Positions 1 through 64,000 of a DNA stretch of 64,000 nt are shown in pieces; positions within the stretch are counted from its first letter, which is position 1; every line of letters starts with the position of its first letter. A program made the position numbers and the translations under genes. Source of the stretch: Bdellovibrionales bacterium (GTDB lineage: Bacteria; Bdellovibrionota; Bdellovibrionia; Bdellovibrionales; Bdellovibrionaceae); assembly GCA_031370005.1 (NCBI GenBank), contig JANMPT010000077.1, forward strand, positions 83,246 through 147,245, written 5' to 3'. A model generated the notes under the pieces. The model was not told where the DNA came from, did no database searches, and saw only the letters and a program-made list of their open reading frames with translations.

Positions 1-615
1 ATGTCAGGATTTAGCGAGGCGCCCTTGCCTGCGCCACAATTTATTTTAATGCTAGTGATGCTGCTCGCATTGCTATTGTCTGGAGTCACAACGCCAATGA
101 TTGACCTTGAGGCGAAGATTTCAAAGATGAGCCTCGTACTTTTAGATCACCATCTTGTTTTCGAAAATCAGGTTTTGTATTTCCAAAGTAAAAGTATCAT
201 GGATGTCTTTGAAATTATGATCCATCACAAGGACCTCGAAATGAAGGCTGTAGGAATTCTGATGGTCATGTTCAGCATCGCATTTCCCCTGCTTAAAATA
301 CTTTCTTGTCTTGGCTATTACTATAGCAACAAAGCGCGCGAAAATAAGTTGATTCAGTTTTTTGTCTTAAAGTCGGGAAAATGGTCAATGGCCGACGTGC
401 TTGTCATTGCTATATTTATGGCTTACATCGGATTTAACGGAATCATTTCAAATCAGTTTGATAAGTTCAGTTCAGTCAGTGATAACCTGGAGCTTTTAAC
501 CACCAATGGGACTTCACTGCAGCCGGGCTTCTATATCTTCTTCACTTATGCTGTTTTAGCCCTTTTCTTGTCGGGATTCTTAGCCAAGAGAAATACCAAA
601 TCTGAATCAAAGTAA
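1..615 (+). CDS. Paraquat-inducible protein A (PqiA) family membrane protein, probably 5'-truncated by the window edge
   Basis: Hydrophobic ORF with FSIAFPLLK and GKWSMADV motifs typical of the PqiA domain. Confidence 0.75.
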   Translation: MSGFSEAPLPAPQFILMLVMLLALLLSGVTTPMIDLEAKISKMSLVLLDHHLVFENQVLYFQSKSIMDVFEIMIHHKDLEMKAVGILMVMFSIAFPLLKILSCLGYYYSNKARENKLIQFFVLKSGKWSMADVLVIAIFMAYIGFNGIISNQFDKFSSVSDNLELLTTNGTSLQPGFYIFFTYAVLALFLSGFLAKRNTKSESK

Positions 616-634
616 TGCTCGCCAAATAAACTAT

Positions 635-805
635 TTACCAGGGTATTTCCCTTCCCGTAAAATCAAAAAATTTTCCAGTGTAGGACTTGCCTTGTTTTCC
701 CGCGTTATCAATTAGTTTCCAGATCCCGGCTGCCGAATCTTTAGGTTCAACAAGTGCGGAAGCTCCGCCCATGTCTGTCTTAACCCAGCCCGGGTGAACC
801 ACGAA
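635..805 (-). pseudogene. C-terminal fragment of an SDR oxidoreductase (CsgA/C-factor-like)
   Basis: HPGWVKTDMGG...GKFFDFTGREIPW is the SDR C-terminus; the Rossmann N-terminus is absent and replaced by the TA promoter. Confidence 0.75.
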
Positions 806-825
806 GGTCGAAAGCCAAGCGATTA

Positions 826-875
826 ATCTTGTTAAAATACCGTATTGCGGTTTTGCCGTAATTCGGTTATATTGA
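826..875 (+). promoter_or_regulatory. Putative TA promoter/operator
   Basis: Two adjacent dyads ACCG-tattg-CGGT and CCG-taatt-CGG before TATATT, upstream of the antitoxin. Confidence 0.45.
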
Positions 876-898
876 TTGTACTTGAAGGGAGTCCTTTT

Positions 899-1138
899 AT
901 GGGAGCCAAAAGAAAAGCCACATTCTATGTCGATGAATCCGTTCACAAAGCTTTAAGACTTAAAGCCGCAAATGACGATGTTTCCCCTTCTGATCTTTTG
1001 AATCAGCTCTTGGCTGTAGATTTGGCGGAGTATCTGGAAGACCTCGAGGACGTAGCCGCCGTTAACGCCCGTCAAAAGGAACGAGGCAAAGGCATTCCTC
1101 TTGAACAATTCGTAAAAAAGCTGAGAAAGAATGGCTAA
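899..1138 (+). CDS. RHH/CopG-type antitoxin
   Basis: KATFYVDESVHKALRLKAA RHH pattern, acidic C-terminus, GGAG RBS, overlaps the toxin start. Confidence 0.75.
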   Translation: MGAKRKATFYVDESVHKALRLKAANDDVSPSDLLNQLLAVDLAEYLEDLEDVAAVNARQKERGKGIPLEQFVKKLRKNG

Positions 1139-1388
1139 GTACTCCGTTCTTATCCAACCCTCCGCACAAAAAGAGATCGAACGACTTCCAAAACCCGCGC
1201 AGAACAAAGTCCTAAAGGCTTTGGTTGCTCTTGGTGACAACCCACGCCCTGCGAGTTGTAAAAAGTTAGTCGGCACCGATGCTTGGCGAGTACGAGTTGG
1301 AGAATACAGAATTGTATACTGGGTAGAAGACAACGTACTTAGCGTCGAAGTCATAAAGGTTGCGCACCGCAAAGATGTCTACCGCTGA
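1131..1388 (+). CDS. relE: RelE/ParE family toxin
   Basis: WRVRVGEYRIVY and HRKDVYR RelE motifs, 85 aa. Confidence 0.9.
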   Translation: MAKYSVLIQPSAQKEIERLPKPAQNKVLKALVALGDNPRPASCKKLVGTDAWRVRVGEYRIVYWVEDNVLSVEVIKVAHRKDVYR

Positions 1389-1743
1389 TTTATTCCGCTA
1401 CGCTCAGTGGTCTTTGGATTTTTTTCTAGCAACTTGCGCGCTAAAAAACTTTTTATCTTTTTCCAACCAAAAGTAATCTTGCACCGTCGAGTTCAGCAGA
1501 TCTTCGTTTACCCAGAAGTAACCAGGACTGCTTTTATCACATTCTACGTTCATTCCTTCGTACTGCTTGCAATTGGGGCCATGCGAGTCACGCACCAGAT
1601 AGCGGCAAGTCCCCGAAGCCACATCATATTTTCTACCGACAAGGATGCTCTCCTTCTAGCCCGAAGGTTTTCTTGTTCGCCTTATCGTTTAAGCTCTGCA
1701 GCAGCTCTGCCGTATCTATTGATCCGAGATCGGATTTTAAGAA

Positions 1744-2826
1744 TCAAGACCGCATCCGATACCTCATGCCACGCCCAACGCCTTCTTTCTCAAGGTGACC
1801 ATCATTCACTAAGTTTCTGAAATGAACTTTCACGGTATTGCGGTTAGCGCCAGTGGCGGCCACGGCCTCACCGATAGAGGTTGGTCCACGGCTTTTGATG
1901 AATTCAATGATCTGCAGAGATAAGGGCGGCATTTTGGTCGCCGCCAATTCATCTTTCATCTTGGCTTCGAGCGCGGCCTTTTGTTTCTGCATGGACTTGA
2001 GAAAGAACTCCAGCCAGTCGTTCACGCCACCGGACTTAATTTTTGTTTTACTTTTTGTCTTTACATTGAACTGTTCGAGTTCTGCCTGCCCACGGCGCAG
2101 AGCCAGATAGCAGGAATCTTTGTTCTCCTCGATAACCCGTTCAAAAGAACTGTAGGGCACGTAGCTATATCCCAGCTGCAAGAGCAGTAACGTCGTGAGC
2201 GCACGCGATAGACGACCATTGCCGTCCTGAAAAGGATGGATGTGCAGGAACACGACCACGAACACGGCAATCACAAGCAGCGGGTGCAATTCTTTGCGAG
2301 TGATTTGCGTGTTAGTCCATTCGATTAGTTCAGTCATCAAGCCTGGGGTATCAAGCGGTGCTGCTGTATGGAAGATCACACCTTTGCTTTTGCCATCAGG
2401 GCCGAATGCTTCCACACTATTTGCGAACTTCTTGTAATCGCCCCGGTGCCGATCATCTTTGGTACTATATTTCAGTAGAATGCTGTGCAGTTGCTTGATG
2501 TGGTTCTCGGTAAACGGAATATCTTTGAAAGACGCAAAGATCATCTCCATCAGTTCCGCATAACCGGCGACCTCTTGCTCATCTCGGGATTTGAGTGAGT
2601 ATGTTTTCACCCCACGAAGTAGGGCTTCTACTTCAGAGTTGGTGAGCCTCACACCTTCGATACGGGTGCTGGATCCGACGGATTCGATGGTGGCCACTTG
2701 GCGAAGTGCGGCCAGTCTGTCAGGCGCTAATGCCTGAGTAGTCGCCCACCGGCCTTTGAACTCATCAAGCTCGCCGATAAGATTTGTGATTTCTTTGGGT
2801 ATTAGGTTTATCTTGGGTGCTCTCAT
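1744..2826 (-). CDS. Fic family protein with C-terminal wHTH
   Basis: HPFQDGNGRLSR Fic motif, SSTRIEG inhibitory motif, C-terminal HTH; start taken at MRAPK. Confidence 0.9.
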   Translation of the reverse strand: MRAPKINLIPKEITNLIGELDEFKGRWATTQALAPDRLAALRQVATIESVGSSTRIEGVRLTNSEVEALLRGVKTYSLKSRDEQEVAGYAELMEMIFASFKDIPFTENHIKQLHSILLKYSTKDDRHRGDYKKFANSVEAFGPDGKSKGVIFHTAAPLDTPGLMTELIEWTNTQITRKELHPLLVIAVFVVVFLHIHPFQDGNGRLSRALTTLLLLQLGYSYVPYSSFERVIEENKDSCYLALRRGQAELEQFNVKTKSKTKIKSGGVNDWLEFFLKSMQKQKAALEAKMKDELAATKMPPLSLQIIEFIKSRGPTSIGEAVAATGANRNTVKVHFRNLVNDGHLEKEGVGRGMRYRMRS

Positions 2827-3187
2827 ATACCCAAGAATATACCCATAAACACCCATAAAGTCCAAAAATATGGCTATTTATGGGTATATATGGGTGTAAT
2901 TATGGGTAAGTGCTGGACAAAGGGCTTATTCCTACCGGCGCGTTTCCCGACAGATAGAACAATCGTTTTTTAGGCTCTTCCCCTAGCTTTAACCACGATT
3001 GAACCAAAAAGCTCTCGGGCTTCGGTCCACCGTAGAAGCCAATCCAAACAAAACGAGACTGAGTTAAGGCTCGCTCTTTTCAAAATCGTTTTCTTTTCTC
3101 GCAAAGAAAGTGCCGTCAAAACGCCACACCCTTTGTCTTTTCGTTCTTCAGGTTCGGTTCTCCGCTCTCTCTTAACTCTCGAACTGT

Positions 3188-3604
3188 CTATTTTGAGAGA
3201 AACGAAATAACTTGCAAAAAAGAGTACTTCTTAAAATCGGCATCTCGAGTCCAGACGCGCTTTACTTTATGTTGCCTTAAGCACAGTGCAATTCTGGCAT
3301 CAAATACCTCATTGCCCTTTAAGCCTGGAACTTGTTTAGTTATTTCAGAAAGTTCTTTCCACCAATTTGTGTCTTCATCGAGAATTCTTATATCATAGGC
3401 ATCAATGAGTTGCGAAAGCGCCTCGACAGCCTTTTCAATTTTCAGCGGTGAAGAGAAAACTTTAGAGTGGGTCAATAATCTGAGTACCTCGCTGATATTT
3501 GTGGGAGTTGTACAAAGCTCATCGTCCAGATTTTCTAATCCACTTGTTATTTCTTTATGATGTATCGAGTTTGTCTCTCGCCTTGATGAGAAACCCAAGG
3601 CCAT
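3188..3604 (-). pseudogene. PIN-domain (VapC-like) toxin lacking its N-terminal strand
   Basis: EVLRLLT, GNEVFDARIA and TRDADF PIN motifs are present; the N-terminal catalytic DTN motif and a cognate antitoxin are not. Confidence 0.65.
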
Positions 3605-3615
3605 GGGTTTAGCTT

Positions 3616-4521
3616 TTAAAGCCTTTTCAATGAAGCACAGGCTAGTATGGAAATGGACGCGCCATAACTTTCAGAAGACGTGGTAAAAGGAGATTTGGAG
3701 AGGTTGAAGTCAAGACCTCGGATAAATCCGACCTCCACATTGAGTAGGCCGATTTTTGACCCTTTCTCGGCATCAGGGCGAATTTTAGCTTTGATCCACT
3801 TCGTTGAGGTCTTAAGCCCGACACTTAGATAACTACGATACTTTATTTCAAAATAATTTCTGAGACATGTACTTTTGCCAGATTCAAAAACTCCTACAAT
3901 TTTAGTTCGAACCAAGCAGTAAAGTGTTTTTGCATTTTCGTCTTGAGCGGATTCAGCAATCAAATAAGGAAGTAAGTTTTGGGCACGAGCCCCTTTATAT
4001 TTTCCACCGGAAAAAATAGCAGCCGTCAAGCTGTCCGGCTGAAACTTAACGGCAATATTACTTTCTGAAAGAAGTTTCTGAAGGGCACCATACTCTTCAA
4101 ACACTTTTTCAGCGTCACAAATTGCCAGAGTAATTTGTCTTAGATTCGGTCCAATTGTTATTTGTTTGAAAAAACGCCCGTCGAGGGGACTCAACTCTTC
4201 AGAGTTCTCCGGTTGATAAAGGATAGAGTAATGGTTTGATACTATTTCACTTGAATGCGCGATTAATATGACTTCCTCATAATCACCTTCAAGGCAGTCC
4301 TTTAATGAAAGCGGAGATCCTGATCTGTAGTGAAATTGTGGCGATTCACCTTCATAGCCCATTTTTTTTAAAAGCTGAGATGCTTTTTCTTCAACAGCGA
4401 CATTGAATTTTTCTTCTCTGATTAGTGAAGCTACACAGGTTTTCACACCTTCGGCAAATGCTTCAGGGATTTGCATCCCTGAAGCTAACAAAAAAGTAAA
4501 AAAGAAAAATCGTGAAAACAT
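3616..4521 (-). CDS. Hypothetical secreted protein
   Basis: 301-aa ORF with signal-peptide-like N-terminus (AFA), 5 nt downstream of the previous gene. Confidence 0.65.
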   Translation of the reverse strand: MFSRFFFFTFLLASGMQIPEAFAEGVKTCVASLIREEKFNVAVEEKASQLLKKMGYEGESPQFHYRSGSPLSLKDCLEGDYEEVILIAHSSEIVSNHYSILYQPENSEELSPLDGRFFKQITIGPNLRQITLAICDAEKVFEEYGALQKLLSESNIAVKFQPDSLTAAIFSGGKYKGARAQNLLPYLIAESAQDENAKTLYCLVRTKIVGVFESGKSTCLRNYFEIKYRSYLSVGLKTSTKWIKAKIRPDAEKGSKIGLLNVEVGFIRGLDFNLSKSPFTTSSESYGASISILACASLKRL

Positions 4522-4526
4522 TTTTT

Positions 4527-5000
4527 TTATTCCGCCTGAATTCCAAAAGATGCCGCGATATAACCTGCAGTTAGTTCACTGACGCCGGTTCGATTCATGA
4601 TCTCTTGAATGAGCTGTTGCTTTTGGCTATACTGTTCAAATTTAACAACGCTTTGAGGCTGTTCTTGAAGTCTAGCCAGGTCAGACTTAATCAGATTAGC
4701 CTCGTCCACTGTATAGATGCCTAAAGCAACTTTATCTTGCAAATCAGAATCATTAATAGCTCTGACATCATTGACCTTCTCACCTAAAATTGTACCTATA
4801 GCTAAAAGAATGAATCCATTATGGGTATTTTTATTCGCTTTCAATTCAGCTGCACCCACCATAGCAAAGGCGCCACCACCAAATGCCAGTCCAATACCGG
4901 CCCCAGGCACAGCAAATCCAATAATCATTGCACTTGCAGATTGTGGAACACTGGCGAACATCAAACCAGCCAATAAAACATACAGAATTTGTTTCTTCAT
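4527..5000 (-). CDS. Hypothetical secreted/membrane protein
   Basis: GAGAGG RBS, MKKQILY...ASA signal peptide, Gly-rich hydrophobic segments. Confidence 0.7.
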   Translation of the reverse strand: MKKQILYVLLAGLMFASVPQSASAMIIGFAVPGAGIGLAFGGGAFAMVGAAELKANKNTHNGFILLAIGTILGEKVNDVRAINDSDLQDKVALGIYTVDEANLIKSDLARLQEQPQSVVKFEQYSQKQQLIQEIMNRTGVSELTAGYIAASFGIQAE

Positions 5001-5258
5001 ATTTCCTCTCCAATTATGGGTTAGATATTTTGTTAACTCAATTGTAGCTATATACAGCATTTTGTATCACATCGCATTGCTATTTATGCATCTGCAAAAA
5101 TGCAATGCTTGTGCCACTAAAATGTAATTGTTAAATTTACATTATAATTTTTTGGTTATTTGAATAACAGACTTGGGTTCCTTATAAACTAAGGCCGCCT
5201 CAAAAAATCGCCTATTGGCCAATAGATATCGACTCACTCATAAATTTCCCTTTTTTTG

Positions 5259-6020
5259 TCAATGAGATTTAGCAGCAGCTCTGTGTGGAAAAATAAATAT
5301 GCAAGCTACAATGAACGCAAAGAGTGCCGCCGAAGCCGAGTATCGACTTAACTCAAGTCCCCCATGAGCACGCGGCTTGTCCAAAAAATCACCAAGTACA
5401 GCGCCCAATGGTCTAGTTAAGATAAACGCCAACCAAAAAAGAATAGTTCTAGAAATTTTTGTCCAAAAATAAAGGCCCGTAACAATTGCCAATAATGCAC
5501 CGAAGATGATAGCGCTGCCACTATAGCCAAAGCCCGCTGAATCTGCGGTCCAATCGCCCAATGCTGTTCCTAAGGTTTGCGAGAACATAATTGTGATCCA
5601 ATAAAACAATTCTGATTTTGGATTGTTTATAGAGTTAACTGAAATTGAACCAAGGCTGCGATGCCAAATAAATAATGAGCCAATTAAAAGCGCCAAAAGT
5701 ACAGACGAACCACCAGCATATCCAATACCCAGAGAGCGGTCGGCAAAATCCGCCATTGTCGTACCGACTGTTGTTGTCGCAATGATTGTGGTCCAATAAA
5801 TGACCGGATGAAAACGCGCGGCCTTGATTTGAATCACCACAGCCACTAAAAAAACTGTCGCAAAAATTGCTGTTCCAACAAGGTAGCCTAAATCCATAGA
5901 CATCGATACTGCATCCCCTGCCGTTTCCCCAAGAGTCGTGGCTGCAATTTTTATTATCCAGAAAAGAAGCGTCAACTCAGGTACTTTACTTAAACCATCT
6001 TTAAGATTGCTATTTTTCAT
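5259..6020 (-). CDS. COG4705/DUF347 repeat membrane protein
   Basis: KVPELTLLFWIIKIAATTLGET and TRPLGA.LGD repeats. Confidence 0.9.
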   Translation of the reverse strand: MKNSNLKDGLSKVPELTLLFWIIKIAATTLGETAGDAVSMSMDLGYLVGTAIFATVFLVAVVIQIKAARFHPVIYWTTIIATTTVGTTMADFADRSLGIGYAGGSSVLLALLIGSLFIWHRSLGSISVNSINNPKSELFYWITIMFSQTLGTALGDWTADSAGFGYSGSAIIFGALLAIVTGLYFWTKISRTILFWLAFILTRPLGAVLGDFLDKPRAHGGLELSRYSASAALFAFIVACIFIFPHRAAAKSH

Positions 6021-6171
6021 ATTGCCCCCGAGATTTTACTAAATCCGTCCTAATCCTAAACACATCAGGTAAATGCATGAAGAGCATCAACTATATTACG
6101 AAATGATGAACCGAAGATGAACAGGCGGCAAGTTAACTCCACATGACACAAATGCGTCGTGTCTGACAATT

Positions 6172-7680
6172 CTATTTACGATATTGGCGCTGTCGAAATG
6201 CCGTAAATTGGTATCGACGATTTTTACCCTGCCCCTGAAACTGTAGACTGCCATGGTCAACAAAACTCATTAAAACGCGCAGAGCACTTCTTAAATTAAT
6301 TCCAAGGATGCTCGCTGCCTCTTGTGTGGAAAACCACTTTGATTGAATTTTCGTTTTTAATTCATTTAAACGGAAGCTCTCCTTTGTAACCTCACTGTCT
6401 TTTGTCGATATCACTAAATGAATGGGTCTCAGTGGAAGCAGCGAAAGACTTTGACGCTCACTACGAACTGATAATGGTATTTTTTGTTCAATGAACCATT
6501 CGGAAAGACGTTTTATAAGGTTGCGAATGCGATCGGGTGAGCTTTCCGGATCGAAGTATTCATTAACATACAGCTTTGAGAACGCCTCTCCTACAGATAA
6601 GGGTCGATAAAAATCTTTTGCTAATAGTATAAGAAGTCGATGAACCAAACTCCCCGATGGCAGTCGGTGCCTGCCGAAACTGCCCTTATCAATATGTAAA
6701 ATCGGAGCATTGTTTCCAAAACTATCACCAAAGTCCACTTGAAATACCCCAGGCAGAGATGGTGGATCACTAAATCTTCGCTTCAAGACACTGCGATATC
6801 TTGTATAGGGAGTTCCCGCCATCAAAAATAAATAAAGCGCCTCATCATGAGTAATTAGAGCTTGAAAGAAATCCATTTGGCGTACGCTTTCCCAGTCAGC
6901 CATGTCTTTAGCTTCTAATTTTAGAGTCCTGAGGTTTTTTATATATTCAGGCTCCTCAGGCTTTTGCATTAAGTTGCCAATGGCTTTCCATTTTTTCAAA
7001 AAAAATCGATAAGAGCCGACTTCATCTTTCAGAATTTTAGCTGCCAGCTCTAGTTGTTGATTGGCCTGCTGATATCTTTTTTGCGCCAAAGCGACCTGAG
7101 CAGAAAGCTCAAGTGAATTGGCATATAATAACCGATGGCCTTTAAATTTGCACTCTGCTCGAATATCTGAAAGCAAATCAAGTGCCGGCCCAAAAAGCTC
7201 TTCAGAGACAAATCCTGCCGCCAAGTTTAGTCTCCCTACAAGTCTTTGATAGTCGCTAATTGCAGTGGACTTTAAGTACTTCTTTAGCAAAGGCAGAGCC
7301 CCGGCATAGTTCCATTCTGAAAAAAAAGCATCAACCTGGAACATAATCACTTCCGGATTTTGTGCCCAGTTTAATTTGGAAAGAATCTCTAAGCCTTGTT
7401 TGCGACCGCCAACACGAATAAGAGCTCCCGCATAAAGCGCAAGCTCTTCTTCATTTGCTGCCGAATCAAGTAAATACTTAGATTGAACAATAGGAGCAAG
7501 AATTCTCAACGTAAGATAATTCATACGCGCACGTCGGGTCAATCGAGCAATTGCCGCAACCCATAGACGAGGAATCTCTTTGGGAACAATCTGCCAAAGC
7601 TGCCTGCGGGCAGCATTAATCTGCCCCTGTCGTATCGTCACATCAAGTTGAGTAACTAACTCAGTCCATTTATCAGACAT
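6172..7680 (-). CDS. Helical-repeat (TPR-like) protein with C-terminal winged-HTH domains, putative transcriptional regulator
   Basis: Ala/Leu-rich helical repeats, then an OmpR-like wHTH (IRNLIKRL) and a terminal HTH (FSTQEAASILGINLRSALRVL...GQGKNRRY). Confidence 0.6.
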   Translation of the reverse strand: MSDKWTELVTQLDVTIRQGQINAARRQLWQIVPKEIPRLWVAAIARLTRRARMNYLTLRILAPIVQSKYLLDSAANEEELALYAGALIRVGGRKQGLEILSKLNWAQNPEVIMFQVDAFFSEWNYAGALPLLKKYLKSTAISDYQRLVGRLNLAAGFVSEELFGPALDLLSDIRAECKFKGHRLLYANSLELSAQVALAQKRYQQANQQLELAAKILKDEVGSYRFFLKKWKAIGNLMQKPEEPEYIKNLRTLKLEAKDMADWESVRQMDFFQALITHDEALYLFLMAGTPYTRYRSVLKRRFSDPPSLPGVFQVDFGDSFGNNAPILHIDKGSFGRHRLPSGSLVHRLLILLAKDFYRPLSVGEAFSKLYVNEYFDPESSPDRIRNLIKRLSEWFIEQKIPLSVRSERQSLSLLPLRPIHLVISTKDSEVTKESFRLNELKTKIQSKWFSTQEAASILGINLRSALRVLMSFVDHGSLQFQGQGKNRRYQFTAFRQRQYRK

Positions 7681-7861
7681 AATGTTTCATCGGCATCTAA
7701 ACTAAGAATCTAAATATATTTTGGCATATATTTGAGCAGTCCCATAGTGATACGTTCCTATAAGTATTCAATATTGCTCAGAGCTCAATAATAATCACGA
7801 CAAAAATCTCCGTGGGAAGCCCTGTTCATCTCCACTAGACTGAATTAAGTGGAGGTTTCAA

Positions 7862-8962
7862 GTGGGCAATATTATTAAAGCACTAGAGCTTTGCAAATGG
7901 GCACCTTCAGGGGGCAACACTCAGCCCTGGGCTATTGCAATTGAAGAGCTCACAGATGATAGCTTAACTATAAACTTATCTCTATCAAAGCAATGCAAAA
8001 AAAACGACATACTAATGGAGGCCTACGGCGCAGGTGCCCTTTACTCTTTGGGCACACTTTCTCAGACTGTTAAAAAAATTCTATCTAAGCTGGGTTGGGA
8101 AATCAGCCAAGATCAGTTCTTTACTCAAGAAAGTGCATATGAATGCTGCGCAGTTTTAAAATTCGTTCAAACACAAAAACTTTCACCCGTATGGAGTGAT
8201 ATTGAAAATATGCTCCAGGACAGACGCAGCAATCGCAATCTTTACCTTCGCACTCCACTTGCTGAGCGGACAAAAAAAGATCTCTCAAACTTACTTAGTA
8301 AGTATCCAAAATTGAAATTAGATATACACGAAGCAACAAGAAATAAAGTTGCTGGCATACTGGCAAGGATTGAAACTATTCGCTGCCAAAATCAGCGTAT
8401 GTCAAAAGAGTTCTTAAGCGAAATCCACTTTGCGCCTTCCCAAACTGGTTTGCCGTATAAAACCCTGAGCCAAGCATTTTGGTCCATAGCCATAATGAAG
8501 CTATGGAAAAAAGCCACTTGGCTTCGGTTTATATTTTTTGTCGGTGGGCAATGGATCTTTAGATACATGGCAGTTGATCGACCAATCTATCACTCAAGTG
8601 CCCTAGTTACAATTCAGGCACAAGAGTTGGACCATGAATCCATTTACCAGGTTGGACAATATCTATGCGATAGCTGGTTCTTACTCGGAGAACAGGCTTA
8701 TGATGTTCAAGTCTTTGGTCTTCCTATTTTCTCCCTTCTATCTCTACTACATCCAAATGCCAAGCAGATCTTATCTGGCAAGGATCGAAACATCCTCCTC
8801 CAAACCCAGACTGAACTAAATAAATTAGGAATTGATATTACTAAACCTTGCTTGATGTTTCGCTGCGGAATCGCCAAAAAAGAAGCCCTGCTAACACCGC
8901 GCAAACCATTAAATATTTCTGTTTTTAAAAACTCACAGCCGCAAATTCGGGAGCAAATATGA
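7862..8962 (+). CDS. Nitroreductase-like (Acg-type) flavoprotein
   Basis: APSGGNTQPW and RRSNR FMN-binding motifs, GGAGG RBS. Confidence 0.75.
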   Translation: MGNIIKALELCKWAPSGGNTQPWAIAIEELTDDSLTINLSLSKQCKKNDILMEAYGAGALYSLGTLSQTVKKILSKLGWEISQDQFFTQESAYECCAVLKFVQTQKLSPVWSDIENMLQDRRSNRNLYLRTPLAERTKKDLSNLLSKYPKLKLDIHEATRNKVAGILARIETIRCQNQRMSKEFLSEIHFAPSQTGLPYKTLSQAFWSIAIMKLWKKATWLRFIFFVGGQWIFRYMAVDRPIYHSSALVTIQAQELDHESIYQVGQYLCDSWFLLGEQAYDVQVFGLPIFSLLSLLHPNAKQILSGKDRNILLQTQTELNKLGIDITKPCLMFRCGIAKKEALLTPRKPLNISVFKNSQPQIREQI

Positions 8963-10215
8963 AATCTTTGATTCGAAAACTATTCAGATTATTGCCTGAA
9001 CAAAAAAGACTTCACCTGATTCGTCAGAATGTTCGTGTACCAGCAGGCTTAAATAATATTGTGCTTAAACTCGCTACAACCAAGGATGAACTGGAACAAG
9101 CTTACTGCTTACTCCATGACTCTTATGTTGGACAAAGCTTAATGGATCCACATCCCTCAGGAATGAGATTCAATATCTGGTCAGCATTGCCATATACAAG
9201 TGTTATCGTCGCTAAAATTGAGAACAAAGTGGTTGGGACAGTCTCTTTGATCAAAGACTCTCCTATTGGCTTTCCCTCTGATAAGATATACCAGGAGGAA
9301 AACAATGCGCACCGAAAAAACAGAAGACGCATGGTAGAGGTCTCAGCATTTGCAGTAGACCCCATGTTTCGGCAAGACGGACACAAGATAAGTCTCTATT
9401 TGATGAAATATCTCTATCAATATTCACAAAACTATCTGAATGCAGATATGCTTTGTGCTACAATTCGTAAGCATGTTTTAGATTTTTATAAAGCTTTGTT
9501 TTCTTTTGAGCAAAATGGAAAAGCTGTTCGCTATGATTTTGTGAAAGGAACTCTCGCAGTACAGATCTCTTTGGATCTTACATGCGAAAATATCGAAAAA
9601 ATCCAAAACATGTACTCAAAATATCCCGCAAAATCCAATATTTATAATTTCTGTGTTACTCCTGAGACTCAAGCAGCATTTGAATTCCCAAAACAATTAA
9701 AAGAGATCTCAATGAATCCCGTAATGACCCCTCTGTTGTTGGATTACTTTTTAGTAAAAAAGACCGGGCTTTACCGCGAACTCAGTCCACGCATGCTTGA
9801 GCTTGTACACAGCGCCTACAGCAATCACCCCGATCTAGCAAATACTCTGCCTAAGCTGCAACATGTGGATTATACCAATCGACCTAACTTTCGCTATTTA
9901 ACAAATGTTCGAGCTGTTTTTATGGCAAAGAATATTTCCGTGATAGGTACAATTTTAGATCTCTCTACTGATGGAGCTTTTTTTGCTGCCGGCACCGAGC
10001 TACCAAATGAAGCTGAGGGCCAAATAATCTTTACCATTCAAGGTCAAAAGTATCAAATTCCCTGCTCAATAATTTGGATGAATCGCGGAAATACCTTAAG
10101 ATATCCAACTGGACTCGGCATAAAATTTGAAAAGTCTGTACCCTTTCTTAATGAGTTGTTTCAGAAAACAAATATGAATCTGGACCCTCAACGTAGAGTG
10201 CTCCGGGCAGGGTGA
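8959..10215 (+). CDS. N-acyl amino acid synthase (FeeM/NasY-like GNAT) with C-terminal PilZ domain
   Basis: ELEQAYCLLHDSY, VVGTVSLI.DSPIGFP and VEVSAFAVDP.FR (FeeM-like); RPNFR and DLSTDG (PilZ). Confidence 0.75.
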   Translation: MKSLIRKLFRLLPEQKRLHLIRQNVRVPAGLNNIVLKLATTKDELEQAYCLLHDSYVGQSLMDPHPSGMRFNIWSALPYTSVIVAKIENKVVGTVSLIKDSPIGFPSDKIYQEENNAHRKNRRRMVEVSAFAVDPMFRQDGHKISLYLMKYLYQYSQNYLNADMLCATIRKHVLDFYKALFSFEQNGKAVRYDFVKGTLAVQISLDLTCENIEKIQNMYSKYPAKSNIYNFCVTPETQAAFEFPKQLKEISMNPVMTPLLLDYFLVKKTGLYRELSPRMLELVHSAYSNHPDLANTLPKLQHVDYTNRPNFRYLTNVRAVFMAKNISVIGTILDLSTDGAFFAAGTELPNEAEGQIIFTIQGQKYQIPCSIIWMNRGNTLRYPTGLGIKFEKSVPFLNELFQKTNMNLDPQRRVLRAG

Positions 10216-10337
10216 GCAGAGCTCAGCCGGTTCATTAACTTTTTTGATTTTTTTAAGAAGAAATCGTTAAGTTATATAGCTTAATTGAAGAAAAGATAAC
10301 TGGAATTTTACACTGGCTACTTATATAACCAGAAATA

Positions 10338-11576
10338 ATGAAAAGTGAATTATGCGTTCTTATCGTAGAAGACTCCAGTGATGATGCTCAATTAATTATT
10401 CACGATCTTAAGCGTAAGGGTTTTACAATTACCTGGGAACGTGTCCAGTCGGCACAAGAGCTGCGAACAGCCTTGAATCACAGGACTTGGGATATTGTTC
10501 TGTCTGACTACTCAATGCCTCAATTCAATGCTATTGATGCTCTGAAAATTATCAAAGAGACTGACCCCGATCTTCCTTGTATCATTATCTCCGGGACGAT
10601 TGGTGAAGAGACCGCTGTTACCGCTATGCAAGCGGGAGCACAAGATTTTTTTGTAAAAGGGCGTTTGGCGAGACTAAGCTCCGCGATCCAGCGGCAATTA
10701 ACTGAAGCTGAAAATATCCGTAAGCGTCGGAAAGCCGAACGTGACCTTCGAGCCAGTGAGCAGCGTTTAGCTAAGGAGCGTGAAAAGGCACTCGAACAAG
10801 AAAGAGCAGCTCGTGAAAAAATTGAAAGCCTATACCTTGAAGCACAAGAGGCCAATCGACTTAAAGAAGAATTTCTAACCAACCTCTCCCATGAGCTGCG
10901 CACTCCGATGGTCGCTATTACTGGCTGGGCTGAATTGCTTGCCAAGGGCGAGTGTAGTGCTGATGATTACCCAGTCGCTTTTTCGGCCATTTACCGAAGT
11001 GCGAAAGTACAAAATAAACTAATCAATGATCTTATCGATCTATCACGAATCATCACCGGCAAATTCAACATTGAAAAGAAGCCTGTCGATATGGAGATTC
11101 TCGCACGAACTGTGTTAGAATCTTTTCGCCCTGCCGCCGAAGCCAAGAGCCTTGAATTAAAAATCCTCAGCACTGCGCCTGTTGATGGCTTTGTTGCTGG
11201 TGACCAGGAGTCTCTTCAGCGTGTCCTCAGTAACTTGCTTGAAAATGCCATCAAGTTCACACCCATTGGAGGACGCATTCTTCTCGAAATACGATACGCC
11301 GGAACCACAGTTGAGCTCAGTGTCAATGATACGGGGGAAGGCATTGCTCCGGTATTTTTACCTCATATTTTCAATCTTTTTCGCCAAGCAAATGGCAGCC
11401 TGACCCGTCCCCATGGCGGCTTGGGCCTTGGGCTTGCCATCGTTCGCTATTTGACCGAACTCCATGGTGGACAAGTCGAAGCTAAGAGCGAGGGTCTTGG
11501 CAAGGGCGCAAAATTAGTAGTGAGACTTCCTTGGATAACTAAAAGAGAGTTCGCTATTGGAGCTGCGCCTGGCTAA
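10338..11576 (+). CDS. Hybrid REC-histidine kinase
   Basis: N-terminal receiver (EDSSDD, SDYSMP), SHELRTP H-box, N and G boxes. Confidence 0.9.
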   Translation: MKSELCVLIVEDSSDDAQLIIHDLKRKGFTITWERVQSAQELRTALNHRTWDIVLSDYSMPQFNAIDALKIIKETDPDLPCIIISGTIGEETAVTAMQAGAQDFFVKGRLARLSSAIQRQLTEAENIRKRRKAERDLRASEQRLAKEREKALEQERAAREKIESLYLEAQEANRLKEEFLTNLSHELRTPMVAITGWAELLAKGECSADDYPVAFSAIYRSAKVQNKLINDLIDLSRIITGKFNIEKKPVDMEILARTVLESFRPAAEAKSLELKILSTAPVDGFVAGDQESLQRVLSNLLENAIKFTPIGGRILLEIRYAGTTVELSVNDTGEGIAPVFLPHIFNLFRQANGSLTRPHGGLGLGLAIVRYLTELHGGQVEAKSEGLGKGAKLVVRLPWITKREFAIGAAPG

Positions 11577-11580
11577 TTTT

Positions 11581-12036
11581 TTATTGTTGCAATATAGGCG
11601 GCTGATTGAGCAGCAACCAATAAAGACCCAATTGTTTTACTGCATCCATGAATTTGTCAAAATCCACGGGTTTTACAATATAACTATTCACTCCTAGTTG
11701 GTAACTTTCTACGACATCGCGCTCTTCACGAGATGATGTCATAATCACTACGGGAATTGATCTCAGGAGCATATCACCTTTGATCCGCTTGAGAACTTCA
11801 AGGCCGTCCACTTTGGGAAGCTTAAGATCAAGAAGAATCAAACGGGGTTTTTTATTTATTTTCCCAACATGAAGCCCAGTGCAAAAAAGAAAATCCAAAG
11901 CTTCCGCGCCATCTCGTGCAACGTGAATCTCGTTCTTTAAGTTGTGCTGTTTAAAGGCATGAAGTGCTAGCCTGACATCGTCAGGGTTATCTTCAATGAG
12001 AAGCACTTCAATAGGCTCATCTGTAAGTACCGTCAT
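11581..12036 (-). CDS. Single-domain response regulator (Rcp1-like)
   Basis: EDNPDD, LLDLKLP, NSYIVKP motifs. Confidence 0.9.
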   Translation of the reverse strand: MTVLTDEPIEVLLIEDNPDDVRLALHAFKQHNLKNEIHVARDGAEALDFLFCTGLHVGKINKKPRLILLDLKLPKVDGLEVLKRIKGDMLLRSIPVVIMTSSREERDVVESYQLGVNSYIVKPVDFDKFMDAVKQLGLYWLLLNQPPILQQ

Positions 12037-14822
12037 ATATTCCTCTCCTTTTGTAATGTAAAATAAAACGTGGCGCCTTGTTGAACTGCAGACTCCGCCC
12101 ATATCCGACCACCGTGACGCTCAATAATTCTTTTAACAATGGCAAGCCCCACCCCCGTACCTTCAAAATCCTCTTCCCGATGAAGGCGTTGAAAAACACC
12201 GAAGAGTTTGTCAGCATAGCGCATATCAAAACCAACGCCGTTGTCCTTTATGAAATAAGTGACCTGATCATCCTGATTAGACGAAATTTCTCCAATTTCG
12301 AGGATTGCAACCTCTTTCTGCCGACTATACTTAAGCGCATTGGATAAAAGGTTGAGCCAAACTTGTTTAAGTAAAGTTGGATCACCATAGCAAGGAGGCA
12401 ATGGCACTTGATGAATCTCAATCTGACGATTTTTAATTTCATCTTGTAACTCATCCAGCGTTTGTTCGACCATGGCTGCGGTGTCCACGCGCTGCTTAAC
12501 CATGGCATGACGACCCAAGCGTGAGAAAGCCAGAAGATCATCAATCAGGCGCCCCATTTTTTGCGTATTGTACCGGATCCTCTCTAGAAAATCCCGGGCC
12601 GAATCCGTCATCGCCTTAGCATCTTCTTCCATGAGGATTTTTGAAAAGCCGTCGATGACCCGCAAAGGAGCCCGTAAATCGTGGGAAACTGAATAACTAA
12701 AGGCCTCAAGCTCCGCATTGGCATGCTCTGCGGCTTCTTTTCCTCGGCGCAATGCTTCTGCTTCTGATGCCTGCTTACGTTCTGTTATATCGCGAATATA
12801 GCTTGTGAAGAGTGGACTGCCTTCGGCGCGAATACGTATTATGGCAATCTCCGCCGGAAATTCAGTGCCGTTTTTTCTAAGAGCAGGCAATTCAACTCTT
12901 CTGCCGATAACATGCTCTTCCCCCGTAGCTAAATAACGTTCGAGACCATTTTTATGCTGCAGTCTCAATCGCTGTGGCACAATCACCTCAGCAAGAAGCT
13001 GACCTATCACCTCTTTTCTGGAATAGCCAAAAGTCTTCTCAGCCGCAGTGTTAAAATCAACAATTTTTCCTTCGCAGTCCATGATCACGATTGCATCCAT
13101 TGCAGCTTCCATGACCGCTGCTTTACGGGCTTCGCTCGCTCTTAAACTTTGCTCCGCTTTTAATGCCTCTGTTTGATCACGAAAAACCAGAACGACTCCG
13201 CACATCTTTCCTTCACCATCACGAATCGGTGCGCCGCTATCTGCTATGGGGCGCTTGTTGCCATCTCGGGAAATCAAAATCGTGTGATTGGCTAGGCCGA
13301 CCACAGCACCCTTCTCCAGAACATGATCCACAGGGCTTACCACTGGCCGGAGATTTTCTTCGTTGATAATGTGAAAGACTTCCTCAAGTCGATGGGATTG
13401 AGCTTGCTCAAAAGTCCAACCGGTGAGCTGTTCAGCCTGCGGATTCATGCGCACAACCCTGCCCTCAATATCCGTTGCGATCACACCGTCGCCGATGCTA
13501 TTCAGTGTGATAGCTAAATTCTGCTCGCTTTCACGCAAGGCATCAGTTGCATGGAGCAACTCCGCTGTGCGTTCTTGAACTCTCATCTCGAGGGTGTCGC
13601 GAGCTTCTTGCAATGCCTGAGATTGTGTCTCGATCCGCTCGGCCATGGAATTGAAACTCTCTCCCAAGATACCTATTTCATCTTTGTATTTTACAGCCAC
13701 GCGTGCCCTGAGATCACCTTTTCCGAGTCGATCCGTCGCAACAGAAAGTACACGAATTGGCTTTGATAAGACGGAAGAAAACAAGCTTCCGCCAAGAAAT
13801 GCCATCAGTATAATAAGTCCAGCATAGATCGTTTTTTTCTCGGTCATAATATCAATCGGTATTTGAAGTGAGCTTTGTGGTATCATGTAAAAGATAGTCC
13901 ATGGAACCGTCTTGAACTGACGTCCTACACCATAGTACCAAGCCTGGTTCATGGGAGCAAAGCCATGGAAGAAGGATTCATCTGGCAACTTCTGCCGAGC
14001 TCGAGCAAATTGCTCAGGAAAACTCTTCACCTCAGTGAGCAATTTTCGTGTTTCATCACCATAGCGACTTTCTGCAATAAGCGAATCTAAAACTGCTGGT
14101 TCCAGAGGTCCTGCTGGATGAAAAATACTATCTGAGTTATAAGTGTGTGCAATTCTAATGCCTAGCTTATTAAATATAACAGCATAGCTCCCAAGACCTG
14201 CCAGATCATTTGACGCTTTAGCAATATCCCAGAGAGATTTTGCTCTCACCCATATAACAAAAAGACCGACTTTCTTTTTATCAGATCCAAATATGCTAGC
14301 AGCGTACGCAATCGTTGGTAAGGATCCCACCTCAGGTTCCGCAACATAGATATCTGAAGTAACTAGATCATCCTTTAGAGCCTCTTGGATATATGTCTGA
14401 CTTGAAAGGTCATGGCCAATAAGTTGATTTTCTGTTGCAATTTTCACTACGCCTTTCAGACTAAGAATCGCGGCGCCACGCACATTCGGATCAATTGCAG
14501 GTTGGATTTCCAAAATGACCAGAGCATTGGCATCCAGTTCATGACGGTGGCGAGGGTCTCTACGTAGAAAATCAATCACGCCCGGCAAGCGTGAATACTT
14601 TCGCACAGATCTCTGATATCCACGATGGAAATTATCCAACTCATCAACCAAATGGTCAGAGCGGGCCATTAGAAGGGCCGTCGTGTTCTTTATCTGCTTA
14701 CTTTGCATATCACGAATCTCAAAGAAGGCAGCCAATACAAGAGGAAGAACCGAGACTATAATAAGCAGCAGCACTACTTTAATGCGTAAGGGCCAATTCA
14801 TGATATAAAATAGCAATTTCAT
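12033..14822 (-). CDS. Membrane sensor histidine kinase (Cache-HAMP-2xPAS-HisKA-HATPase)
   Basis: Two TM segments, HAMP, two PAS domains, SHDLRAP H-box, GTGVGLA. Confidence 0.9.
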   Translation of the reverse strand: MKLLFYIMNWPLRIKVVLLLIIVSVLPLVLAAFFEIRDMQSKQIKNTTALLMARSDHLVDELDNFHRGYQRSVRKYSRLPGVIDFLRRDPRHRHELDANALVILEIQPAIDPNVRGAAILSLKGVVKIATENQLIGHDLSSQTYIQEALKDDLVTSDIYVAEPEVGSLPTIAYAASIFGSDKKKVGLFVIWVRAKSLWDIAKASNDLAGLGSYAVIFNKLGIRIAHTYNSDSIFHPAGPLEPAVLDSLIAESRYGDETRKLLTEVKSFPEQFARARQKLPDESFFHGFAPMNQAWYYGVGRQFKTVPWTIFYMIPQSSLQIPIDIMTEKKTIYAGLIILMAFLGGSLFSSVLSKPIRVLSVATDRLGKGDLRARVAVKYKDEIGILGESFNSMAERIETQSQALQEARDTLEMRVQERTAELLHATDALRESEQNLAITLNSIGDGVIATDIEGRVVRMNPQAEQLTGWTFEQAQSHRLEEVFHIINEENLRPVVSPVDHVLEKGAVVGLANHTILISRDGNKRPIADSGAPIRDGEGKMCGVVLVFRDQTEALKAEQSLRASEARKAAVMEAAMDAIVIMDCEGKIVDFNTAAEKTFGYSRKEVIGQLLAEVIVPQRLRLQHKNGLERYLATGEEHVIGRRVELPALRKNGTEFPAEIAIIRIRAEGSPLFTSYIRDITERKQASEAEALRRGKEAAEHANAELEAFSYSVSHDLRAPLRVIDGFSKILMEEDAKAMTDSARDFLERIRYNTQKMGRLIDDLLAFSRLGRHAMVKQRVDTAAMVEQTLDELQDEIKNRQIEIHQVPLPPCYGDPTLLKQVWLNLLSNALKYSRQKEVAILEIGEISSNQDDQVTYFIKDNGVGFDMRYADKLFGVFQRLHREEDFEGTGVGLAIVKRIIERHGGRIWAESAVQQGATFYFTLQKERNI

Positions 14823-14833
14823 ATTCCGCACCC

Positions 14834-15262
14834 TCACAGCGCGCAAAGAATCTGAAATAACGAATTGCGATTAAGAGGCTTCCCAAGATGATCATCAAAG
14901 CCATTGGCAAGACACTGCAAGCGATCCTCTTTTAAAGTAAATGCGGTCAATGCGACGATAGTTTTTTTATAGCCATTCGCTCTCAGCCTTGCGGTGGCTT
15001 CATACCCGTCCATTTCAGGCATCTGTATGTCCATGAGAATTAGATCAAAATCTTCTTTGAGGGCCATATCAACGCCAGCCCTACCGTTGTTTGCGGACTC
15101 TACTTGAATCCCCCACCTTCGTAACAGATGGCCTATGAGAATTTGATTTTCGGGCGAATCATCTATTTGCAGAACCTTTAATTTGGAAAATTTATTCTGC
15201 CAGTCTGCAAGCTTATCAGAGCTAAACGTTTCCTCCTTCATATCTAACATTACACCCTCCAC
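14834..15262 (-). CDS. Single-domain response regulator
   Basis: IDDSPEN, LMDIQMP and KP motifs; exact start uncertain. Confidence 0.85.
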   Translation of the reverse strand: MEGVMLDMKEETFSSDKLADWQNKFSKLKVLQIDDSPENQILIGHLLRRWGIQVESANNGRAGVDMALKEDFDLILMDIQMPEMDGYEATARLRANGYKKTIVALTAFTLKEDRLQCLANGFDDHLGKPLNRNSLFQILCAL

Positions 15263-15462
15263 TAGTAATCTCTCGAAGCTATGCTAGCGGTTAATTCCGT
15301 CTTCATACTAAACAAATGAAATTTGTTACAAAATAGACCGATAAACTATTATTTTGAAGACAGCACTGTATCAATTGTCAAAATACAATTGAAGACTCTA
15401 AAAGAAGCATTATTCGAAATATTGTCTCGGGATCACTAAATATCCCTCCAGAAATTGCAGCT

Positions 15463-16920
15463 CTATTTCTCGCGAGGGCTCAAATCGCCCACGTATTGTG
15501 GTTTCTGTAAGATCGACTGATAGACTTTATAATTGCGCTTTACTAAACGCACATACTCGCGAGTTTCAGTATAAGGAATCATCTCAACGAACAAATCTAT
15601 ATTGTTGGTCGGATAACGTTTTTGCCAATCGCGAACGATGCCTGGGCCTGCGTTGTAAGCTGCGAGTGCTAATTCAATGGAGCCAAACTGATTGATCAAT
15701 TGCCCTAGGAACTCAGAGCCTGCACGAATATTCGCTTCTGGACTTAGGAGCTGCTTTGGCTTTGTAATTCCAAAATATTTCGCCGTGGGATAAATCAACT
15801 GCATAAGGCCTGCAGCCTTCGCTCGACTTCGAGCCGCCGGGTTAAATGCACTCTCCTGGCGAATCAGTGCTTTAACTAGTACTGGGCTGGCACTCTTGCT
15901 ATTCTCCACAATCTCTTTCCAGTAGCGAACCGGAAACAAAAGACCTGCAATGGATGGAGAAAGCATTTCAGGGTGTTCTGAAAGATAACGATGCAGGGTT
16001 TGGAATACCGAGAGATCTGCGCTACTAAAGCTCATCATCACTAACATCGAAGTTTGAAATGGCAGTGGCAAGTTTCGAAATTTTTCATAATTCAATTTAC
16101 TAGCAATATATTGTATTGTGGCGCTTTTGCCATTTTCATTGAGTTGAATAAAAGATACCAGCAGGCGATCCCAATCTTCAGAACCACTTGAAGTTGTTAA
16201 AATCCATTTTGGTTTTTGGGAGCCTGACATGTCTAGCTTTTTCGCATCAGCGAGCAGACTGCCATAACCACCCCAAGGGTTTCTATCACTCGTTACTGGT
16301 GTTGCTGAGCAAAGACTGCGCAAAAAAGCAAGCCGATCACTTACTCCACGCTCTGGAGTCATCGGAAACATATTTAGATACTCCATGGCTCTTGGGCACT
16401 CGCCGCCTTGAATCGAGAAAACGGCCAAACGAAAAAGACTTTCTTGTCTTGGAAAGGCTGTGCAGACCAGTATTTGCTCATGCAATGCGCGAGATACTGT
16501 ACTTGCTTCGATCTCAGGAAAATCTAACTCTAGGGAAAATCCGAGAGCCTGGCTTTCTACGGCTTTTCCGCAGTCAAATTTAGCCACTAGCTCGTGGCCC
16601 TTTTTTGTTTTTTTCGCTAGACTCCAGGTACGAAATTTTCGCAGGTATGCTTGCAATAAGCTTTTCTCTTTTGTTGCTTGCGAGAGTTTTTCCGCTTTTA
16701 TTGATTTAGGAATATTGATTGCCGGATCTCGGGAGTTTAATCCAGTGAAACTTTTCAGCGAAGTTTGCGCCTTCAAATAAGCAAGGGTCGGACCTTCCCC
16801 TTGCTGAAGAGCCTGCTCTAATTCCAAGGTCGCCAAAGCACTACCCATTGCATTTGGCTGACGAGGTTTCGAAACACAACCAAAAACAAACAATAATATA
16901 AAAACAAGCATATAGCGCAT
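15463..16920 (-). CDS. Lytic transglycosylase (SLT domain), probable lipoprotein
   Basis: IRQESAF, GLMQL, AAYNAG, ETREYV; lipobox-like VFGC. Confidence 0.9.
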   Translation of the reverse strand: MRYMLVFILLFVFGCVSKPRQPNAMGSALATLELEQALQQGEGPTLAYLKAQTSLKSFTGLNSRDPAINIPKSIKAEKLSQATKEKSLLQAYLRKFRTWSLAKKTKKGHELVAKFDCGKAVESQALGFSLELDFPEIEASTVSRALHEQILVCTAFPRQESLFRLAVFSIQGGECPRAMEYLNMFPMTPERGVSDRLAFLRSLCSATPVTSDRNPWGGYGSLLADAKKLDMSGSQKPKWILTTSSGSEDWDRLLVSFIQLNENGKSATIQYIASKLNYEKFRNLPLPFQTSMLVMMSFSSADLSVFQTLHRYLSEHPEMLSPSIAGLLFPVRYWKEIVENSKSASPVLVKALIRQESAFNPAARSRAKAAGLMQLIYPTAKYFGITKPKQLLSPEANIRAGSEFLGQLINQFGSIELALAAYNAGPGIVRDWQKRYPTNNIDLFVEMIPYTETREYVRLVKRNYKVYQSILQKPQYVGDLSPREK

Positions 16921-17078
16921 AAATACCTATCGGAATTTTTCAAAAATCTACGCACACATTTTACATGAAATAGACCAAGGTACGGCCTTCTTTTTAGTAT
17001 CGCAACGCATCCGAAAAAGGTAGGGCGTACCTAAAGATGTTTGCGTTTGTGCCGAAAGAATATGAGGGGGTATAGAGT

Positions 17079-17357
17079 ATGAATTTGCAATTGAAAATGT
17101 TGTCAGCATTCCTCTTGTCAATAACGCTTATTTTTTTAACTGATTCATCTTTTGCTCAAGTAAAAAAAAGAAGCAAACCTGAAATTGCACTGACTCTTAA
17201 AAGCATTAAAAGACAGAGTAAAAAACCAACGGGTTATACAAAAGCATCCACATATATGATGAAAAGAAAAGTTGCGAGTGTCAAAAAGCGCAGTAAAAAA
17301 GTGAAGACCAGCCATACAAAAGCAAAAAGAAAAAAGGAAAAAATACATAGGCCCTGA
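17079..17357 (+). CDS. Small Lys-rich secreted protein
   Basis: GAGGGG RBS, signal peptide ending SFA, highly basic mature part. Confidence 0.55.
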   Translation: MNLQLKMLSAFLLSITLIFLTDSSFAQVKKRSKPEIALTLKSIKRQSKKPTGYTKASTYMMKRKVASVKKRSKKVKTSHTKAKRKKEKIHRP

Positions 17358-17438
17358 TTTCGTGAAAACATCCAACCACCAGGGCGCCTGTGGACACGAT
17401 CTCTTGTTATACTTGCAAGCATTAACAAGGAGGATTTT

Positions 17439-17852
17439 ATGTTGGTCAAAGAAGTCATGAAAGATAAAGCACAAGTTATCCATTTTGATCACTCCGTAGA
17501 AGAGGCTGCGATGCAAATGGAGAAGGGCAACTTTGGTTGTCTGCCTATTGAGAAAAGCGAGAAGATGATTGGCATGATCACCGACCGAGACATCGTCATT
17601 CGTCTTGTCTCTAAGGGCAAAGATCCTAAAAAAACAAATGTTATCGATTGTATGTCAGAAGGAATCAGCTATTGCTATCAAGACGAGGACATAGAGTCCG
17701 TCGCACACAAAATGGCTTCAGTCCAGGTGCGCCGACTCCCTGTTATCGATCGAAATAAAAAACTAGTTGGTATGGTGAGCCTTTCTGATATCGCGCGGAA
17801 GGCAAAAAATGAGAAATTAACTCATGAAATTGTCAGCCAAATGTCCCACTAG
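17439..17852 (+). CDS. CBS domain pair protein
   Basis: GMITDRDIVIR and VRRLPV motifs, AGGAGG RBS. Confidence 0.9.
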   Translation: MLVKEVMKDKAQVIHFDHSVEEAAMQMEKGNFGCLPIEKSEKMIGMITDRDIVIRLVSKGKDPKKTNVIDCMSEGISYCYQDEDIESVAHKMASVQVRRLPVIDRNKKLVGMVSLSDIARKAKNEKLTHEIVSQMSH

Positions 17853-17947
17853 AAGGTACCAGTTGCACTCCCTCCAGCCGCACTCCCTCTCTCGTCTCGT
17901 TGACAACGATGCGTGTCACGTTTTAAGTTGCGGAGGAGGGGGCTTTG

Positions 17948-18436
17948 ATGACGGCACAGGACCATTTTGACTCTACACTTAAACTTCGCAATGCTTTATT
18001 CAATTTACAAAAAGAGCTTCTTGGCCACCTTAAGGAAACCTTCGAGAAAGAATGCGGTCGGCAAGTTGGCCCTGGGGAATGGCTACAAGTGATTATGGTG
18101 GCACAACGCTACGCCTGGCTTCGAGAACTAACTTCATTAATGGCTGACATTGATATTCTAACGGAACTCCATGTGTTTTCTCCAGAGCAAGCAAGCCTTG
18201 TTCGATCCGAAGTCGAAAGACTTTTTTTTGCCGCAAACTCCTCCTCTGATTTTAACAAAAACTACCAAAAACTTATGTTATCTGGCGCTCCCTTTATATT
18301 GAGTCACGGTCTCTTACGTGACACAACCAGTAAGCTTCCTCAGCCAAGCAAACACATTGCCCGTGAGGAGGCGCACGAAGCAAGAAAAGGCTGGCATAAA
18401 GAACACCACGAACAATCTCGCAAACGCAGATCTTAA
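17948..18436 (+). CDS. Hypothetical protein
   Basis: Strong GGAGGAGG RBS, helical ORF with AWLRELTSLMADID. Confidence 0.7.
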   Translation: MTAQDHFDSTLKLRNALFNLQKELLGHLKETFEKECGRQVGPGEWLQVIMVAQRYAWLRELTSLMADIDILTELHVFSPEQASLVRSEVERLFFAANSSSDFNKNYQKLMLSGAPFILSHGLLRDTTSKLPQPSKHIAREEAHEARKGWHKEHHEQSRKRRS

Positions 18437-18525
18437 CATGCTTATCTTATGTCAACAGTCCATCACAGAAGATTCACTTGTCTGTGTCCTAAGCTGTTTA
18501 TTACAATGCTCCGAGAGGTGCTGAA

Positions 18526-19995
18526 ATGAACGATGTCAGCTATGCTCTGTCGGCTTGGGTTCTCTCAAGGGGCATTGCATTTTGTTTTATAATAGCCTTT
18601 CTTTCATTACTACCACAGGTCATGGGCCTCTATGGAAAAGATGGGATCCTTTCCATTCGTCAATTCATGTTTGTCCTTAAGCAACAATCGGGTCCGCAAA
18701 GATATTACGAACTTCCAACACTATTTTGGATTAATTCGTCAGACTTCTTCCTTAACACGGTAGCAATTATAGGCTTGGCAACTTCGATTTTCGCATTACT
18801 GGGGTTCTGCCCTCCACTGATGATACTTGCGGCCTGGGTCTGCTACTTATCATTTATAAATTCAGGCCAAGACTTCTTAGGCTTCCAGTGGGACTCCTTG
18901 CTTTTGGAAGTGGGTCTGCTTTCTTTTTTTCTAAGTCCCTGGAGTCTCATGTGGAATCCTTGGATAGCCTTCGAACCCAGTCCTTTTGTGCGTTGGCTCT
19001 TTTGGCTCTTGCTGTTCAAACTTGTATTTCTTTCCGGCACTGTGAAGATCCTTAGTAAAGATTCCTCATGGCGCGACTACTCTGCTCTTAAATATCATTA
19101 CTGGACACAACCCCTTCCAAATCCACTGGCCTATTTCATGAGTAAACTGCCGGAATGGTTTCAGAGACTCAGCTGCCGATTTATGTTTGCCATCGAGCTG
19201 GGAGTCCCATTTTTGATTTTTCTACCGGGGAAAATGCGTTGGCTATGTGCTGGAATTTTTATTTTTCTTCAAATCATGATACTTATCACGGGCAACTATG
19301 CTTTCTTTAATATAATAACAATCACTCTCTGCTTGTTCCTGTTTGATGATTCTTTTTGGAGTCTCTTTTTAAACAAAATCTTCCCCTCCCTAAGCCCAAG
19401 CCACGAGACTTCTTTATTGTATCAATCCTTGGGACTCATCATCGCCGCAATTCTGTTGCCACTGAATATCTTTTGGTTTGCCCTCGCCTTCCGCGAGAAT
19501 TCAGGTTTTGTAAATCCACTGATCCCCATTATTCGTTCTATCTATAACTATCGCTTCAACTCAAGCTATGGCTTGTTTGCTGTGATGACCAAGGACCGTC
19601 CAGAGCTTGTATTGCAGGGAAGTAACGATACTGAGATTTGGGTCGAGTATGAGTTTAAATATAAGCCGAGTTCGGTGACAAAAATGCCGCCAATTGTAGC
19701 TCCTTACCAACCCAGACTTGATTGGCAAATGTGGTTTGCGGCCCTTGGCACTTTTAATCAAAATTTATGGCTGCAAAATTTGATGGCGCGGATTTTTTTA
19801 AATTCAGAGGATGTTTTAAAACTACTTAAAAACAATCCCTTCCCCCACGTGCCTAATTACCTACGGCTAGTGAAATATAAATACAGATTTTCAGATACAC
19901 AGAATCTATTTAAAAAGGGAGAATGGTGGCAGCGAGAATATGTGGGCCTATACTCGCCGGTCTTTGAAAAAACAGACTTTGTTCCAACAAAATAG
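18526..19995 (+). CDS. Lipase maturation factor (LMF1) family membrane protein
   Basis: FQWDSLLLE, HYWTQPLP, PYQPRLDWQMWF motifs. Confidence 0.9.
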   Translation: MNDVSYALSAWVLSRGIAFCFIIAFLSLLPQVMGLYGKDGILSIRQFMFVLKQQSGPQRYYELPTLFWINSSDFFLNTVAIIGLATSIFALLGFCPPLMILAAWVCYLSFINSGQDFLGFQWDSLLLEVGLLSFFLSPWSLMWNPWIAFEPSPFVRWLFWLLLFKLVFLSGTVKILSKDSSWRDYSALKYHYWTQPLPNPLAYFMSKLPEWFQRLSCRFMFAIELGVPFLIFLPGKMRWLCAGIFIFLQIMILITGNYAFFNIITITLCLFLFDDSFWSLFLNKIFPSLSPSHETSLLYQSLGLIIAAILLPLNIFWFALAFRENSGFVNPLIPIIRSIYNYRFNSSYGLFAVMTKDRPELVLQGSNDTEIWVEYEFKYKPSSVTKMPPIVAPYQPRLDWQMWFAALGTFNQNLWLQNLMARIFLNSEDVLKLLKNNPFPHVPNYLRLVKYKYRFSDTQNLFKKGEWWQREYVGLYSPVFEKTDFVPTK

Positions 19996-20135
19996 ACAAT
20001 TGACACTCACTGAGGCCATGACGCATCACGCTAACCGAGTGCCAAGGCAAAACTCTAAATTCCCATTGTCGGCAAGGAATGAACTCGATAAAATCCACTC
20101 TATTCACGGATGAATACAGTGCAAAGGATTTTTTT

Positions 20136-21472
20136 ATGGAAACTAAGCCAATACAAAATATAACAGAAAAAGAAACCCCTCCTCCTATGCTCACAACTGA
20201 AAAGCCAACCCCGTCAGACCGCCCTTCGAACCGTCGCCGCAACCGCCGCCGTCTTCCCGCTTGGTAAAAAAAGCTTTCGTCATAGGCATTTTTTCTGTTC
20301 TTTGTTTTGCCAGCTCTAGTGGCAAGACCGAGGCTAATACGGAAAAGCTTTCGATTTATTTCAAAGACAGCTACGAAAGCTTTCGCGCACTTTTTCTTGC
20401 AAACATTCAGGTGTTACAAAAAAACAATCCAGAACTTGAGCATCAAGCCATAAAAATCCCAACAAAAACAAAAGAAGATTTGGTGATGGACACCCTCTAT
20501 CTTCCGCCAAAGTCAGGCAAAAAAGAACGCCTATTAATTTTAACATCAGGTCTTCATGGTATTGAAGGTTTTGTGGGCAGTGCTCTTCAAAATATGTTTC
20601 TAATGGAAAATTTTTGGCAAATGCGAGACGAGAACCTTGGTATTCTGATTATTCACTCTATAAATCCCTATGGCTTCAAGTTTGCCAGACGAGTCTCTGA
20701 AAACAATGTTGATCTCAATCGGAATTTTGACACCAGCACTGAGCTTTTTAAAATTAAAAACGATGCCTATCTTCAAATCAGTCCCTTATTAAACCCCACC
20801 ACTGCCGCCAAGAGCGGTTTTCTAGATCAAACGAAATTTTATTTTCAATGTGCAAGGGTGATCTTACATTACTCAATGGACAAACTTCGCCGCGCGGTTC
20901 TCAAGGGACAATACGAAGAGCCTCAGGGAATCTTTTTCGGTGGAACCCATTTTGAGCCTCAAAAAAACTTACTTGAAAAGGAACTCCTCGCTAAGGCAAA
21001 GGGCTATGGACAAATTCTTCTTGTAGATCTACACACAGGCTATGGTGAACGAGGTCACCTTCACCTCTTTGCTAGCCGCGCCCCCGCCCTGGACATCGAA
21101 TATCAGAAAAAAATTTTTGCAGGCCGAGATTTAGATTTTGGTCAAAAACAAAACTTTTATGAAGCAACAGGCGGACTTGTTGTCTATGCGGCAAATCTTT
21201 TTAAAAACAAATCACGTTATGCCGGCATTACCTTTGAGTTCGGTACATTGAATAGTCAAAAAACTCTCGGATCTTTGGATTCACTTTATCGCATGGTCCG
21301 TGAAAATCAGGGTTTTCATTACGGAGCACGATCCAGCGGCGATGCTGAAGAAATTAATCATCTGTTTCGTGAGATGTTCTACCCGAGCGATCCAGAATTC
21401 CGTGAAGCCATTGTCACACAATTCCACGACACCCTCACACTCGCGTTGAAAAATCAAAAAGCATTGAATTAG
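20136..21472 (+). CDS. DUF2817 / M14-like metallopeptidase, apparently frameshifted near 20262-20265 (alternatively starts at TTG 20261)
   Basis: SGLHGIEG, NPYG, RVSENNVDLNRNF, DLHTGYG, TFEFGT motifs; an N-terminal extension with an RBS lies in another frame. Confidence 0.75.
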
Positions 21473-21519
21473 GTACTTAGTAATGCTACCCCCGTATTAA
21501 CACCAGTGAGAGGGATCCC

Positions 21520-23064
21520 GTGCTTGCTAGCTTTTGGAAACAATCCAATACTTTACAAAAAGTTTTTATACTTTTTGGTTTGAGTATTTTATTTCGTATA
21601 TTTTTCATATCCTTTGTAGGTCTTGCCGACGACGAAGCTTATCACTGGAGTTGGACAAAAAACCTTTCCCTTTCCTATTATGATCACCCAGGAATGATTG
21701 CCTGGCTTGAGGCCGCAAGCACGTCTTTCCTTGGTGATACTCGCTGGGGTATTCGGCTTCCATCTTTTCTTTGTTATCTTGCGACCGCTCTTCTGGGCTG
21801 GAAACTCGCCCGTGATGTCTTTGGCATTTGGGCTGCTAACTTTACTATATTCTTAATGCTATGGACTCCACTCTGGGGCTTTGGCGGCTATGTCGCTTCG
21901 CCAGAAACTCCTTTCATGCTTTGCTGGGTGGCAGGCGCTTACGTTTTCTGGCAAAGCGTACGGGAAGACGACAAGCAGTGGCCCTTAAAAAAGAGCTGGC
22001 TATATCTCGGTGTCATTATGGGCCTGGGGCTGAATTCGAAATTTATTATTGCGCTACTGGCTCCAGGTTTTGGGCTTTACCTGTTAATGACGCCAAAACG
22101 CCGCAAAGATTTACTATCTAAATGGCCGTGGATCGGACTGCTCATTGCAACTTTAATTTGTCTGCCGATCTTTATTTGGAACCTGCATTATGACTGGCCA
22201 GGTTTTAAATATCAATTCCATGAACGCCATACGACCACAGAGTTTAACCTCGGTCGATGGCTTGAGTTTTTCACAGCACAGATTTTATTTTATACACCCG
22301 TGGCCTATGGCCTGATGCTTTTTACTTTTGGTTACTCTTTTATTCACCGCCAAGATACTCGCTGGCGCTGGCTCTTCTATATGACTGCACCGAGCATTTT
22401 ATTGTTCTATGCCCAACCATTATGGGCCGAATACAAGCCGCACTGGAGTGGTCCCGCTTTTTTCTTTTTAGCTATGGGGGCCGGAGCAATTTGGTCTGAA
22501 GGAATCCATTTCCATGGCAAAGAGCAGCTCAAGGCCTTCAATAGAAAAATTACTTGGGGAATTTTGGGATTTATCATCACCATGAACTTGATAATCTACT
22601 TACCATTCGTCTACCCGTGGATTCCTAGAGTCCACCGACTCTTGAGTCCGAATACTCAGTGGCAACCGAAATGGGATCTTAGCAATGAGTTTACTGGTTG
22701 GCCAGAACTTGGAAACTATGTGAACCGCCGCCAGCGAGAAATTCACGCTGATAGCGATAAAAGACCTTTCCTTGCAAGCAACCGCTACGAGGTCACAGCG
22801 CAGACTTACTTTGGAACAAAGCAAAAAGTATATATGCTAAGTAAAACCAAAAGCCAGTATACTGTAACTCAATCTCCACAAGAGATAGAAACTCTTCTGG
22901 GCTCCACTGCTTTGTTTGTAACCACCGATAAGTATCCTACTGATCCCATGGAGTGGGCTAAGTTCGATATCTGTAAGCCAGAGGAGTTAAAAACCTATCG
23001 CCACCAGGAGGTGGCGAGGATTTTCACAGTTTGGACTTGCACAAATTTTCAAGGAATTAAGTAA
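21520..23064 (+). CDS. ArnT/GT39-like membrane glycosyltransferase
   Basis: DDEAYHW, YYDHPG, GLNSK motifs; multiple TM segments. Confidence 0.85.
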   Translation: MLASFWKQSNTLQKVFILFGLSILFRIFFISFVGLADDEAYHWSWTKNLSLSYYDHPGMIAWLEAASTSFLGDTRWGIRLPSFLCYLATALLGWKLARDVFGIWAANFTIFLMLWTPLWGFGGYVASPETPFMLCWVAGAYVFWQSVREDDKQWPLKKSWLYLGVIMGLGLNSKFIIALLAPGFGLYLLMTPKRRKDLLSKWPWIGLLIATLICLPIFIWNLHYDWPGFKYQFHERHTTTEFNLGRWLEFFTAQILFYTPVAYGLMLFTFGYSFIHRQDTRWRWLFYMTAPSILLFYAQPLWAEYKPHWSGPAFFFLAMGAGAIWSEGIHFHGKEQLKAFNRKITWGILGFIITMNLIIYLPFVYPWIPRVHRLLSPNTQWQPKWDLSNEFTGWPELGNYVNRRQREIHADSDKRPFLASNRYEVTAQTYFGTKQKVYMLSKTKSQYTVTQSPQEIETLLGSTALFVTTDKYPTDPMEWAKFDICKPEELKTYRHQEVARIFTVWTCTNFQGIK

Positions 23065-23628
23065 CTAATTATGACGATTGCCGCTGCCGCAATAAACCTT
23101 ACCATTCAACTCCACATAGCCATCTGTTCGATTTTGGCGTGGATCGTAATGTAGCCAATGAAGAAGTGCTCCTTGGTTTGTCCATATAAATTGGCCACCC
23201 ATGGAGACCTTGTCACCTATTTGCAAAGGAACACGCTCACACATATCTATATTGTAAACGGCCTCCATAGTCGCACCATTTGAAAGGCGAACTATCCACT
23301 TCTGGTGTTGTAGACCACTGGTATCATCTGGAAGAAGCTGGATGACAACCATTCCAGAGCCTTCAACGAAATCTAGGCGGCGCTTTGCTTGAATTGCGCT
23401 AACTATTTTAGAATCCCCAGCTGATACTTGTGGGTCACCCTGTTGATTTTCATCAGGATTACGATTTTTTTCTGGATAGTTATGTTTGTTACGGAAATCT
23501 TGATTGCCATTTTTATTACCTACAATATGGCTATGACTGCGACCGTATGGAGCAAATTCGCTGGCATTTGAATGGAAACAAGCTACAGAAAGAATAAGCC
23601 CTAATATTGATGCTAGTTTTTTAATCAT
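23065..23628 (-). CDS. DUF3465 secreted protein
   Basis: LLPDD...HQK, NID, LHWLH.DP...GY motifs; signal peptide. Confidence 0.8.
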   Translation of the reverse strand: MIKKLASILGLILSVACFHSNASEFAPYGRSHSHIVGNKNGNQDFRNKHNYPEKNRNPDENQQGDPQVSAGDSKIVSAIQAKRRLDFVEGSGMVVIQLLPDDTSGLQHQKWIVRLSNGATMEAVYNIDMCERVPLQIGDKVSMGGQFIWTNQGALLHWLHYDPRQNRTDGYVELNGKVYCGSGNRHN

Positions 23629-23876
23629 AAATCCCCCCAGATTTTTGTGGCTCGACTTTCCTTGATAGGCCTGCTTTTTTCAACAGTAAAAATTTAATGA
23701 ATATAAAAATGCTTAAAACACATTATGTTTAACATGGCGCGCCTGAGGACTGTAAATATTGCAATATCTTGCTTGATATTTCCAATAAAAATCATAGTCT
23801 AGTCCAGATTAGTAAATTTTAAAAAGAATGGCCATGGTGGCTTTTCTTTAAAAACAAAAAAACTGAGGAGAAAACA

Positions 23877-24125
23877 ATGAAAATGATCCTTTCCGCGATG
23901 CTTACTTTGTCTGCTGTTGCAGCTTTTGCTAACCCAACAACTGCTCCAGCTCATGGCACAACAGCACCAGCTGCTATGCATGAAACTGCTCCAACTATGG
24001 CTAACGAAGAAGCTAAAGCTATGACTAAAGTTATGACTAAAGAAGAAGCAGAAAAAGCTTGCGCAAAAGAAGCTAACAAAGAAGCTTGCGTTAAAAAGCA
24101 CATGAGCCATAAAAAGAAAATGTAA
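23877..24125 (+). CDS. Small secreted protein
   Basis: GAGGAG RBS, signal peptide AFA, Ala/Thr-rich with two Cys; followed by a terminator. Confidence 0.75.
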   Translation: MKMILSAMLTLSAVAAFANPTTAPAHGTTAPAAMHETAPTMANEEAKAMTKVMTKEEAEKACAKEANKEACVKKHMSHKKKM

Positions 24126-24195
24126 TTTTATAAGCCTTGAAGGCGATTGCCCCAAAAGGGAATCTCTGGATTCGCTAAATAAATTAGATTTTTCT

Positions 24196-24225
24196 AAAAA
24201 AGCCACTCAACAGAGTGGCTTTTTT
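24196..24225. terminator. Bidirectional intrinsic terminator
   Basis: AAAAAAGCCACTC-aaca-GAGTGGCTTTTTT hairpin between convergent genes. Confidence 0.85.
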
Positions 24226-24265
24226 ACTTCAGCAGCCTGCAGAAAAAATATGCCGACACAAAAAC

Positions 24266-24742
24266 TTACTTGTACTGAATTTCTTCGATGGTGACACGTT
24301 CTTCGCCCTTCGGCTTATGAATTATTACTTCATCGCCGACTCTTTTTCCTAGGAGCGCTCGAGCCAGGGGGGATTTCCAAGAGACTTTGCCAAGTTTAAT
24401 TTCAAATTCGTCCTCGCCCACAACTTGGTAAGTCATCTCTTGTCCATCTTCATTTACAATTTTCACCGTCGCACCAAAAACCACAGTCAAAGATTTCACT
24501 GTTTTTGGATCAATAACCTCAGCTTTGTCGATTCTTTGAATCAAAAAATGAACACGCCTATCGATTTCACGAAGACGCTTTTTACCGTATTGATAGTCCG
24601 CGTTCTCAGAACGATCGCCATTGCCGGCCGCCCAGGTTACGACTTCGACCACCTTCGGACGCTCGACGTGCATCAACTCATGGTACTCGGCCTTGAGCTT
24701 TTGAATGCCCAACGGAGTTATATAATTTTTTGATTGATCCAT
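24266..24742 (-). CDS. greB: Transcription elongation factor GreB
   Basis: WAAGNGDRSENADYQYGKKRLREIDRR, SWKSPLARAL. Confidence 0.95.
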   Translation of the reverse strand: MDQSKNYITPLGIQKLKAEYHELMHVERPKVVEVVTWAAGNGDRSENADYQYGKKRLREIDRRVHFLIQRIDKAEVIDPKTVKSLTVVFGATVKIVNEDGQEMTYQVVGEDEFEIKLGKVSWKSPLARALLGKRVGDEVIIHKPKGEERVTIEEIQYK

Positions 24743-24744
24743 AT

Positions 24745-25905
24745 TTAGCCTAAAGCAGTAATGCTTTGCTGAGCAGAAATTTCTTCAGCAGTGGGCCTCG
24801 CGGTTTCACTCAAAGAAATATCTTGAAGCTCCGACATCAACTCATTAACACTCATGATGCGATCAATCCGATGAGCGTTGGCACCTACTGTATAAAGATT
24901 TTTTTCATTCTGGTTGTTAAGATCAATGGAAGCCAAAAGGCCGTTGCAAATACAAAAAGTCTTTTCGTTCTCATATTTAGAAGGACAATGACCTTTATTC
25001 AACAAATAACCCTTATCACACTTAGGCGCTCGCTCACGAGCCAAGGCTTGTTGATAAAAAGGAGACTGTTTGATCACGTGGAAAAGCATTCCACACGGCG
25101 ATCCCGGTCTACTGGCAAGCTCGATATCATCTTCCTTACATTCAACCAACATTTTTTTGTATTCTGTATTTGCACCAGACTCATGTGTTGCGAGAAACCG
25201 AGTTCCCATTTGTACGCCAGCGCAACCCTTATCGATATATTTTAAAATATCCTGGTGTGTATAAATACCGCCAGCAGCAATTACCGGAATATTCCCCCAG
25301 TCTTTAACAACAGCAAGGACCTCATTAATTAAATTATCGAGGTGATTTTCTGGAGCCAAGGCCTCTTCAATCTTTTTCCAAGCAATATGACCACCAGCTC
25401 TGGGCCCTTCTACGACCACGGCGTCTGGCATACGGCCAGTGCGTTTCCAACGCTTAAAAATAATTTCCATCGCGCGCCCTGAAGAAACGATCGGAACCAG
25501 GGCCACCTCATTGTGCCTTTCATGCCGAAGAGCAATTTCTGGCAGCGCCATTGGCAGACCTGCACCGCTGATAATGGCATCAACGCCCCCGTCCATAGAG
25601 CCTAAAACAGAATCCTCGTATTGATTGATAACAGCCACCATAATGTTCATACCAATTGCGCCGCCCTTGCCAATAATTTTAGCATCGCGCACGTCCTGAG
25701 CTGCGGCCTCACGAGCCTTGAATTTCCTACCGTGACGGTGAGCAAGAATCCGATCAAGGCCAGCACTAGATAAAACGCCTAAGCCACCTTCGCGAGCCAC
25801 TGCCCCAGCCAAAGTATAGCTTGATAAACCAATACCCATCCCGCCCTGTACAATTGGAACACGGATTTCAGTATTTCTTAGCATCATCGGTGCCATTTTT
25901 GTCAT
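24745..25905 (-). CDS. Nitronate monooxygenase / FabK-like flavin oxidoreductase
   Basis: PIVQGGMG, VVEGPRAGGH, IAAGGI, VQMGTRF. Confidence 0.85.
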   Translation of the reverse strand: MTKMAPMMLRNTEIRVPIVQGGMGIGLSSYTLAGAVAREGGLGVLSSAGLDRILAHRHGRKFKAREAAAQDVRDAKIIGKGGAIGMNIMVAVINQYEDSVLGSMDGGVDAIISGAGLPMALPEIALRHERHNEVALVPIVSSGRAMEIIFKRWKRTGRMPDAVVVEGPRAGGHIAWKKIEEALAPENHLDNLINEVLAVVKDWGNIPVIAAGGIYTHQDILKYIDKGCAGVQMGTRFLATHESGANTEYKKMLVECKEDDIELASRPGSPCGMLFHVIKQSPFYQQALARERAPKCDKGYLLNKGHCPSKYENEKTFCICNGLLASIDLNNQNEKNLYTVGANAHRIDRIMSVNELMSELQDISLSETARPTAEEISAQQSITALG

Positions 25906-26120
25906 CAGCTTCCCCTTTATTCGAGCGCTCAATTAATCGGATGAAACAATAGCTTAAGTATTATAACTTAGTATAGGGAAAATCCCCACTCTGTCATATC
26001 ATGTTTTACCTAGACTTTGATCCACAAAGTCACCCAGGAGCCCCTAGCCTATAGCCCTTAGTCTAAGTATCCTAAACTATTACTCTATTTAAGCCGAAAT
26101 ATTCAGTTAGGAGGTCTCAT

Positions 26121-27965
26121 ATGAGATCGCATTGGAAACGTACGTTATGGGCTGCTATGCTATCGAGCCTCTGTTTGATTGCAACATTTACGTGGTACAA
26201 TCTTACAAAAAGTAAGCTTCACGAGAATGACACTGAAAAGCCCCTTGCCTATGTTGGTAAAACTAATGATGAAATTCAGCGACGCCCGGTAACTCGCCTG
26301 CTCTGGCAGCAGGTAAGCACTGGAGATCCTTTGTTCAATGGCGAGGCCATTCGTACATCTGAAAATGGCGAAGTGCGCATTCAATTTGCAGACTCCAGCC
26401 GATATTTAGATTTAGAACCTGAATCCTTGATCGTGATCCAACAAAACAAAGGCGAAATCGCCTTGGACTTGATGGAAGGTAGCCTCTTCGTCGCTGCTGG
26501 AAAAACAGGAGCAGAGTCCGATGGAACGGCTTTGGTATTAAACTCGGCCTCCGGCAAAGTTGATCTAAGTAAAGCCTCTGCAAGTCTTTCTAAAACTAGC
26601 GCTCATCAAGTCGATGTCCAAGTCTTAGAGGGCTCTGCTTCCATCAAAGATAAAAGTGGTAATGACAAAGTTCTTACTTCTGGTAGCACGGGAGCTTTTG
26701 GAGCAAATGGCTCCCAATTTAACAAAGCCGAGCTACAAATCATTTCTCCGATTCTTGGCAAAGTGGCATATGTTGATGCTGACGATAAAGAAAATCTGAC
26801 CTTTAAATGGAAAGGCTTTCCAGGAGGGCTCAAAGTTTCTCTCTATGTTGGCCTTAGTCGTAAAGATATGAAGGAGTGGACAAATGTCAGCGTTCTTGGA
26901 GAAAACTCTTTTAAAACTGCACTCCCATTAGGGAAGCCTTATTGGAAATTAGTGGCCAAGGATCCTCAAAACAACAAAACTCTTGTTGAAAGTTCTATTT
27001 ATCGCACTGAAATACAAGCTCGCTATGCGCCTACCATGATATTTCCCTTGGTGGATGCAAAAATTCCTATCAACAAAACTTCTTCTGATATGACCTTTAA
27101 ATGGCAAAAAGGCGATGAGACATCTCATGTTGTCCTTGAGATTGCAAAAGATCCCTCATTGAAACAAAAAGTGGCAACTAAAAACTTTACCACCGAAGAC
27201 TCCTTTACCCTGCCTGCGCTGACTGAGGGTGAATACTATTGGCGCATGAGTTCATATTTTGAAGGCTCTGAGAAGCCAATTATTGGAAATGTACAGAAAT
27301 TCACAGTAACAAAACTTGAAGAAAAATCGATTCAAAAAGATCCGGTGGCAATTTCATGGACCGTTCCAGAAGACAAGATTCAGTTTTACTTAGAAAGCCC
27401 CAAACTGGGTCTTTCCTGGAGTGTCAATCGCCCTGCAGACGTTGCTTCTTGGCGCTTAAAATATTTTGAGGAGGGCGCTGATCCCTCTAAAGTACAGACT
27501 CTCGAGGTGAAGGACACCAAAGCCGAGACCACGGTTGAAAAGTCAGGTCGCTATATTGCCTCACTAGAAGCTATAGACAAAGAGGGAAATGTCATCGGCA
27601 CCTCTGCTCATCGAAAAATTGCAGTGGCTCCACTGCCATTATTGCCGCCTCCAAAACTTTTGCCCCTAGATGGGATTTTATCGGCTCAAGCTGATGGCCG
27701 CACAGAGCTTCAATGGGAAAAAATCGACGGGGCCAAAGAGTATATACTCACAATCTCAAACAAAGAAGGCAAGGAACTTAAATCTTTGAGATATGCAAGC
27801 AACCAAACTGCTTTGAAAAATTTAATGCCCGGTGAGTACCAACTCACCCTTACTGCCATAGATCAATATGGGCGAAGCAGTGATGGCAGAACGACTCGAA
27901 GTCTAGTCGTGCCAGATAAAAGCAACCTAAAGGCACCCACTCTTAAAAAGATTAAGGTTAATTAA
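26121..27965 (+). CDS. FecR-domain protein with Fn3/Ig-like repeats
   Basis: N-terminal TM, FecR-like GEAIRT...LDLEPES, repeated W-containing beta domains. Confidence 0.7.
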   Translation: MRSHWKRTLWAAMLSSLCLIATFTWYNLTKSKLHENDTEKPLAYVGKTNDEIQRRPVTRLLWQQVSTGDPLFNGEAIRTSENGEVRIQFADSSRYLDLEPESLIVIQQNKGEIALDLMEGSLFVAAGKTGAESDGTALVLNSASGKVDLSKASASLSKTSAHQVDVQVLEGSASIKDKSGNDKVLTSGSTGAFGANGSQFNKAELQIISPILGKVAYVDADDKENLTFKWKGFPGGLKVSLYVGLSRKDMKEWTNVSVLGENSFKTALPLGKPYWKLVAKDPQNNKTLVESSIYRTEIQARYAPTMIFPLVDAKIPINKTSSDMTFKWQKGDETSHVVLEIAKDPSLKQKVATKNFTTEDSFTLPALTEGEYYWRMSSYFEGSEKPIIGNVQKFTVTKLEEKSIQKDPVAISWTVPEDKIQFYLESPKLGLSWSVNRPADVASWRLKYFEEGADPSKVQTLEVKDTKAETTVEKSGRYIASLEAIDKEGNVIGTSAHRKIAVAPLPLLPPPKLLPLDGILSAQADGRTELQWEKIDGAKEYILTISNKEGKELKSLRYASNQTALKNLMPGEYQLTLTAIDQYGRSSDGRTTRSLVVPDKSNLKAPTLKKIKVN

Positions 27966-29587
27966 TGCGTTTATTGCTCGGGATCATTTTCACACTCACA
28001 CTTCCAGCCAGCGCCTCTGTCGCCTTGGCGGCGACTTACCGTCGCGAAGTCAGTTTTGAGTGGGAAGAAGTTCCTGGTGCAAAAACATATGACGTCGAAA
28101 TTCGTTCAGCTAACAAAGAAGGCTCTAGCAAAGCCCTGACCTTTAAAACAAAAAAAGCTGTATGGACCGGAAAACTTGTTCCCGGAAAATATGTTATGTC
28201 GCTACGTTCAAGAGATGCCCGAGGTGTCCCGGGTGAATGGAGCCCCCCAAGTGAATTCGACGTGCACTTGGACTCGGTCAAAGCAAAATACCCGGTGGCA
28301 CAAGAACAAATCAAAGCCAATGATGAACAAAAGATTTTTCAAAAGTTTGAATGGGAGCCCGTTCATGGTGCCAATGAGTATCGCTTTGAGCTTTCATCAG
28401 AAGATGGAAAAACTCAAGTGGTTGAAAATATCAAAGGGCTCAGCTACGCCGTGAAAATTCCAGTAGCCCATGATTATACATGGAAGGTCACAGGCCTGGG
28501 GCCCAACTCCGTTCAAAGTGACTCCTCCCTGGCCGCAGGCTTTTCGGTGATTGGCAAGAAGATCAATGCGCCAAAAATAACAACGCCTGAAACTGAATTT
28601 GTTCGGGAAATAAAATGGTCAAGACCCGACAACGCGGAGAAATATAATCTTGCCCTGAATCGCCTTAATCCGCAGACTAAAAAATGGGAAAAAGTCCTCA
28701 CTCAAGAAAATATCCAAAGCGATAGCTTCAACTTTGACTCAAATCACCCAGGTGGCACCTATAGTTTGCAGGTTAAAGCCACAGGACATATGCGTGATGA
28801 TTCAGATTCCTCTAAAATTTATTTCAAAGTTATTAATGGCAATCGCTCACCAGCTGCTGAATATACGGCTCTAGTTAGAAAATCAATTGATCGCTTAACG
28901 GGCTGGTATGGCGTAGCCAGTTATTTGGTTACACAAATCAACTATCATGGCGAAACTCCAGAGACTGGAGGCCTAACAACCACGACCGCTCTTGGTGGAA
29001 CTGGCCGTGTGGGCGCTGGTTTTTTTAGTGCCAATAGCAAGTGGGGCCTCCTCGGTATAGTCGACATGAGTGGCTTCGTTATTTCTGGCAACAACTATAC
29101 TTACTCCTCTGTCGAAGTTAGCGGAATTTCACGCCACATCATAGGAGACCTCGGGGAAGGCCGACTTATAGCTGGAATCTATTATAAAGAATTTCCACAG
29201 TTATTTGGTGTGCCAAGTCTGACAAATAGTGGCCAAGTCAGCTTCTTTCAATCCGCCGTTGTGGGCCCCCATGTAGGAGCCGAGTACTGGCATTCATTGT
29301 CTCCGAAGCTGGGTTTTCAAGCAAATGCCCATTTGTACTATAGCCTTTTGACGATGAATTCTCCGAATGGAAATAACGTTGAGCCGCGCATATCCTATCA
29401 ACTTGGACTTATGGGAAGTTATCGCTTCAACAATCGTTTAACAGGCCTAATGGGCCTCACACAACGTATGGATCAAATTGCCTATCGTGCAAATAAAACC
29501 GGAGCACCCATTGAGGGGTCGGGAAATTACGACGACAGCCGTATTACAGGACAATATTTAAGTTTTTACGCAGAATATGGATTTTAG
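27965..29587 (+). CDS. Secreted Fn3-repeat protein with probable C-terminal outer-membrane beta-barrel
   Basis: Signal peptide, FEWEEVPGA/GEWS Fn3 motifs, amphipathic beta C-terminus ending YAEYGF. Confidence 0.6.
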   Translation: MRLLLGIIFTLTLPASASVALAATYRREVSFEWEEVPGAKTYDVEIRSANKEGSSKALTFKTKKAVWTGKLVPGKYVMSLRSRDARGVPGEWSPPSEFDVHLDSVKAKYPVAQEQIKANDEQKIFQKFEWEPVHGANEYRFELSSEDGKTQVVENIKGLSYAVKIPVAHDYTWKVTGLGPNSVQSDSSLAAGFSVIGKKINAPKITTPETEFVREIKWSRPDNAEKYNLALNRLNPQTKKWEKVLTQENIQSDSFNFDSNHPGGTYSLQVKATGHMRDDSDSSKIYFKVINGNRSPAAEYTALVRKSIDRLTGWYGVASYLVTQINYHGETPETGGLTTTTALGGTGRVGAGFFSANSKWGLLGIVDMSGFVISGNNYTYSSVEVSGISRHIIGDLGEGRLIAGIYYKEFPQLFGVPSLTNSGQVSFFQSAVVGPHVGAEYWHSLSPKLGFQANAHLYYSLLTMNSPNGNNVEPRISYQLGLMGSYRFNNRLTGLMGLTQRMDQIAYRANKTGAPIEGSGNYDDSRITGQYLSFYAEYGF

Positions 29588-29590
29588 GAG

Positions 29591-31432
29591 ATGATGCAAA
29601 TGAGAATACCGATTTCTACTAAACTAGTAATACTAACGGTCTTGGTTCTTCTTGCTGCGACAATACCAATCGCACTTCGAACTTCACAAATCTTTGCGAA
29701 GAGCTCGCTTCAAAGAGAGGAATATAGCAATCAAGCATTCGCGGCCTCCCGGGCGACCGAGGTCGAGAATATTCTTTCATCCATCGTCGATAAATCTAAA
29801 ACTTCCGCTTCGATTCTTTATAAAAGCGTCACGAATCCATCGATCATTTCTAATGATGAGTTCGAAATGAACTTTTTAAAAGACAAACGTTTTATTTCGA
29901 TGGAAATTTTAAAACTTCAAGGGACGACAGTGCAGCTTCTAACTCGTCGAACGAAAGACGACTTTTTAAAAACAACATTTCATGTGGGGCCGGATTATAT
30001 GAGTCGAGTGAGGGATCAACAAAAGTTCCCGATCCGCTCGGTGGCCCAGGGTTCCGTGGAAATTCGCAATGCCTCTTTTACAAAAGGCCCCGCAATGTTT
30101 ACCATTGGGCTTCCGCTAGTAAAAGATCAACAGGGACGCATCACTCACGTGGCACTTGTTGACGTTGATCTTTCAGTTTTGCAAAAACCTTTTAATGCAA
30201 AATCAGAAAGAACTTTCTATTTGATTGATCGCAACGGCGAGCTAATAGCCCATCAAGACGAACAAAAAGCCATTGCAAGATTGAATATGTCTTTTTATCC
30301 GCTAGTGAAAAAATCTATCAGCGAAGAGACTCCTCGTCGTCAAATGCGTTTTCAAGATCCAGACAACGGATCTTATTTGATTGGTGCTTATAATAAAACC
30401 TCTTTTGGCGTCACCGTGATATCACAAATTCCTGAAGAACTGGTTCTTGAGCCCGCACAGGATGCAAAACGACAAGCCTTCTTCATCACCGGCCTAGTTT
30501 TATCAGGTGCACTCTTCTTTATCTTCTTGTTCTCGATGACACTCACCTCTCCGATTGAAAAACTCGCCGGCCTTATCGAAATGGTCTCTAAAGGAAACTT
30601 CAATGTGAAGGCAACCTCACTAGTTAAATCCCACGACGAAGTGGGCGACTTGGCTATCGCCTTTGACCATATGACTGATGGCTTAAAAGAACGGGATAAG
30701 GTGAAAAATTTATTTAGCAAATTCCATGGATCATCGGTAGCAGAGGATTTGATCAATAAAGATATCGGCGTAGGGGGACAATCTAAAGAAGTCGTGGTGT
30801 TCTTTAGCGATATTCGTGGTTTTACTGCGTTCTCTGAAAACCGCAGTCCTGAACAAGTCGTCGCTATGCTCAATGAATACTTTGCCGTAATGGTGGGAAT
30901 CATCAATCGCCACGGAGGCGTCGTGGATAAATTTATTGGGGACGCCATCATGGCAATCTGGGGTGCTCCAAAAAGCTCTGCAGACGATCCTCGCATGGCA
31001 CTTCGTGCATGTATTGAAATGCGCAAGGGCCTTGCTGAGCTTAATGAAAAACGAATCCTGCGCAACGAACCACCTCTCATGATAGGCATGGGTTTGCATG
31101 CTGGAACTGCAATTTCTGGAACCATCGGGTCCGATGAACGTATGGAGTACACGGTGATCGGAAATACAGTAAATACAGCGTCGCGCATAGAGGCCTCAAC
31201 GAAAGCTTTCGGAGCTGATTTATTGGTCACTGATGACGTCATCTCGAAAGTCGGCGAAAGCTTTATTTTAGATTATGCTGGCGCAGCTGAGGTGAAAGGC
31301 CGCTCAGAGGCCATCAAGATGTACAAAGTTCGCGGTTATGTGGAAAATGGCGAACGCATTGAGGTTAAAACTCCTTATTCAGATTATGAAGCTGAGAGTG
31401 CTGATAAGGTAAAAATCAAGGGCGCTGCCTGA
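29591..31432 (+). CDS. Class III adenylate/guanylate cyclase with periplasmic sensor and HAMP
   Basis: FSDIRGFT, DKFIGDAIMA, YTVIGNTVNTASRIE. Confidence 0.92.
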   Translation: MMQMRIPISTKLVILTVLVLLAATIPIALRTSQIFAKSSLQREEYSNQAFAASRATEVENILSSIVDKSKTSASILYKSVTNPSIISNDEFEMNFLKDKRFISMEILKLQGTTVQLLTRRTKDDFLKTTFHVGPDYMSRVRDQQKFPIRSVAQGSVEIRNASFTKGPAMFTIGLPLVKDQQGRITHVALVDVDLSVLQKPFNAKSERTFYLIDRNGELIAHQDEQKAIARLNMSFYPLVKKSISEETPRRQMRFQDPDNGSYLIGAYNKTSFGVTVISQIPEELVLEPAQDAKRQAFFITGLVLSGALFFIFLFSMTLTSPIEKLAGLIEMVSKGNFNVKATSLVKSHDEVGDLAIAFDHMTDGLKERDKVKNLFSKFHGSSVAEDLINKDIGVGGQSKEVVVFFSDIRGFTAFSENRSPEQVVAMLNEYFAVMVGIINRHGGVVDKFIGDAIMAIWGAPKSSADDPRMALRACIEMRKGLAELNEKRILRNEPPLMIGMGLHAGTAISGTIGSDERMEYTVIGNTVNTASRIEASTKAFGADLLVTDDVISKVGESFILDYAGAAEVKGRSEAIKMYKVRGYVENGERIEVKTPYSDYEAESADKVKIKGAA

Positions 31433-31640
31433 TCCTCTGCTTGAGGGGCGTACCTTTCAGCTCATACCGGCGGCCGCAGTCAGAAGCACTGACGTAGATA
31501 TGGGCAGAAATTTTTCGTTTACATGAAACATCTTTTGTTCTTTTTTGTTTTTTAAGTGACAAGTTTGAAATAGTATCACGACTAGGTAACCTAAAGGTAA
31601 TATCACATTGCTGGACTTCGCTTTGTTTTGATGGTAGTTG

Positions 31641-32069
31641 ATGGCCATGAAAAAGTTTTCAGAAAATTCACCTCCCACTCAATTGCTCAAACCTAAAAAT
31701 ACTGTTTTGCAACAACAAGCAATCCTCGTTATTGACGATAGCCCCGATACACTCCTTCTCCAAAGAATTATGCTTGAGTCAGAAGGCTTTAAAGTATTCA
31801 CAGCACAAAGCGGCACGGAAGGACTTGCACTTCTTTCTAAAATTAAGCAACCAAATTTAATTCTTCTTGATATGCAGATGGGGGATATGACTGGGATTGA
31901 TTTTTTAAACATTCTCGAAAAAACAAGACCTGAAATCATTGAAATAGTTCCCGTCGTTTTTCTGACTGGAATGGATGAGGTTCCCAAAAGCAACGCAGTG
32001 GGATTCATCCGTAAGCCAGCAGACATGGATAAGTTTCTTTCAGCAGTACATGGCTTTATCGCTCAATAA
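31641..32069 (+). CDS. Single-domain response regulator
   Basis: IDDSPD, LLDMQM, RKP motifs. Confidence 0.85.
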   Translation: MAMKKFSENSPPTQLLKPKNTVLQQQAILVIDDSPDTLLLQRIMLESEGFKVFTAQSGTEGLALLSKIKQPNLILLDMQMGDMTGIDFLNILEKTRPEIIEIVPVVFLTGMDEVPKSNAVGFIRKPADMDKFLSAVHGFIAQ

Positions 32070-32126
32070 ACGTCATTAAACACGTTCCTGGTCGCACTCG
32101 CGTCCACAGAGCCAGAAGGTATTGCA

Positions 32127-35100
32127 ATGAAATCTATTAGCAAAGTTCGCCGTAGCAATAGCTTTCCAATAGTAGGCATTGGCGCTTCCGCTGGTGGACT
32201 GGAAGCCTTTATAGAGCTTCTCACAAAAATACCAACTGATACAGGCATGGCCTTTGTTCTAATACAGCATTTAGATCCCAAACATCCCAGTTTGGCCGCC
32301 GAAATTATTTCTCGAGCTATAGCTTTGAAAACTGAAGAGGTTAAGGACGGAACACAGGTTCAACCCAATCATGTCTATGTTATTCCTCCAAACTATATAA
32401 TGGGAATTCTTGACGGCGTTTTAAGTCTATCAGCACGCAGCGAAGCTCCCGGCCAAATGGTCATTGATTTTTTCTTACAGTCACTGGCCCAATCTGAAAA
32501 AAATAAAGCCATTGGCGTCGTCCTTTCGGGAACTGGTACAGACGGAACAAAGGGCCTAACGGCAATTAAAGCTCAGGGTGGGGCCACCTTCGTTGAGGAT
32601 CCAAAATCGGCAAAATATGGAGGAATGCCTCAAAGCGCTATTGACTCTAAGGCCGCAAACTTAATTTTACGACCAGAAGACATCGCTAAAGAACTTGTCA
32701 TAATGGCAACTTATCCTGAACCGGCCCTTCGAAAAATATTTAATTTACTACGAACTAAAACAAAAATCGATTTTTCGGACTACAAAGACGCCACCATCAA
32801 GCGTCGTATCCAACGACGAATGGCAGTGCTACAAACCAAAAGCACAGAAAACTATGCTGAATACCTGCAGACTCATAAAGAAGAGGTCCTTGCTCTTTAC
32901 AATGACCTACTTATAAATGTAACCGATTTTTTTCGTGATCCAGAATCCTTTAAGGCACTCAGAAGCCATGTCTTTCCGTCGATGATAAAAAACAGACCTA
33001 CGGGAATGCCCATTCGCATATGGGTACCTGGGTGCTCAACGGGCGAAGAGGCATATTCAATTGCAATCTCCCTAATTGAGTTTTTGTCCGAAACCGGGAA
33101 ACAATATCCAATTCAGATTTTTGCAACCGATATTAGTGAGCCCGCTATCCAAAAAGCCCGTATAGGTCAATATTCCGAAAAGCAAATTAAAAATCTATCC
33201 GAGGAGCGTCTTAAGTATTTTTTTGATAAAGTCGAACGAGGTTATAAAATCCACAAAATGGTCCGCGACCTCTGTGTGTTTTCAAAACATGATGTAAGCA
33301 ATGACCCACCATTTGCGAGACTAGATCTTATTTCCTGCCGCAATGTTCTGATATATTTTAAGGCGGTCATGCAAAAAAGAATTCTTCAAGCCTTTCACTA
33401 CGCCCTAAATCCTGAAGGCTATATATGGCTTGGTAAATCTGAAAATCCAGGGGAGTCTTCAAAACTATTTAATTTCTTAGACAAGGAAAATAAGATCTAT
33501 TCTAGATCGAACGTACAAAATCCAATTAACTTCAACGTTCCAATCAGACACTCACAAGAATCTCCAGAAGTGCCAAAAAAAGAACAAGTCTTCACTAAGC
33601 ATGCTGTCGACTTTCAGAAAGATGCCGACAAACTTCTTCTGTCCAAATTTGCCCCCCCGGGTGTCATCATTAATGAGGATCTAGAAATTTTGCAGTTTCG
33701 TGGTCGGACCGTTCCATTTCTTGAGCCCCCCACTGGACAACCAAGCCTTAAGCTACTAAAAATGGTCCGTCCCGAATTATTGACAAGTCTTCACGAAGTA
33801 ATCCAATCCGTTAAAAATGAAAACATGCCGGCTATCAAACATGGACTGCGCTTTGAAGCCGACGGCAAGCTTATCACCGTGGACATCGAAGTGCTCCCTA
33901 TCAGTCCGCTAACCACAGTTAAAAATCGCACTTTTTTAATTTTATTTAAAGACACAACAAATAAAGAAAAACAACGTGGAAACAAAAAAAATAAAACCAA
34001 AAAAACTGTGTCAGCTCGGGACATGGACCACCGCGCCGAGCGGATTCGTGAACTCGAAAAAGAACTTTTGGAAATCAAAAATTATCAGCAATCCATTGTA
34101 GAGCAATATGAAACCGCTCAGGAAGAGCTCACCTCGACTACTGAGGAATTGCAAAGCACTAATGAGGAGCTCCTCAGCACCAATGAAGAGATTGAGACGA
34201 CTAAGGAAGAGCTTCAAGCCACTAATGAGGAGCTTGTAACAGTCAACGATGAATTACAGGCACGGAATACTGATCTTACTGTTCTTAGCGGCGATCTGAG
34301 TAATATATTGTCCAGTATAGAAATGCCAATCTTGATATTGGGGGGCAACCATCGTGTTCGTCGGTATTCGCCTGAAACTAAAAATGCATTCAACCTAATT
34401 CCCGCAGACATTGGCCGTTCAATCAGTGATATCAAACCAGATTTCAATTTGGATTTAGACAATTTAATGTCAGAGGTTGTCGCGAAGTTGAGTCCAAAAG
34501 AAATAGAGGTTCAAGATACCAATGGAGTTTGGTCCCGAGTCCAAATTCGGCCTTATCGAACAGTTGATAATAAAATTGATGGCACAATTATTACATTGAC
34601 TAACATCGATGCGCTTAAGCAAAAGGAAATAAGAACAACTGAAACTCTTGACTACATCACCTCAGTCGCCGAGACCGTGCCCCTTCCCCTTGCCGTCGTA
34701 AACCATTTATTGCAATTCCAGTCCGCCAATGACTCTTTTTACAAATATTTTCAGGTATCCGACAAACCAATTGGCAAAGATATTCTTACAATTCTAGAAG
34801 TGTGCGAACCCTATTTACAAAGTTTGCGTGAATCGCTTCCGGAAACCATGAAAGAAAATAAACCATTTACTGATTTTGAAATAGAATGTGAGGTCCCACA
34901 GCTTGGCACTCGTAAAATTCTTCTCTCCGGGGGAAAAATTCGCTGGATAGGGGCTGAGAGAGCGGCTTTCCTTTTCAGTTTTGTGGATGTCACGGAGCAA
35001 AGGCAGCTCGAAGTGGAGCGGAAGCTCTTACTTAAAAAAGAGCAAGAAGCACGCCATGAAGCAGAAAATGCGAATCGAACGAAAGATATATTTCTAGCAA

Positions 35101-36233
35101 CACTTTCACACGAACTCAGAACCCCACTTTCCTCAATCCTTACCTGGGCGCAACTCATTTCCCATGGAAAAGTCGACTTTGAAAAAGCCAAGCAAGGAGC
35201 AGCCGTCATTGAGCACAGTGCAAAAACTCAAAGTCAGCTCATTGATGACCTTCTTGATATTTCCCGAATCACTGCTGGTAAGCTCTCCCTAGATATAAAG
35301 CCAGTGGATCCTAGAGCAATCATTCATTTAGCAATTGAGTCTGTTCGTCCAATAGCTGAAAAAAGATCCATTCAGATTGAGTCCAATCTTTGCTCTGAAA
35401 CAATGATAATCAATGCAGATCCGGTGCGATTACAACAAATCATTTGGAACCTGCTCACCAATGCCATCAAGTTTTCTCCAAAAGAGAGCAGCATCAACAT
35501 ACAGCTCAGATATATTGAAGAACACGCTCAGCGTTTTGCGCAGATAAAAGTATCTGACCGTGGAAAAGGCATTCCTCCGGAGTTTCTTCCGCAAATATTT
35601 AATCAATTTAGCCAGGCTGATAGCGCATCAACTCGATTGCATGGAGGTCTCGGCCTTGGACTTTCCATTGTGCACAATCTCGTGCAGCTCCAAAATGGAC
35701 GTGTCAGTGCAGAAAATGCCCTTGAGGGAACAGGGGCAATCTTCACTGTAAGCTTCCCGGTTTCTTCATTGCCCAAAGCTGCAATTATTCATACTGAGAT
35801 TGAGAGCAAGAATGCAAACTTTGAAAATACATACAACAAAACAATAAGCCCACCGAAGCTCGACGACTTACGCATCCTCCTTGTTGATGATGATGAAGGC
35901 ACACGCGAAGCTATTACTATTTATCTTAAGTCCTTAGGTGCTGAAGTTATGACTGTCGCCTCAGCCCGGGAAGCTTTTGAAAAAATCTCAGGCTTTAAAC
36001 CAAATATTTTAGTCAGTGACATCGCCATGCCCGGTGAGGATGGCTATAGCTTAATAAAAAAAATCAGAACCTTAAGCCGTGACCAAGGAGGAGATACCCC
36101 CGCCTTGGCCCTCACCGCCTATGCAACTGCCGAAGATGCCAAACGTGCACTCAATGCGGGCTTTCAAGCACATATGGCCAAACCAGTTGAGGCAAATGAA
36201 CTGGGCAGAATCATCTTAAAATTTTCTAAATGA
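32127..36233 (+). CDS. CheB-CheR-PAS-histidine kinase-REC fusion
   Basis: GASAGG (CheB), INVTDFFRD/GCSTGEE/ISCRNVLIY (CheR), coiled coil, SHELRTP, C-terminal REC. Confidence 0.92.
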   Translation: MKSISKVRRSNSFPIVGIGASAGGLEAFIELLTKIPTDTGMAFVLIQHLDPKHPSLAAEIISRAIALKTEEVKDGTQVQPNHVYVIPPNYIMGILDGVLSLSARSEAPGQMVIDFFLQSLAQSEKNKAIGVVLSGTGTDGTKGLTAIKAQGGATFVEDPKSAKYGGMPQSAIDSKAANLILRPEDIAKELVIMATYPEPALRKIFNLLRTKTKIDFSDYKDATIKRRIQRRMAVLQTKSTENYAEYLQTHKEEVLALYNDLLINVTDFFRDPESFKALRSHVFPSMIKNRPTGMPIRIWVPGCSTGEEAYSIAISLIEFLSETGKQYPIQIFATDISEPAIQKARIGQYSEKQIKNLSEERLKYFFDKVERGYKIHKMVRDLCVFSKHDVSNDPPFARLDLISCRNVLIYFKAVMQKRILQAFHYALNPEGYIWLGKSENPGESSKLFNFLDKENKIYSRSNVQNPINFNVPIRHSQESPEVPKKEQVFTKHAVDFQKDADKLLLSKFAPPGVIINEDLEILQFRGRTVPFLEPPTGQPSLKLLKMVRPELLTSLHEVIQSVKNENMPAIKHGLRFEADGKLITVDIEVLPISPLTTVKNRTFLILFKDTTNKEKQRGNKKNKTKKTVSARDMDHRAERIRELEKELLEIKNYQQSIVEQYETAQEELTSTTEELQSTNEELLSTNEEIETTKEELQATNEELVTVNDELQARNTDLTVLSGDLSNILSSIEMPILILGGNHRVRRYSPETKNAFNLIPADIGRSISDIKPDFNLDLDNLMSEVVAKLSPKEIEVQDTNGVWSRVQIRPYRTVDNKIDGTIITLTNIDALKQKEIRTTETLDYITSVAETVPLPLAVVNHLLQFQSANDSFYKYFQVSDKPIGKDILTILEVCEPYLQSLRESLPETMKENKPFTDFEIECEVPQLGTRKILLSGGKIRWIGAERAAFLFSFVDVTEQRQLEVERKLLLKKEQEARHEAENANRTKDIFLATLSHELRTPLSSILTWAQLISHGKVDFEKAKQGAAVIEHSAKTQSQLIDDLLDISRITAGKLSLDIKPVDPRAIIHLAIESVRPIAEKRSIQIESNLCSETMIINADPVRLQQIIWNLLTNAIKFSPKESSINIQLRYIEEHAQRFAQIKVSDRGKGIPPEFLPQIFNQFSQADSASTRLHGGLGLGLSIVHNLVQLQNGRVSAENALEGTGAIFTVSFPVSSLPKAAIIHTEIESKNANFENTYNKTISPPKLDDLRILLVDDDEGTREAITIYLKSLGAEVMTVASAREAFEKISGFKPNILVSDIAMPGEDGYSLIKKIRTLSRDQGGDTPALALTAYATAEDAKRALNAGFQAHMAKPVEANELGRIILKFSK

Positions 36234-36332
36234 ACAAGAAAAAAAGTTAAATCACCACCGTGAGATACTCGTGCTTCTTGCAAGTCTTGCAAAATCAACA
36301 TTGATGTGATACTGCATACACTGTTTTTTTGA

Positions 36333-39300
36333 ATGAGGGGGAAGATGAGTCGACTCAACTTTGGTATTCTAAAGACCGTTCTAAAGTACCCTAAGGAAGT
36401 TTTTACATACACACTTTCTATCTTTTTCACTGCGGGCTGCACGGTCTCAGCTCCCTCTCATAACGAATTCTCGAAATTTGGCTTTATGGAGGGGATCTAC
36501 GCCACTCGGCCACAAACCACCAATCCCTTGATCACTACTCTTAAGTTAAAAAATCCGGCTTTGCTTGAAACCGCAGAAAGACAAAATGGAGTTCTCTCTA
36601 TCGATAAAGAGCTCGCCCAAGCTATTCAAAATGAGCAAATGGCAACTATCATTGAATTGCAAAAAATTTCTCCGGAAATCAAAGTGCTTATACGTTTTAG
36701 ATTAGTGCTTAACGCCCTAACAATCTTGGCACCTGCGGAGGCAATGGATAAAATCAAAACACTTACGAATGTTATTGCATCAGAAAAATCCGGGAACTTC
36801 GCTAGCCCTCAGCCGCTCTTCTCTGCTGAAGGACAAGCAGCTGTTGTTAAAACCAATTTTGCAGCAAATACCTCTGTAAAGTTTATCGGCACTGAGGCTG
36901 CATATGCACAAAATATTCATGGCGAGGGCATGAGAGTCGGCATCATCGACACTGGGATTGATTATACACATAAAATATTTTTAGGTGAAGGTACGAAGCT
37001 TGCCTACCAAAACAATAAGCCTGCCCTGCCGAATGCAGGCTTCCCCAACCAGAAAGTCGTCGGCGGCATTGATCTTGTTGGAACAGAATATGACACGAAC
37101 TCACCGAACTTTGCCAAGCACATCCCCGTTCCTGATTTAAACCCGCTTGATGAGGCCGGACACGGTACTCATGTTGCTGGCACTGTGGCCGGTATTGGCG
37201 ATAATATAAACACATATAGTGGCGTAGCTCCTGGTGCTGAACTCTATGCAATTAAAGTTTTCGGAGCTAGAGGCTCTACCAGTGATGAGGTTGTAATCGC
37301 TGCCCTTGAATATGCCGCTGACCCTAGCGCAGACCTGAGCTTTAAAGAGCAATTGGATGTTGTGAACCTTTCTTTGGGAAGCGGTTATGGCAGCTCTCAC
37401 ACAATGTATAACCAGGCCGTGAGAAACTTATCTCGCAGTGGCACCGTCGTAGTGGCTTCTGCCGGCAACTCTGGCAATAAAAGTTATATCACGGGAGCCC
37501 CCGCAGTGATAGATGAGGCCATCTCCGTGGCTTCTAGCATTGATAACATGAATCAAAATATCCTTTTCGCAACGGCGCAGTTTAGCTTTGTAAACAGTGT
37601 GGACAGTGCGAATGAGGTTTTGAACGCCGAAATAGTTGAGGGACTTGTTACAAAGCCATTAATAGAAGTCACCACGCTGAAGGCTAAAGTCATCGCTCTT
37701 GGCTTTGCTGACACTGACTTTGAGCAAGCCCTCAAAGATCAAATCAAAGGCAATGTGGCTTTGATTGATCGGGGCATAGTGGGTTTCTCAGATAAGATTA
37801 AAAGAGCCCAAGAAGCCGGAGCAATCGGCGTCATAGTTATCAACAATGTAGATGGTGACCCCATCGCCATGGGCGGAGAAGGTAAATTCGATATCCCAGC
37901 AGTCATGATCACTCAGTCGGCCGGGGCCACACTTAAAATCAAATTAGCGGCAGGCCTCGTCTTCGTTGATATGAAATCCGCTGCTATGATGGAAAAGCCA
38001 TGGTTGATCGACACGATCTCCGAGTTCTCCTCCCGGGGCCCCCGTTCTGAAGATGGCATGATCAAGCCTGAAATCACTGCTCCAGGCTCTAATATTATTT
38101 CAGCGGCATTTGGCAGCGGCGAGAAAAGCATTTCAATGTCTGGTACTTCGATGTCCAGTCCGCACATTGCTGGAGCGATGGCCCTTTTAAAACAAAAACA
38201 CAGGGAGCTCTCGACCCAAGAGTTGAAATCCCTCCTTATGGGTCATGGCAAAGTGATTTCTGATACAGATAGGAAAGCATACTCAGTCAGCCGCCAAGGA
38301 GCTGGGCGTGTACAAATTGCGAGTTCTATCGATGCTAAACTCGTCAGCCTTCCGGCAAGTCTTTCCTTTGGAATCGTGGATATAGAAAATCAAAAAACTA
38401 TCAGTAAAGATATCACTTTGAAAAACATCAGCAAAGAAAGCCTCTCTCTAAAACCAGAGTGGAATGGCACTGCGGAATTGATATTTTCTGCAAATAGCCT
38501 AACTTTAGCTCCAGGCGAATCAAAAACTATTTCAGTGACCATGAAAGTCCTTGCCTCCGAAATAAAAAGTACCAATGACGAATTGGATGGCTTTGTAAAG
38601 TTCAATATAGATGACGAAAATGCAGACAATGAAGCTGCGATACAAATTCCGGTGCTAATCATTGCCCGCCAGATATCTCAAATTAGCGCAAAGTCCTTAC
38701 TCATACATACAAATAACATGGCTGAGATCACAATCCAAAATACAGGGCTCAACAAAGGTGCAGCTTACCTGTTTAATCTATTGGGCAATGATGCTGCCAA
38801 AAAACCAAGTCTGCCAGATGCACTGGCAAGCAATCGTAATTGCGATATGCAATCTGCTGGCTATCGTATTATTGAAAAAGACGGCAGTCATATCTTACAA
38901 GTGGCTGTAAAACTCTATGAGCCCATGACCACTTGGAACACCTGTGAAGTGAATGTTCAAATCGATAACAACAACGATCATCAAGTTGATCAAGAAATTG
39001 TCGGCGCACCAATGTCACGTCTTCCAGGATTAGCTGGGGATACTTTCGTAAGCTTGCTTTTAAACGCCAATAAGGCACGCGAAATACGCCGCCAGTTTGA
39101 AGTTGATATTACCGGTAAGGCGAAAGATGTTAAAGAGGACTATACGAAGGCGATACTTGATCAAAGAACAATGCAAGTTGTTGACGGGTCCACTTTAGCA
39201 ATCATTGAAGCGAATATTTCCCAGCTGACCATGACAAGTACGAACGAGTTGAATATAAAAATTTCCGCCACCCACCAAGACGCTGGCATTATCGAGTATG

Positions 39301-39530
39301 ATGATTACTTGGGAAAACAAGAAACTCTATGGCAAAAAATTTCGATAAATGCCATGGCTCAATCCTTTATTCAGTTACCAGAGCTTGTTGTGCTCAACGG
39401 CCAAGAGACTCAAACAATTCGTTTCCAAAAAGGCGATGGCACTGATAACTTAATTTTGTATGCCCCACAAAACAAAACGGCAACGGACTGTTTAATTTTT
39501 GAGCCAGACTTCGAGTCTTCAAAAAAATGA
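36333..39530 (+). CDS. S8 subtilisin-like serine peptidase with PA domain
   Basis: IDTGID, HGTHVAG and GTSMSSP triad motifs plus PA insert; start uncertain. Confidence 0.9.
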   Translation: MRGKMSRLNFGILKTVLKYPKEVFTYTLSIFFTAGCTVSAPSHNEFSKFGFMEGIYATRPQTTNPLITTLKLKNPALLETAERQNGVLSIDKELAQAIQNEQMATIIELQKISPEIKVLIRFRLVLNALTILAPAEAMDKIKTLTNVIASEKSGNFASPQPLFSAEGQAAVVKTNFAANTSVKFIGTEAAYAQNIHGEGMRVGIIDTGIDYTHKIFLGEGTKLAYQNNKPALPNAGFPNQKVVGGIDLVGTEYDTNSPNFAKHIPVPDLNPLDEAGHGTHVAGTVAGIGDNINTYSGVAPGAELYAIKVFGARGSTSDEVVIAALEYAADPSADLSFKEQLDVVNLSLGSGYGSSHTMYNQAVRNLSRSGTVVVASAGNSGNKSYITGAPAVIDEAISVASSIDNMNQNILFATAQFSFVNSVDSANEVLNAEIVEGLVTKPLIEVTTLKAKVIALGFADTDFEQALKDQIKGNVALIDRGIVGFSDKIKRAQEAGAIGVIVINNVDGDPIAMGGEGKFDIPAVMITQSAGATLKIKLAAGLVFVDMKSAAMMEKPWLIDTISEFSSRGPRSEDGMIKPEITAPGSNIISAAFGSGEKSISMSGTSMSSPHIAGAMALLKQKHRELSTQELKSLLMGHGKVISDTDRKAYSVSRQGAGRVQIASSIDAKLVSLPASLSFGIVDIENQKTISKDITLKNISKESLSLKPEWNGTAELIFSANSLTLAPGESKTISVTMKVLASEIKSTNDELDGFVKFNIDDENADNEAAIQIPVLIIARQISQISAKSLLIHTNNMAEITIQNTGLNKGAAYLFNLLGNDAAKKPSLPDALASNRNCDMQSAGYRIIEKDGSHILQVAVKLYEPMTTWNTCEVNVQIDNNNDHQVDQEIVGAPMSRLPGLAGDTFVSLLLNANKAREIRRQFEVDITGKAKDVKEDYTKAILDQRTMQVVDGSTLAIIEANISQLTMTSTNELNIKISATHQDAGIIEYDDYLGKQETLWQKISINAMAQSFIQLPELVVLNGQETQTIRFQKGDGTDNLILYAPQNKTATDCLIFEPDFESSKK

Positions 39531-40591
39531 ACATCCAAAAAACTCTTGCAACCTCACTGAAGCCCCTTCCGCCCTCTGATAAATTGGGTTTTGGCCAATT
39601 TTTTACTGACCATATGTTTGTGGCAAAGTTTCGCCAAGGTCAGGGCTGGTATGAGGCAAAAATTCAACCTTATGGGCCACTAAATCTGGATCCTGCCGCT
39701 TCGGTTTTCCACTACGGCCAAGCTTTGTTTGAGGGAATGAAAGCCTTCCGCCAAAGTGATGAAAAAATTGTATTCTTCCGTCCAGAGTTCAATCATAAAC
39801 GCTTGGTGGATGGAGCAGAACGCCTTTGCCTCGAAGCTCCACCTAAAGAACTTTTCATGCAAGCTATCCAGGAGCTTGTGTCTGTGGACGAAAGATGGAT
39901 CCCAAACGCGACAAATACGTCTTTGTATATTCGCCCGACTTTGATTGGAACTGAAGCCTTCCTCGGCGTACGACCTTCCCACGAGACCACTTTCTTTATA
40001 TTACTTTCTCCCGTAGGTTCATATTATAGTGAGGGAACTCAGCCGATTAAAATTTGGACTGAGGAAAAATATCTGCGTGCAGCTCCTGGAGGCTTGGGCG
40101 CGGTGAAGGCCGGCGCGAACTATGCCTCTAGCCTTAAAGCGGCATATGAAAGCAAAGAGAAAGGTTATTCCCAAGTTTTATGGCTCGATGTAGACCACGA
40201 GGGTATTGAAGAAGTCGGCACCATGAATGTATTCTTTGTCTTTGATAATGAGATTGTGACGCCGGCTCTGAATGGCAGCATTTTGTCAGGTGGAACTCGC
40301 GATGCAATCATTCATATTTTAAAATCAAAAAAACTTCCCATTGTTGAACGACGAGTCACCATCACAGAGGTCATCGACAAACTTCAAGCCGGAAAACTGC
40401 GCGAAGCATTTGGAACAGGAACTGCAGCAGTGATTTCACCGATTGGTGTACTATCATACAAAAACAAAGAGTGGATCATCAATAATAACGAAAATGGACC
40501 TTTAAGCCTGGAACTCTATAATCAAATCAATTCCATTCAACGTGGAACATCTCCAGATCCATTTCATTGGATTCTGCCGCTTAAAAAATGA
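39527..40591 (+). CDS. ilvE: Branched-chain amino acid aminotransferase
   Basis: HYGQALFEGMKA, LYIRP, KAGANY, EEVGTMN, GTGTAA. Confidence 0.93.
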   Translation: MNIQKTLATSLKPLPPSDKLGFGQFFTDHMFVAKFRQGQGWYEAKIQPYGPLNLDPAASVFHYGQALFEGMKAFRQSDEKIVFFRPEFNHKRLVDGAERLCLEAPPKELFMQAIQELVSVDERWIPNATNTSLYIRPTLIGTEAFLGVRPSHETTFFILLSPVGSYYSEGTQPIKIWTEEKYLRAAPGGLGAVKAGANYASSLKAAYESKEKGYSQVLWLDVDHEGIEEVGTMNVFFVFDNEIVTPALNGSILSGGTRDAIIHILKSKKLPIVERRVTITEVIDKLQAGKLREAFGTGTAAVISPIGVLSYKNKEWIINNNENGPLSLELYNQINSIQRGTSPDPFHWILPLKK

Positions 40592-42147
40592 CGTAACCAT
40601 CTGATCAAAACCCTGGCCTCATCCACCTTGAGAGCTAAATTCATCACAACATAGGACAAGACTCCTAATAAAATAGTAGCAGTCAGAACCAGACTTTTAA
40701 TTATAGGTTTTTCACCAAAAAAAGCCAGTGACGGAGAATAAATTTGTACAACTAAAACCATCACAAGGCCTGATATTATAAATTTCCAAGCCTGTTTTAC
40801 TAGAATGGAATAATCAAAAAAGCCTACCCACTTTGGATAAAGGCTTAACAGCAAAGCAATATTCAATGTGGCGCTAATGAAAGAAGATAGAACCAAGCCC
40901 TCAAGCCCCAAATTTTTCATAAGTAAAGGGGCTAAGCCTACGTGGGTCATCAACGATAGGATCGAAGCAATGGCGGGGAGCCAGGTGTTTTTAGCCGCAT
41001 AGTAGGCCGGAACGAGGACCCGCGCACAACTTGTAGAAATCAAAAGTCCGGAGTAAATTCTTAAAATCGAAGCCGTCGCCTCGACATCCTCATTAGTGAA
41101 TCTGCCATGCAAAAAGAGAACTTCTATAATCGGCCCAGCTAAGAAATATAAACCAAATGCCGCCGGAATGGTGACAAAAAGATTCAACCGCAAATAAGAG
41201 TTTAGTGTCTCTGACATTTGCTCCCGGTGCCCGTGACTCCAAAGCATGGACAAAATTGGCAACAAGGCTGTCCCCAGGCTAACTGAAATTAATGAAAGCG
41301 GTAGCTCCAACAGGCGATCCGCCCAGTAAATATAGGAAATTGCACCTACAGCAAGGCCACTGGCATATTTTAAATTCACAATGGATGTAAATTGCAAAAG
41401 GCCCATCCCGAGAAGCCCCGGTAACATATTGCGAAGCACCCGGCGAATATCTTCATTCAATCCACGCCACACAAAACGCGGCATTGCCCCAAGTTTGATC
41501 AAGGCAGGAACCAGAATGCCCACCTGTAAGACCCCACCCACTAAGACACCCCAAGCAAGGCCATCTCCTTCAGCAGGAAAATAAAGACCTGGAATCAGAG
41601 TTGAGGTTATCATGGATAGGTTAAAAAGTGTCGGGGCCATAGCCGACAAAGCAAATTTCCCTAGGGCGTTTAAAATCCCCATAAAGTAGGCATAGGTCGA
41701 GATAAAAAAGATAAAGCCAAACATGATCCGAGCCATGCGAACTGTGATTGCAAATCGCTCAGGCCCATAATCAGCGTCCAAAAGGAGCCTCATAATCGGA
41801 TCGACAAAAAGAACTCCCAAACCCGTTATAGTTGCTAAAAAAACCAATAGAAGAGTATAAAAACCATTTGCCAAGTTCTGAGCCCGCTCTTGAGAGTCTA
41901 TTCGCGCCTCTACAAAGACGGGAATAAAACTCCCTGCCAGAGACCCCTCGCTAAGTAACCTCCTGAAAAGATTGGGAAGTCGAAAGGCAGCCGTCCATGC
42001 GTCAGTAATTGTGGGGCTGAAGAGTGCAGCAAGTGCCATATCACGCAATAGCCCCAAAATTCGGCTTGAAAAAGTACCCAAGGCCATGCTTAAAGCATGA
42101 CGAGCCACTTTTTTCGATACTTCTTTGCTTGAAACAGCGGAAGCCAT
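40564..42147 (-). CDS. murJ: Lipid II flippase MurJ (MviN)
   Basis: SRILGLLRD, AFRLPNLFRRLLSEG, ADRLLELP. Confidence 0.95.
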   Translation of the reverse strand: MASAVSSKEVSKKVARHALSMALGTFSSRILGLLRDMALAALFSPTITDAWTAAFRLPNLFRRLLSEGSLAGSFIPVFVEARIDSQERAQNLANGFYTLLLVFLATITGLGVLFVDPIMRLLLDADYGPERFAITVRMARIMFGFIFFISTYAYFMGILNALGKFALSAMAPTLFNLSMITSTLIPGLYFPAEGDGLAWGVLVGGVLQVGILVPALIKLGAMPRFVWRGLNEDIRRVLRNMLPGLLGMGLLQFTSIVNLKYASGLAVGAISYIYWADRLLELPLSLISVSLGTALLPILSMLWSHGHREQMSETLNSYLRLNLFVTIPAAFGLYFLAGPIIEVLFLHGRFTNEDVEATASILRIYSGLLISTSCARVLVPAYYAAKNTWLPAIASILSLMTHVGLAPLLMKNLGLEGLVLSSFISATLNIALLLSLYPKWVGFFDYSILVKQAWKFIISGLVMVLVVQIYSPSLAFFGEKPIIKSLVLTATILLGVLSYVVMNLALKVDEARVLIRWLRHFLSGRIQ

Positions 42148-42195
42148 GTGTTATCACCTGTGTTCGTTTAAAAAGCTTAGTGTGGAGGTTATCCC

Positions 42196-42465
42196 TTGGC
42201 AAATCATAAGTCTGCAGCAAAAAGAGCCCGTCAAACAACTCGTAGAACGGCTGTTAACAGCAAACGTAAGGGCACTGTTCGTACAGAAGAAAAAAAACTC
42301 GTTAAGGCACTAGATGCAAAAAACATCAAAGAGCTTCCAAGCTTGTTGAGCGCTTTAACTAGTAAATTGACTCGCGCTGCTCAAAAGGGTGTTTTCGGAA
42401 AAAACACAGCTTCACGTAAAATCGGCCGTCTCTCTGCCCGCGTTCAAGCCCTCATGTCGAAGTAA
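42196..42465 (+). CDS. rpsT: 30S ribosomal protein S20
   Basis: ANHKSAAKRARQ...KNTASRK; GGAGG RBS, TTG start. Confidence 0.95.
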   Translation: MANHKSAAKRARQTTRRTAVNSKRKGTVRTEEKKLVKALDAKNIKELPSLLSALTSKLTRAAQKGVFGKNTASRKIGRLSARVQALMSK

Positions 42466-42481
42466 TAGTTTTTATTTAGTT

Positions 42482-42865
42482 TTATATTTTTAACGATATA
42501 GTCCGAGCTGATACAAAGGCTCGGATTTGTCGTTTAAAGGTCAATGGAACCTCTCCAAAAGAAATCCCATGAACGACCACACCCTGTTTGGCGTTCACAG
42601 ACTTAACTAGTCCGCGCAAAGTCACAAAGGTCCCCTTCGGAATTTGGAAACACAAAACAAGCTCACGCCCCTCAGTTAAGGCATAATCGCTGAGAATGGA
42701 CATCCCGCCTTCGCCAATTTCGCCTGAGTTGCAAATAAAATATTTTCCGCCGAAAAGCACGCCCACCTTTTTTTCTAGTGTTCGTCGTGGAAATCTTCGT
42801 CGGAAACCGCCCTTGTCATCAAAGCCTGTCATACTGGACGTATCGGCTTTTTGATCTGAAAACAT
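42482..42865 (-). CDS. PilZ domain protein
   Basis: RRRFPR and EIGEGG (variant of D/NxSxxG). Confidence 0.75.
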   Translation of the reverse strand: MFSDQKADTSSMTGFDDKGGFRRRFPRRTLEKKVGVLFGGKYFICNSGEIGEGGMSILSDYALTEGRELVLCFQIPKGTFVTLRGLVKSVNAKQGVVVHGISFGEVPLTFKRQIRAFVSARTISLKI

Positions 42866-42869
42866 AAGC

Positions 42870-43901
42870 CTAGATCTTGAGCCAGTCGCTTTCTAAGCCT
42901 GTTTGGCTGCATGCCTTTAGCACCAGGTTTTCAAGCCAAATATGAGAGGATAAAGGAGACGATTTCAAAGCTTTATCCGTCTCTGCTAAAATCAACAAGG
43001 TATGTTCAAGCTTCTTTACTGCCCACAATCGACTTTGCATCACATAGTTATCCAAGAAATAAGGGGACACCTGCGCCGCCTGAGCAAGCTTCGTTCCAGT
43101 AAGGCCCTGTTCAAGTCCCCGCTTTATTGTAAGTAGCAAGCGAATATGACGAGCTAACAAAGATACAATCCCGATTTCACTCTGGCCTTGATCCAATAAA
43201 TGAACCAAGTGTTCCAAAGCTCGTACGCGATTGTTTTCGCCAATGGCGCGGGTAAAATCAAAAACATTCTCTTCTTTTGAGCGAGAAACCACTTGTGCCA
43301 CATCGCTGATCTCAATGCGCTTTCTAGCTCCGACAAAATTGGCAAGCTTGCGAAGCTCTGTTTCAATCTCAGAAAGATGACTGCCGGCAAGCTTTGCTAA
43401 AAGCAAAACAGCGTCTTCTGCAATATCTAGCCCCAAGGTTTCAGCAATGTGTTTCACCCAACCCGGAATCTGATTATCATAAGGTTTTTTGAACTCTACG
43501 CAGTCGGCAGTTTCAAGCATTAAACGAATTTGTTTTTTACGTTTATCAATACGCGAAGCAAGAAGCACGAAGACAGTGCTATCCACAGGAGTCGTGATTA
43601 AACTATCTAAATCTGACCACTCACGATCCGTAAGCTCTTGTGCTTCCTTCAAGATCACCAAACGCCTTGGTACCATCATAGGCAAAGTTTCAACTGCATT
43701 ACGAACATCCGAAATATCTGCGTCTGATGCATAGAACAAAGAATAGTTGAAATCGATATCGCCCTCGGCAAGGACTGCATACTTAAAACGATCGACGCAT
43801 TGATTGAGAAGATAAGGCTCATCCCCAAATAAGAAGTATAACGGAGAGAGCTGACCCTTCTCCAGTTTACTATAAAACTTTTGAGCATCAATTAAAGCCA
43901 C
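42870..43901 (-). CDS. holA: DNA polymerase III delta subunit
   Basis: YFLFGDEPYL, TLPMM..RRLVILK, ELRKL; adjacent to lptE and rpsT. Confidence 0.92.
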   Translation of the reverse strand: MALIDAQKFYSKLEKGQLSPLYFLFGDEPYLLNQCVDRFKYAVLAEGDIDFNYSLFYASDADISDVRNAVETLPMMVPRRLVILKEAQELTDREWSDLDSLITTPVDSTVFVLLASRIDKRKKQIRLMLETADCVEFKKPYDNQIPGWVKHIAETLGLDIAEDAVLLLAKLAGSHLSEIETELRKLANFVGARKRIEISDVAQVVSRSKEENVFDFTRAIGENNRVRALEHLVHLLDQGQSEIGIVSLLARHIRLLLTIKRGLEQGLTGTKLAQAAQVSPYFLDNYVMQSRLWAVKKLEHTLLILAETDKALKSSPLSSHIWLENLVLKACSQTGLESDWLKI

Positions 43902-43941
43902 TTGATATTCCCTGTAAACTTGCTGCTAATATAACACATAC

Positions 43942-44514
43942 TTAGAAGTTCTCAGTAATTCGATCATGAGCTTCAGCCATCATATCGCTGGCAACAGAGT
44001 CAATATTTTGCCTACGCGCCGAAAGATTGTAAAGTGGATTCACGGAATTAACACCAGCAAGCGTGACAAGAGGGGCATTGTAAGTGCGCTCTCCAGTAAA
44101 ACCACCGGACCAAATTTGGGTGTTATCAGATTGGCGAACAATACTTACTTTCACAGAGACAAGAATACGATAGTCTGATGCCAGCACAGCACCTCTCGGA
44201 AGATAGGGGGCTGATGACTCACCCGCTGTACGCTTTGTTCCAGGAAGATACTGAATGGATTCCACTACTCCAATGATTTTTACATCTGAAAGGTTTTCGG
44301 ACGTAACCTTCCCGACCTTTGAGCGTTCAAATTCTTGAATTAAAGCATTGGTGAAGCCCACCTCAATACCGGTTTCTTGAGTGCTATTTTTAAAAATTGG
44401 AATAGATAAATACTTATAACCACCGCCAGGAAGACTGCGGCTTGATGTGCCAATTCGATAGGCGCAACCACTCAGTAATAATAAACCTAATATCAAAAAT
44501 CTTGAAGTATTCAC
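43942..44514 (-). CDS. lptE: LPS assembly lipoprotein LptE
   Basis: Lipobox LSGC-AY, position directly upstream of holA. Confidence 0.8.
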   Translation of the reverse strand: MNTSRFLILGLLLLSGCAYRIGTSSRSLPGGGYKYLSIPIFKNSTQETGIEVGFTNALIQEFERSKVGKVTSENLSDVKIIGVVESIQYLPGTKRTAGESSAPYLPRGAVLASDYRILVSVKVSIVRQSDNTQIWSGGFTGERTYNAPLVTLAGVNSVNPLYNLSARRQNIDSVASDMMAEAHDRITENF

Positions 44515-44575
44515 AGGATTAGTTGAGTATAGCAGAGTTGAACATTCAAGCAAGAAATGACCGAAAGAGCTAGAA

Positions 44576-45772
44576 ATGAACTCTCATGACCAGCCACAAC
44601 AAGAACTAAAACTCGATCCAGCCCAAGATTATAGCCTTCTTGCACCGGGCCCAGTAAATCTGCATCCTGAGGTTCGCAAAGCTCTGGCTTTACCTATGAT
44701 CCATCATCGTACGCCAGAGTTCGATAAGATTTTAACTCGCGTCTTTATGGGCTTAAAAAATATTTTTCAAACAAAGCAAAATGTTTATATGCACTCCTCC
44801 ACGGGCAGCGGTGGAATGGAGTCACTTTTAGTAAATGTTTTAAGCCCAGGCGACAAGGTGATTGCGATTGTTTCTGGAAAATTTGGAGAGCGCTGGGCAC
44901 AAATGGCAGAAGCTTTCGGAGCCAAAGTAATCACTCACAATGTGGCCTGGGGTGAGGCTGTCAAAATCGCAGACGTTGAACGCCTTTTAGAACTACATCC
45001 GGATACACGAGCACTTCTTTGCCAAGCCTGCGAAACGAGCACTGCTGTGGTTCACCCTATTCGCGAGTTGGCGAAGCTCACAGCAAAAAGGGAAAATATT
45101 TTATTTTTAGTCGATGCCATCACTGCACTTGGCGCTTTTCCGCTTCCCATGGACGAATGGAAAATTGATGGTATCGTGGCGGGCTCTCAAAAAGCACTGA
45201 TGTTGCCAACTGGCCTTAGCTTTGTCGCCTTTTCAAAAAAAGCCGAAGGTTTTTTTGAAAAGGCCACTTGCCCCAGATATTACTATGATATTCGCCGCGA
45301 GAAAAAAGCCAACGCAAACGGCGAGACTTTCTTTAGCTCCTCTGTCAGCCTTGTCAGAGCTTTGGATGTTGTCTTGAGTTTCATTGAACAGCAGGGCTTA
45401 GATCAACTTTTCGCCACCATTCACCGCCGTGCCGAGGCCACTCGTATTTTTGCGCAGAAATTAGGATTCGAGCTTTATGCAAAGGCCCCTAGCGATTCAG
45501 TCACAGCACTTACAGTGCCTTCAGGAATGGATGGTCAAAAAATCCGTCTTCACCTAGAGGAAAAATATAATATCACCATCATGGGTGGACAAGATCAGGC
45601 TAAGGGTAAAATCATTCGCATTGGCCATATGGGATACATCCAAGATGCAGAAGTATGGCGCCTAATAAACAGTCTAGGCCTCAGTCTTCAGCACTTCGAT
45701 CCAAACTTTATATCAACTCAAAAAATTCAAGACGCGGCCTCTGAACTTAAACTCTGGCTGGGGACTCACTAA
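44576..45772 (+). CDS. Class V PLP aminotransferase (serine-pyruvate/alanine-glyoxylate type)
   Basis: PGP, HHRTPEF, ETST, VDAI, GSQKALMLP, RIGHMG. Confidence 0.92.
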   Translation: MNSHDQPQQELKLDPAQDYSLLAPGPVNLHPEVRKALALPMIHHRTPEFDKILTRVFMGLKNIFQTKQNVYMHSSTGSGGMESLLVNVLSPGDKVIAIVSGKFGERWAQMAEAFGAKVITHNVAWGEAVKIADVERLLELHPDTRALLCQACETSTAVVHPIRELAKLTAKRENILFLVDAITALGAFPLPMDEWKIDGIVAGSQKALMLPTGLSFVAFSKKAEGFFEKATCPRYYYDIRREKKANANGETFFSSSVSLVRALDVVLSFIEQQGLDQLFATIHRRAEATRIFAQKLGFELYAKAPSDSVTALTVPSGMDGQKIRLHLEEKYNITIMGGQDQAKGKIIRIGHMGYIQDAEVWRLINSLGLSLQHFDPNFISTQKIQDAASELKLWLGTH

Positions 45773-46761
45773 TGAAAAAAAAAATCCTTATTACTGATCG
45801 CTTTGCCCAGGATGTGTATCTCTATTTGCAACAGCAGTCACAGTTTGAGGTGGTGCGAGCTGACTCTCCAGTGCATTTGCCTTTAGAACATATTATGAAC
45901 GCCCATGCTTTAATTATCCGCAGTGGCACACAGATCAACGAAGAACTTCTAAAGAAAGCACGCAATCTTCAGGTGATTATCACTGCCACTAGTGGATTTG
46001 ACCACATTGACCTCACGCAGACGCAAAAGTGGGGTGTCACCGTAATGCATACACCGACAGCAAACATTGAAAGTGCCGCACAACTCACCCTGACATTGAT
46101 TCTTTCTTGTGCAACGAAGCTCATAGAAGCTCATAAAATGATGAAGGCCGGAAGCTGGAGCCGTGAAAGCCTCACTGGTATTGAGCTCAGTGGCCGCACC
46201 CACGGAATAATTGGCTTAGGTCGCATTGGAACGCGGGTGGCTCAACTCGCCCAGGCTTTTGGCATGAACGTAATTGCCTTCGACCCCTACCAGGACAGCG
46301 CGCACTTTGAGAAATATAAAGTTCAACGCTTGAGCTATGAAGAGGTTTTAAGAACTGCGGATTTTTTAAGTTTCCATGTACCTAAAACTTTAGAAACAGA
46401 CTCGATGCTTAATCGCTCTCACTTTGAGTATATTCATAGAGGGGTCATTCTTGTTAATACCTCCCGAGGCTCAGTAATTAATGAATCTGATTTGTGTGAG
46501 GCCATCGAAAAGGGCTATATTCAAGCTGTAGGCTTGGATGTTTTTGAAAAAGAACCTCTGCCTCGGACCTCGAAACTCTTAGTTTATCAAAATGTTATTT
46601 TAACGCCACACATTGGAGCCTGTACTGAGGATGCCTTTTACAAGGCATCGAATATTGCTGCTCAAAAGTTAATCGGATTTTTCTTAGATGGCTCCACCTC
46701 AGATGTTTTACCCCCCCAAGTTCCCTGGTATGGCGCAACACCCTTTTCGTCTGAGCATTAG
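45772..46761 (+). CDS. serA: D-3-phosphoglycerate dehydrogenase-like 2-hydroxyacid dehydrogenase (no ACT domain)
   Basis: GIIGLGRIG, NTSRG, LDVFEKEP, TPHIG. Confidence 0.75.
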   Translation: MKKKILITDRFAQDVYLYLQQQSQFEVVRADSPVHLPLEHIMNAHALIIRSGTQINEELLKKARNLQVIITATSGFDHIDLTQTQKWGVTVMHTPTANIESAAQLTLTLILSCATKLIEAHKMMKAGSWSRESLTGIELSGRTHGIIGLGRIGTRVAQLAQAFGMNVIAFDPYQDSAHFEKYKVQRLSYEEVLRTADFLSFHVPKTLETDSMLNRSHFEYIHRGVILVNTSRGSVINESDLCEAIEKGYIQAVGLDVFEKEPLPRTSKLLVYQNVILTPHIGACTEDAFYKASNIAAQKLIGFFLDGSTSDVLPPQVPWYGATPFSSEH

Positions 46762-46833
46762 ATTCTTGCCTTGTTACTAGCGATGAGCGAACCTTTTTCT
46801 GAATTTCTTATACATTAAATTAAGAGGTACCAA

Positions 46834-48132
46834 GTGTCTGGAACAGTCGTAGTCGGTGCTCAATGGGGCGATGAAGGCAAAGGGAAGCTTGTCGACGTCT
46901 TTGCCGCTAACGCAGATTTTGTTGTCCGCTACCAGGGCGGAGCCAATGCTGGCCATACTCTCGTAGTCAATGGCGTAAAAACTATTTTACATTTAGTGCC
47001 CTCTGGAATTCTTCACCCTGGAACCACTTGCTTAGTTACTTCCGGCGTGGTGGTAGACGTCTTTGGAATCTTGGAAGAGATTAAAAAGCTCAAGGCAAAT
47101 GGTCATTTGCAAAACCCTAAACAACTTTTGATTTCTGACTCTGCCACTGCAATTCTGCCTTATCACAAAGCCATCGATGCCGCTCGTGAAGTCGATCTAG
47201 ATGATGAAAAAATCGGCACCACGGGTCGTGGCATTGGCCCTGCCTACGAAGACCGAGCCTCTCGCCGCGCAATCCTTGTAGGTGATCTTTATGACAGAGA
47301 TTCTTTGAAAAAAAAATTAGAGCTCGGCCTCAAGGAAAAAAACTTTTTAATTGAAAAATACTACAAAGGCCAGCCCTTCAAAGCTGATGACCTAATGGAC
47401 CAACTCGAAAGTGTGGCAAAAGAACTTCTGCCATACCGCTGTCGCGACACTTCTGCAGTAATTGCAAAAGCCTTTAAAAATGGCAAACGTGTTTTATTTG
47501 AAGGTGCTCAAGGAGCAATGCTAGATTTGATCCACGGAACTTATCCTTATGTCACAAGCTCTTCGACTTTGGCGGGCTCCGCCTGTGTCGGTGCTGGCAT
47601 TGGTCCGACTCATATTCAAAAGGTAATCGGTGTCTTTAAGGCCTACACTACCCGCGTCGGCTCAGGTCCTTTTCCTACAGAGCTCACCGATGAAATTGGA
47701 AAAAAAATCCAAATGGATGGCAATGAGTTCGGCTCCACCACAGGGCGTTCCCGCCGATGTGGCTGGTTGGATCTTGTCGCCTTGAAGTATGCCATCCGCG
47801 TGAATGGCATTACCAATCTTGCATTGATGAAACTAGATATACTCTCTGGCCATGAGCGCCTGGGCCTCTGCACGGGCTACAAACTCAATGGCGAGCTTAT
47901 CAGTGAACTTCCGCCGAACTCATATGAACTTGAGAGGGTAGAACCCATCATCGAGTATCTTCCAGGCTGGAAAGAAGACATTTCAAAACTCACGACTTTG
48001 AAAGATTTGCCAAGAGCAACAATGAATTTTATAGATTACATTGTCACTCAATTGGGAACTCCTGTTGATGTAATCTCCATCGGCCCTGGCCGTGATCAAA
48101 CTCTGTGGGCCAAACCGCTTTTCACAAAATAA
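46834..48132 (+). CDS. purA: Adenylosuccinate synthetase
   Basis: QWGDEGKGK, GGANAGHT, EGAQG, TTGRSRRCGWLD. Confidence 0.97.
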   Translation: MSGTVVVGAQWGDEGKGKLVDVFAANADFVVRYQGGANAGHTLVVNGVKTILHLVPSGILHPGTTCLVTSGVVVDVFGILEEIKKLKANGHLQNPKQLLISDSATAILPYHKAIDAAREVDLDDEKIGTTGRGIGPAYEDRASRRAILVGDLYDRDSLKKKLELGLKEKNFLIEKYYKGQPFKADDLMDQLESVAKELLPYRCRDTSAVIAKAFKNGKRVLFEGAQGAMLDLIHGTYPYVTSSSTLAGSACVGAGIGPTHIQKVIGVFKAYTTRVGSGPFPTELTDEIGKKIQMDGNEFGSTTGRSRRCGWLDLVALKYAIRVNGITNLALMKLDILSGHERLGLCTGYKLNGELISELPPNSYELERVEPIIEYLPGWKEDISKLTTLKDLPRATMNFIDYIVTQLGTPVDVISIGPGRDQTLWAKPLFTK

Positions 48133-48297
48133 AGCTTTCCAAAGCTTAATAATTAAGCATGCTTAGCCTTAAGATGAGTTATTTTTTATCACATCATCAA
48201 CTTCAGGAATTTTCGTTATTATTTTTAATTTTGGCTAACAATTCGAGTTGACTTAAAGAGCGCTTTCTACGAGATTGGCAATCCTTATGATCGCTGT

Positions 48298-48373
48298 GGT
48301 TCGCTAGCTCAGCTGGTAGAGCACTTCACTTTTAATGAAGGGGTCGATGGTTCGAATCCATCGCGAGCCACCA
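48298..48373 (+). tRNA. tRNA-Lys (UUU)
   Basis: 76-nt cloverleaf, acceptor GGTTCGC/GCGAGCC, anticodon loop CTTTTAA, TTCGAAT, encoded CCA. Confidence 0.95.
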
Positions 48374-48402
48374 TTTTTTTCTCTTTTTTCAGTTCCGGGT
48401 AC

Positions 48403-48478
48403 GTTCCCATCGTCTAGGGGCCTAGGACACCTCCCTTTCACGGAGGATACAGGGGTTCGAATCCCCTTGGGAACGCCA
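48403..48478 (+). tRNA. tRNA-Glu (UUC)
   Basis: 76-nt cloverleaf, acceptor GTTCCCA/TGGGAAC, anticodon loop CTTTCAC, encoded CCA. Confidence 0.95.
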
Positions 48479-48578
48479 AATTTCTCTCGTGTAGAACCCA
48501 AATTCAGGTTGATCTCTGATTCTAGGCCTCTCCTTCTGAAGTGTTGCAATATTCAGATCGCTACACTAAAATCCAGGA

Positions 48579-49163
48579 ATGGAAATACAATGTGACTGCG
48601 GAAAATTCCGCGCTGAGCTGACTCAGTTCCCCAAAAATACTCCTGGCCGATTGATTTGTTACTGCGACGATTGCCAAGCCTTTTTACATTATTTAAAGCG
48701 CCCCGAATTATTGGATGAAAATGGTGGAACTGAAATTATTCCTGCATATCCGGCAGATATTAAAATTATCGCAGCTCAAGACGTTGTAAAATGTGTTCGT
48801 CTTCATCCTCAGGGAATGTATCGATTTTTTACTTCATGCTGCCTCACTCCAATAGCAAATACGGATCCAACGCGGCCCTGGGCAGGAATTAATCGCCGCA
48901 TGTACATAACCAAAGACTCAACGATACTTGATCGAGAACTTGGTCCTGTAAAAAGCAGCATTATGGGAAAATACGCCAAAGGCACACCACCCGTGGGAAC
49001 CCCGCAAACATTTGATTTCAAAGGGATGATCACCGTCTTGCCATTTATCATCAAAGGCAAAATTTTAGGGAAAGCGAAACATTCACCATTTTTTAATAAC
49101 GGTGAAGCCATTGTCGCACCGATAGTTTTGACAGCCGAAGAGCGTTCCAAAATCGAAGTCTGA
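48579..49163 (+). CDS. DUF6151 / GFA-like Zn-binding protein
   Basis: CDCG, CYCDDCQ, SCC.TP motifs. Confidence 0.8.
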   Translation: MEIQCDCGKFRAELTQFPKNTPGRLICYCDDCQAFLHYLKRPELLDENGGTEIIPAYPADIKIIAAQDVVKCVRLHPQGMYRFFTSCCLTPIANTDPTRPWAGINRRMYITKDSTILDRELGPVKSSIMGKYAKGTPPVGTPQTFDFKGMITVLPFIIKGKILGKAKHSPFFNNGEAIVAPIVLTAEERSKIEV

Positions 49164-49214
49164 GTTCTACAAAAATGCTGTTGGGGACGCCAATTTCTCC
49201 GGCGTAGAGCCGCC

Positions 49215-49410
49215 CTATCGCTTAGGTAAAGTAAAACAGAAAATGCTGCCTTCGCCCGGCTTTGAAGTAGCCCAAATTTTTCCATGGTGAGATTCAACCA
49301 AAGTCTTTGAGATGTACAAGCCAAGTCCCAAACCGCGACGGTCTTTATTACCCAGCTGAGCAAATCTGTCGAAGATGCGCAGTTTTTGTGCTTCAGGTAT
49401 ACCTTTAATT
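49215..49410 (-). pseudogene. Histidine kinase HATPase C-terminal fragment
   Basis: GIP...IFDRF...[29 protein letters not shown] only. Confidence 0.75.
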
Positions 49411-49845
49411 TTTTGCATTGCTGTTGCAGTTGTCGATCTAAAAGCCAAACTCAGCTCTTTAATTTTAGGCTCAACAAGGTTCCAGAATAGTGTTGCGTCT
49501 CTTCGACCTGTCTGACGAAAGTATAAAGCCAATTCTTCTAGAGTTCTCTCTACCGTTACCCTGATTATGAATTTATTCAACAGTCAGCAGAGCACCTCAT
49601 AGAAACGCTACTTGAATCACCGTCACAAACAGTCACGGCAGATCAAATATTTGATAAAGTGTTCGCTGAAAAAATTAAAAACACGGATCAAGATTTAAGA
49701 GAAGAATTGTGTCGTTGCTTGATGGTCCGTTTTTTTTATCGGTTTTGCATTCCTTTTGGAATTTTAAAGGCAGACACGGGCGATTTTTTTCTTGATAAAA
49801 AACCGAATGAGCTATTTGAAAAAACTGATTTTTTCATGTCTGAGT

Positions 49846-50307
49846 TTACCCATTTACAACAAAAGAGTCTGAAGTAGATGAAATATCAAGTGCGGCAACT
49901 TTTGACGGAGCTTGAAATTCTTTAACCAAAGTCACTTCGATATTAAACTTACTCTTTTCTTTCTCTAAAATCTGATTGATAGCAAGAATTCGAAAAGCCT
50001 TTTCCTGCTCTAAACTTAGACCAGTAAAATCACCACCCTTATTTTCCCACGAACGAAGAGTTGAAGCTGGAATATGAATTTTTTCAGAAACCTCATCAAA
50101 CGACATCTTTAAATAGGTACGCAAAAATTTGAGCTGGTGTCCGGTAAGACGCTGCTTGCTGGTTAATAAAGCTTTCGCAGTATCAGTTTTTAATTCATTC
50201 ATATTGATGTTTGGGTACTCTTCACCATCAACTGATTTGATAGAAACGTCTTTAAGAATGATGTCGAATCCAAAGCCTTTGAATGTGTAAGTCTTTAATA
50301 TTTTCAT
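49846..50307 (-). CDS. XRE-HTH antitoxin-like protein (MqsA/YgiT-like)
   Basis: LTGHQLKFLRTYLKMS...STLRSWE HTH; lies directly downstream of DUF4258. Confidence 0.7.
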   Translation of the reverse strand: MKILKTYTFKGFGFDIILKDVSIKSVDGEEYPNINMNELKTDTAKALLTSKQRLTGHQLKFLRTYLKMSFDEVSEKIHIPASTLRSWENKGGDFTGLSLEQEKAFRILAINQILEKEKSKFNIEVTLVKEFQAPSKVAALDISSTSDSFVVNG

Positions 50308-50310
50308 GCT

Positions 50311-50625
50311 CTAGTCCTCCTTCTTGTTCTTATCAATTACAGTTACGATCACAGTGTCGGGGGCATTGAAAACAACAATAATTCTAATGTCCTTTTCTCC
50401 ACTATCGTTCAAGCCTCGCAAGGAATATTTCCAGTCTTTTTTATCTTTAGTCAGACTGTCTTTTGCCTCTTCCCTTTGAGCCCGGTAGATCATTTCCTCG
50501 ACATCGCTCATTTGCACATTACGCCTTTCCATCTGTTCTTGTGCGTGATTTGAAGGAACTAAGTTACCGGATTCAAGTGCCTTAATTACATCCTGTATTA
50601 CGTTAACACGTTTATCTATCGACAT
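50311..50625 (-). CDS. DUF4258 putative toxin
   Basis: SNHAQEQMERRNV..SDV and VIVTV motifs. Confidence 0.75.
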   Translation of the reverse strand: MSIDKRVNVIQDVIKALESGNLVPSNHAQEQMERRNVQMSDVEEMIYRAQREEAKDSLTKDKKDWKYSLRGLNDSGEKDIRIIVVFNAPDTVIVTVIDKNKKED

Positions 50626-50879
50626 AATACACCCTCTACTTTATCAGATTGCTGAAAAATGCGCAATTTATATATTAATATATTGTACTTTCAGTAACTT
50701 ACATAATAATCATACTTGTTTTTAAGCATATTTCTCACATTGAGACAGGCCTTTAGGGTATACATTTGAATATCTCCGTCGTAGTTTTCAGCTAGTAATA
50801 TAACATAGTTTTTCGAACCAATTCATGCGGTTTCTATTGGGATTTTAACCGCCCCCAGAAACTCCAACCAAATAAGCTC

Positions 50880-51097
50880 TGGCCTCTGGGATAATTTTAA
50901 AGTGCATTCTAAGATTTGCTGCAAACGCATTGCAACTACATCTTGAGTTTTTGGATCCACCAATAATTCAGCTTTTAAAAGATTTGAGGCCTTTGGCTTT
51001 TCTGCAAAGTCTAACTGTGAAATCTCCGCATTTGGGAAAATATCACCCCAATTTCCAGTATCCATTGGTATCCACACTTTCCCAAAACAGCCCAGAT
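50880..51097 (-). pseudogene. Internally deleted duplicate of the mnt-hepT module plus upstream flank
   Basis: Patchwork matching ~52580-52674, 52875-52920 and 53312-53391. Confidence 0.85.
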
Positions 51098-51237
51098 AGC
51101 GACTTAAGATGTCTTGGTTTGGGGCCGAGTCGGCTGTAGACTCACTTTTACCTTAAATTACCAAGCCACTCCTAAAGCGTGGCCCGAAAACGAATTCTTG
51201 ACATAGTGAATAATAGTGTAATATAGTGTGAATCACT

Positions 51238-51582
51238 ATGGCGGCTTTTAAGTTCATTCAGTGGCTTGTAGATTGGATTGAAAGTCAGCCCTATTTTGCG
51301 TTTGAATGGGACCTCGGCAATCGCACCAAGAACTTCATCAAGCACGAGATCACCATTGAAGAGGCTGAGTCGGTATTTAACCAGCCAGAGGCCATCAGGG
51401 CGCTGGGTGAGCAGGTAAGCCCCAAGGCGAATGAGCCAAGATACGGAATACTTGGTCTTACTGGCACCCTAAAGCATGTTTTCGTCTGTTTTACGATCCG
51501 TGGCTCTGGAATCCGATTCATCCACATTCGGAAAATGAACAAGAAGGAGAGGAGTCTTTATGCCGAACTATGTAAAGAATGA
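51238..51582 (+). CDS. BrnT family toxin
   Basis: FEWD.GN..KN..KH.I..EEAE.VF, IRFIHIRKM..KER..Y. Confidence 0.88.
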   Translation: MAAFKFIQWLVDWIESQPYFAFEWDLGNRTKNFIKHEITIEEAESVFNQPEAIRALGEQVSPKANEPRYGILGLTGTLKHVFVCFTIRGSGIRFIHIRKMNKKERSLYAELCKE

Positions 51583-51796
51583 AAAAGGCTATGCAAGCGT
51601 CAAGTTTAACGCCAAGGCTGTCAAGGATGCCTATTCCAAGGCTAAGACCAAGCGCAAACACCCTACGAGCGTCAACCTGCCCGAAGAAGTTATCACGGGT
51701 CTTAAGGCGTTGGCCTTGCAGCTGGAGGTCCCTTACCAGACCCTCATGCGCAAGTTCATCACAGAGGGCCTGGCTAAGAGTAAAAAAGGCGCTTAA
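51560..51796 (+). CDS. BrnA/CopG-type antitoxin
   Basis: TSVNLPEEVI..LK..A....VPYQTLM; overlaps the toxin end; GGAGAGGAG RBS. Confidence 0.85.
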   Translation: MPNYVKNEKGYASVKFNAKAVKDAYSKAKTKRKHPTSVNLPEEVITGLKALALQLEVPYQTLMRKFITEGLAKSKKGA

Positions 51797-51807
51797 CGGG
51801 AACTGCC

Positions 51808-52134
51808 ATGATCGAATTTACCAAGTCTGAAAAACGAGAGTTGCGCCGTCTGGCTGGCGACGCTTACAAAGCTGAGATGGAGAAAGAAGTCGCCAAACTT
51901 GAAGCTGCATTTAAGACATGGCGTGATGGCAAAATCACCGTCTTTGACTTAGATGAGCAAGTCCACGCCTATTATTCTGGTCCACGCAAACAACTCTATG
52001 CCTTCTACCAAATGCGGAACCAACCTGAAGCAGCAGTGGCGCGTGGTTTAGCAATGGGACTGATTGACGCTGTACAAGTGCCTACCGAAATAAAAGCAAA
52101 GATTGAGCACATGATTGGATTTTTCAAAAGGTAA
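51808..52134 (+). CDS. Hypothetical protein
   Basis: 108-aa helical ORF immediately after the antitoxin. Confidence 0.65.
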   Translation: MIEFTKSEKRELRRLAGDAYKAEMEKEVAKLEAAFKTWRDGKITVFDLDEQVHAYYSGPRKQLYAFYQMRNQPEAAVARGLAMGLIDAVQVPTEIKAKIEHMIGFFKR

Positions 52135-52220
52135 AGATCGGCACATGATTCCCTATTATCGACGTTTGGGCCTGAAACTCAAATCAAATAAATTTAGGTG
52201 ACCCATAAGCTCGGCTATGG
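52127..52220 (+). repeat. ~94-bp direct repeat, copy 1 (copy 2 at 58009-58102)
   Basis: 73-bp identical core 52137-52209 = 58019-58091. Confidence 0.9.
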
Positions 52221-52423
52221 GTTTCATTACATGGGTTGCATATATGCAACTCCACCCAAGAAATTTCCATGTAATCTAACCATTTGGGAAAATGTCAGCT
52301 CAATTTCCAGTAATCCTATGAAAATGGCCTCTTTTTTAAACCGGCGCGTGCACTTTAATAAGTAAATAATCGACATCAATGAATACGATCTCTCTCAGTA
52401 TACCAAAGGCCACTTTGTCTCAA

Positions 52424-52768
52424 TCAGCTATTCTTCCTCGCCCACTCGATAAGCTTTTCAAACTCTTCAAAGTCATTGATGACTTCCCAGACAATGGCGA
52501 CATCGACGTCAATATAGGAATGCGAGATCTTATTTCTCATTGCAACCAATGCCGACCAATTGATCTCTAACTTACCCCTGGCCTCTGTGGATAATTTAGA
52601 AGCGCATTCTAAAATTTGCTGCAAACGCATCGCTACTGCATCTTGAGTTTTTGGATCCACCATAAATTCAGCTTGAGAAATATCAGTTAAATATCTTTCA
52701 ACAAAACCATGTGCTTCTGAAATATTGCGATAGTATTCACGATCTCGTTCACTAGTACTAAAAGACAC
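52424..52768 (-). CDS. HepT-like (DUF86/HEPN) RNase toxin
   Basis: RNKISHSY = RX4HXY motif, DAV.MRLQ.I.E. Confidence 0.88.
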   Translation of the reverse strand: MSFSTSERDREYYRNISEAHGFVERYLTDISQAEFMVDPKTQDAVAMRLQQILECASKLSTEARGKLEINWSALVAMRNKISHSYIDVDVAIVWEVINDFEEFEKLIEWARKNS

Positions 52769-53258
52769 GGACTCCATCCTTTTCAATCTCGGCCATCAAT
52801 CGACGGCCTTTTTCCGATTCGAGCCAGCTTACTACGTCAACCTTAATTTCACCAAAGGCTTCAATCACCCGACCTTCAGCTTTTAAAAGATTTGAAGCCC
52901 TTGGCTTTTCTGCAAAGTCCAAATAGACGTCAATGTCAGAGCCCTCTTTATCCTCTTTCCTTGCCACTGAACCAAAAATGAAAACGTGGCGTACACCCAT
53001 GCCCTTTAGCTCTTTGCGCAAACGACCCAAAACATCTTTTGCAAAGGAAAGCCTTGGCGCTTGAGAGGGAATTAAGTCAGGTAAGATTTCGAGCTTAAAG
53101 CCGGCGGCCTTTGAAATCTTCTCTACGACTTCAAAGCTCGGGCTTATCGCTCCGGAATTCACGCGACTGATGGTCGATGGCGATAGCCCTGTTCTGCGGG
53201 CAATCTCCTTAACCCCGATTCTTTCAATAGCGGTACTTAACTCTTTCATTACTTCCAT
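52758..53258 (-). CDS. XRE-HTH + minimal nucleotidyltransferase (MntA-like) antitoxin
   Basis: N-terminal HTH (EIARRTGLSPSTISR), FGSVAR...SDIDV = GSX10DXD. Confidence 0.88.
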   Translation of the reverse strand: MEVMKELSTAIERIGVKEIARRTGLSPSTISRVNSGAISPSFEVVEKISKAAGFKLEILPDLIPSQAPRLSFAKDVLGRLRKELKGMGVRHVFIFGSVARKEDKEGSDIDVYLDFAEKPRASNLLKAEGRVIEAFGEIKVDVVSWLESEKGRRLMAEIEKDGVRVF

Positions 53259-53261
53259 GCC

Positions 53262-53295
53262 CTATACTACCACAGGTGGTTGCGTATACGCAACC
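53262..53295 (-). promoter_or_regulatory. Promoter and palindromic operator of mnt-hepT
   Basis: Perfect 18-bp palindrome GGTTGCGTATACGCAACC (53278-53295) overlapping TTGCGT...TAGTAT. Confidence 0.7.
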
Positions 53296-53512
53296 CCTAA
53301 GGAAATTCCCCTGAAATCTCCGCGTTTCGGAAAATATCAGCCCAATTTCCAGTATCCACTGGTATCCACACTTTCCCAAAACAGCCCAGATCAAGAACCA
53401 ACAAAACGGACCAAGCTGAAAACACTAACCTACTGAAATAAATAGATTAAGCGCGAAAATACGGGTCGTTTTTGTGACTTAGTTAAATCGTTAAAAATGC
53501 CTATGGGATGCT

Positions 53513-53560
53513 CTTTCACGGAGGATACAGGGGTTCGAATCCCCTTGGGAACGCCAAATT
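53513..53560 (+). repeat. attR-like duplication of the tRNA-Glu 3' half
   Basis: Identical to 48435-48482. Confidence 0.92.
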
Positions 53561-53620
53561 ACTCTTCGATCTTTTTCCACTTTGGCTCTTCTCACTTAAC
53601 AGTTTATCACGAAGCGCATT

Positions 53621-53715
53621 CTAGTAAAAACAAGCGTTTAGTGTTTTCAAACGATAGTTTACAAAGTTTCTAAAGCGTCTCGCCCCTCTCTGGAGGGCTT
53701 TTATACTGCTCCCAC
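53621..53715 (-). mobile_element. ISL3-family transposase C-terminal scar
   Basis: IKALQRGARRFRNFVNYRLKTL resembles the ISL3 IK..KR.AYGFRN..N.R.RI terminus. Confidence 0.5.
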
Positions 53716-53749
53716 ATAACTCGCTGACAGCGCCCTCCGAGGGTTTGTC

Positions 53750-53950
53750 AGCAAGATTACAGAATCCTGATATCGCTCGGTCGATCAGCGCAAGGTCTGC
53801 GGGGCGATCCATATTAATGGTGAGCGGCATCGACGATTCCAAAAACTGATCAACGCTGAAATAGAAATAAGGCTCGGGAAGCTGATTTAAAAGCGCCTTC
53901 GCTGTTGTCGTCTTTCCGGAGCTTGAAGTTCCATTTAACAATATGATCAT
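53750..53950 (-). pseudogene. Chloramphenicol phosphotransferase (CPT)-like kinase, N-terminal fragment
   Basis: MIILLNGTSSSGKTT.AKAL...L.EPY..FSVDQF; truncated after ~65 aa. Confidence 0.7.
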
Positions 53951-53966
53951 GAGAAGCAATACCTTT

Positions 53967-54227
53967 CTAATCCGTTTTGACCTTCAAAGCTCTTTCCACT
54001 TTCTCAAGTCTTTGTTCAAGACTCTCGTGTTTCATGACGGCTTCGCGCAAAAGATGGTTCATCAAAGTTTGATACTTTGCGCCTTCTTGATCCGCTTTAT
54101 CCTTCAACATCAAAATTAAATCTGCATCAAACCACGAGGTCACTTTTATCTTTGTTGTCTTCGGGTCGAATGGGTTCTCGGGAACTTCGACTTTCCCGTA
54201 TTTTATCTTACTTGCTTTGCGTTTCAT
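53967..54227 (-). CDS. BrnA/CopG-like antitoxin
   Basis: D.DL...LK.KA...G.KYQTLMN..LR; GGAGG RBS. Confidence 0.75.
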   Translation of the reverse strand: MKRKASKIKYGKVEVPENPFDPKTTKIKVTSWFDADLILMLKDKADQEGAKYQTLMNHLLREAVMKHESLEQRLEKVERALKVKTD

Positions 54228-54468
54228 ACCAATCCTCCAAAAGTCTCTTTTGATAAGGGCGTAAAGACTTAATGATTTCATTCACGGCTTTTTCGCTGAA
54301 TCCAAAACCGTCTAGAACTTCAAAATTATCGATGCGCACTTTTACTTCAGCCTCGGGCCGTTTTCCTGAACCTTTCCGCACAACAAGATGGGGATGCCCA
54401 TGATCTTTGTAGTAGAGGTAGGCCGTTAATCCAGAAAGTATGTTTAATAGATACTCAATCCGAGGCAT
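54208..54468 (-). CDS. DUF4160 family putative toxin
   Basis: MPRI...YLYYKDHGHPHL.V...LLEDW. Confidence 0.75.
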   Translation of the reverse strand: MPRIEYLLNILSGLTAYLYYKDHGHPHLVVRKGSGKRPEAEVKVRIDNFEVLDGFGFSEKAVNEIIKSLRPYQKRLLEDWYETQSK

Positions 54469-54827
54469 AGTTTACTATGCCATACTTTGTATGTATATGT
54501 CAATATTTTCATCGGATTCGTTAGGAGAGGCTACGGAGGCATAATTTCGGTAGAACAGGGAGAACTGTTCTACCTCCGGAGAACCGCCTCGGCGCTGCCC
54601 CTTTGCTCTCCACGGCGGCTATGGTCGTAACCATGGCAAATGTGAACCAGGTGGAAAAGATGTCAAGGTGGGGATTTGAAGATTTCTCGCAATAGAGTTT
54701 AGGACATCGCGCCAAGTATGACAAAACTCTTAAGCGATGGTTCACGCTTACCCGCCAATGCCGCACGACGCAGAAGCTCTGCTCGCTCTCAACGCAAAAT
54801 AGATCGCAAGTTTATCATCTAGCCCTG

Positions 54828-54858
54828 TTGACCTTGCCGTTACGTCAAGCCCCATGAT
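54828..54858 (+). promoter_or_regulatory. MerR-type promoter with 19-bp spacer and dyad operator
   Basis: TTGACC (54828-33), 19 bp, CATGAT (54853-58); dyad CTTGCCGT-t-ACGTCAAG (54833-49). Confidence 0.85.
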
Positions 54859-54883
54859 GAAATCAATGGGAAGGAATTCAAAG

Positions 54884-56419
54884 ATGCTCTCGATTGGAAA
54901 TTTCGCAAAATCAGCCAAAGTCTCTGCGCGCACCGTAAGGCATTACGAGTCTATCGGGCTTTTGCCAATATCCTCTCGTAGCGAAAACAATTATCGCCGC
55001 TACGACCAAAAATGGCTTGAACGGATGAACCGCATTCGAGATCTGCAAAGCTTGGGATTTAGTCTTGAAGACATCAAGATAATCATCAACTTTTCGGATT
55101 CTGAATTAAAGGTTCGTCTTGATGGGCGACTTTTGGAAATAGAACAGGAAATTGAAAACCTCGAAGAGCGCCGAGAGCGTGTGAAGAATCTCCTTTCCGT
55201 CTCAAATAAAATTGAAACAGGTGAAACTCTCACCGCATCGGAAAGGAATCTCTACATGGACAGTATAAGAGAAGAAGTCATGAGCGGCTTGCGCAGTCGC
55301 TACAATGAGGTCACGGATTTAGCGGTCGCTTATTTAAAGCGAGATACATGGCTCGATATTCACCCTCAAGTAGGAGAATTTATCGAGGCCGTTAAAAAAT
55401 GTATGGATTTTGCGAAAAGCAAAAAACTCACGTTAGGAACAGCACGAGGAAGTTCGCCAGCTAGCATGTCCTTTTTTGGACTCGGCTTCTCACTCGTTGA
55501 TCCCTTAAAATATGAAATGATTCCTGAGAGACTTTCAACTCAGGCTCCTTTCTTTCATATCGATGTCGAGTATGAACGCGGACAAGAATTCGTCGATTTT
55601 TGCCGTGAAATGAATAAGTCACTGACTTATGGAGAAATTCAGGCATTCAAAATGCCATTGATCGATGTCGTCCAAAATACCCACAGAGCTATTGGCAAAA
55701 TCATTAATTACGATGCGATTGAGGACGACTCGGAGACAGTTTTGAGTCCCTTCAAAAATGGCGATCTAGAAAAGATATTTCAGTTCGACTTTTCAGAAGA
55801 CGCTCTCGTTATGAATTACGAGCGATTTTTGCCTGAATACCGGGGGCTTAATAAAATTACCGAGTGCTTTAAAGGCCAGCGGGTTTTCAACTTCAGAGAC
55901 ATTATCAATATCACCGCACTTTGGCGTCCGCATTCGCAAGAAATTGTAGACAGAATTAATCTGTACCGCGAAGCCAAAGCGAAACCGTTTTCTTATGACT
56001 TTCTTTCAGAAAAAATCGAAGCTTGGTTGAAGCCAAATTATGGGGTCATCATTTATCATGAAGATATCTTAAAAATAGTATCCGAATATACGGGGTGGGA
56101 TTTTGCGAGAAGCAACTCCCTCCGACGAGCTTGCATGAATAAAAATAAAATCGCTCAACGTAATCAGGACGCGAACTGGATTGAGTTCCAAAAAATTGCG
56201 CCCAAGCAAGTTGTTGAACTCGTAGGTGAGGAAAGTAAGTGGGCCTTCTGCCTCCCCCATGCCATTGCTTTTGCCAAGTTTACGAAGCAAACGGCGGTTT
56301 TAAAGACTTTGCACAAAGAAGCTTACTTTGCGGAAATTCAAAACTTTGAACAAAAGCATGGGTTCAAATGGGATGACATCGGAATTCGCATTAATGGCGT
56401 TTCTCTGCATCAAGGATAG
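54884..56419 (+). CDS. MerR-family regulator fused to an inactive DnaE (Pol III alpha) palm/fingers-like domain
   Basis: MerR HTH (IGNFAK..KVSARTVRHYESIGLL...NNYRRY) plus coiled coil, then DnaE-like ARGSS, VDPLKY...ER, IFQF, ALWRP, YGVIIYHE, LRRA, AFC.PHA, QTA.LK motifs; AAGGA RBS. Confidence 0.85.
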   Translation: MLSIGNFAKSAKVSARTVRHYESIGLLPISSRSENNYRRYDQKWLERMNRIRDLQSLGFSLEDIKIIINFSDSELKVRLDGRLLEIEQEIENLEERRERVKNLLSVSNKIETGETLTASERNLYMDSIREEVMSGLRSRYNEVTDLAVAYLKRDTWLDIHPQVGEFIEAVKKCMDFAKSKKLTLGTARGSSPASMSFFGLGFSLVDPLKYEMIPERLSTQAPFFHIDVEYERGQEFVDFCREMNKSLTYGEIQAFKMPLIDVVQNTHRAIGKIINYDAIEDDSETVLSPFKNGDLEKIFQFDFSEDALVMNYERFLPEYRGLNKITECFKGQRVFNFRDIINITALWRPHSQEIVDRINLYREAKAKPFSYDFLSEKIEAWLKPNYGVIIYHEDILKIVSEYTGWDFARSNSLRRACMNKNKIAQRNQDANWIEFQKIAPKQVVELVGEESKWAFCLPHAIAFAKFTKQTAVLKTLHKEAYFAEIQNFEQKHGFKWDDIGIRINGVSLHQG

Positions 56420-56424
56420 ATACC

Positions 56425-56463
56425 TTTACACAATATACATAAATTCTATGTATATTGTGTAAA
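56425..56463. repeat. Perfect 17-bp inverted repeat
   Basis: TTTACACAATATACATA-aattc-TATGTATATTGTGTAAA. Confidence 0.85.
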
Positions 56464-56556
56464 CTTGGAAAAGCGGCGAATAAACCTTAATTTCACCAAA
56501 GGCTTCGAAACTTCTACTCGAAGCGCCTTCCAGAGTGTTTCATACCCAAAATTATA

Positions 56557-56593
56557 CCAATCTTACCCAGTTACTAGGTTTGGGTAAGATTGG
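56557..56593. repeat. Perfect 13-bp inverted repeat
   Basis: CCAATCTTACCCA-N11-TGGGTAAGATTGG. Confidence 0.8.
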
Positions 56594-56630
56594 CGGACAA
56601 ACTCTTTTAGCCTCGTCGCAGATGACCCAC

Positions 56631-57857
56631 TCATGGCACCGAACAAGAATCCTTTAGAATGTCGATAATACTATTAATATCACCCTCCTTTTTGCCATCT
56701 CTGAATTCGAGTTTTAAAATGCCAGAACTGATCTCCTTTGGACCGACAATTAATTTGGCAAAGGGCCGATACTTATGCGCAAACAAGACCCGCTTTGATA
56801 GAGAGCCTTGACTTTCGTCAACCTTGGCCCGAATCCCAGCTTTCATAAGCGCCTTATGAATTTTTCGACACTCGTCACTTTCTCGATCAGACAAAGGCAA
56901 CAGCATCACTTGAATTGGCGAAAGCCACCCGGGCAGTTGGCCGTCAAAATACTCCAATAGCAGAGCAACAAATCTCTCGTGACTGCCCAGGGGGGCTCGA
57001 TGAATGATCCACGGACGCACTTGTTCGCCAGATCTTGCCGAATAGGCGAGACCGAATCTCTCTGCTGACAAAAAATCAAGCTGAACACTGGCAATAGATT
57101 CCTCTTGGCCCGAACCCATTTTCATTTGCACATCAATTTTCGGTCCATAAAATGCGGCCTCTCCGACGTCCTCAAAAAATTCAAGTCCTCGCTCTAATAA
57201 TGCCTTTCTTAAAATAGATTCTGCCTCGATCCATTTGCAGTCCTCCCCTTGAAAGTCATTTGGCCTTGACGGGTCCCGAAGCGACAGACGATAGCGATAT
57301 CCCTTCAGGCCCAACTTTTTGTAACACTCTTCGTGCAAATCCAAGACACAGAGCACTTCTTTTAACGAGTCCCCTGGATCAACATAAATATGGGCGTCGT
57401 TTTGACAAAGCCCGCGCACACGACTTAGCCCACGAAGTGAGCCACTCGGCTCAAATCTGTAAACTTGGCCGTACTCAGCAATTCTTAACGGCAAATGACG
57501 GTAGCTTCTTGGCAGCGCAGAAAAAACCTTGTGATGATGGGGACAGTTCATCGGCTTCAGATAGAAACTTTTTTTGTCCTCATCTCCTTCTTTTTGCCAA
57601 TGAATCGGCGGATACATGTTTTCATTAAAACAACTTAAGTGACCCGACTTCTCGTAAAGGTCTTGACGCCCAAGATGTGGACTCACCACTCTCTGGTATC
57701 CCCCCTGACGCTCAAGTTCTTTAACAAAAATCTCTAACTGGTCACGAATGGCGACTCCATTTGGCAGCCACACCGGCAAGCCCGCGCCGATCTCCTCGTC
57801 AAAGAAACAAATCTCCATTTCATCGGCCAACTGCCGATGATCAAACTGATAAGACAT
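56631..57857 (-). CDS. thrS: Short threonyl-tRNA synthetase (catalytic + anticodon domains; no TGS/editing domains)
   Basis: Begins at DHR; KPMNCP, YRFEPSG.L.GL.RVR, NDAH, GEAAFYGPKID, IHRAPLGSHERF; GAAGGGA RBS. Confidence 0.9.
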   Translation of the reverse strand: MSYQFDHRQLADEMEICFFDEEIGAGLPVWLPNGVAIRDQLEIFVKELERQGGYQRVVSPHLGRQDLYEKSGHLSCFNENMYPPIHWQKEGDEDKKSFYLKPMNCPHHHKVFSALPRSYRHLPLRIAEYGQVYRFEPSGSLRGLSRVRGLCQNDAHIYVDPGDSLKEVLCVLDLHEECYKKLGLKGYRYRLSLRDPSRPNDFQGEDCKWIEAESILRKALLERGLEFFEDVGEAAFYGPKIDVQMKMGSGQEESIASVQLDFLSAERFGLAYSARSGEQVRPWIIHRAPLGSHERFVALLLEYFDGQLPGWLSPIQVMLLPLSDRESDECRKIHKALMKAGIRAKVDESQGSLSKRVLFAHKYRPFAKLIVGPKEISSGILKLEFRDGKKEGDINSIIDILKDSCSVP

Positions 57858-58008
57858 AAGAATTCCCTTCAGATGCAAATCCAAAAAAAGATTAAACGCA
57901 TCAATCAAAAATAAATTTCGCCAAAAAATAATATTTGTTGGTCCCGTGCTCGGGACAAAACGATCTATGGACCCCTATGGGGTGGTTTGAAAGGCGCTAG
58001 AATAAAAG

Positions 58009-58102
58009 AAAGGTAAATATCGGCACATGATTCCCTATTATCGACGTTTGGGCCTGAAACTCAAATCAAATAAATTTAGGTGACCCATAAGTTCTGCTAT
58101 GG
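58009..58102 (+). repeat. ~94-bp direct repeat, copy 2
   Basis: Matches 52127-52220. Confidence 0.9.
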
Positions 58103-58160
58103 CCTTTATTAGGGACACCTAGATGATGATCTACACCTTAATATGCCATATTAACGAATT

Positions 58161-58203
58161 ACGATCTCGTTCACTAGCACTAAAAGACACGGACTCCATC
58201 CTT
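58161..58203 (-). repeat. 43-bp remnant of the mnt/hepT junction
   Basis: Matches 52739-52781 with one mismatch. Confidence 0.85.
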
Positions 58204-58468
58204 ACCCTCAGAGTTCCACTGAACTCCTGGCCAGAGAGGAAATATCATGGTATGAAATGCTGAATGAGCGACTTACGCAAAATCCCTATCATCCAACAAG
58301 CCCTATTCTTCTAGCCCCTGGTTTTTAACCTGCTCTCGCGTCAAGACATCGAACGGAGAGTTAGCAAATAGATCCGCCTTATCCTTGGAAAGAAAAACGA
58401 GATCTCCAGTCTGATGAACACACGCAATCCATTTCTTAAAATCATCTCGTCCGGGCTTAATCTTCACT

Positions 58469-58858
58469 TCAAGAAACCCGCTTATCTGCCAAATCAAAAT
58501 CCACAAGAATTCGATCGTAGAGTGCCATCGGCTTCAACCGCTCGCGTCCTTGCACTAATTTTTTCTGCAGCTTAATGAGACCAAGGCTTTCAAGCACTCG
58601 GACTTCTTTTGAAACGTAACTCAAATCGCGATCGAAAAGTTTCGCAAGGTCATAGACTGACTCTGGATGTTCCTCGTGGATGAGGCGAAAGAGGTGCAGA
58701 CGATTTTCAGTCGCAACCGTAAGAAGTGCTTTTAGCGAAGACGATCTGATCTCATCTTTTTCAATATGGGGTTTGCCGGACTTTGCAGCCTTGAGCATTT
58801 GATCCATCGAACCTTTCACCGTCGCCTTTGGATCGTAACGAAATGTAAACGTTTTCAT
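58469..58858 (-). CDS. wHTH protein (HVO_A0114-like), putative antitoxin
   Basis: T.NRL.L...I....PESVYDLAK...RD...VSKEV..LE..GLI...L.P...YD. Confidence 0.7.
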   Translation of the reverse strand: MKTFTFRYDPKATVKGSMDQMLKAAKSGKPHIEKDEIRSSSLKALLTVATENRLHLFRLIHEEHPESVYDLAKLFDRDLSYVSKEVRVLESLGLIKLQKKLVQGRERLKPMALYDRILVDFDLADKRVS

Positions 58859-59134
58859 CTATACCTCCACACTTGCACCGAAGTGTTTCTTAATCGCGCC
58901 GGCAAAAAAGTCGCGAACGTCTTCTAGCGTTTCAGCTTCAACCGGCTCTTGCTGTCCACCATCATAATGCACATGAACTCCGAAAGGCTGATGGCAATCG
59001 ACGAGAACCCGCCGCATTGGATTTTCTATCTCAAAGAAAATCCAGCTGAAGCGAAATCGGTCGAGAAAGAGGCCCTTCGCCTTTCCTTTACCCACACCGA
59101 ACAAATCCATATGATTTAGTCTAGGTCGGTACAA
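58859..59134 (-). CDS. DUF6516/TumE-like putative toxin, 5' end possibly truncated
   Basis: RFSW...RVLVDCHQPFGVHVH motif; translationally adjacent to the wHTH gene. Confidence 0.55.
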   Translation of the reverse strand: MYRPRLNHMDLFGVGKGKAKGLFLDRFRFSWIFFEIENPMRRVLVDCHQPFGVHVHYDGGQQEPVEAETLEDVRDFFAGAIKKHFGASVEV

Positions 59135-59185
59135 AGTCGGGACTGCCCCCGTTATTGATGTAGACCCGTTAAAATAAATCCAGAT

Positions 59186-60139
59186 TTAACAAATTTTTAA
59201 AACATCCATCTCTTGGCACTTTTCCCTATGCAGTTCTGGGGGAAGATTTTTTAAAATAGCCTCTTTGATAGCCGCAGCCATTTTTCTTCGCCACTGGGTT
59301 CGTCGTCCAACAAGGCTGACCTCGCGACCCGGTGAAGGAATTTTAAAACCACGAACATGTGCTTGAACTTCGGCCTGAGACATTTGATGAATCATGAAGG
59401 CGGGCAAAAGCGTGTAGCCAGTCCCTTTCCTGATGAGTCGAAGCAAGGTATCTAAATTGCCACCTTGAAATTTTACTTTGGGCATTCGTCCCAATTCATT
59501 TGGCTCCAACGAGCAAATTTGAGCAATCTGGTCCTTAAAACAATGTCCATCTTGTAAAAGCCAGAGGTCTGATGCGTCTAGGTCTCTAACCAAGCAATTC
59601 TTGTTCTTCAGCAATTTATGTCCTTTGGATGCGTAGATATAAAAAGGTTCATAAAAGAGAGGTTCCTCTACGAGATGCCCCAACTCCAGAGGAGTCACCA
59701 TCAATGCGGCATCAAGGCGATCCTCTTCTAGCGCCTTTAAAATTGCGCCAGTTTTTAGTTCGTCAACAATAAGAGTAACTTGAGGATGTGATTTAGAAAA
59801 CTGGTGAAGGAAATGCGGTATCAGAGTGCTTGCTAGAGTTGGTATAACACCAAGCCGAAACTCACCGGCGATCTCATCAGACTTTTGATGTGCAATATCT
59901 TTAAGCTTCTTGTGTTCTTTCAGTATCAGCCTTGCTTGCTTTAGAAGAGCTTCGCCCTCCGCTGTCACTACGAGAGGTTTCTTGACACGATCAAAAATCA
60001 CGGTATCTAAAGTTTCTTCTACTTTTCTCACTTGCTGGCTCAAAGTAGGCTGAGAAATATGACAAGCCGCTGCCGCCTTGCCGAAATGTCTTAAATCAGC
60101 TACCGCAACAATATACTCCAACTGGACTAAACTTGGCAT
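59186..60139 (-). CDS. oxyR: H2O2-responsive LysR regulator OxyR
   Basis: LysR HTH, LLQDGHCFKDQIAQIC with C-X8-C redox pair, divergent from katG. Confidence 0.9.
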   Translation of the reverse strand: MPSLVQLEYIVAVADLRHFGKAAAACHISQPTLSQQVRKVEETLDTVIFDRVKKPLVVTAEGEALLKQARLILKEHKKLKDIAHQKSDEIAGEFRLGVIPTLASTLIPHFLHQFSKSHPQVTLIVDELKTGAILKALEEDRLDAALMVTPLELGHLVEEPLFYEPFYIYASKGHKLLKNKNCLVRDLDASDLWLLQDGHCFKDQIAQICSLEPNELGRMPKVKFQGGNLDTLLRLIRKGTGYTLLPAFMIHQMSQAEVQAHVRGFKIPSPGREVSLVGRRTQWRRKMAAAIKEAILKNLPPELHREKCQEMDVLKIC

Positions 60140-60158
60140 GCCGACTCCGCGTGTTTTA

Positions 60159-60194
60159 ATAGCTTTAAACTATACATTGATTGAAACTATCGAA
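60159..60194. promoter_or_regulatory. Putative OxyR binding site
   Basis: ATAG-N7-CTAT-N6-ATTG-N7-CGAA between oxyR and katG. Confidence 0.6.
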
Positions 60195-60257
60195 TATACA
60201 TTTCAATTACTTTTATGAAACATAGTGAGGAAGGTCAAATATTAATTGAAAGTTTAA

Positions 60258-62540
<2,283 letters not shown>

Positions 62541-62556
62541 TCTAACCTGTAATCGC

Positions 62557-62589
62557 CCTTGCCCACTTGATTTTGGGCAAGGCCTTTTG
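62557..62589 (+). terminator. Intrinsic terminator after katG
   Basis: CCTTGCCCA-N8-TGGGCAAGG followed by a T-run. Confidence 0.65.
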
Positions 62590-62876
62590 TTCGTATAAAA
62601 CTACTTTTCTAACAAACCTCTCAATATCCAGGCGATCTTTTCATGAATCTGCACCGGTTGGTCGACCGATAGGGCCTGCTGACTCCTGTAGTAGCACACA
62701 GCTAAGGCAAAACTTGTGCAACCTAACACTCAGCTCAGAAGTAATTGATGTCGTCGCGACATCCGACTTCCTTTTCTTATAGAAAGAAATTTTCTGTTTC
62801 GGCTATTGTCAGCATGAAAAAGGAACTTACCTCTGCATCACTTCCATGTGTTATTCGAATGTCCGAGGGCTATTAG

Positions 62877-63359
62877 CTATAAACTTGATTCAAAAAATTC
62901 TTTTTGCGTTTTTTTGCGCTCCTTTAAGTACTCACCGTAGTTTTCGTTGTACTTGTCATTATTTTTCAAAAGACATAAAGATATCGATGCTATCTGCCGA
63001 GCTAAATTCAGTTTGGCATCCTTGTGGTCCACACCCTTGGCTCGAAGGGCATCATATCGATCCCTTAATTCACCATCCAAACGCATCACATTTTCAGCGG
63101 CGCCAATGAAAACATTGCGAAGCTCGCGCCTGCCAAAAAATCTCTTGTTCCCATAAATTTTTCCGCCTGATTCCTGGATATGGCGAACCAACATACAGTA
63201 TCCCCAGAACCTGTGTTTGTTCTCAAATCTGGCAGGCTGGCAAACAATCGCTGCAATAATATTGGCGCGGATTATACTAATCCCAGGAATCGTCATCAAA
63301 TTGCGGATCGGACGGTACTTTTTTCGATTTTTTTCGAAAACGTCTAAAGTGTTACCCAT
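62877..63359 (-). mobile_element. IS110-family transposase, C-terminal (Tnp_20) half only
   Basis: LMTIPGIS...RF......GYC.L....ESGGK...GRRELR...AA; the DEDD RuvC half is missing. Confidence 0.8.
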
Positions 63360-63434
63360 CTCTCGGGTTGCACAAAGTATTTGAAATTATTAGAGTTTAC
63401 CCAAGAAGCAAACTCTTTTTTATTTCTTTCAATT

Positions 63435-63453
63435 TATACCGATATACGGTATA
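63435..63453 (+). promoter_or_regulatory. higBA operator palindrome
   Basis: TATACCG-atata-CGGTATA immediately before the GTG start. Confidence 0.6.
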
Positions 63454-63461
63454 TTCATATA

Positions 63462-63752
63462 GTGATTAAAAACATCAAGGGTAAAGCAACTCAGGATATA
63501 TTCGATGGATTGAACACCAAAGCAGCTCGTAAAGTTCCAAGCGAGCTTCATGAGCGAGCTCGAGATCTTCTTGATGCTATTAATGCTATTACAAGAATTG
63601 ACGACTTGAAGGCTCCTCCTAGTAATAGACTGCATAAGTTGAAAGGAAATCTCAAAGATTTTTGGAGCGTTAGTATAAATGATCAGTGGAGAATTATTTT
63701 TAAATGGGTTAGTGGCAATGCCACGGAAGTGAAAATTACAGACTATCATTAA
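63462..63752 (+). CDS. higB: HigB (RelE-like) toxin
   Basis: DLKAPPSNRLHKLKG....WSVSINDQWRIIFKW...TDYH. Confidence 0.92.
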   Translation: MIKNIKGKATQDIFDGLNTKAARKVPSELHERARDLLDAINAITRIDDLKAPPSNRLHKLKGNLKDFWSVSINDQWRIIFKWVSGNATEVKITDYH

Positions 63753-63759
63753 ATAAGTT

Positions 63760-64000
63760 ATGACTATGAAACGTATAAAAAATATACACCCCGGTGAAGT
63801 GCTGCAGGAAGAATTCTTAATACCTATGAATATTACTGCTTATAAACTGGCCAAGGATATTCATATTCCGCAAACCAGGGTGGCTGCTATTCTGAAAGGA
63901 AACCGGCGAATTACTGCTGATACTGCTTTAAGGCTGAGTACGTATTTTGGTAATTCTCCAAAATTCTGGTTGGGCTTGCAGGATGATTATGATGTGGAAG
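63760..64000 (+). CDS. higA: HigA antitoxin, runs off the window end
   Basis: Manual translation: IHPGEVLQEEFLIPMNITAYKLAKDI...RRITADTALRL..YFGNSPKFWLGLQ. Confidence 0.92.
   Translation, partial: MTMKRIKNIHPGEVLQEEFLIPMNITAYKLAKDIHIPQTRVAAILKGNRRITADTALRLSTYFGNSPKFWLGLQDDYDVE

Follow-up and report, generated by a model that had tools for sequence, protein, structure and literature searches.

A Bdellovibrionales MerR-family regulator carrying a DnaE core without its catalytic triad: a candidate single-gene sensor and sink

We describe a gene (54884..56419, +) that joins a MerR-type helix-turn-helix (HTH) and coiled coil (residues 1-112) to the palm and fingers core of the replicative polymerase DnaE in one protein of 511 residues, here called MerR-pseudoDnaE. 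It lies in a window of 64,000 nucleotides, the whole stretch of Bdellovibrionales DNA that was analysed. The catalytic triad of the polymerase core is lost, the gene carries its own MerR-type promoter with a predicted operator, and a conserved in-frame start lies inside the coding sequence. We lean, by a little more than an even chance, towards reading it as a sensor-plus-sink of the TipA/AlbA type (i.e., sensor and neutraliser encoded together), self-amplifying and specified by one gene, with a new kind of ligand-binding module. The initial annotation of this DNA had recognised a MerR regulator with a dead DnaE core and retained nucleotide-site residues, and this part of it stands; it was wrong in calling the third-aspartate strand gone, and it had overlooked the gene's own promoter and internal start.

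The open reading frame (ORF) list gives the frame as 54854..56419 (+), and the 511 residues are counted from the ATG at 54884, an assignment based on the ORF list, the translation, Pfam and relatives. The start at 54884 is supported over the ATG at 54854 because the latter falls within the -10 hexamer of the promoter (see below) and because a conserved Shine-Dalgarno (SD)-like element, GGGAAGGA (54868..54875, +; mean anti-SD duplex energy -6.96 kcal/mol), stands before 54884. An SD-like 5-mer was found at this main start in 24 of 26 genes. Upstream, positions 54469-54827 form a stretch of about 360 bp without a convincing ORF. Six nucleotides past the stop codon a perfect 17-bp hairpin (56425..56463, no strand assigned), AT-rich and terminator-like, separates convergent genes. 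Neither tRNA, tmRNA nor any Rfam family at gathering score was found in 50000-60000.

Pfam bears out the MerR HTH and coiled coil that the initial annotation placed in the N-terminal part of this ORF. The winged HTH (residues 3-68; 54890..55087, +) matches MerR_1 with 60.6 bits against a cut-off of 21.6 (E 1.6e-16), the Pfam MerR family also matches (48.6 bits), and MerR-DNA-bind covers residues 45-100 with 28.6 bits against a cut-off of 25.4. In an AF2 model of the protein (pLDDT 90.3), residues 72-112 (55097..55219, +) form a long helix (pLDDT 84-89) which, by analogy with MerR proteins, would be the dimerisation coiled coil. Structural comparison with VIA matched the MerR part to SoxR, CadR, CueR and TipAN at Z 10-12 (SoxR 2ZHG, Z 12.4). 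The closest group for the HTH and dimerisation helix is that of the CueR/MerR metal sensors, as judged from the CueR model (68.5 bits) and PDB matches. A CueR-type copper regulator was nevertheless rejected, the score with TIGR02044 being 68.5 bits against a cut-off of 147.4 and the first cysteine of the protein being C173. In CueR the metal-binding cysteines sit in a loop where the dimerisation helix ends; since there is no cysteine in residues 1-172, this metal-binding loop is absent here.

The C-terminal part resembles DnaE in profile, alignment and structure. Pfam matches DNA_pol3_alpha (PF07733) to residues 128-297 (profile positions 3-175 of 260; 34.7 bits, cut-off 23.9) and DNA_pol3_finger (PF17657) to residues 333-433 (profile positions 60-159 of 166; 62.1 bits, cut-off 22); together with MerR_1, all the profiles expected by the initial annotation are above cut-off. 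Alignment with hhalign against 32 canonical DnaE sequences gave E 7.7e-42 over 340 columns, and the top 14 Foldseek matches of the AF2 model were all Pol III alpha. Overlay of the palm and fingers fold on DnaE structures gave VIA Z of 28-32, with Z 32.0 and an rmsd of 3.2 A over 351 residues for Mtb DnaE1 7PU7. The palm-like part (residues 126-270; 55259..55693, +) contains the RGS motif R188-G189-S190 and R216, and the fingers-like part (residues 271-493; 55694..56362, +) contains R348-P349, G387, E393, R413-R414, F455 and H459; both are supported by Pfam, phmmer and hhalign, the second also by VIA. The DnaE motifs had been reported to occur in order, and each pairing was reproduced by phmmer to E. 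coli Pol III alpha 2HNH and by hhalign, with RGS, DP..ER, FQ, RP, YG..Y-ED, RRA and F..PH aligned. With the NCBIfam DnaE models the protein reaches 34-99 bits, where the cut-offs are 434-1806, and the genome also encodes a separate canonical DnaE.

The catalytic aspartates of C-family polymerases are given as E. coli D401, D403 and D555 (PMC3919608), and their equivalents in MerR-pseudoDnaE are F223, H225 and P258. The former catalytic strand, P222-F-F-H225-I-D227 (55547..55564, +), aligns as PFFHID opposite PDFDVD, in agreement with the initial annotation: D401 is replaced by F223 and D403 by H225, while D405, described as specific to DnaE as against PolC (PMC3919608), is kept as D227. The third-aspartate KxDxLG motif had been called gone. 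The strand in fact persists, K256-M-P258-L-I being paired by hhalign with K-F-D-F-L of the genome's own DnaE, so that the lysine is kept and the aspartate has become proline (K256-M-P258 at 55649..55657, +); the thumb is excised just upstream. The P258 equivalent is invariant in 59/59 and 32/32 sequences. Across the family the second catalytic position is histidine in 59/59 sequences and the first is still aspartate in 17/59; aspartate occurs at neither the second nor the third position. These replacements support the prediction of a catalytically dead polymerase domain.

PHP, thumb and (HhH)2 domains are nearly universal in C-family polymerases. None of the three has a Pfam match in MerR-pseudoDnaE, and everything past the fingers is absent; residues 119-495 of the model match 2HNH 284-797, from the middle of which the thumb, roughly 100-130 residues, is gone. 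The absence of PHP, thumb and later domains had thus been noted correctly. Two short proteins, P0160 and P0194, likewise have no thumb. Compared with DnaE, therefore, the protein shares the palm and fingers fold and 22 of 47 invariant positions, D405 (D227) among them, and differs in having no PHP, thumb, (HhH)2/beta-binding region, OB fold or C-terminal domain and in having an N-terminal MerR part. Its homology to the DNA-binding palm and fingers could be taken to mean that the pseudo-polymerase recognises a primer end, a gap or a part of the replisome and couples transcription of the gene to the state of replication. We regard such a role as very unlikely: the five absent parts just listed are those that carry the contacts to duplex DNA, clamp, tau and epsilon, and a free short form of the protein (see below) would have no obvious purpose in it.

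The 22 positions kept include R188, G189, S190, R216, D227, K256, R348, R414 and H459, whereas some other DnaE-invariant positions are replaced by new residues that are invariant within the family. The initial annotation had stated that dNTP-contacting residues are retained, and R188-G189-S190, R216, K256 and R414 are all among the 22. The alignments thus support a selective retention of those residues with which DnaE holds the incoming nucleotide. A new universal Cys/His metal or Fe-S site was considered and rejected, for C173, H225, C240, C456 and H459 do not vary among 59 close relatives, but H459 alone stays invariant once the alignment is extended down to 21% identity; a His/Asp-rich site made of H225, D227, H392, D394 and H459 may exist.

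An exhaustive phmmer search, open to proteins of any length, returned at least 143 relatives, down to 21% identity and mostly labelled Bdellovibrio-type. Among the matches listed, 112 of 120 relatives have all three domain types, and those with E better than 1e-21 are all of 541 aa or less, DnaE of canonical length starting only at about E 1e-21. Family loci from independent assemblies number 32. The ratio omega is 0.037 and 0.08 in the DnaE-like domain and 0.16 and 0.19 in the MerR part. The initial annotation had pointed to homologs with the same deletions and to dN/dS as informative: with at least 143 relatives and omega of 0.04-0.08 in the polymerase-like domain, the family does not look like one in neutral decay. 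These data support an ancient, recurrent MerR-DnaE fusion that is under strong purifying selection. That the gene is a chimeric pseudogene or a misassembly without function draws on the loci L015 and L028, where it is split into two ORFs (2 of the 28 related loci with ORFs examined). This explanation is refuted, and we give it practically no weight, in view of the relatives, the independent assemblies of the 32 loci, omega values of 0.04-0.19, the new family-invariant residues and the conserved promoter and internal start. Apparent second family ORFs were discarded: those in L015 and L028 are really the halves of the split gene, and the one in L020, the locus of a cultured Bdellovibrio isolate, is a different, SoxR-like MerR.

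The family is patchy: of 301 genomes sampled across the phylum, 12 carry it. Relatives carry database labels such as 'MerR family copper efflux transcriptional regulator' and 'DNA polymerase III alpha subunit', and no account of a MerR-DnaE fusion was found in the literature searched, in keeping with the initial annotation, to which none was known. The gene lies in surroundings rich in toxin-antitoxin genes. Such a setting and the patchy distribution fit an accessory protective gene. No flanking cluster is common to 4 or more of 29 loci, so that no conserved partner gene was found among them. The PADLOC defence library matched the HTH only (mad1, residues 2-46), and the PHROGs phage library gave matches only to phage DNA polymerase families. 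An accessory, patchy gene near toxin-antitoxin modules, with a strongly conserved and surface-preserving DnaE fold, might also be a protein decoy, the short form mimicking the DnaE core against a phage, prey or competitor protein that attacks the polymerase and the long form sensing the same protein. This we consider quite unlikely, as the best-conserved residues lie in buried nucleotide-site motifs, PADLOC matches nothing beyond the HTH, and we know of no anti-DnaE protein of this kind.

Upstream of the gene, a -35 hexamer TTGACC (54828..54833, +) is followed after exactly 19 bp by a -10 hexamer CATGAT (54853..54858, +), which holds the ATG 54854 of the longer ORF. The spacer carries a dyad conserved across loci, CTTGCCG-TTA-CGTCAAG (54833..54849, +), whose arms pair at 6 of 7 positions. 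In 29/29 loci TTGAnn is followed by an exact 19-bp spacer containing the dyad and then by a -10, the -35 reading TTGAC[CT] in 27 of them. MerR regulators are described as working on promoters with a 19-20-bp spacer, and a palindromic operator within this -35/-10 spacer as their defining feature (PMC8113463). On this basis we assign to the gene a MerR-type promoter of its own, with the predicted operator in the spacer. A generic promoter scan misses it because only spacers of 16-18 nt are allowed, and a generic repeat search omits the dyad on account of the single mismatch between the arms. In a distant subfamily (L051-L056) a different upstream dyad, CTGCCCC-N-GGGGCGG, is conserved, with no clean -35/-10 assignable.

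No second operator was found in the 3.2-Mb genome: with up to 3 mismatches allowed for the 21-mer, or up to 2 for the 17-mer dyad, the gene's own promoter was the sole hit, in a search that detects near-identical sites and could let weaker regulon members escape. At 3 mismatches the 17-mer gave 12 other matches (11 sites), three of which were followed further, and the only palindromic one, C37:1952, lies inside the coding sequence of an HTH protein. These results bear on a physiological nucleotide sensor, in which the dead pocket would read dNTPs, NTPs, an alarmone or a cyclic nucleotide, the long form would regulate other genes and the short form would only buffer the ligand. The pocket keeps the triphosphate-contact equivalents R188-G189-S190, R216, K256 and R413-R414 and has lost the metal-binding aspartates, other MerR proteins have nucleotide signals as ligands (a BrlR entry with c-di-GMP is among the PDB matches), and predators of this kind live on prey nucleotides. 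We nevertheless think such a sensor unlikely: the search gave no second operator and the loci share no conserved neighbour, it is implausible that a protein should buffer an abundant metabolite stoichiometrically, and a sensor of core physiology should occur in more than 12 of the 301 genomes sampled.

Within the coding sequence, an SD-like element, GGAAAGGAAT (55240..55249, +), includes the AGG codon of R121 and precedes M125, from which a predicted short form of 387 aa (55256..56419, +) would comprise the pseudo-DnaE domain alone. Both the element and an in-frame start codon at residue 125 (ATG in 31, GTG in 1) are kept in 32/32 genes, the start lying 6-9 nt downstream of the AGG codon. Anti-SD pairing is -7.1 kcal/mol at the internal start, comparable to the -6.96 at the annotated start, against a background of -1.62. 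The R121 codon is AGG in 26/26 genes and in 6/6 genes of the distant subfamily, whereas AGG makes up 11% and 7% of all arginine codons in those genes and is used in 0-3 of 26 at nine other conserved arginine columns. Among 159 conserved degenerate columns, the R121 column is the only one without codon variation (zero entropy). Two database gene calls of 387 aa, P0065 and P0082, begin at the M125 position. From this conservation of codon and motif, we predict that a short form is also made from the internal start.

The own promoter, the lack of another operator or conserved partner in the searches above and the internal start together point to a TipA/AlbA-like sensor with a free sink, rather than to a sensor controlling other genes. 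In the preferred sensor-plus-sink reading, the long form (511 aa) would occupy, as a MerR-family dimer, the dyad within its own promoter, whose 19-bp spacer is over-long, and ligand on the C-terminal domain would remodel the spacer and switch on its own transcription. The same mRNA would yield the short form (387 aa), i.e., the ligand-binding domain alone, through the internal ribosome-binding site and the M125 start. Unable to bind DNA, this form would build up as a sink for the ligand.

Known systems provide a precedent for such a design. TipA is described as one gene providing sensor, activator and neutraliser through two in-frame products, of which the shorter consists of the ligand domain alone (PMC7762955). 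TipAL/TipAS of Streptomyces lividans share with the present gene, where they are predicted, an autoregulated MerR HTH with coiled coil and C-terminal ligand domain and alternative in-frame starts; the all-helical TipAS ligand domain differs from the dead DnaE palm and fingers core. Weighing against the sink, the C-terminal domain does not resemble the TipAS fold (no PF07739 among 7 Pfam families at E up to 10), and the analogy to TipA is thus one of design and not of homology. The first catalytic aspartate kept in 17/59 members, the split gene in L015 and L028, the distant subfamily with no clean -35/-10 assignable and an operator search that detects near-identical sites also count against it. 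AlbA of Klebsiella oxytoca is reported to upregulate itself from a promoter with a 19-bp spacer, and AlbAS to consist of residues 128-348, the ligand-binding domain only (bioRxiv 10.64898/2026.09.21.753095). Spacer length and the position of the internal start (125 here, 128 there) are alike; AlbAS, however, is a promiscuous helical tunnel binder and no mimic of a drug target, while the domain here is homologous to a potential target enzyme.

The putative ligand-binding domain is a DnaE core, dead and without thumb or PHP, that keeps the basic residues and histidine lining the incoming-nucleotide site; because of this, the likeliest ligand would be one that fits that site, our best guess being either a nucleotide analogue with toxic effect or some natural product directed against polymerases. 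The ligands proposed in the initial annotation (dNTPs, damaged or analog nucleotides, a nargenicin-type antibiotic, a phage anti-DnaE protein) were likewise guesses. MerR-pseudoDnaE would then act as an inducible decoy that mimics the target of the ligand. The role of a 'decoy' for nargenicin has been suggested for another homologue of DnaE (PMC8922275): NarR/NgnU, by the nargenicin gene cluster, resembles the present protein in being a DnaE homologue set against a DnaE-directed natural product, and differs, by its description there, in being a dnaE homologue of the producer with no reported regulator fusion or pair of isoforms. The only characterised natural DnaE inhibitor is described in the same source as needing DNA stacked in the active site to bind (PMC8922275), which counts against the sink; MerR-pseudoDnaE, unlike the target of this DNA-dependent inhibitor, has no thumb or distal DNA-binding parts. 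For the three hydrogen-bond partners of nargenicin, mapped from motif spacing, only two equivalents are conserved and Q300 is glutamine in 26/59 sequences.

The self-switching gene and its internal start suggest an inducible trap for some natural binder of the polymerase. More specifically, and only as a tentative proposal, predators may own an inducible polymerase decoy: a natural DnaE-site ligand met in predation or competition would induce the gene through the long form and be soaked up by the free dead-polymerase domain.

A published survey calls the catalytic triad of C-family polymerases absolutely conserved, and this family is apparently the first C-family polymerase homologue found to have lost the triad and yet to be kept under strong selection within a transcription factor; its labels of copper efflux regulator and DNA polymerase III alpha subunit are misleading. 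The one-gene design of sensor, activator and sink would be extended to a ligand domain derived from a drug-target enzyme, which suggests that inducible protection may be reached through target mimicry. Very few natural ligands are known for the replicative polymerase site, which is an antibiotic target, and the promoter, operator and two predicted isoforms offer a handle on natural molecules that address it. If the proposal is true, the family indicates that natural poisons of the replicative polymerase form a class so far unrecognised, and would provide a ready one-gene biosensor and affinity reagent for finding them.

The open frame occupies positions 54854..56419 on the forward strand of the window; because the ATG at 54854 falls within the -10 element of the promoter, the start is placed at the ATG at 54884, from which 511 aa are counted (P0001). 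In Pfam, residues 3-68 match MerR_1 (60.6 bits) and residues 45-100 match MerR-DNA-bind, followed by DNA_pol3_alpha at residues 128-297 (profile 3-175 of 260; 34.7 bits, cut-off 23.9) and DNA_pol3_finger at residues 333-433 (62.1 bits, cut-off 22). The NCBIfam full-length DnaE models match the protein in two stretches only, at 34-99 bits versus cut-offs of 434-1806. The canonical DnaE of the same genome is separate, in an 1181-aa frame on contig C54 (338.8 bits).

In a phmmer search of the PDB, the protein matched E. coli Pol III alpha (2HNH, E 4.5e-12) with PFFHID set against PDFDVD, and a profile-profile comparison of 59 family members with 32 canonical DnaE proteins extended over 340 columns (E 7.7e-42). 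The latter alignment retains the RGS motif (R188-G189-S190) and the ER arginine (R216), and the third-aspartate strand is still present, K256-M-P258-L-I facing K-F-D-F-L. It also reveals that about 19 residues at 304-323 are an insertion specific to the family, and that the thumb, about 100 residues in the genome's own DnaE, is cleanly cut out after 'YGEIQA'. An AF2 model built from the family alignment was confident (pLDDT 90.3, pTM 0.77). Its best 14 Foldseek matches in the PDB were all Pol III alpha (top E 1.3e-12), with PolC next, and its N-terminus was matched by MerR-family chains. VIA-align paired model residues 110-493 with residues 308-819 of Mtb DnaE1 (7PU7; Z 32.0, rmsd 3.2 A over 351 residues), residues 119-495 with 284-797 of 2HNH (Z 30.4), and residues 1-106 with SoxR (Z 12.4). 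From the ranges covered by the alignments and structures, the PHP domain, the thumb and everything past the proximal fingers are therefore missing.

The positions of the catalytic aspartates of DnaE (D401, D403 and D555 in E. coli) hold F223, H225 and P258, and a further aspartate, D405, is retained as D227. All 59 close relatives have H at the second position and P at the third; the first is F in 21, D in 17, N in 7 and S in 5. The window protein can be aligned at 43 of the 47 positions invariant in the DnaE alignment and has the same residue at 22, including R188, G189, S190, R216, K256, R348, P349, G387, E393, R414, F455 and H459. Other DnaE-invariant positions are swapped for family-invariant residues (P214, H225, P258, D302), and the C-domain invariants of an alignment extended down to 21% identity are R188, P258, D339, G387 and H459. 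Nei-Gojobori omega for the DnaE-like part was 0.037 between the window gene and its closest locus, L003, and 0.08 between loci L007 and L008; the MerR part of the same two pairs gave 0.16 and 0.19. For five other pairs with the window gene, dS was saturated in the DnaE-like part and omega is given for the MerR part only (0.17-0.19). The family represents neofunctionalisation rather than decay. The dS to L003 was 0.82 in the MerR-coding part (54884..55228), about half that of the DnaE-like part (1.65; 55256..56416), and this lower value may reflect extra nucleotide-level constraint toward the 5' end.

Of 7,996 proteins scored in a word-index search, 143 matched at E up to 1e-3. Among the 120 matches listed, 112 carry MerR and both pol3 Pfam domains, six are shorter (387-464 aa) without a MerR match, and two are truncated without a finger match. 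Exhaustive phmmer with residues 116-511 gave 4,746 matches at E up to 1e-3; the 29 at 1e-30 or better were all of about 500 aa or fragments, and canonical DnaE of about 1000 aa entered the list only from E ~1e-21. MerR_1 was found at the N-terminus of 16/16 distant ~500-aa matches scanned. Of 47 loci fetched from species-representative genomes, 32 belong to the family; their labels are Bdellovibrionaceae, Pseudobdellovibrionaceae, Bacteriovoracaceae, Halobacteriovoraceae or Oligoflexia and, in one case, Flavobacteriaceae. The remaining 15 are from Actinomycetota, probably ordinary DnaE, and Methanobrevibacter. When an even phylum sample was searched with a 387-aa query (E up to 1e-25), 12 of 301 genomes matched (7/35 in the same family), six of them close and six in a distant subfamily at 25-30% identity. 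The gene is old yet patchy, and therefore behaves as an accessory gene.

Two MAG loci carry the gene split into two ORFs, of 83 and 426 aa (L015, 5971..7536) and of 150 and 313 aa (L028, 5971..7548); the split may stem from a frameshift, a stop codon or misassembly. Two proteins without MerR among the exhaustive phmmer matches, P0160 (370 aa) and P0194 (413 aa), have a strong DNA_pol3_alpha match (profile 2-130 only) and a complete finger domain, and likewise lack thumb and PHP. Both have matches in phrog_405, a family of phage DNA polymerases (E 6.5e-87 and 8.8e-122, respectively); P0160, whose cluster has 13 members, one of them on 66 contigs, keeps an E-x-D-x-D strand and K-x-D, and P0194 has D-x-S-x-D and G-W-P. 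The thumb-less core may be related to these proteins or derive from them.

Upstream of 54884 lies a -35 element, TTGACC (54828-54833), and a dyad, CTTGCCG-TTA-CGTCAAG (54833-54849), sits within the 19-bp spacer that ends at the -10 element CATGAT (54853-54858); GGGAAGGA (54868-54875) lies between the -10 and the ATG. Among loci, the segment from -35 to ATG is conserved and the sequence 5' of the -35 is unrelated. The layout TTGAnn-N19-nAnnnT occurs in 29/29 loci, including L031 and L034, for which the automated register was shifted and TTGACC-N19-TATGAT was read by eye. MerR regulators are described as proteins that 'activate suboptimal 19-20 bp spacer promoters' (PMC8113463). Searching the 3.2-Mb genome (99.8% complete) with the 21-mer (<=3 mismatches) and the dyad (<=2 mismatches), which detects near-identical sites only, returned no operator other than the gene's own. 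Of the gene clusters flanking the gene in 29 loci, none appears in four or more. With a single operator on its own promoter and no recurrent neighbour, the regulator's only recognisable output is therefore more of itself. The only palindromic dyad match at 3 mismatches sits within coding sequence. In the distant subfamily (L051-L056), a different conserved GC-rich dyad, CTGCCCC-N-GGGGCGG, lies ~35-50 nt before the start, with a conserved ACTTGAGCCTTAGTATCAGAGGTTC between dyad and ATG in 4/6 loci.

In the window, the upstream neighbours are toxin-antitoxin modules and the downstream neighbour is a convergent ThrRS paralogue; the stop codon is followed by a perfect 17-bp hairpin. The ~360 bp 5' of the promoter (54469..54827) hold no convincing ORF, Rfam match, tRNA or tmRNA; near the promoter this stretch is similar to L003, and wider conservation is absent. 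Further upstream, 49846..54468 is a run of small toxin-antitoxin-type genes including DUF4258, BrnT, BrnA-like and DUF4160, a HepT/MNT-like pair (52424..53258) and a truncated fragment (53621..53959) resembling chloramphenicol phosphotransferase (profile 2-44 of 172); the run has the look of an accessory island next to the gene. The ThrRS-like protein (56631..57908, reverse strand, 425 aa) has matches to just two domains, the class II core and the anticodon-binding one, and so lacks the N-terminal domains; another ThrRS, a 665-aa frame on contig C61, shares 36% identity with it, and the 425-aa protein is a second, truncated paralogue. Its position beside the MerR gene is not conserved in other loci. 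Beyond it, a LysR-type regulator (59186..60139, reverse strand) and, pointing away from it, a 750-aa gene of the peroxidase family (60288..62540, forward strand) look like what we would name an OxyR/KatG-type pair, and a 160-aa ORF matching Transposase_20 (IS116/IS110/IS902 family; 62877..63359, reverse strand) is possibly a fragment.

Within the gene, M125 is nearly invariant in the family, the sole non-Met at this position being GTG. The codon of R121 is AGG in 26/26 genes of a codon alignment (window plus 25 loci, leaving aside L015 and L028, whose genes are split, and five partial loci, L021, L025, L026, L027 and L034), in which AGG makes up 89/796 Arg codons and appears at nine other conserved Arg columns in 0-3/26 each. 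Normalised codon entropy fell below 0.1 at R121 only, among 159 conserved degenerate columns (mean 0.82). AGG is likewise found in 6/6 independently fetched genes of the 25-30% subfamily (12/171 of their Arg codons). Around the R121 codon, close members read GAA AGG AAT ... ATG and their distant counterparts CAA AGG AGG ... ATG, a context that looks like the main site, GGGAAGGAAT-N6-ATG. With a generic consensus anti-SD, the mean predicted pairing energy was -7.1 kcal/mol upstream of M125 and -6.96 upstream of M1, against a background mean of -1.62 (5th percentile -5.9) over 13,018 in-frame positions. Two 387-aa database gene calls start exactly at M125. The simplest reading is a predicted second in-frame product, residues 125-511 (55256..56419), which would be the DnaE-like domain without the DNA-binding and dimerisation parts.

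By analogy, the design of the gene is that published for TipA and AlbA. AlbA is described as 'self-upregulating', with a 19-bp promoter spacer and a product, AlbAS, of residues 128-348 that comprises the ligand-binding domain only (bioRxiv 10.64898/2026.09.21.753095). The present family has this logic in common with them, but the ligand domain differs, and the family is not TipA-class by homology because no TipAS Pfam match was found. A DnaE homologue adjoining the nargenicin cluster, NarR/NgnU, has been proposed as a 'decoy', and nargenicin, which binds only with DNA, H-bonds Gln638, Arg667 and His787 of Mtb DnaE1 (PMC8922275). By motif spacing, these contacts would map to Q300 (Q in 26/59), R348 (56/59) and H459 (59/59). 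Our literature search found no prior description of a MerR-DnaE or inactive-polymerase fusion, including PF07733 with MerR. The terms 'MerR', 'HTH', 'helix-turn-helix' and 'Bdellovibrio' are absent from the main texts of two polymerase censuses, as are 'MerR' and 'HTH' from part of one supplement file of the 2026 census; a polymerase survey reports dropping sequences without an intact active site from its analysis (PMC3919608).

We propose that a ligand would dock in the dead nucleotide site of the 511-aa long form, that the bound form would switch on its own promoter, and that the short form would then build up and sequester the ligand. The protein could alternatively act as a decoy for a protein or have a DNA- or replisome-linked role, or it could sense a physiological nucleotide. 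Against a normal metabolite stands the consideration that a protein sink is only sensible for a scarce, harmful ligand; we therefore favour, as what this family may sequester, either a toxic analogue of a nucleotide or a compound directed at the polymerase.

Follow-up and report, generated by a model that had tools for sequence, protein, structure and literature searches.

A MerR–DnaE fusion gene of Bdellovibrionota with a conserved internal start that very probably yields two proteins, the shorter a catalytically dead DnaE core

The window, meaning the whole 64,000-nt stretch of DNA analysed here, carries on its forward strand an open reading frame (ORF) at 54884–56419 that translates into a 511-aa protein according to the ORF list. 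An N-terminal MerR head, composed of a helix-turn-helix (HTH) and a dimerisation coiled coil, is joined to a domain derived from DnaE, the α subunit of DNA polymerase III (Table 1). Pfam assigns residues 128–297 to the DnaE palm family PF07733 and residues 333–433 to the DnaE fingers family, so that the two families recognised on this DnaE-derived cargo are PF07733 and PF17657. The AlphaFold model of the protein has a pLDDT of 91 and shows a new helix at residues 118–139 following the coiled coil at 72–112.

Table 1 Features of the MerR–DnaE gene and its upstream region, in window coordinates
Feature	Position	Strand	Basis
Putative MerR-type promoter: −35 TTGACC (54828–54833), 19-bp spacer, −10 CATGAT (54853–54858)	54828–54858	+	Homologue comparison; function predicted
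Putative operator dyad CTTG(C/T/A)CGT-N-ACGTCAA(G/A) in the spacer	54833–54849		Usually one site per genome, before the MerR–DnaE gene
Long-form Shine-Dalgarno (AAGGA) and start codon	54871–54886	+	Sequence; Met at this column in 111/121 proteins; SD motif in 29/34
Long form, 511 aa: MerR HTH, coiled coil and DnaE-derived domain	54884–56419	+	Pfam, AlphaFold model, structure superposition
MerR helix-turn-helix, residues 3–68	54890–55087	+	PF13411, E 1.6e-16
Dimerisation coiled coil, residues 72–112	55097–55219	+	AlphaFold helix 72–112; PF09278
Predicted anti-SD TCCTTTCCG, codons L103–V106, predicted pairing with 55239–55247	55191–55199	+	Folding, synonymous randomisation
Small inner hairpin GGTGA/TCACC within the anti-SD loop	55220–55234	+	75.5% of cells paired
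Internal Shine-Dalgarno AAGGA, codons E120–R121–N122	55243–55247	+	Conservation; anti-SD tail CACCTCCTTT in relatives' 16S genes
Predicted short form, 387 aa, from Met125	55256–56419	+	Sequence, alignments, structure match
R188-G189-S190, GS motif (E. coli R362-G363-S364)	55445–55453	+	Alignment
F223-x-H225-x-D227 in place of D401-x-D403-x-D405, two catalytic aspartates gone	55550–55564	+	Register test, counts
Q253 at the position of D555, the third catalytic aspartate, directly after the thumb deletion	55640–55642	+	Asp in 0/121 and 0/18
H459, steric-gate His (E. coli H760, M. tuberculosis H787)	56258–56260	+	119/120 near, 18/18 far

All named relatives of the protein are from Bdellovibrionota, and they include a named isolate, Bdellovibrio sp. 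HCB2-146 (locus L089 of our set). The distribution is patchy: a survey of 384 genomes from the order found the gene in 43, and one of 401 from the phylum found it in 22. Every intact genomic copy encountered is fused to MerR. No conserved neighbour gene emerged from 85 of the 120 listed flanking ORFs scanned across 45 loci. The PADLOC defence-protein models gave no match to the cargo, with the HTH alone matching mad1; an Rfam scan of 54300–56700 gave no match, and searches of viral contigs with queries A3 and P0162 found no relative. Convergent with the gene on the reverse strand (56631–57908) is a second threonyl-tRNA synthetase copy of 425 aa that lacks the N-terminal part, shares 35% identity with the full-length enzyme encoded on contig C61 and is not conserved as a neighbour. 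Small toxin-antitoxin-like pairs (HEPN/nucleotidyltransferase with HTH, DUF4160, BrnA-like and others) cluster at 49846–54468 and 58469–59134, with a short chloramphenicol-phosphotransferase-like ORF among them (53621–53959), which suggests an accessory island. Farther downstream, at 59186–62540, is a putative LysR regulator divergent from a putative catalase-peroxidase-like gene.

A second candidate start lies at the junction of head and cargo. The site GAAAGGAATCTCTACATG at 55241–55258 places AGGA (55244–55247) 8 nt ahead of an ATG at 55256 that is in frame with the long ORF, encodes Met125 and leaves 387 aa to the stop. The motif is exactly where the sequence-only reading had placed it, and that reading had rightly seen in it a mirror of the main start, where AAGGA (54871–54875) is followed after 8 nt by the ATG at 54884. 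It had also put the site exactly where the coiled coil ends and the DnaE-like part begins; in the AlphaFold model, however, residue 112 is the last of the coiled coil, and Met125 falls 13 residues beyond it, within the first helix (118–139) of the DnaE-like part. PF07733 starts at residue 128. The 16S rRNA tail that would pair with the Shine-Dalgarno (SD) sequence, CACCTCCTTT, was read in three loci of relatives.

Judged from a single genome, the internal SD motif would be weak evidence. Taking stop-to-stop frames of at least 300 aa as a proxy for genes, we collected 12,207 internal in-frame ATGs from 1,425 frames of the window's genome; AGGA, GGAG or GAGG occurs at −16 to −5 of 5.4% of these, and 4.0% have an SD energy as strong as the one observed here. 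Since the gene has 10 internal Met codons, chance alone would be expected to produce a site of this kind about one time in three. We therefore turn to homologous loci for the assessment. From 93 loci first fetched, 32 duplicates and 4 that did not cover the junction were removed and 2 were set aside, as a break puts the junction in another frame segment, leaving 55 loci in 28 groups at 70% identity. An ATG stands at the junction in all 55. The arginine four codons upstream of it is encoded by AGG in 54 of 54 loci, compared with 99 of 1,642 (6.0%) of the other Arg codons in the same genes and 6.2% of Arg codons genome-wide, and the codon that follows it begins with a purine in 55/55 although the encoded residue varies widely. 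An SD motif is found at 52 of the 55 junctions, the remaining three pairing at −5.3 kcal/mol or better, and before other conserved Met columns it occurs in 0/24, 0/35 and 3/31. The 55th locus (L067) has Lys instead of Arg and retains the SD tract as AAG GAG. Both set-aside loci also retain the tract, L068 with ATG and L051 with GTG, and among seven loci fetched later five have AGG, with L137 and L138 reading AGA GGA G, a shifted SD. Over the distinct DnaE-fusion junctions, the SD tract is thus present in 64/64 and AGG in 61/64, bearing in mind that these junctions are kin and the counts are not independent trials. The tract is retained down to 23% protein identity.

At the protein level, Met occupies the internal-start column in 120 of 121 near relatives. 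P0053 has Leu there, predicted to be encoded by TTG. Met is absent from the aligned column in nine distant MerR-DnaE-like representatives, two of which have a Met nearby, so the short form would not be universal. Gene callers chose the equivalent of Met125 as the start in four database proteins (P0066, P0083, P0133 and P0161), which may be free genes or broken fusions. Some genomic copies contain a stop or frameshift (L012/L085, L051, L018, L019, L068, L091), possibly including sequencing errors; the break in L012/L085 and L019 precedes the internal start, so that the short frame stays open. On these comparisons the internal SD-start is a genuine signal on which selection acts at the level of DNA. 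The proposal of a short isoform resembling TipAS and AlbAS, for which conservation of the ribosome-binding site (RBS) and Met in homologs had been put forward as a check, is strongly supported by the conserved SD, AGG codon and start codon. It is highly probable that ribosomes initiate at Met125 as well, giving a short isoform, and hence one gene very probably makes two proteins in these predatory Bdellovibrio-type bacteria.

The internal RBS is predicted to be occluded by an upstream anti-SD, which counts against assuming an abundant short form. In the window the segment 55191–55199 is the exact complement of 55239–55247 (z −2.6), and the unpaired probability of the internal SD is 0.16 in a 120-nt folding window, versus 0.37 for the main start and 0.39 across 129 ordinary starts with AGGA. 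An earlier impression of an open start region, from a short-window folding profile, was overturned by this longer window. In the near group Leu104 is encoded by CTT in 33/37 loci and Ser105 by TCC in 30/37, and in 36/37 the pairing outdoes the average over 200 synonymous randomisations (p ≤ 0.05 in 28). In the far loci it exceeds the randomised mean in 20/25, with p ≤ 0.05 in 8; a count over 18 loci of the far group gives 5. The named helix is paired in 81% of cells, with slight two-sided covariation, and RNAalifold returned no consensus structure on 40 sequences. The partner strand shifts register between groups (−74, −63, −60/−57), while the distance from SD to start is constant. The inner hairpin may be largely a consequence of the coded residues. 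Translation of the short form is probably coupled to that of the long form, with ribosomes from the first start melting the stem; the short form would then be made only from translated messages.

The region upstream of the gene suggests self-regulation. A MerR-type promoter precedes 37 of the 55 homologues (at most 3 mismatches), its first five bases invariant and its consensus −10 being (T/C)ATG(G/A)T; most far members have a different dyad. Our consensus promoter scan, limited to 16–18 nt spacers, missed this 19-bp promoter and gave no telling internal promoter within that spacer range. Allowing two mismatches, the operator is found before the MerR–DnaE gene in 17 of 20 genomes, and only three other hits turned up, of which two lie ahead of other MerR genes and one is within an ORF. 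For the window's genome, the gene's own operator scores 49.5 bits, versus 26.1 for the orphan promoter of a sister gene and at most 10.1 for all others. TipA-like autoregulation is thus strongly supported by the comparative evidence, and it is very likely that a dimer of the long form binds the dyad in its own promoter as its only strong target, with weaker regulon sites possible. As the visible output of such a loop is more of the same gene, the product itself must be the effector. Over 47 nt the orphan promoter (G000:C85:1442-1488) matches that of the sister gene in locus L170, of the MurD type described below, at 89% identity; the sister gene was not found in the window's assembly, and a transposase-like ORF lies just downstream of the orphan promoter.

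The predicted short form consists of the DnaE palm and fingers and is without the PHP, thumb, clamp-binding, OB and tau-binding parts. Superposed as an AlphaFold model on PDB entry 7pu7, the cargo gives Z 32.7 and an rmsd of 3.0 over 350 residues, and across DnaE structures (7pu7, 2hnh, 2hpi) Z is 29–33 over about 350 residues; identity to the host DnaE is only 27%. A QxxLF-like clamp-binding motif occurs in 2 of 121 proteins, and the cargo family has a new conserved C-terminal tail. The earlier suggestion of a pseudo-DnaE was right: F223, H225 and Q253 stand in place of the catalytic D401, D403 and D555. Asp is absent from the D403 and D555 positions in all 121 near and all 18 far proteins and lost from the D401 position in most, being present there in 24 near and 2 far proteins. 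An Asp-to-Lys metal mimic, considered at one stage, was dropped once the catalytic register had been corrected. The equivalents of R362, G363, D405, D630, E688 and H760 are retained in both groups, with the Arg and Gly of the GS motif in 121/121 near and 18/18 far proteins and its Ser in 107/121 near proteins and replaced in the far group. R390, R639, R709 and an aromatic at Y754 are retained mainly in the near group, and the equivalents of R390, S364, Y754 and R709 are degraded in the far group. In DnaE the retained residues surround the incoming dNTP (bioRxiv 2026.06.29.735100; PMC8485763), and the H760/H787 residue acts as a steric gate (PMC8922275; bioRxiv 2026.06.29.735100; PMC8485763). 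The alignments and the model thus show a domain that cannot polymerise and is devoid of replisome-docking parts, yet retains the nucleotide pocket's core.

Thumbless proteins resembling DnaE also occur free of any fusion (P0155, P0162, WP_013283142.1 and ESM Atlas clusters of 356–369 aa), so the palm-fingers unit can stand alone. They share with the cargo the palm and fingers, the thumb gap and a similar length; unlike the fusion they have no MerR head, and some retain catalytic Asp; the likeness may reflect descent or parallel deletion. The loci of this kind include L115:3746-5188. A thumbless gene on a Butyrivibrio plasmid is flanked by a dnaX-like gene and an AAA ATPase and has a DnaA/Hda-family gene nearby; it was the one thumbless gene in the plasmid and phage records searched, which otherwise yielded only ordinary DnaE genes.

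A sister family of about 340 aa combines a related MerR head and the same internal SD-start with a different cargo, derived from MurD. Here the Arg codon is AGG in 29/29 loci (8.9% of other Arg codons), with ATG as the start in 27 and TTG in 2; 15 further loci have 13 AGG and two shifted tracts, bringing the signal to 44/44. A profile of the cargo, the MurD central domain, matches one protein of the window's genome, MurD itself (E 6e-21); Pfam and NCBIfam gave weak Mur matches, and a profile search of PDB sequences found nothing. In the cargo the P-loop Lys is replaced. The sister family also has a predicted anti-SD, and its pairing exceeds the randomised mean in all but one of the 41 loci that were anchored correctly (40/41; p ≤ 0.05 in 27). 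Two rows with a wrong anchor were left out and one locus was not found. In several complete genomes the MurD-type loci (L143-L175, L181-L191) lie about 11.5 kb from the record start.

Related MerR heads carry yet other cargos. In those with a short helical cargo (L113:1517-2221, followed in L113 by a methionine aminopeptidase-family gene, and L176-L180) the internal start is absent in 6/6. A further fusion, L111:1553-2635 (L142), joins a MerR head with a similar operator to a Lon N-terminal (LonN) substrate-binding domain; it has a Met at the junction without an SD and was seen as one copy among 182 genomes searched. Mapped onto an unrooted tree of 55 heads, the DnaE label must have changed three times or more along branches with good support, so cargos were exchanged among related heads. 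The idea that the internal start is older than the DnaE fusion was dropped, as the unrooted tree does not allow such ordering; the start may have arrived with the head or with an early cargo.

Could the internal site be something other than a working start? The sequence-only reading had itself offered another view, a relic start left from the ancestral fused gene; as a neutral relic, the site would date from a gene that was later joined to a MerR head. The position of the site at the beginning of the DnaE-derived part, the existence of free thumbless DnaE-like genes and the room that an unrooted head tree leaves for such an origin would all suit it. However, four-fold sites are saturated (0.28–0.31 identity in pairs below 60% protein identity), yet the AGG Arg is the sole invariant synonymous site among 53 well-conserved columns; a neutral signal could not have outlasted this saturation. 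The same start is moreover retained with the unrelated MurD-derived cargo, and we regard a neutral relic as refuted to within a residual chance of very small size. It is also quite improbable that no second protein is made and that the purine tract and its partner act instead as an mRNA stem or a ribosome pause at the domain boundary, with Met125 being structural. The conservation of the stem in the near group, the location of Met125 within a helix and the SD-less Met of the LonN fusion speak for such a reading, but the SD is better conserved than its partner and holds its distance to the start while the partner moves. In addition, where the Met codon is substituted it has become GTG or TTG, each of which can also serve as a start (about two independent events), and the rare AGG itself is dispensable (L067, L137, L138, L174).

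The logic appears to be that of TipA and AlbA with an enzyme-derived cargo. TipA of Streptomyces lividans uses two start codons to make TipAL and TipAS, activates its own promoter and has been described as a minimal autoregulated system (PMC7762955). In common with the TipA/AlbA-type two-isoform systems (TipA being grouped with SkgA and Mta), the protein has a MerR HTH and a coiled coil, an in-frame second start at the boundary of head and effector giving a long/short-form design, here read from sequence, and its own promoter with a 19-bp spacer and dyad, at which binding and activation are predicted. The position of the start is similar too, TipAN ending at residue 109 (PMC7762955) and the short form here beginning at Met125. 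In contrast, the TipAS domain PF07739 is not matched, the cargo being 387 aa of DnaE palm and fingers, and the MerR–DnaE protein is thus not a TipA-class member in the strict sense. In AlbA of Klebsiella oxytoca, AlbAS begins with residue 128 and comprises nothing but the ligand domain, the promoter likewise has a 19-bp spacer, and the motif ACNCTNACG spanning the −35 end resembles ACCTTG(C/T/A)CG here (PMC6078987; bioRxiv 2026.09.21.753095). AlbAS, as portrayed in the same sources, forms a tandem TipAS-like tunnel made wholly of helices and bears no relation to gyrase, the target of the drug, whereas the cargo here descends from an essential enzyme; the available portions of these sources describe no anti-SD in albA. 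A DnaE homologue beside the nargenicin cluster, NarR/NgnU, has been suggested as a self-resistance decoy (PMC8922275); compared by description only, it differs in lying within a producer's biosynthetic cluster, and the part of that source at hand describes neither a MerR fusion nor a second start. Searches of the open-access literature listed no description of MerR–DnaE or MerR–MurD fusions. New here are the upstream anti-SD, the near-single-copy operator, the thumbless DnaE cargo without catalytic Asp and the MurD sister family.

The best explanation of the whole, to which we assign a probability of about 0.55, is a self-inducing sensor and sink of TipA/AlbA design made from a dead copy of an essential enzyme. 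It would work as follows: (i) A dimer of the long-form MerR protein would sit on the dyad of its own 19-bp-spacer promoter, its sole strong target. (ii) Initiation also at Met125 would yield a 387-aa protein free of DNA-binding and dimerisation parts. (iii) The anti-SD would close the internal RBS until ribosomes from the first start, crossing codons 103–106, open it. (iv) As sequence and model show, the domain of this protein cannot polymerise and is without the parts for docking in the replisome, but retains the core of the nucleotide pocket. (v) The short form would bind the same ligand as the long form, remove it and damp the loop. (vi) The ligand would be an agent against the nucleotide pocket of DnaE. 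The parts differ in strength. A role of the short form as a ligand sink is reasonably likely, and a free copy of dead DnaE may soak up whatever attacks the real enzyme; that the ligand is an inhibitor directed at the nucleotide pocket we propose tentatively. A small molecule or a compound resembling a nucleotide is a better candidate for it than a protein. Counting against the explanation are the far group's degraded equivalents of R390, S364, Y754 and R709 and the identity of only 27% to the host DnaE. Nargenicin, considered as a candidate, is very doubtful, since it binds DnaE only with DNA (PMC8922275), the cargo has no thumb, and of the drug's three contacts two are not kept family-wide. 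The contacts Q638, R667 and H787 of M. tuberculosis correspond to Q300, R348 and H459 in the window protein, the Gln being mapped by motif; the Gln is present in 66/120 near proteins, and the Arg in 115/120 near but 4/18 far proteins. Nargenicin is also weak on the Gram-negative polymerase (PMC8922275; PMC11762266).

Two other roles for the short form were weighed. It could buffer a cellular nucleotide, an alarmone or a damaged or odd dNTP and so set the threshold of the switch, a reading with some appeal given that the retained residues line the dNTP site, that the sister cargo also comes from a nucleotide-binding domain, the MurD centre, and that AlbAS and TipAS have been discussed as negative regulators of their own loops (bioRxiv 2026.09.21.753095). 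We nevertheless consider it unlikely: the patchy, context-free distribution is what one would sooner expect of an accessory defence gene than of housekeeping control, a loop with itself as its only output would do little against an abundant metabolite, and the metal ligands that hold the triphosphate are gone, as is the P-loop Lys of the MurD copy. Somewhat less likely still is that the short form has become a new enzyme, such as a hydrolase or transferase that detoxifies the inducer, rather than a stoichiometric sink. The palm is a Pol-beta-type nucleotidyltransferase fold (bioRxiv 2026.06.29.735100), and family-specific polar residues do surround the old site (H225 in 119/121, E229 in 116/121, Lys or Arg at K256 in 121/121, together with D227 and D394), but all three metal-binding Asp are lost in the window protein, H225 is replaced by Trp in 14/18 far members, and the likewise degraded sister cargo suits binding more than two separate new chemistries.

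Known two-isoform MerR sinks use dedicated drug-binding folds, whereas the sink proposed here would be an inactive copy of an essential enzyme. The same head on at least two dead enzymes suggests a reusable way of turning a vulnerable target into both sensor and shield, and the conserved anti-SD offers a testable means of fixing the ratio of long to short form. More speculatively, and with somewhat less than even odds, Bdellovibrionota may possess a modular integrated-decoy cassette, in which a self-inducing MerR head and a structure-gated internal start serve exchanged dead DnaE or MurD cores, each gene sensing attack via the dead copy and releasing that copy as a decoy. To our knowledge, DnaE and MurD are sought-after antibiotic targets for which few natural inhibitors are known. 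If the decoy-cassette reading is true, the cargos are signs that nature holds inhibitors of DnaE and MurD still to be discovered, and each promoter is a ready reporter for finding them; a promoter that reports ligand binding to the dead cores would make the search for such inhibitors directly testable.
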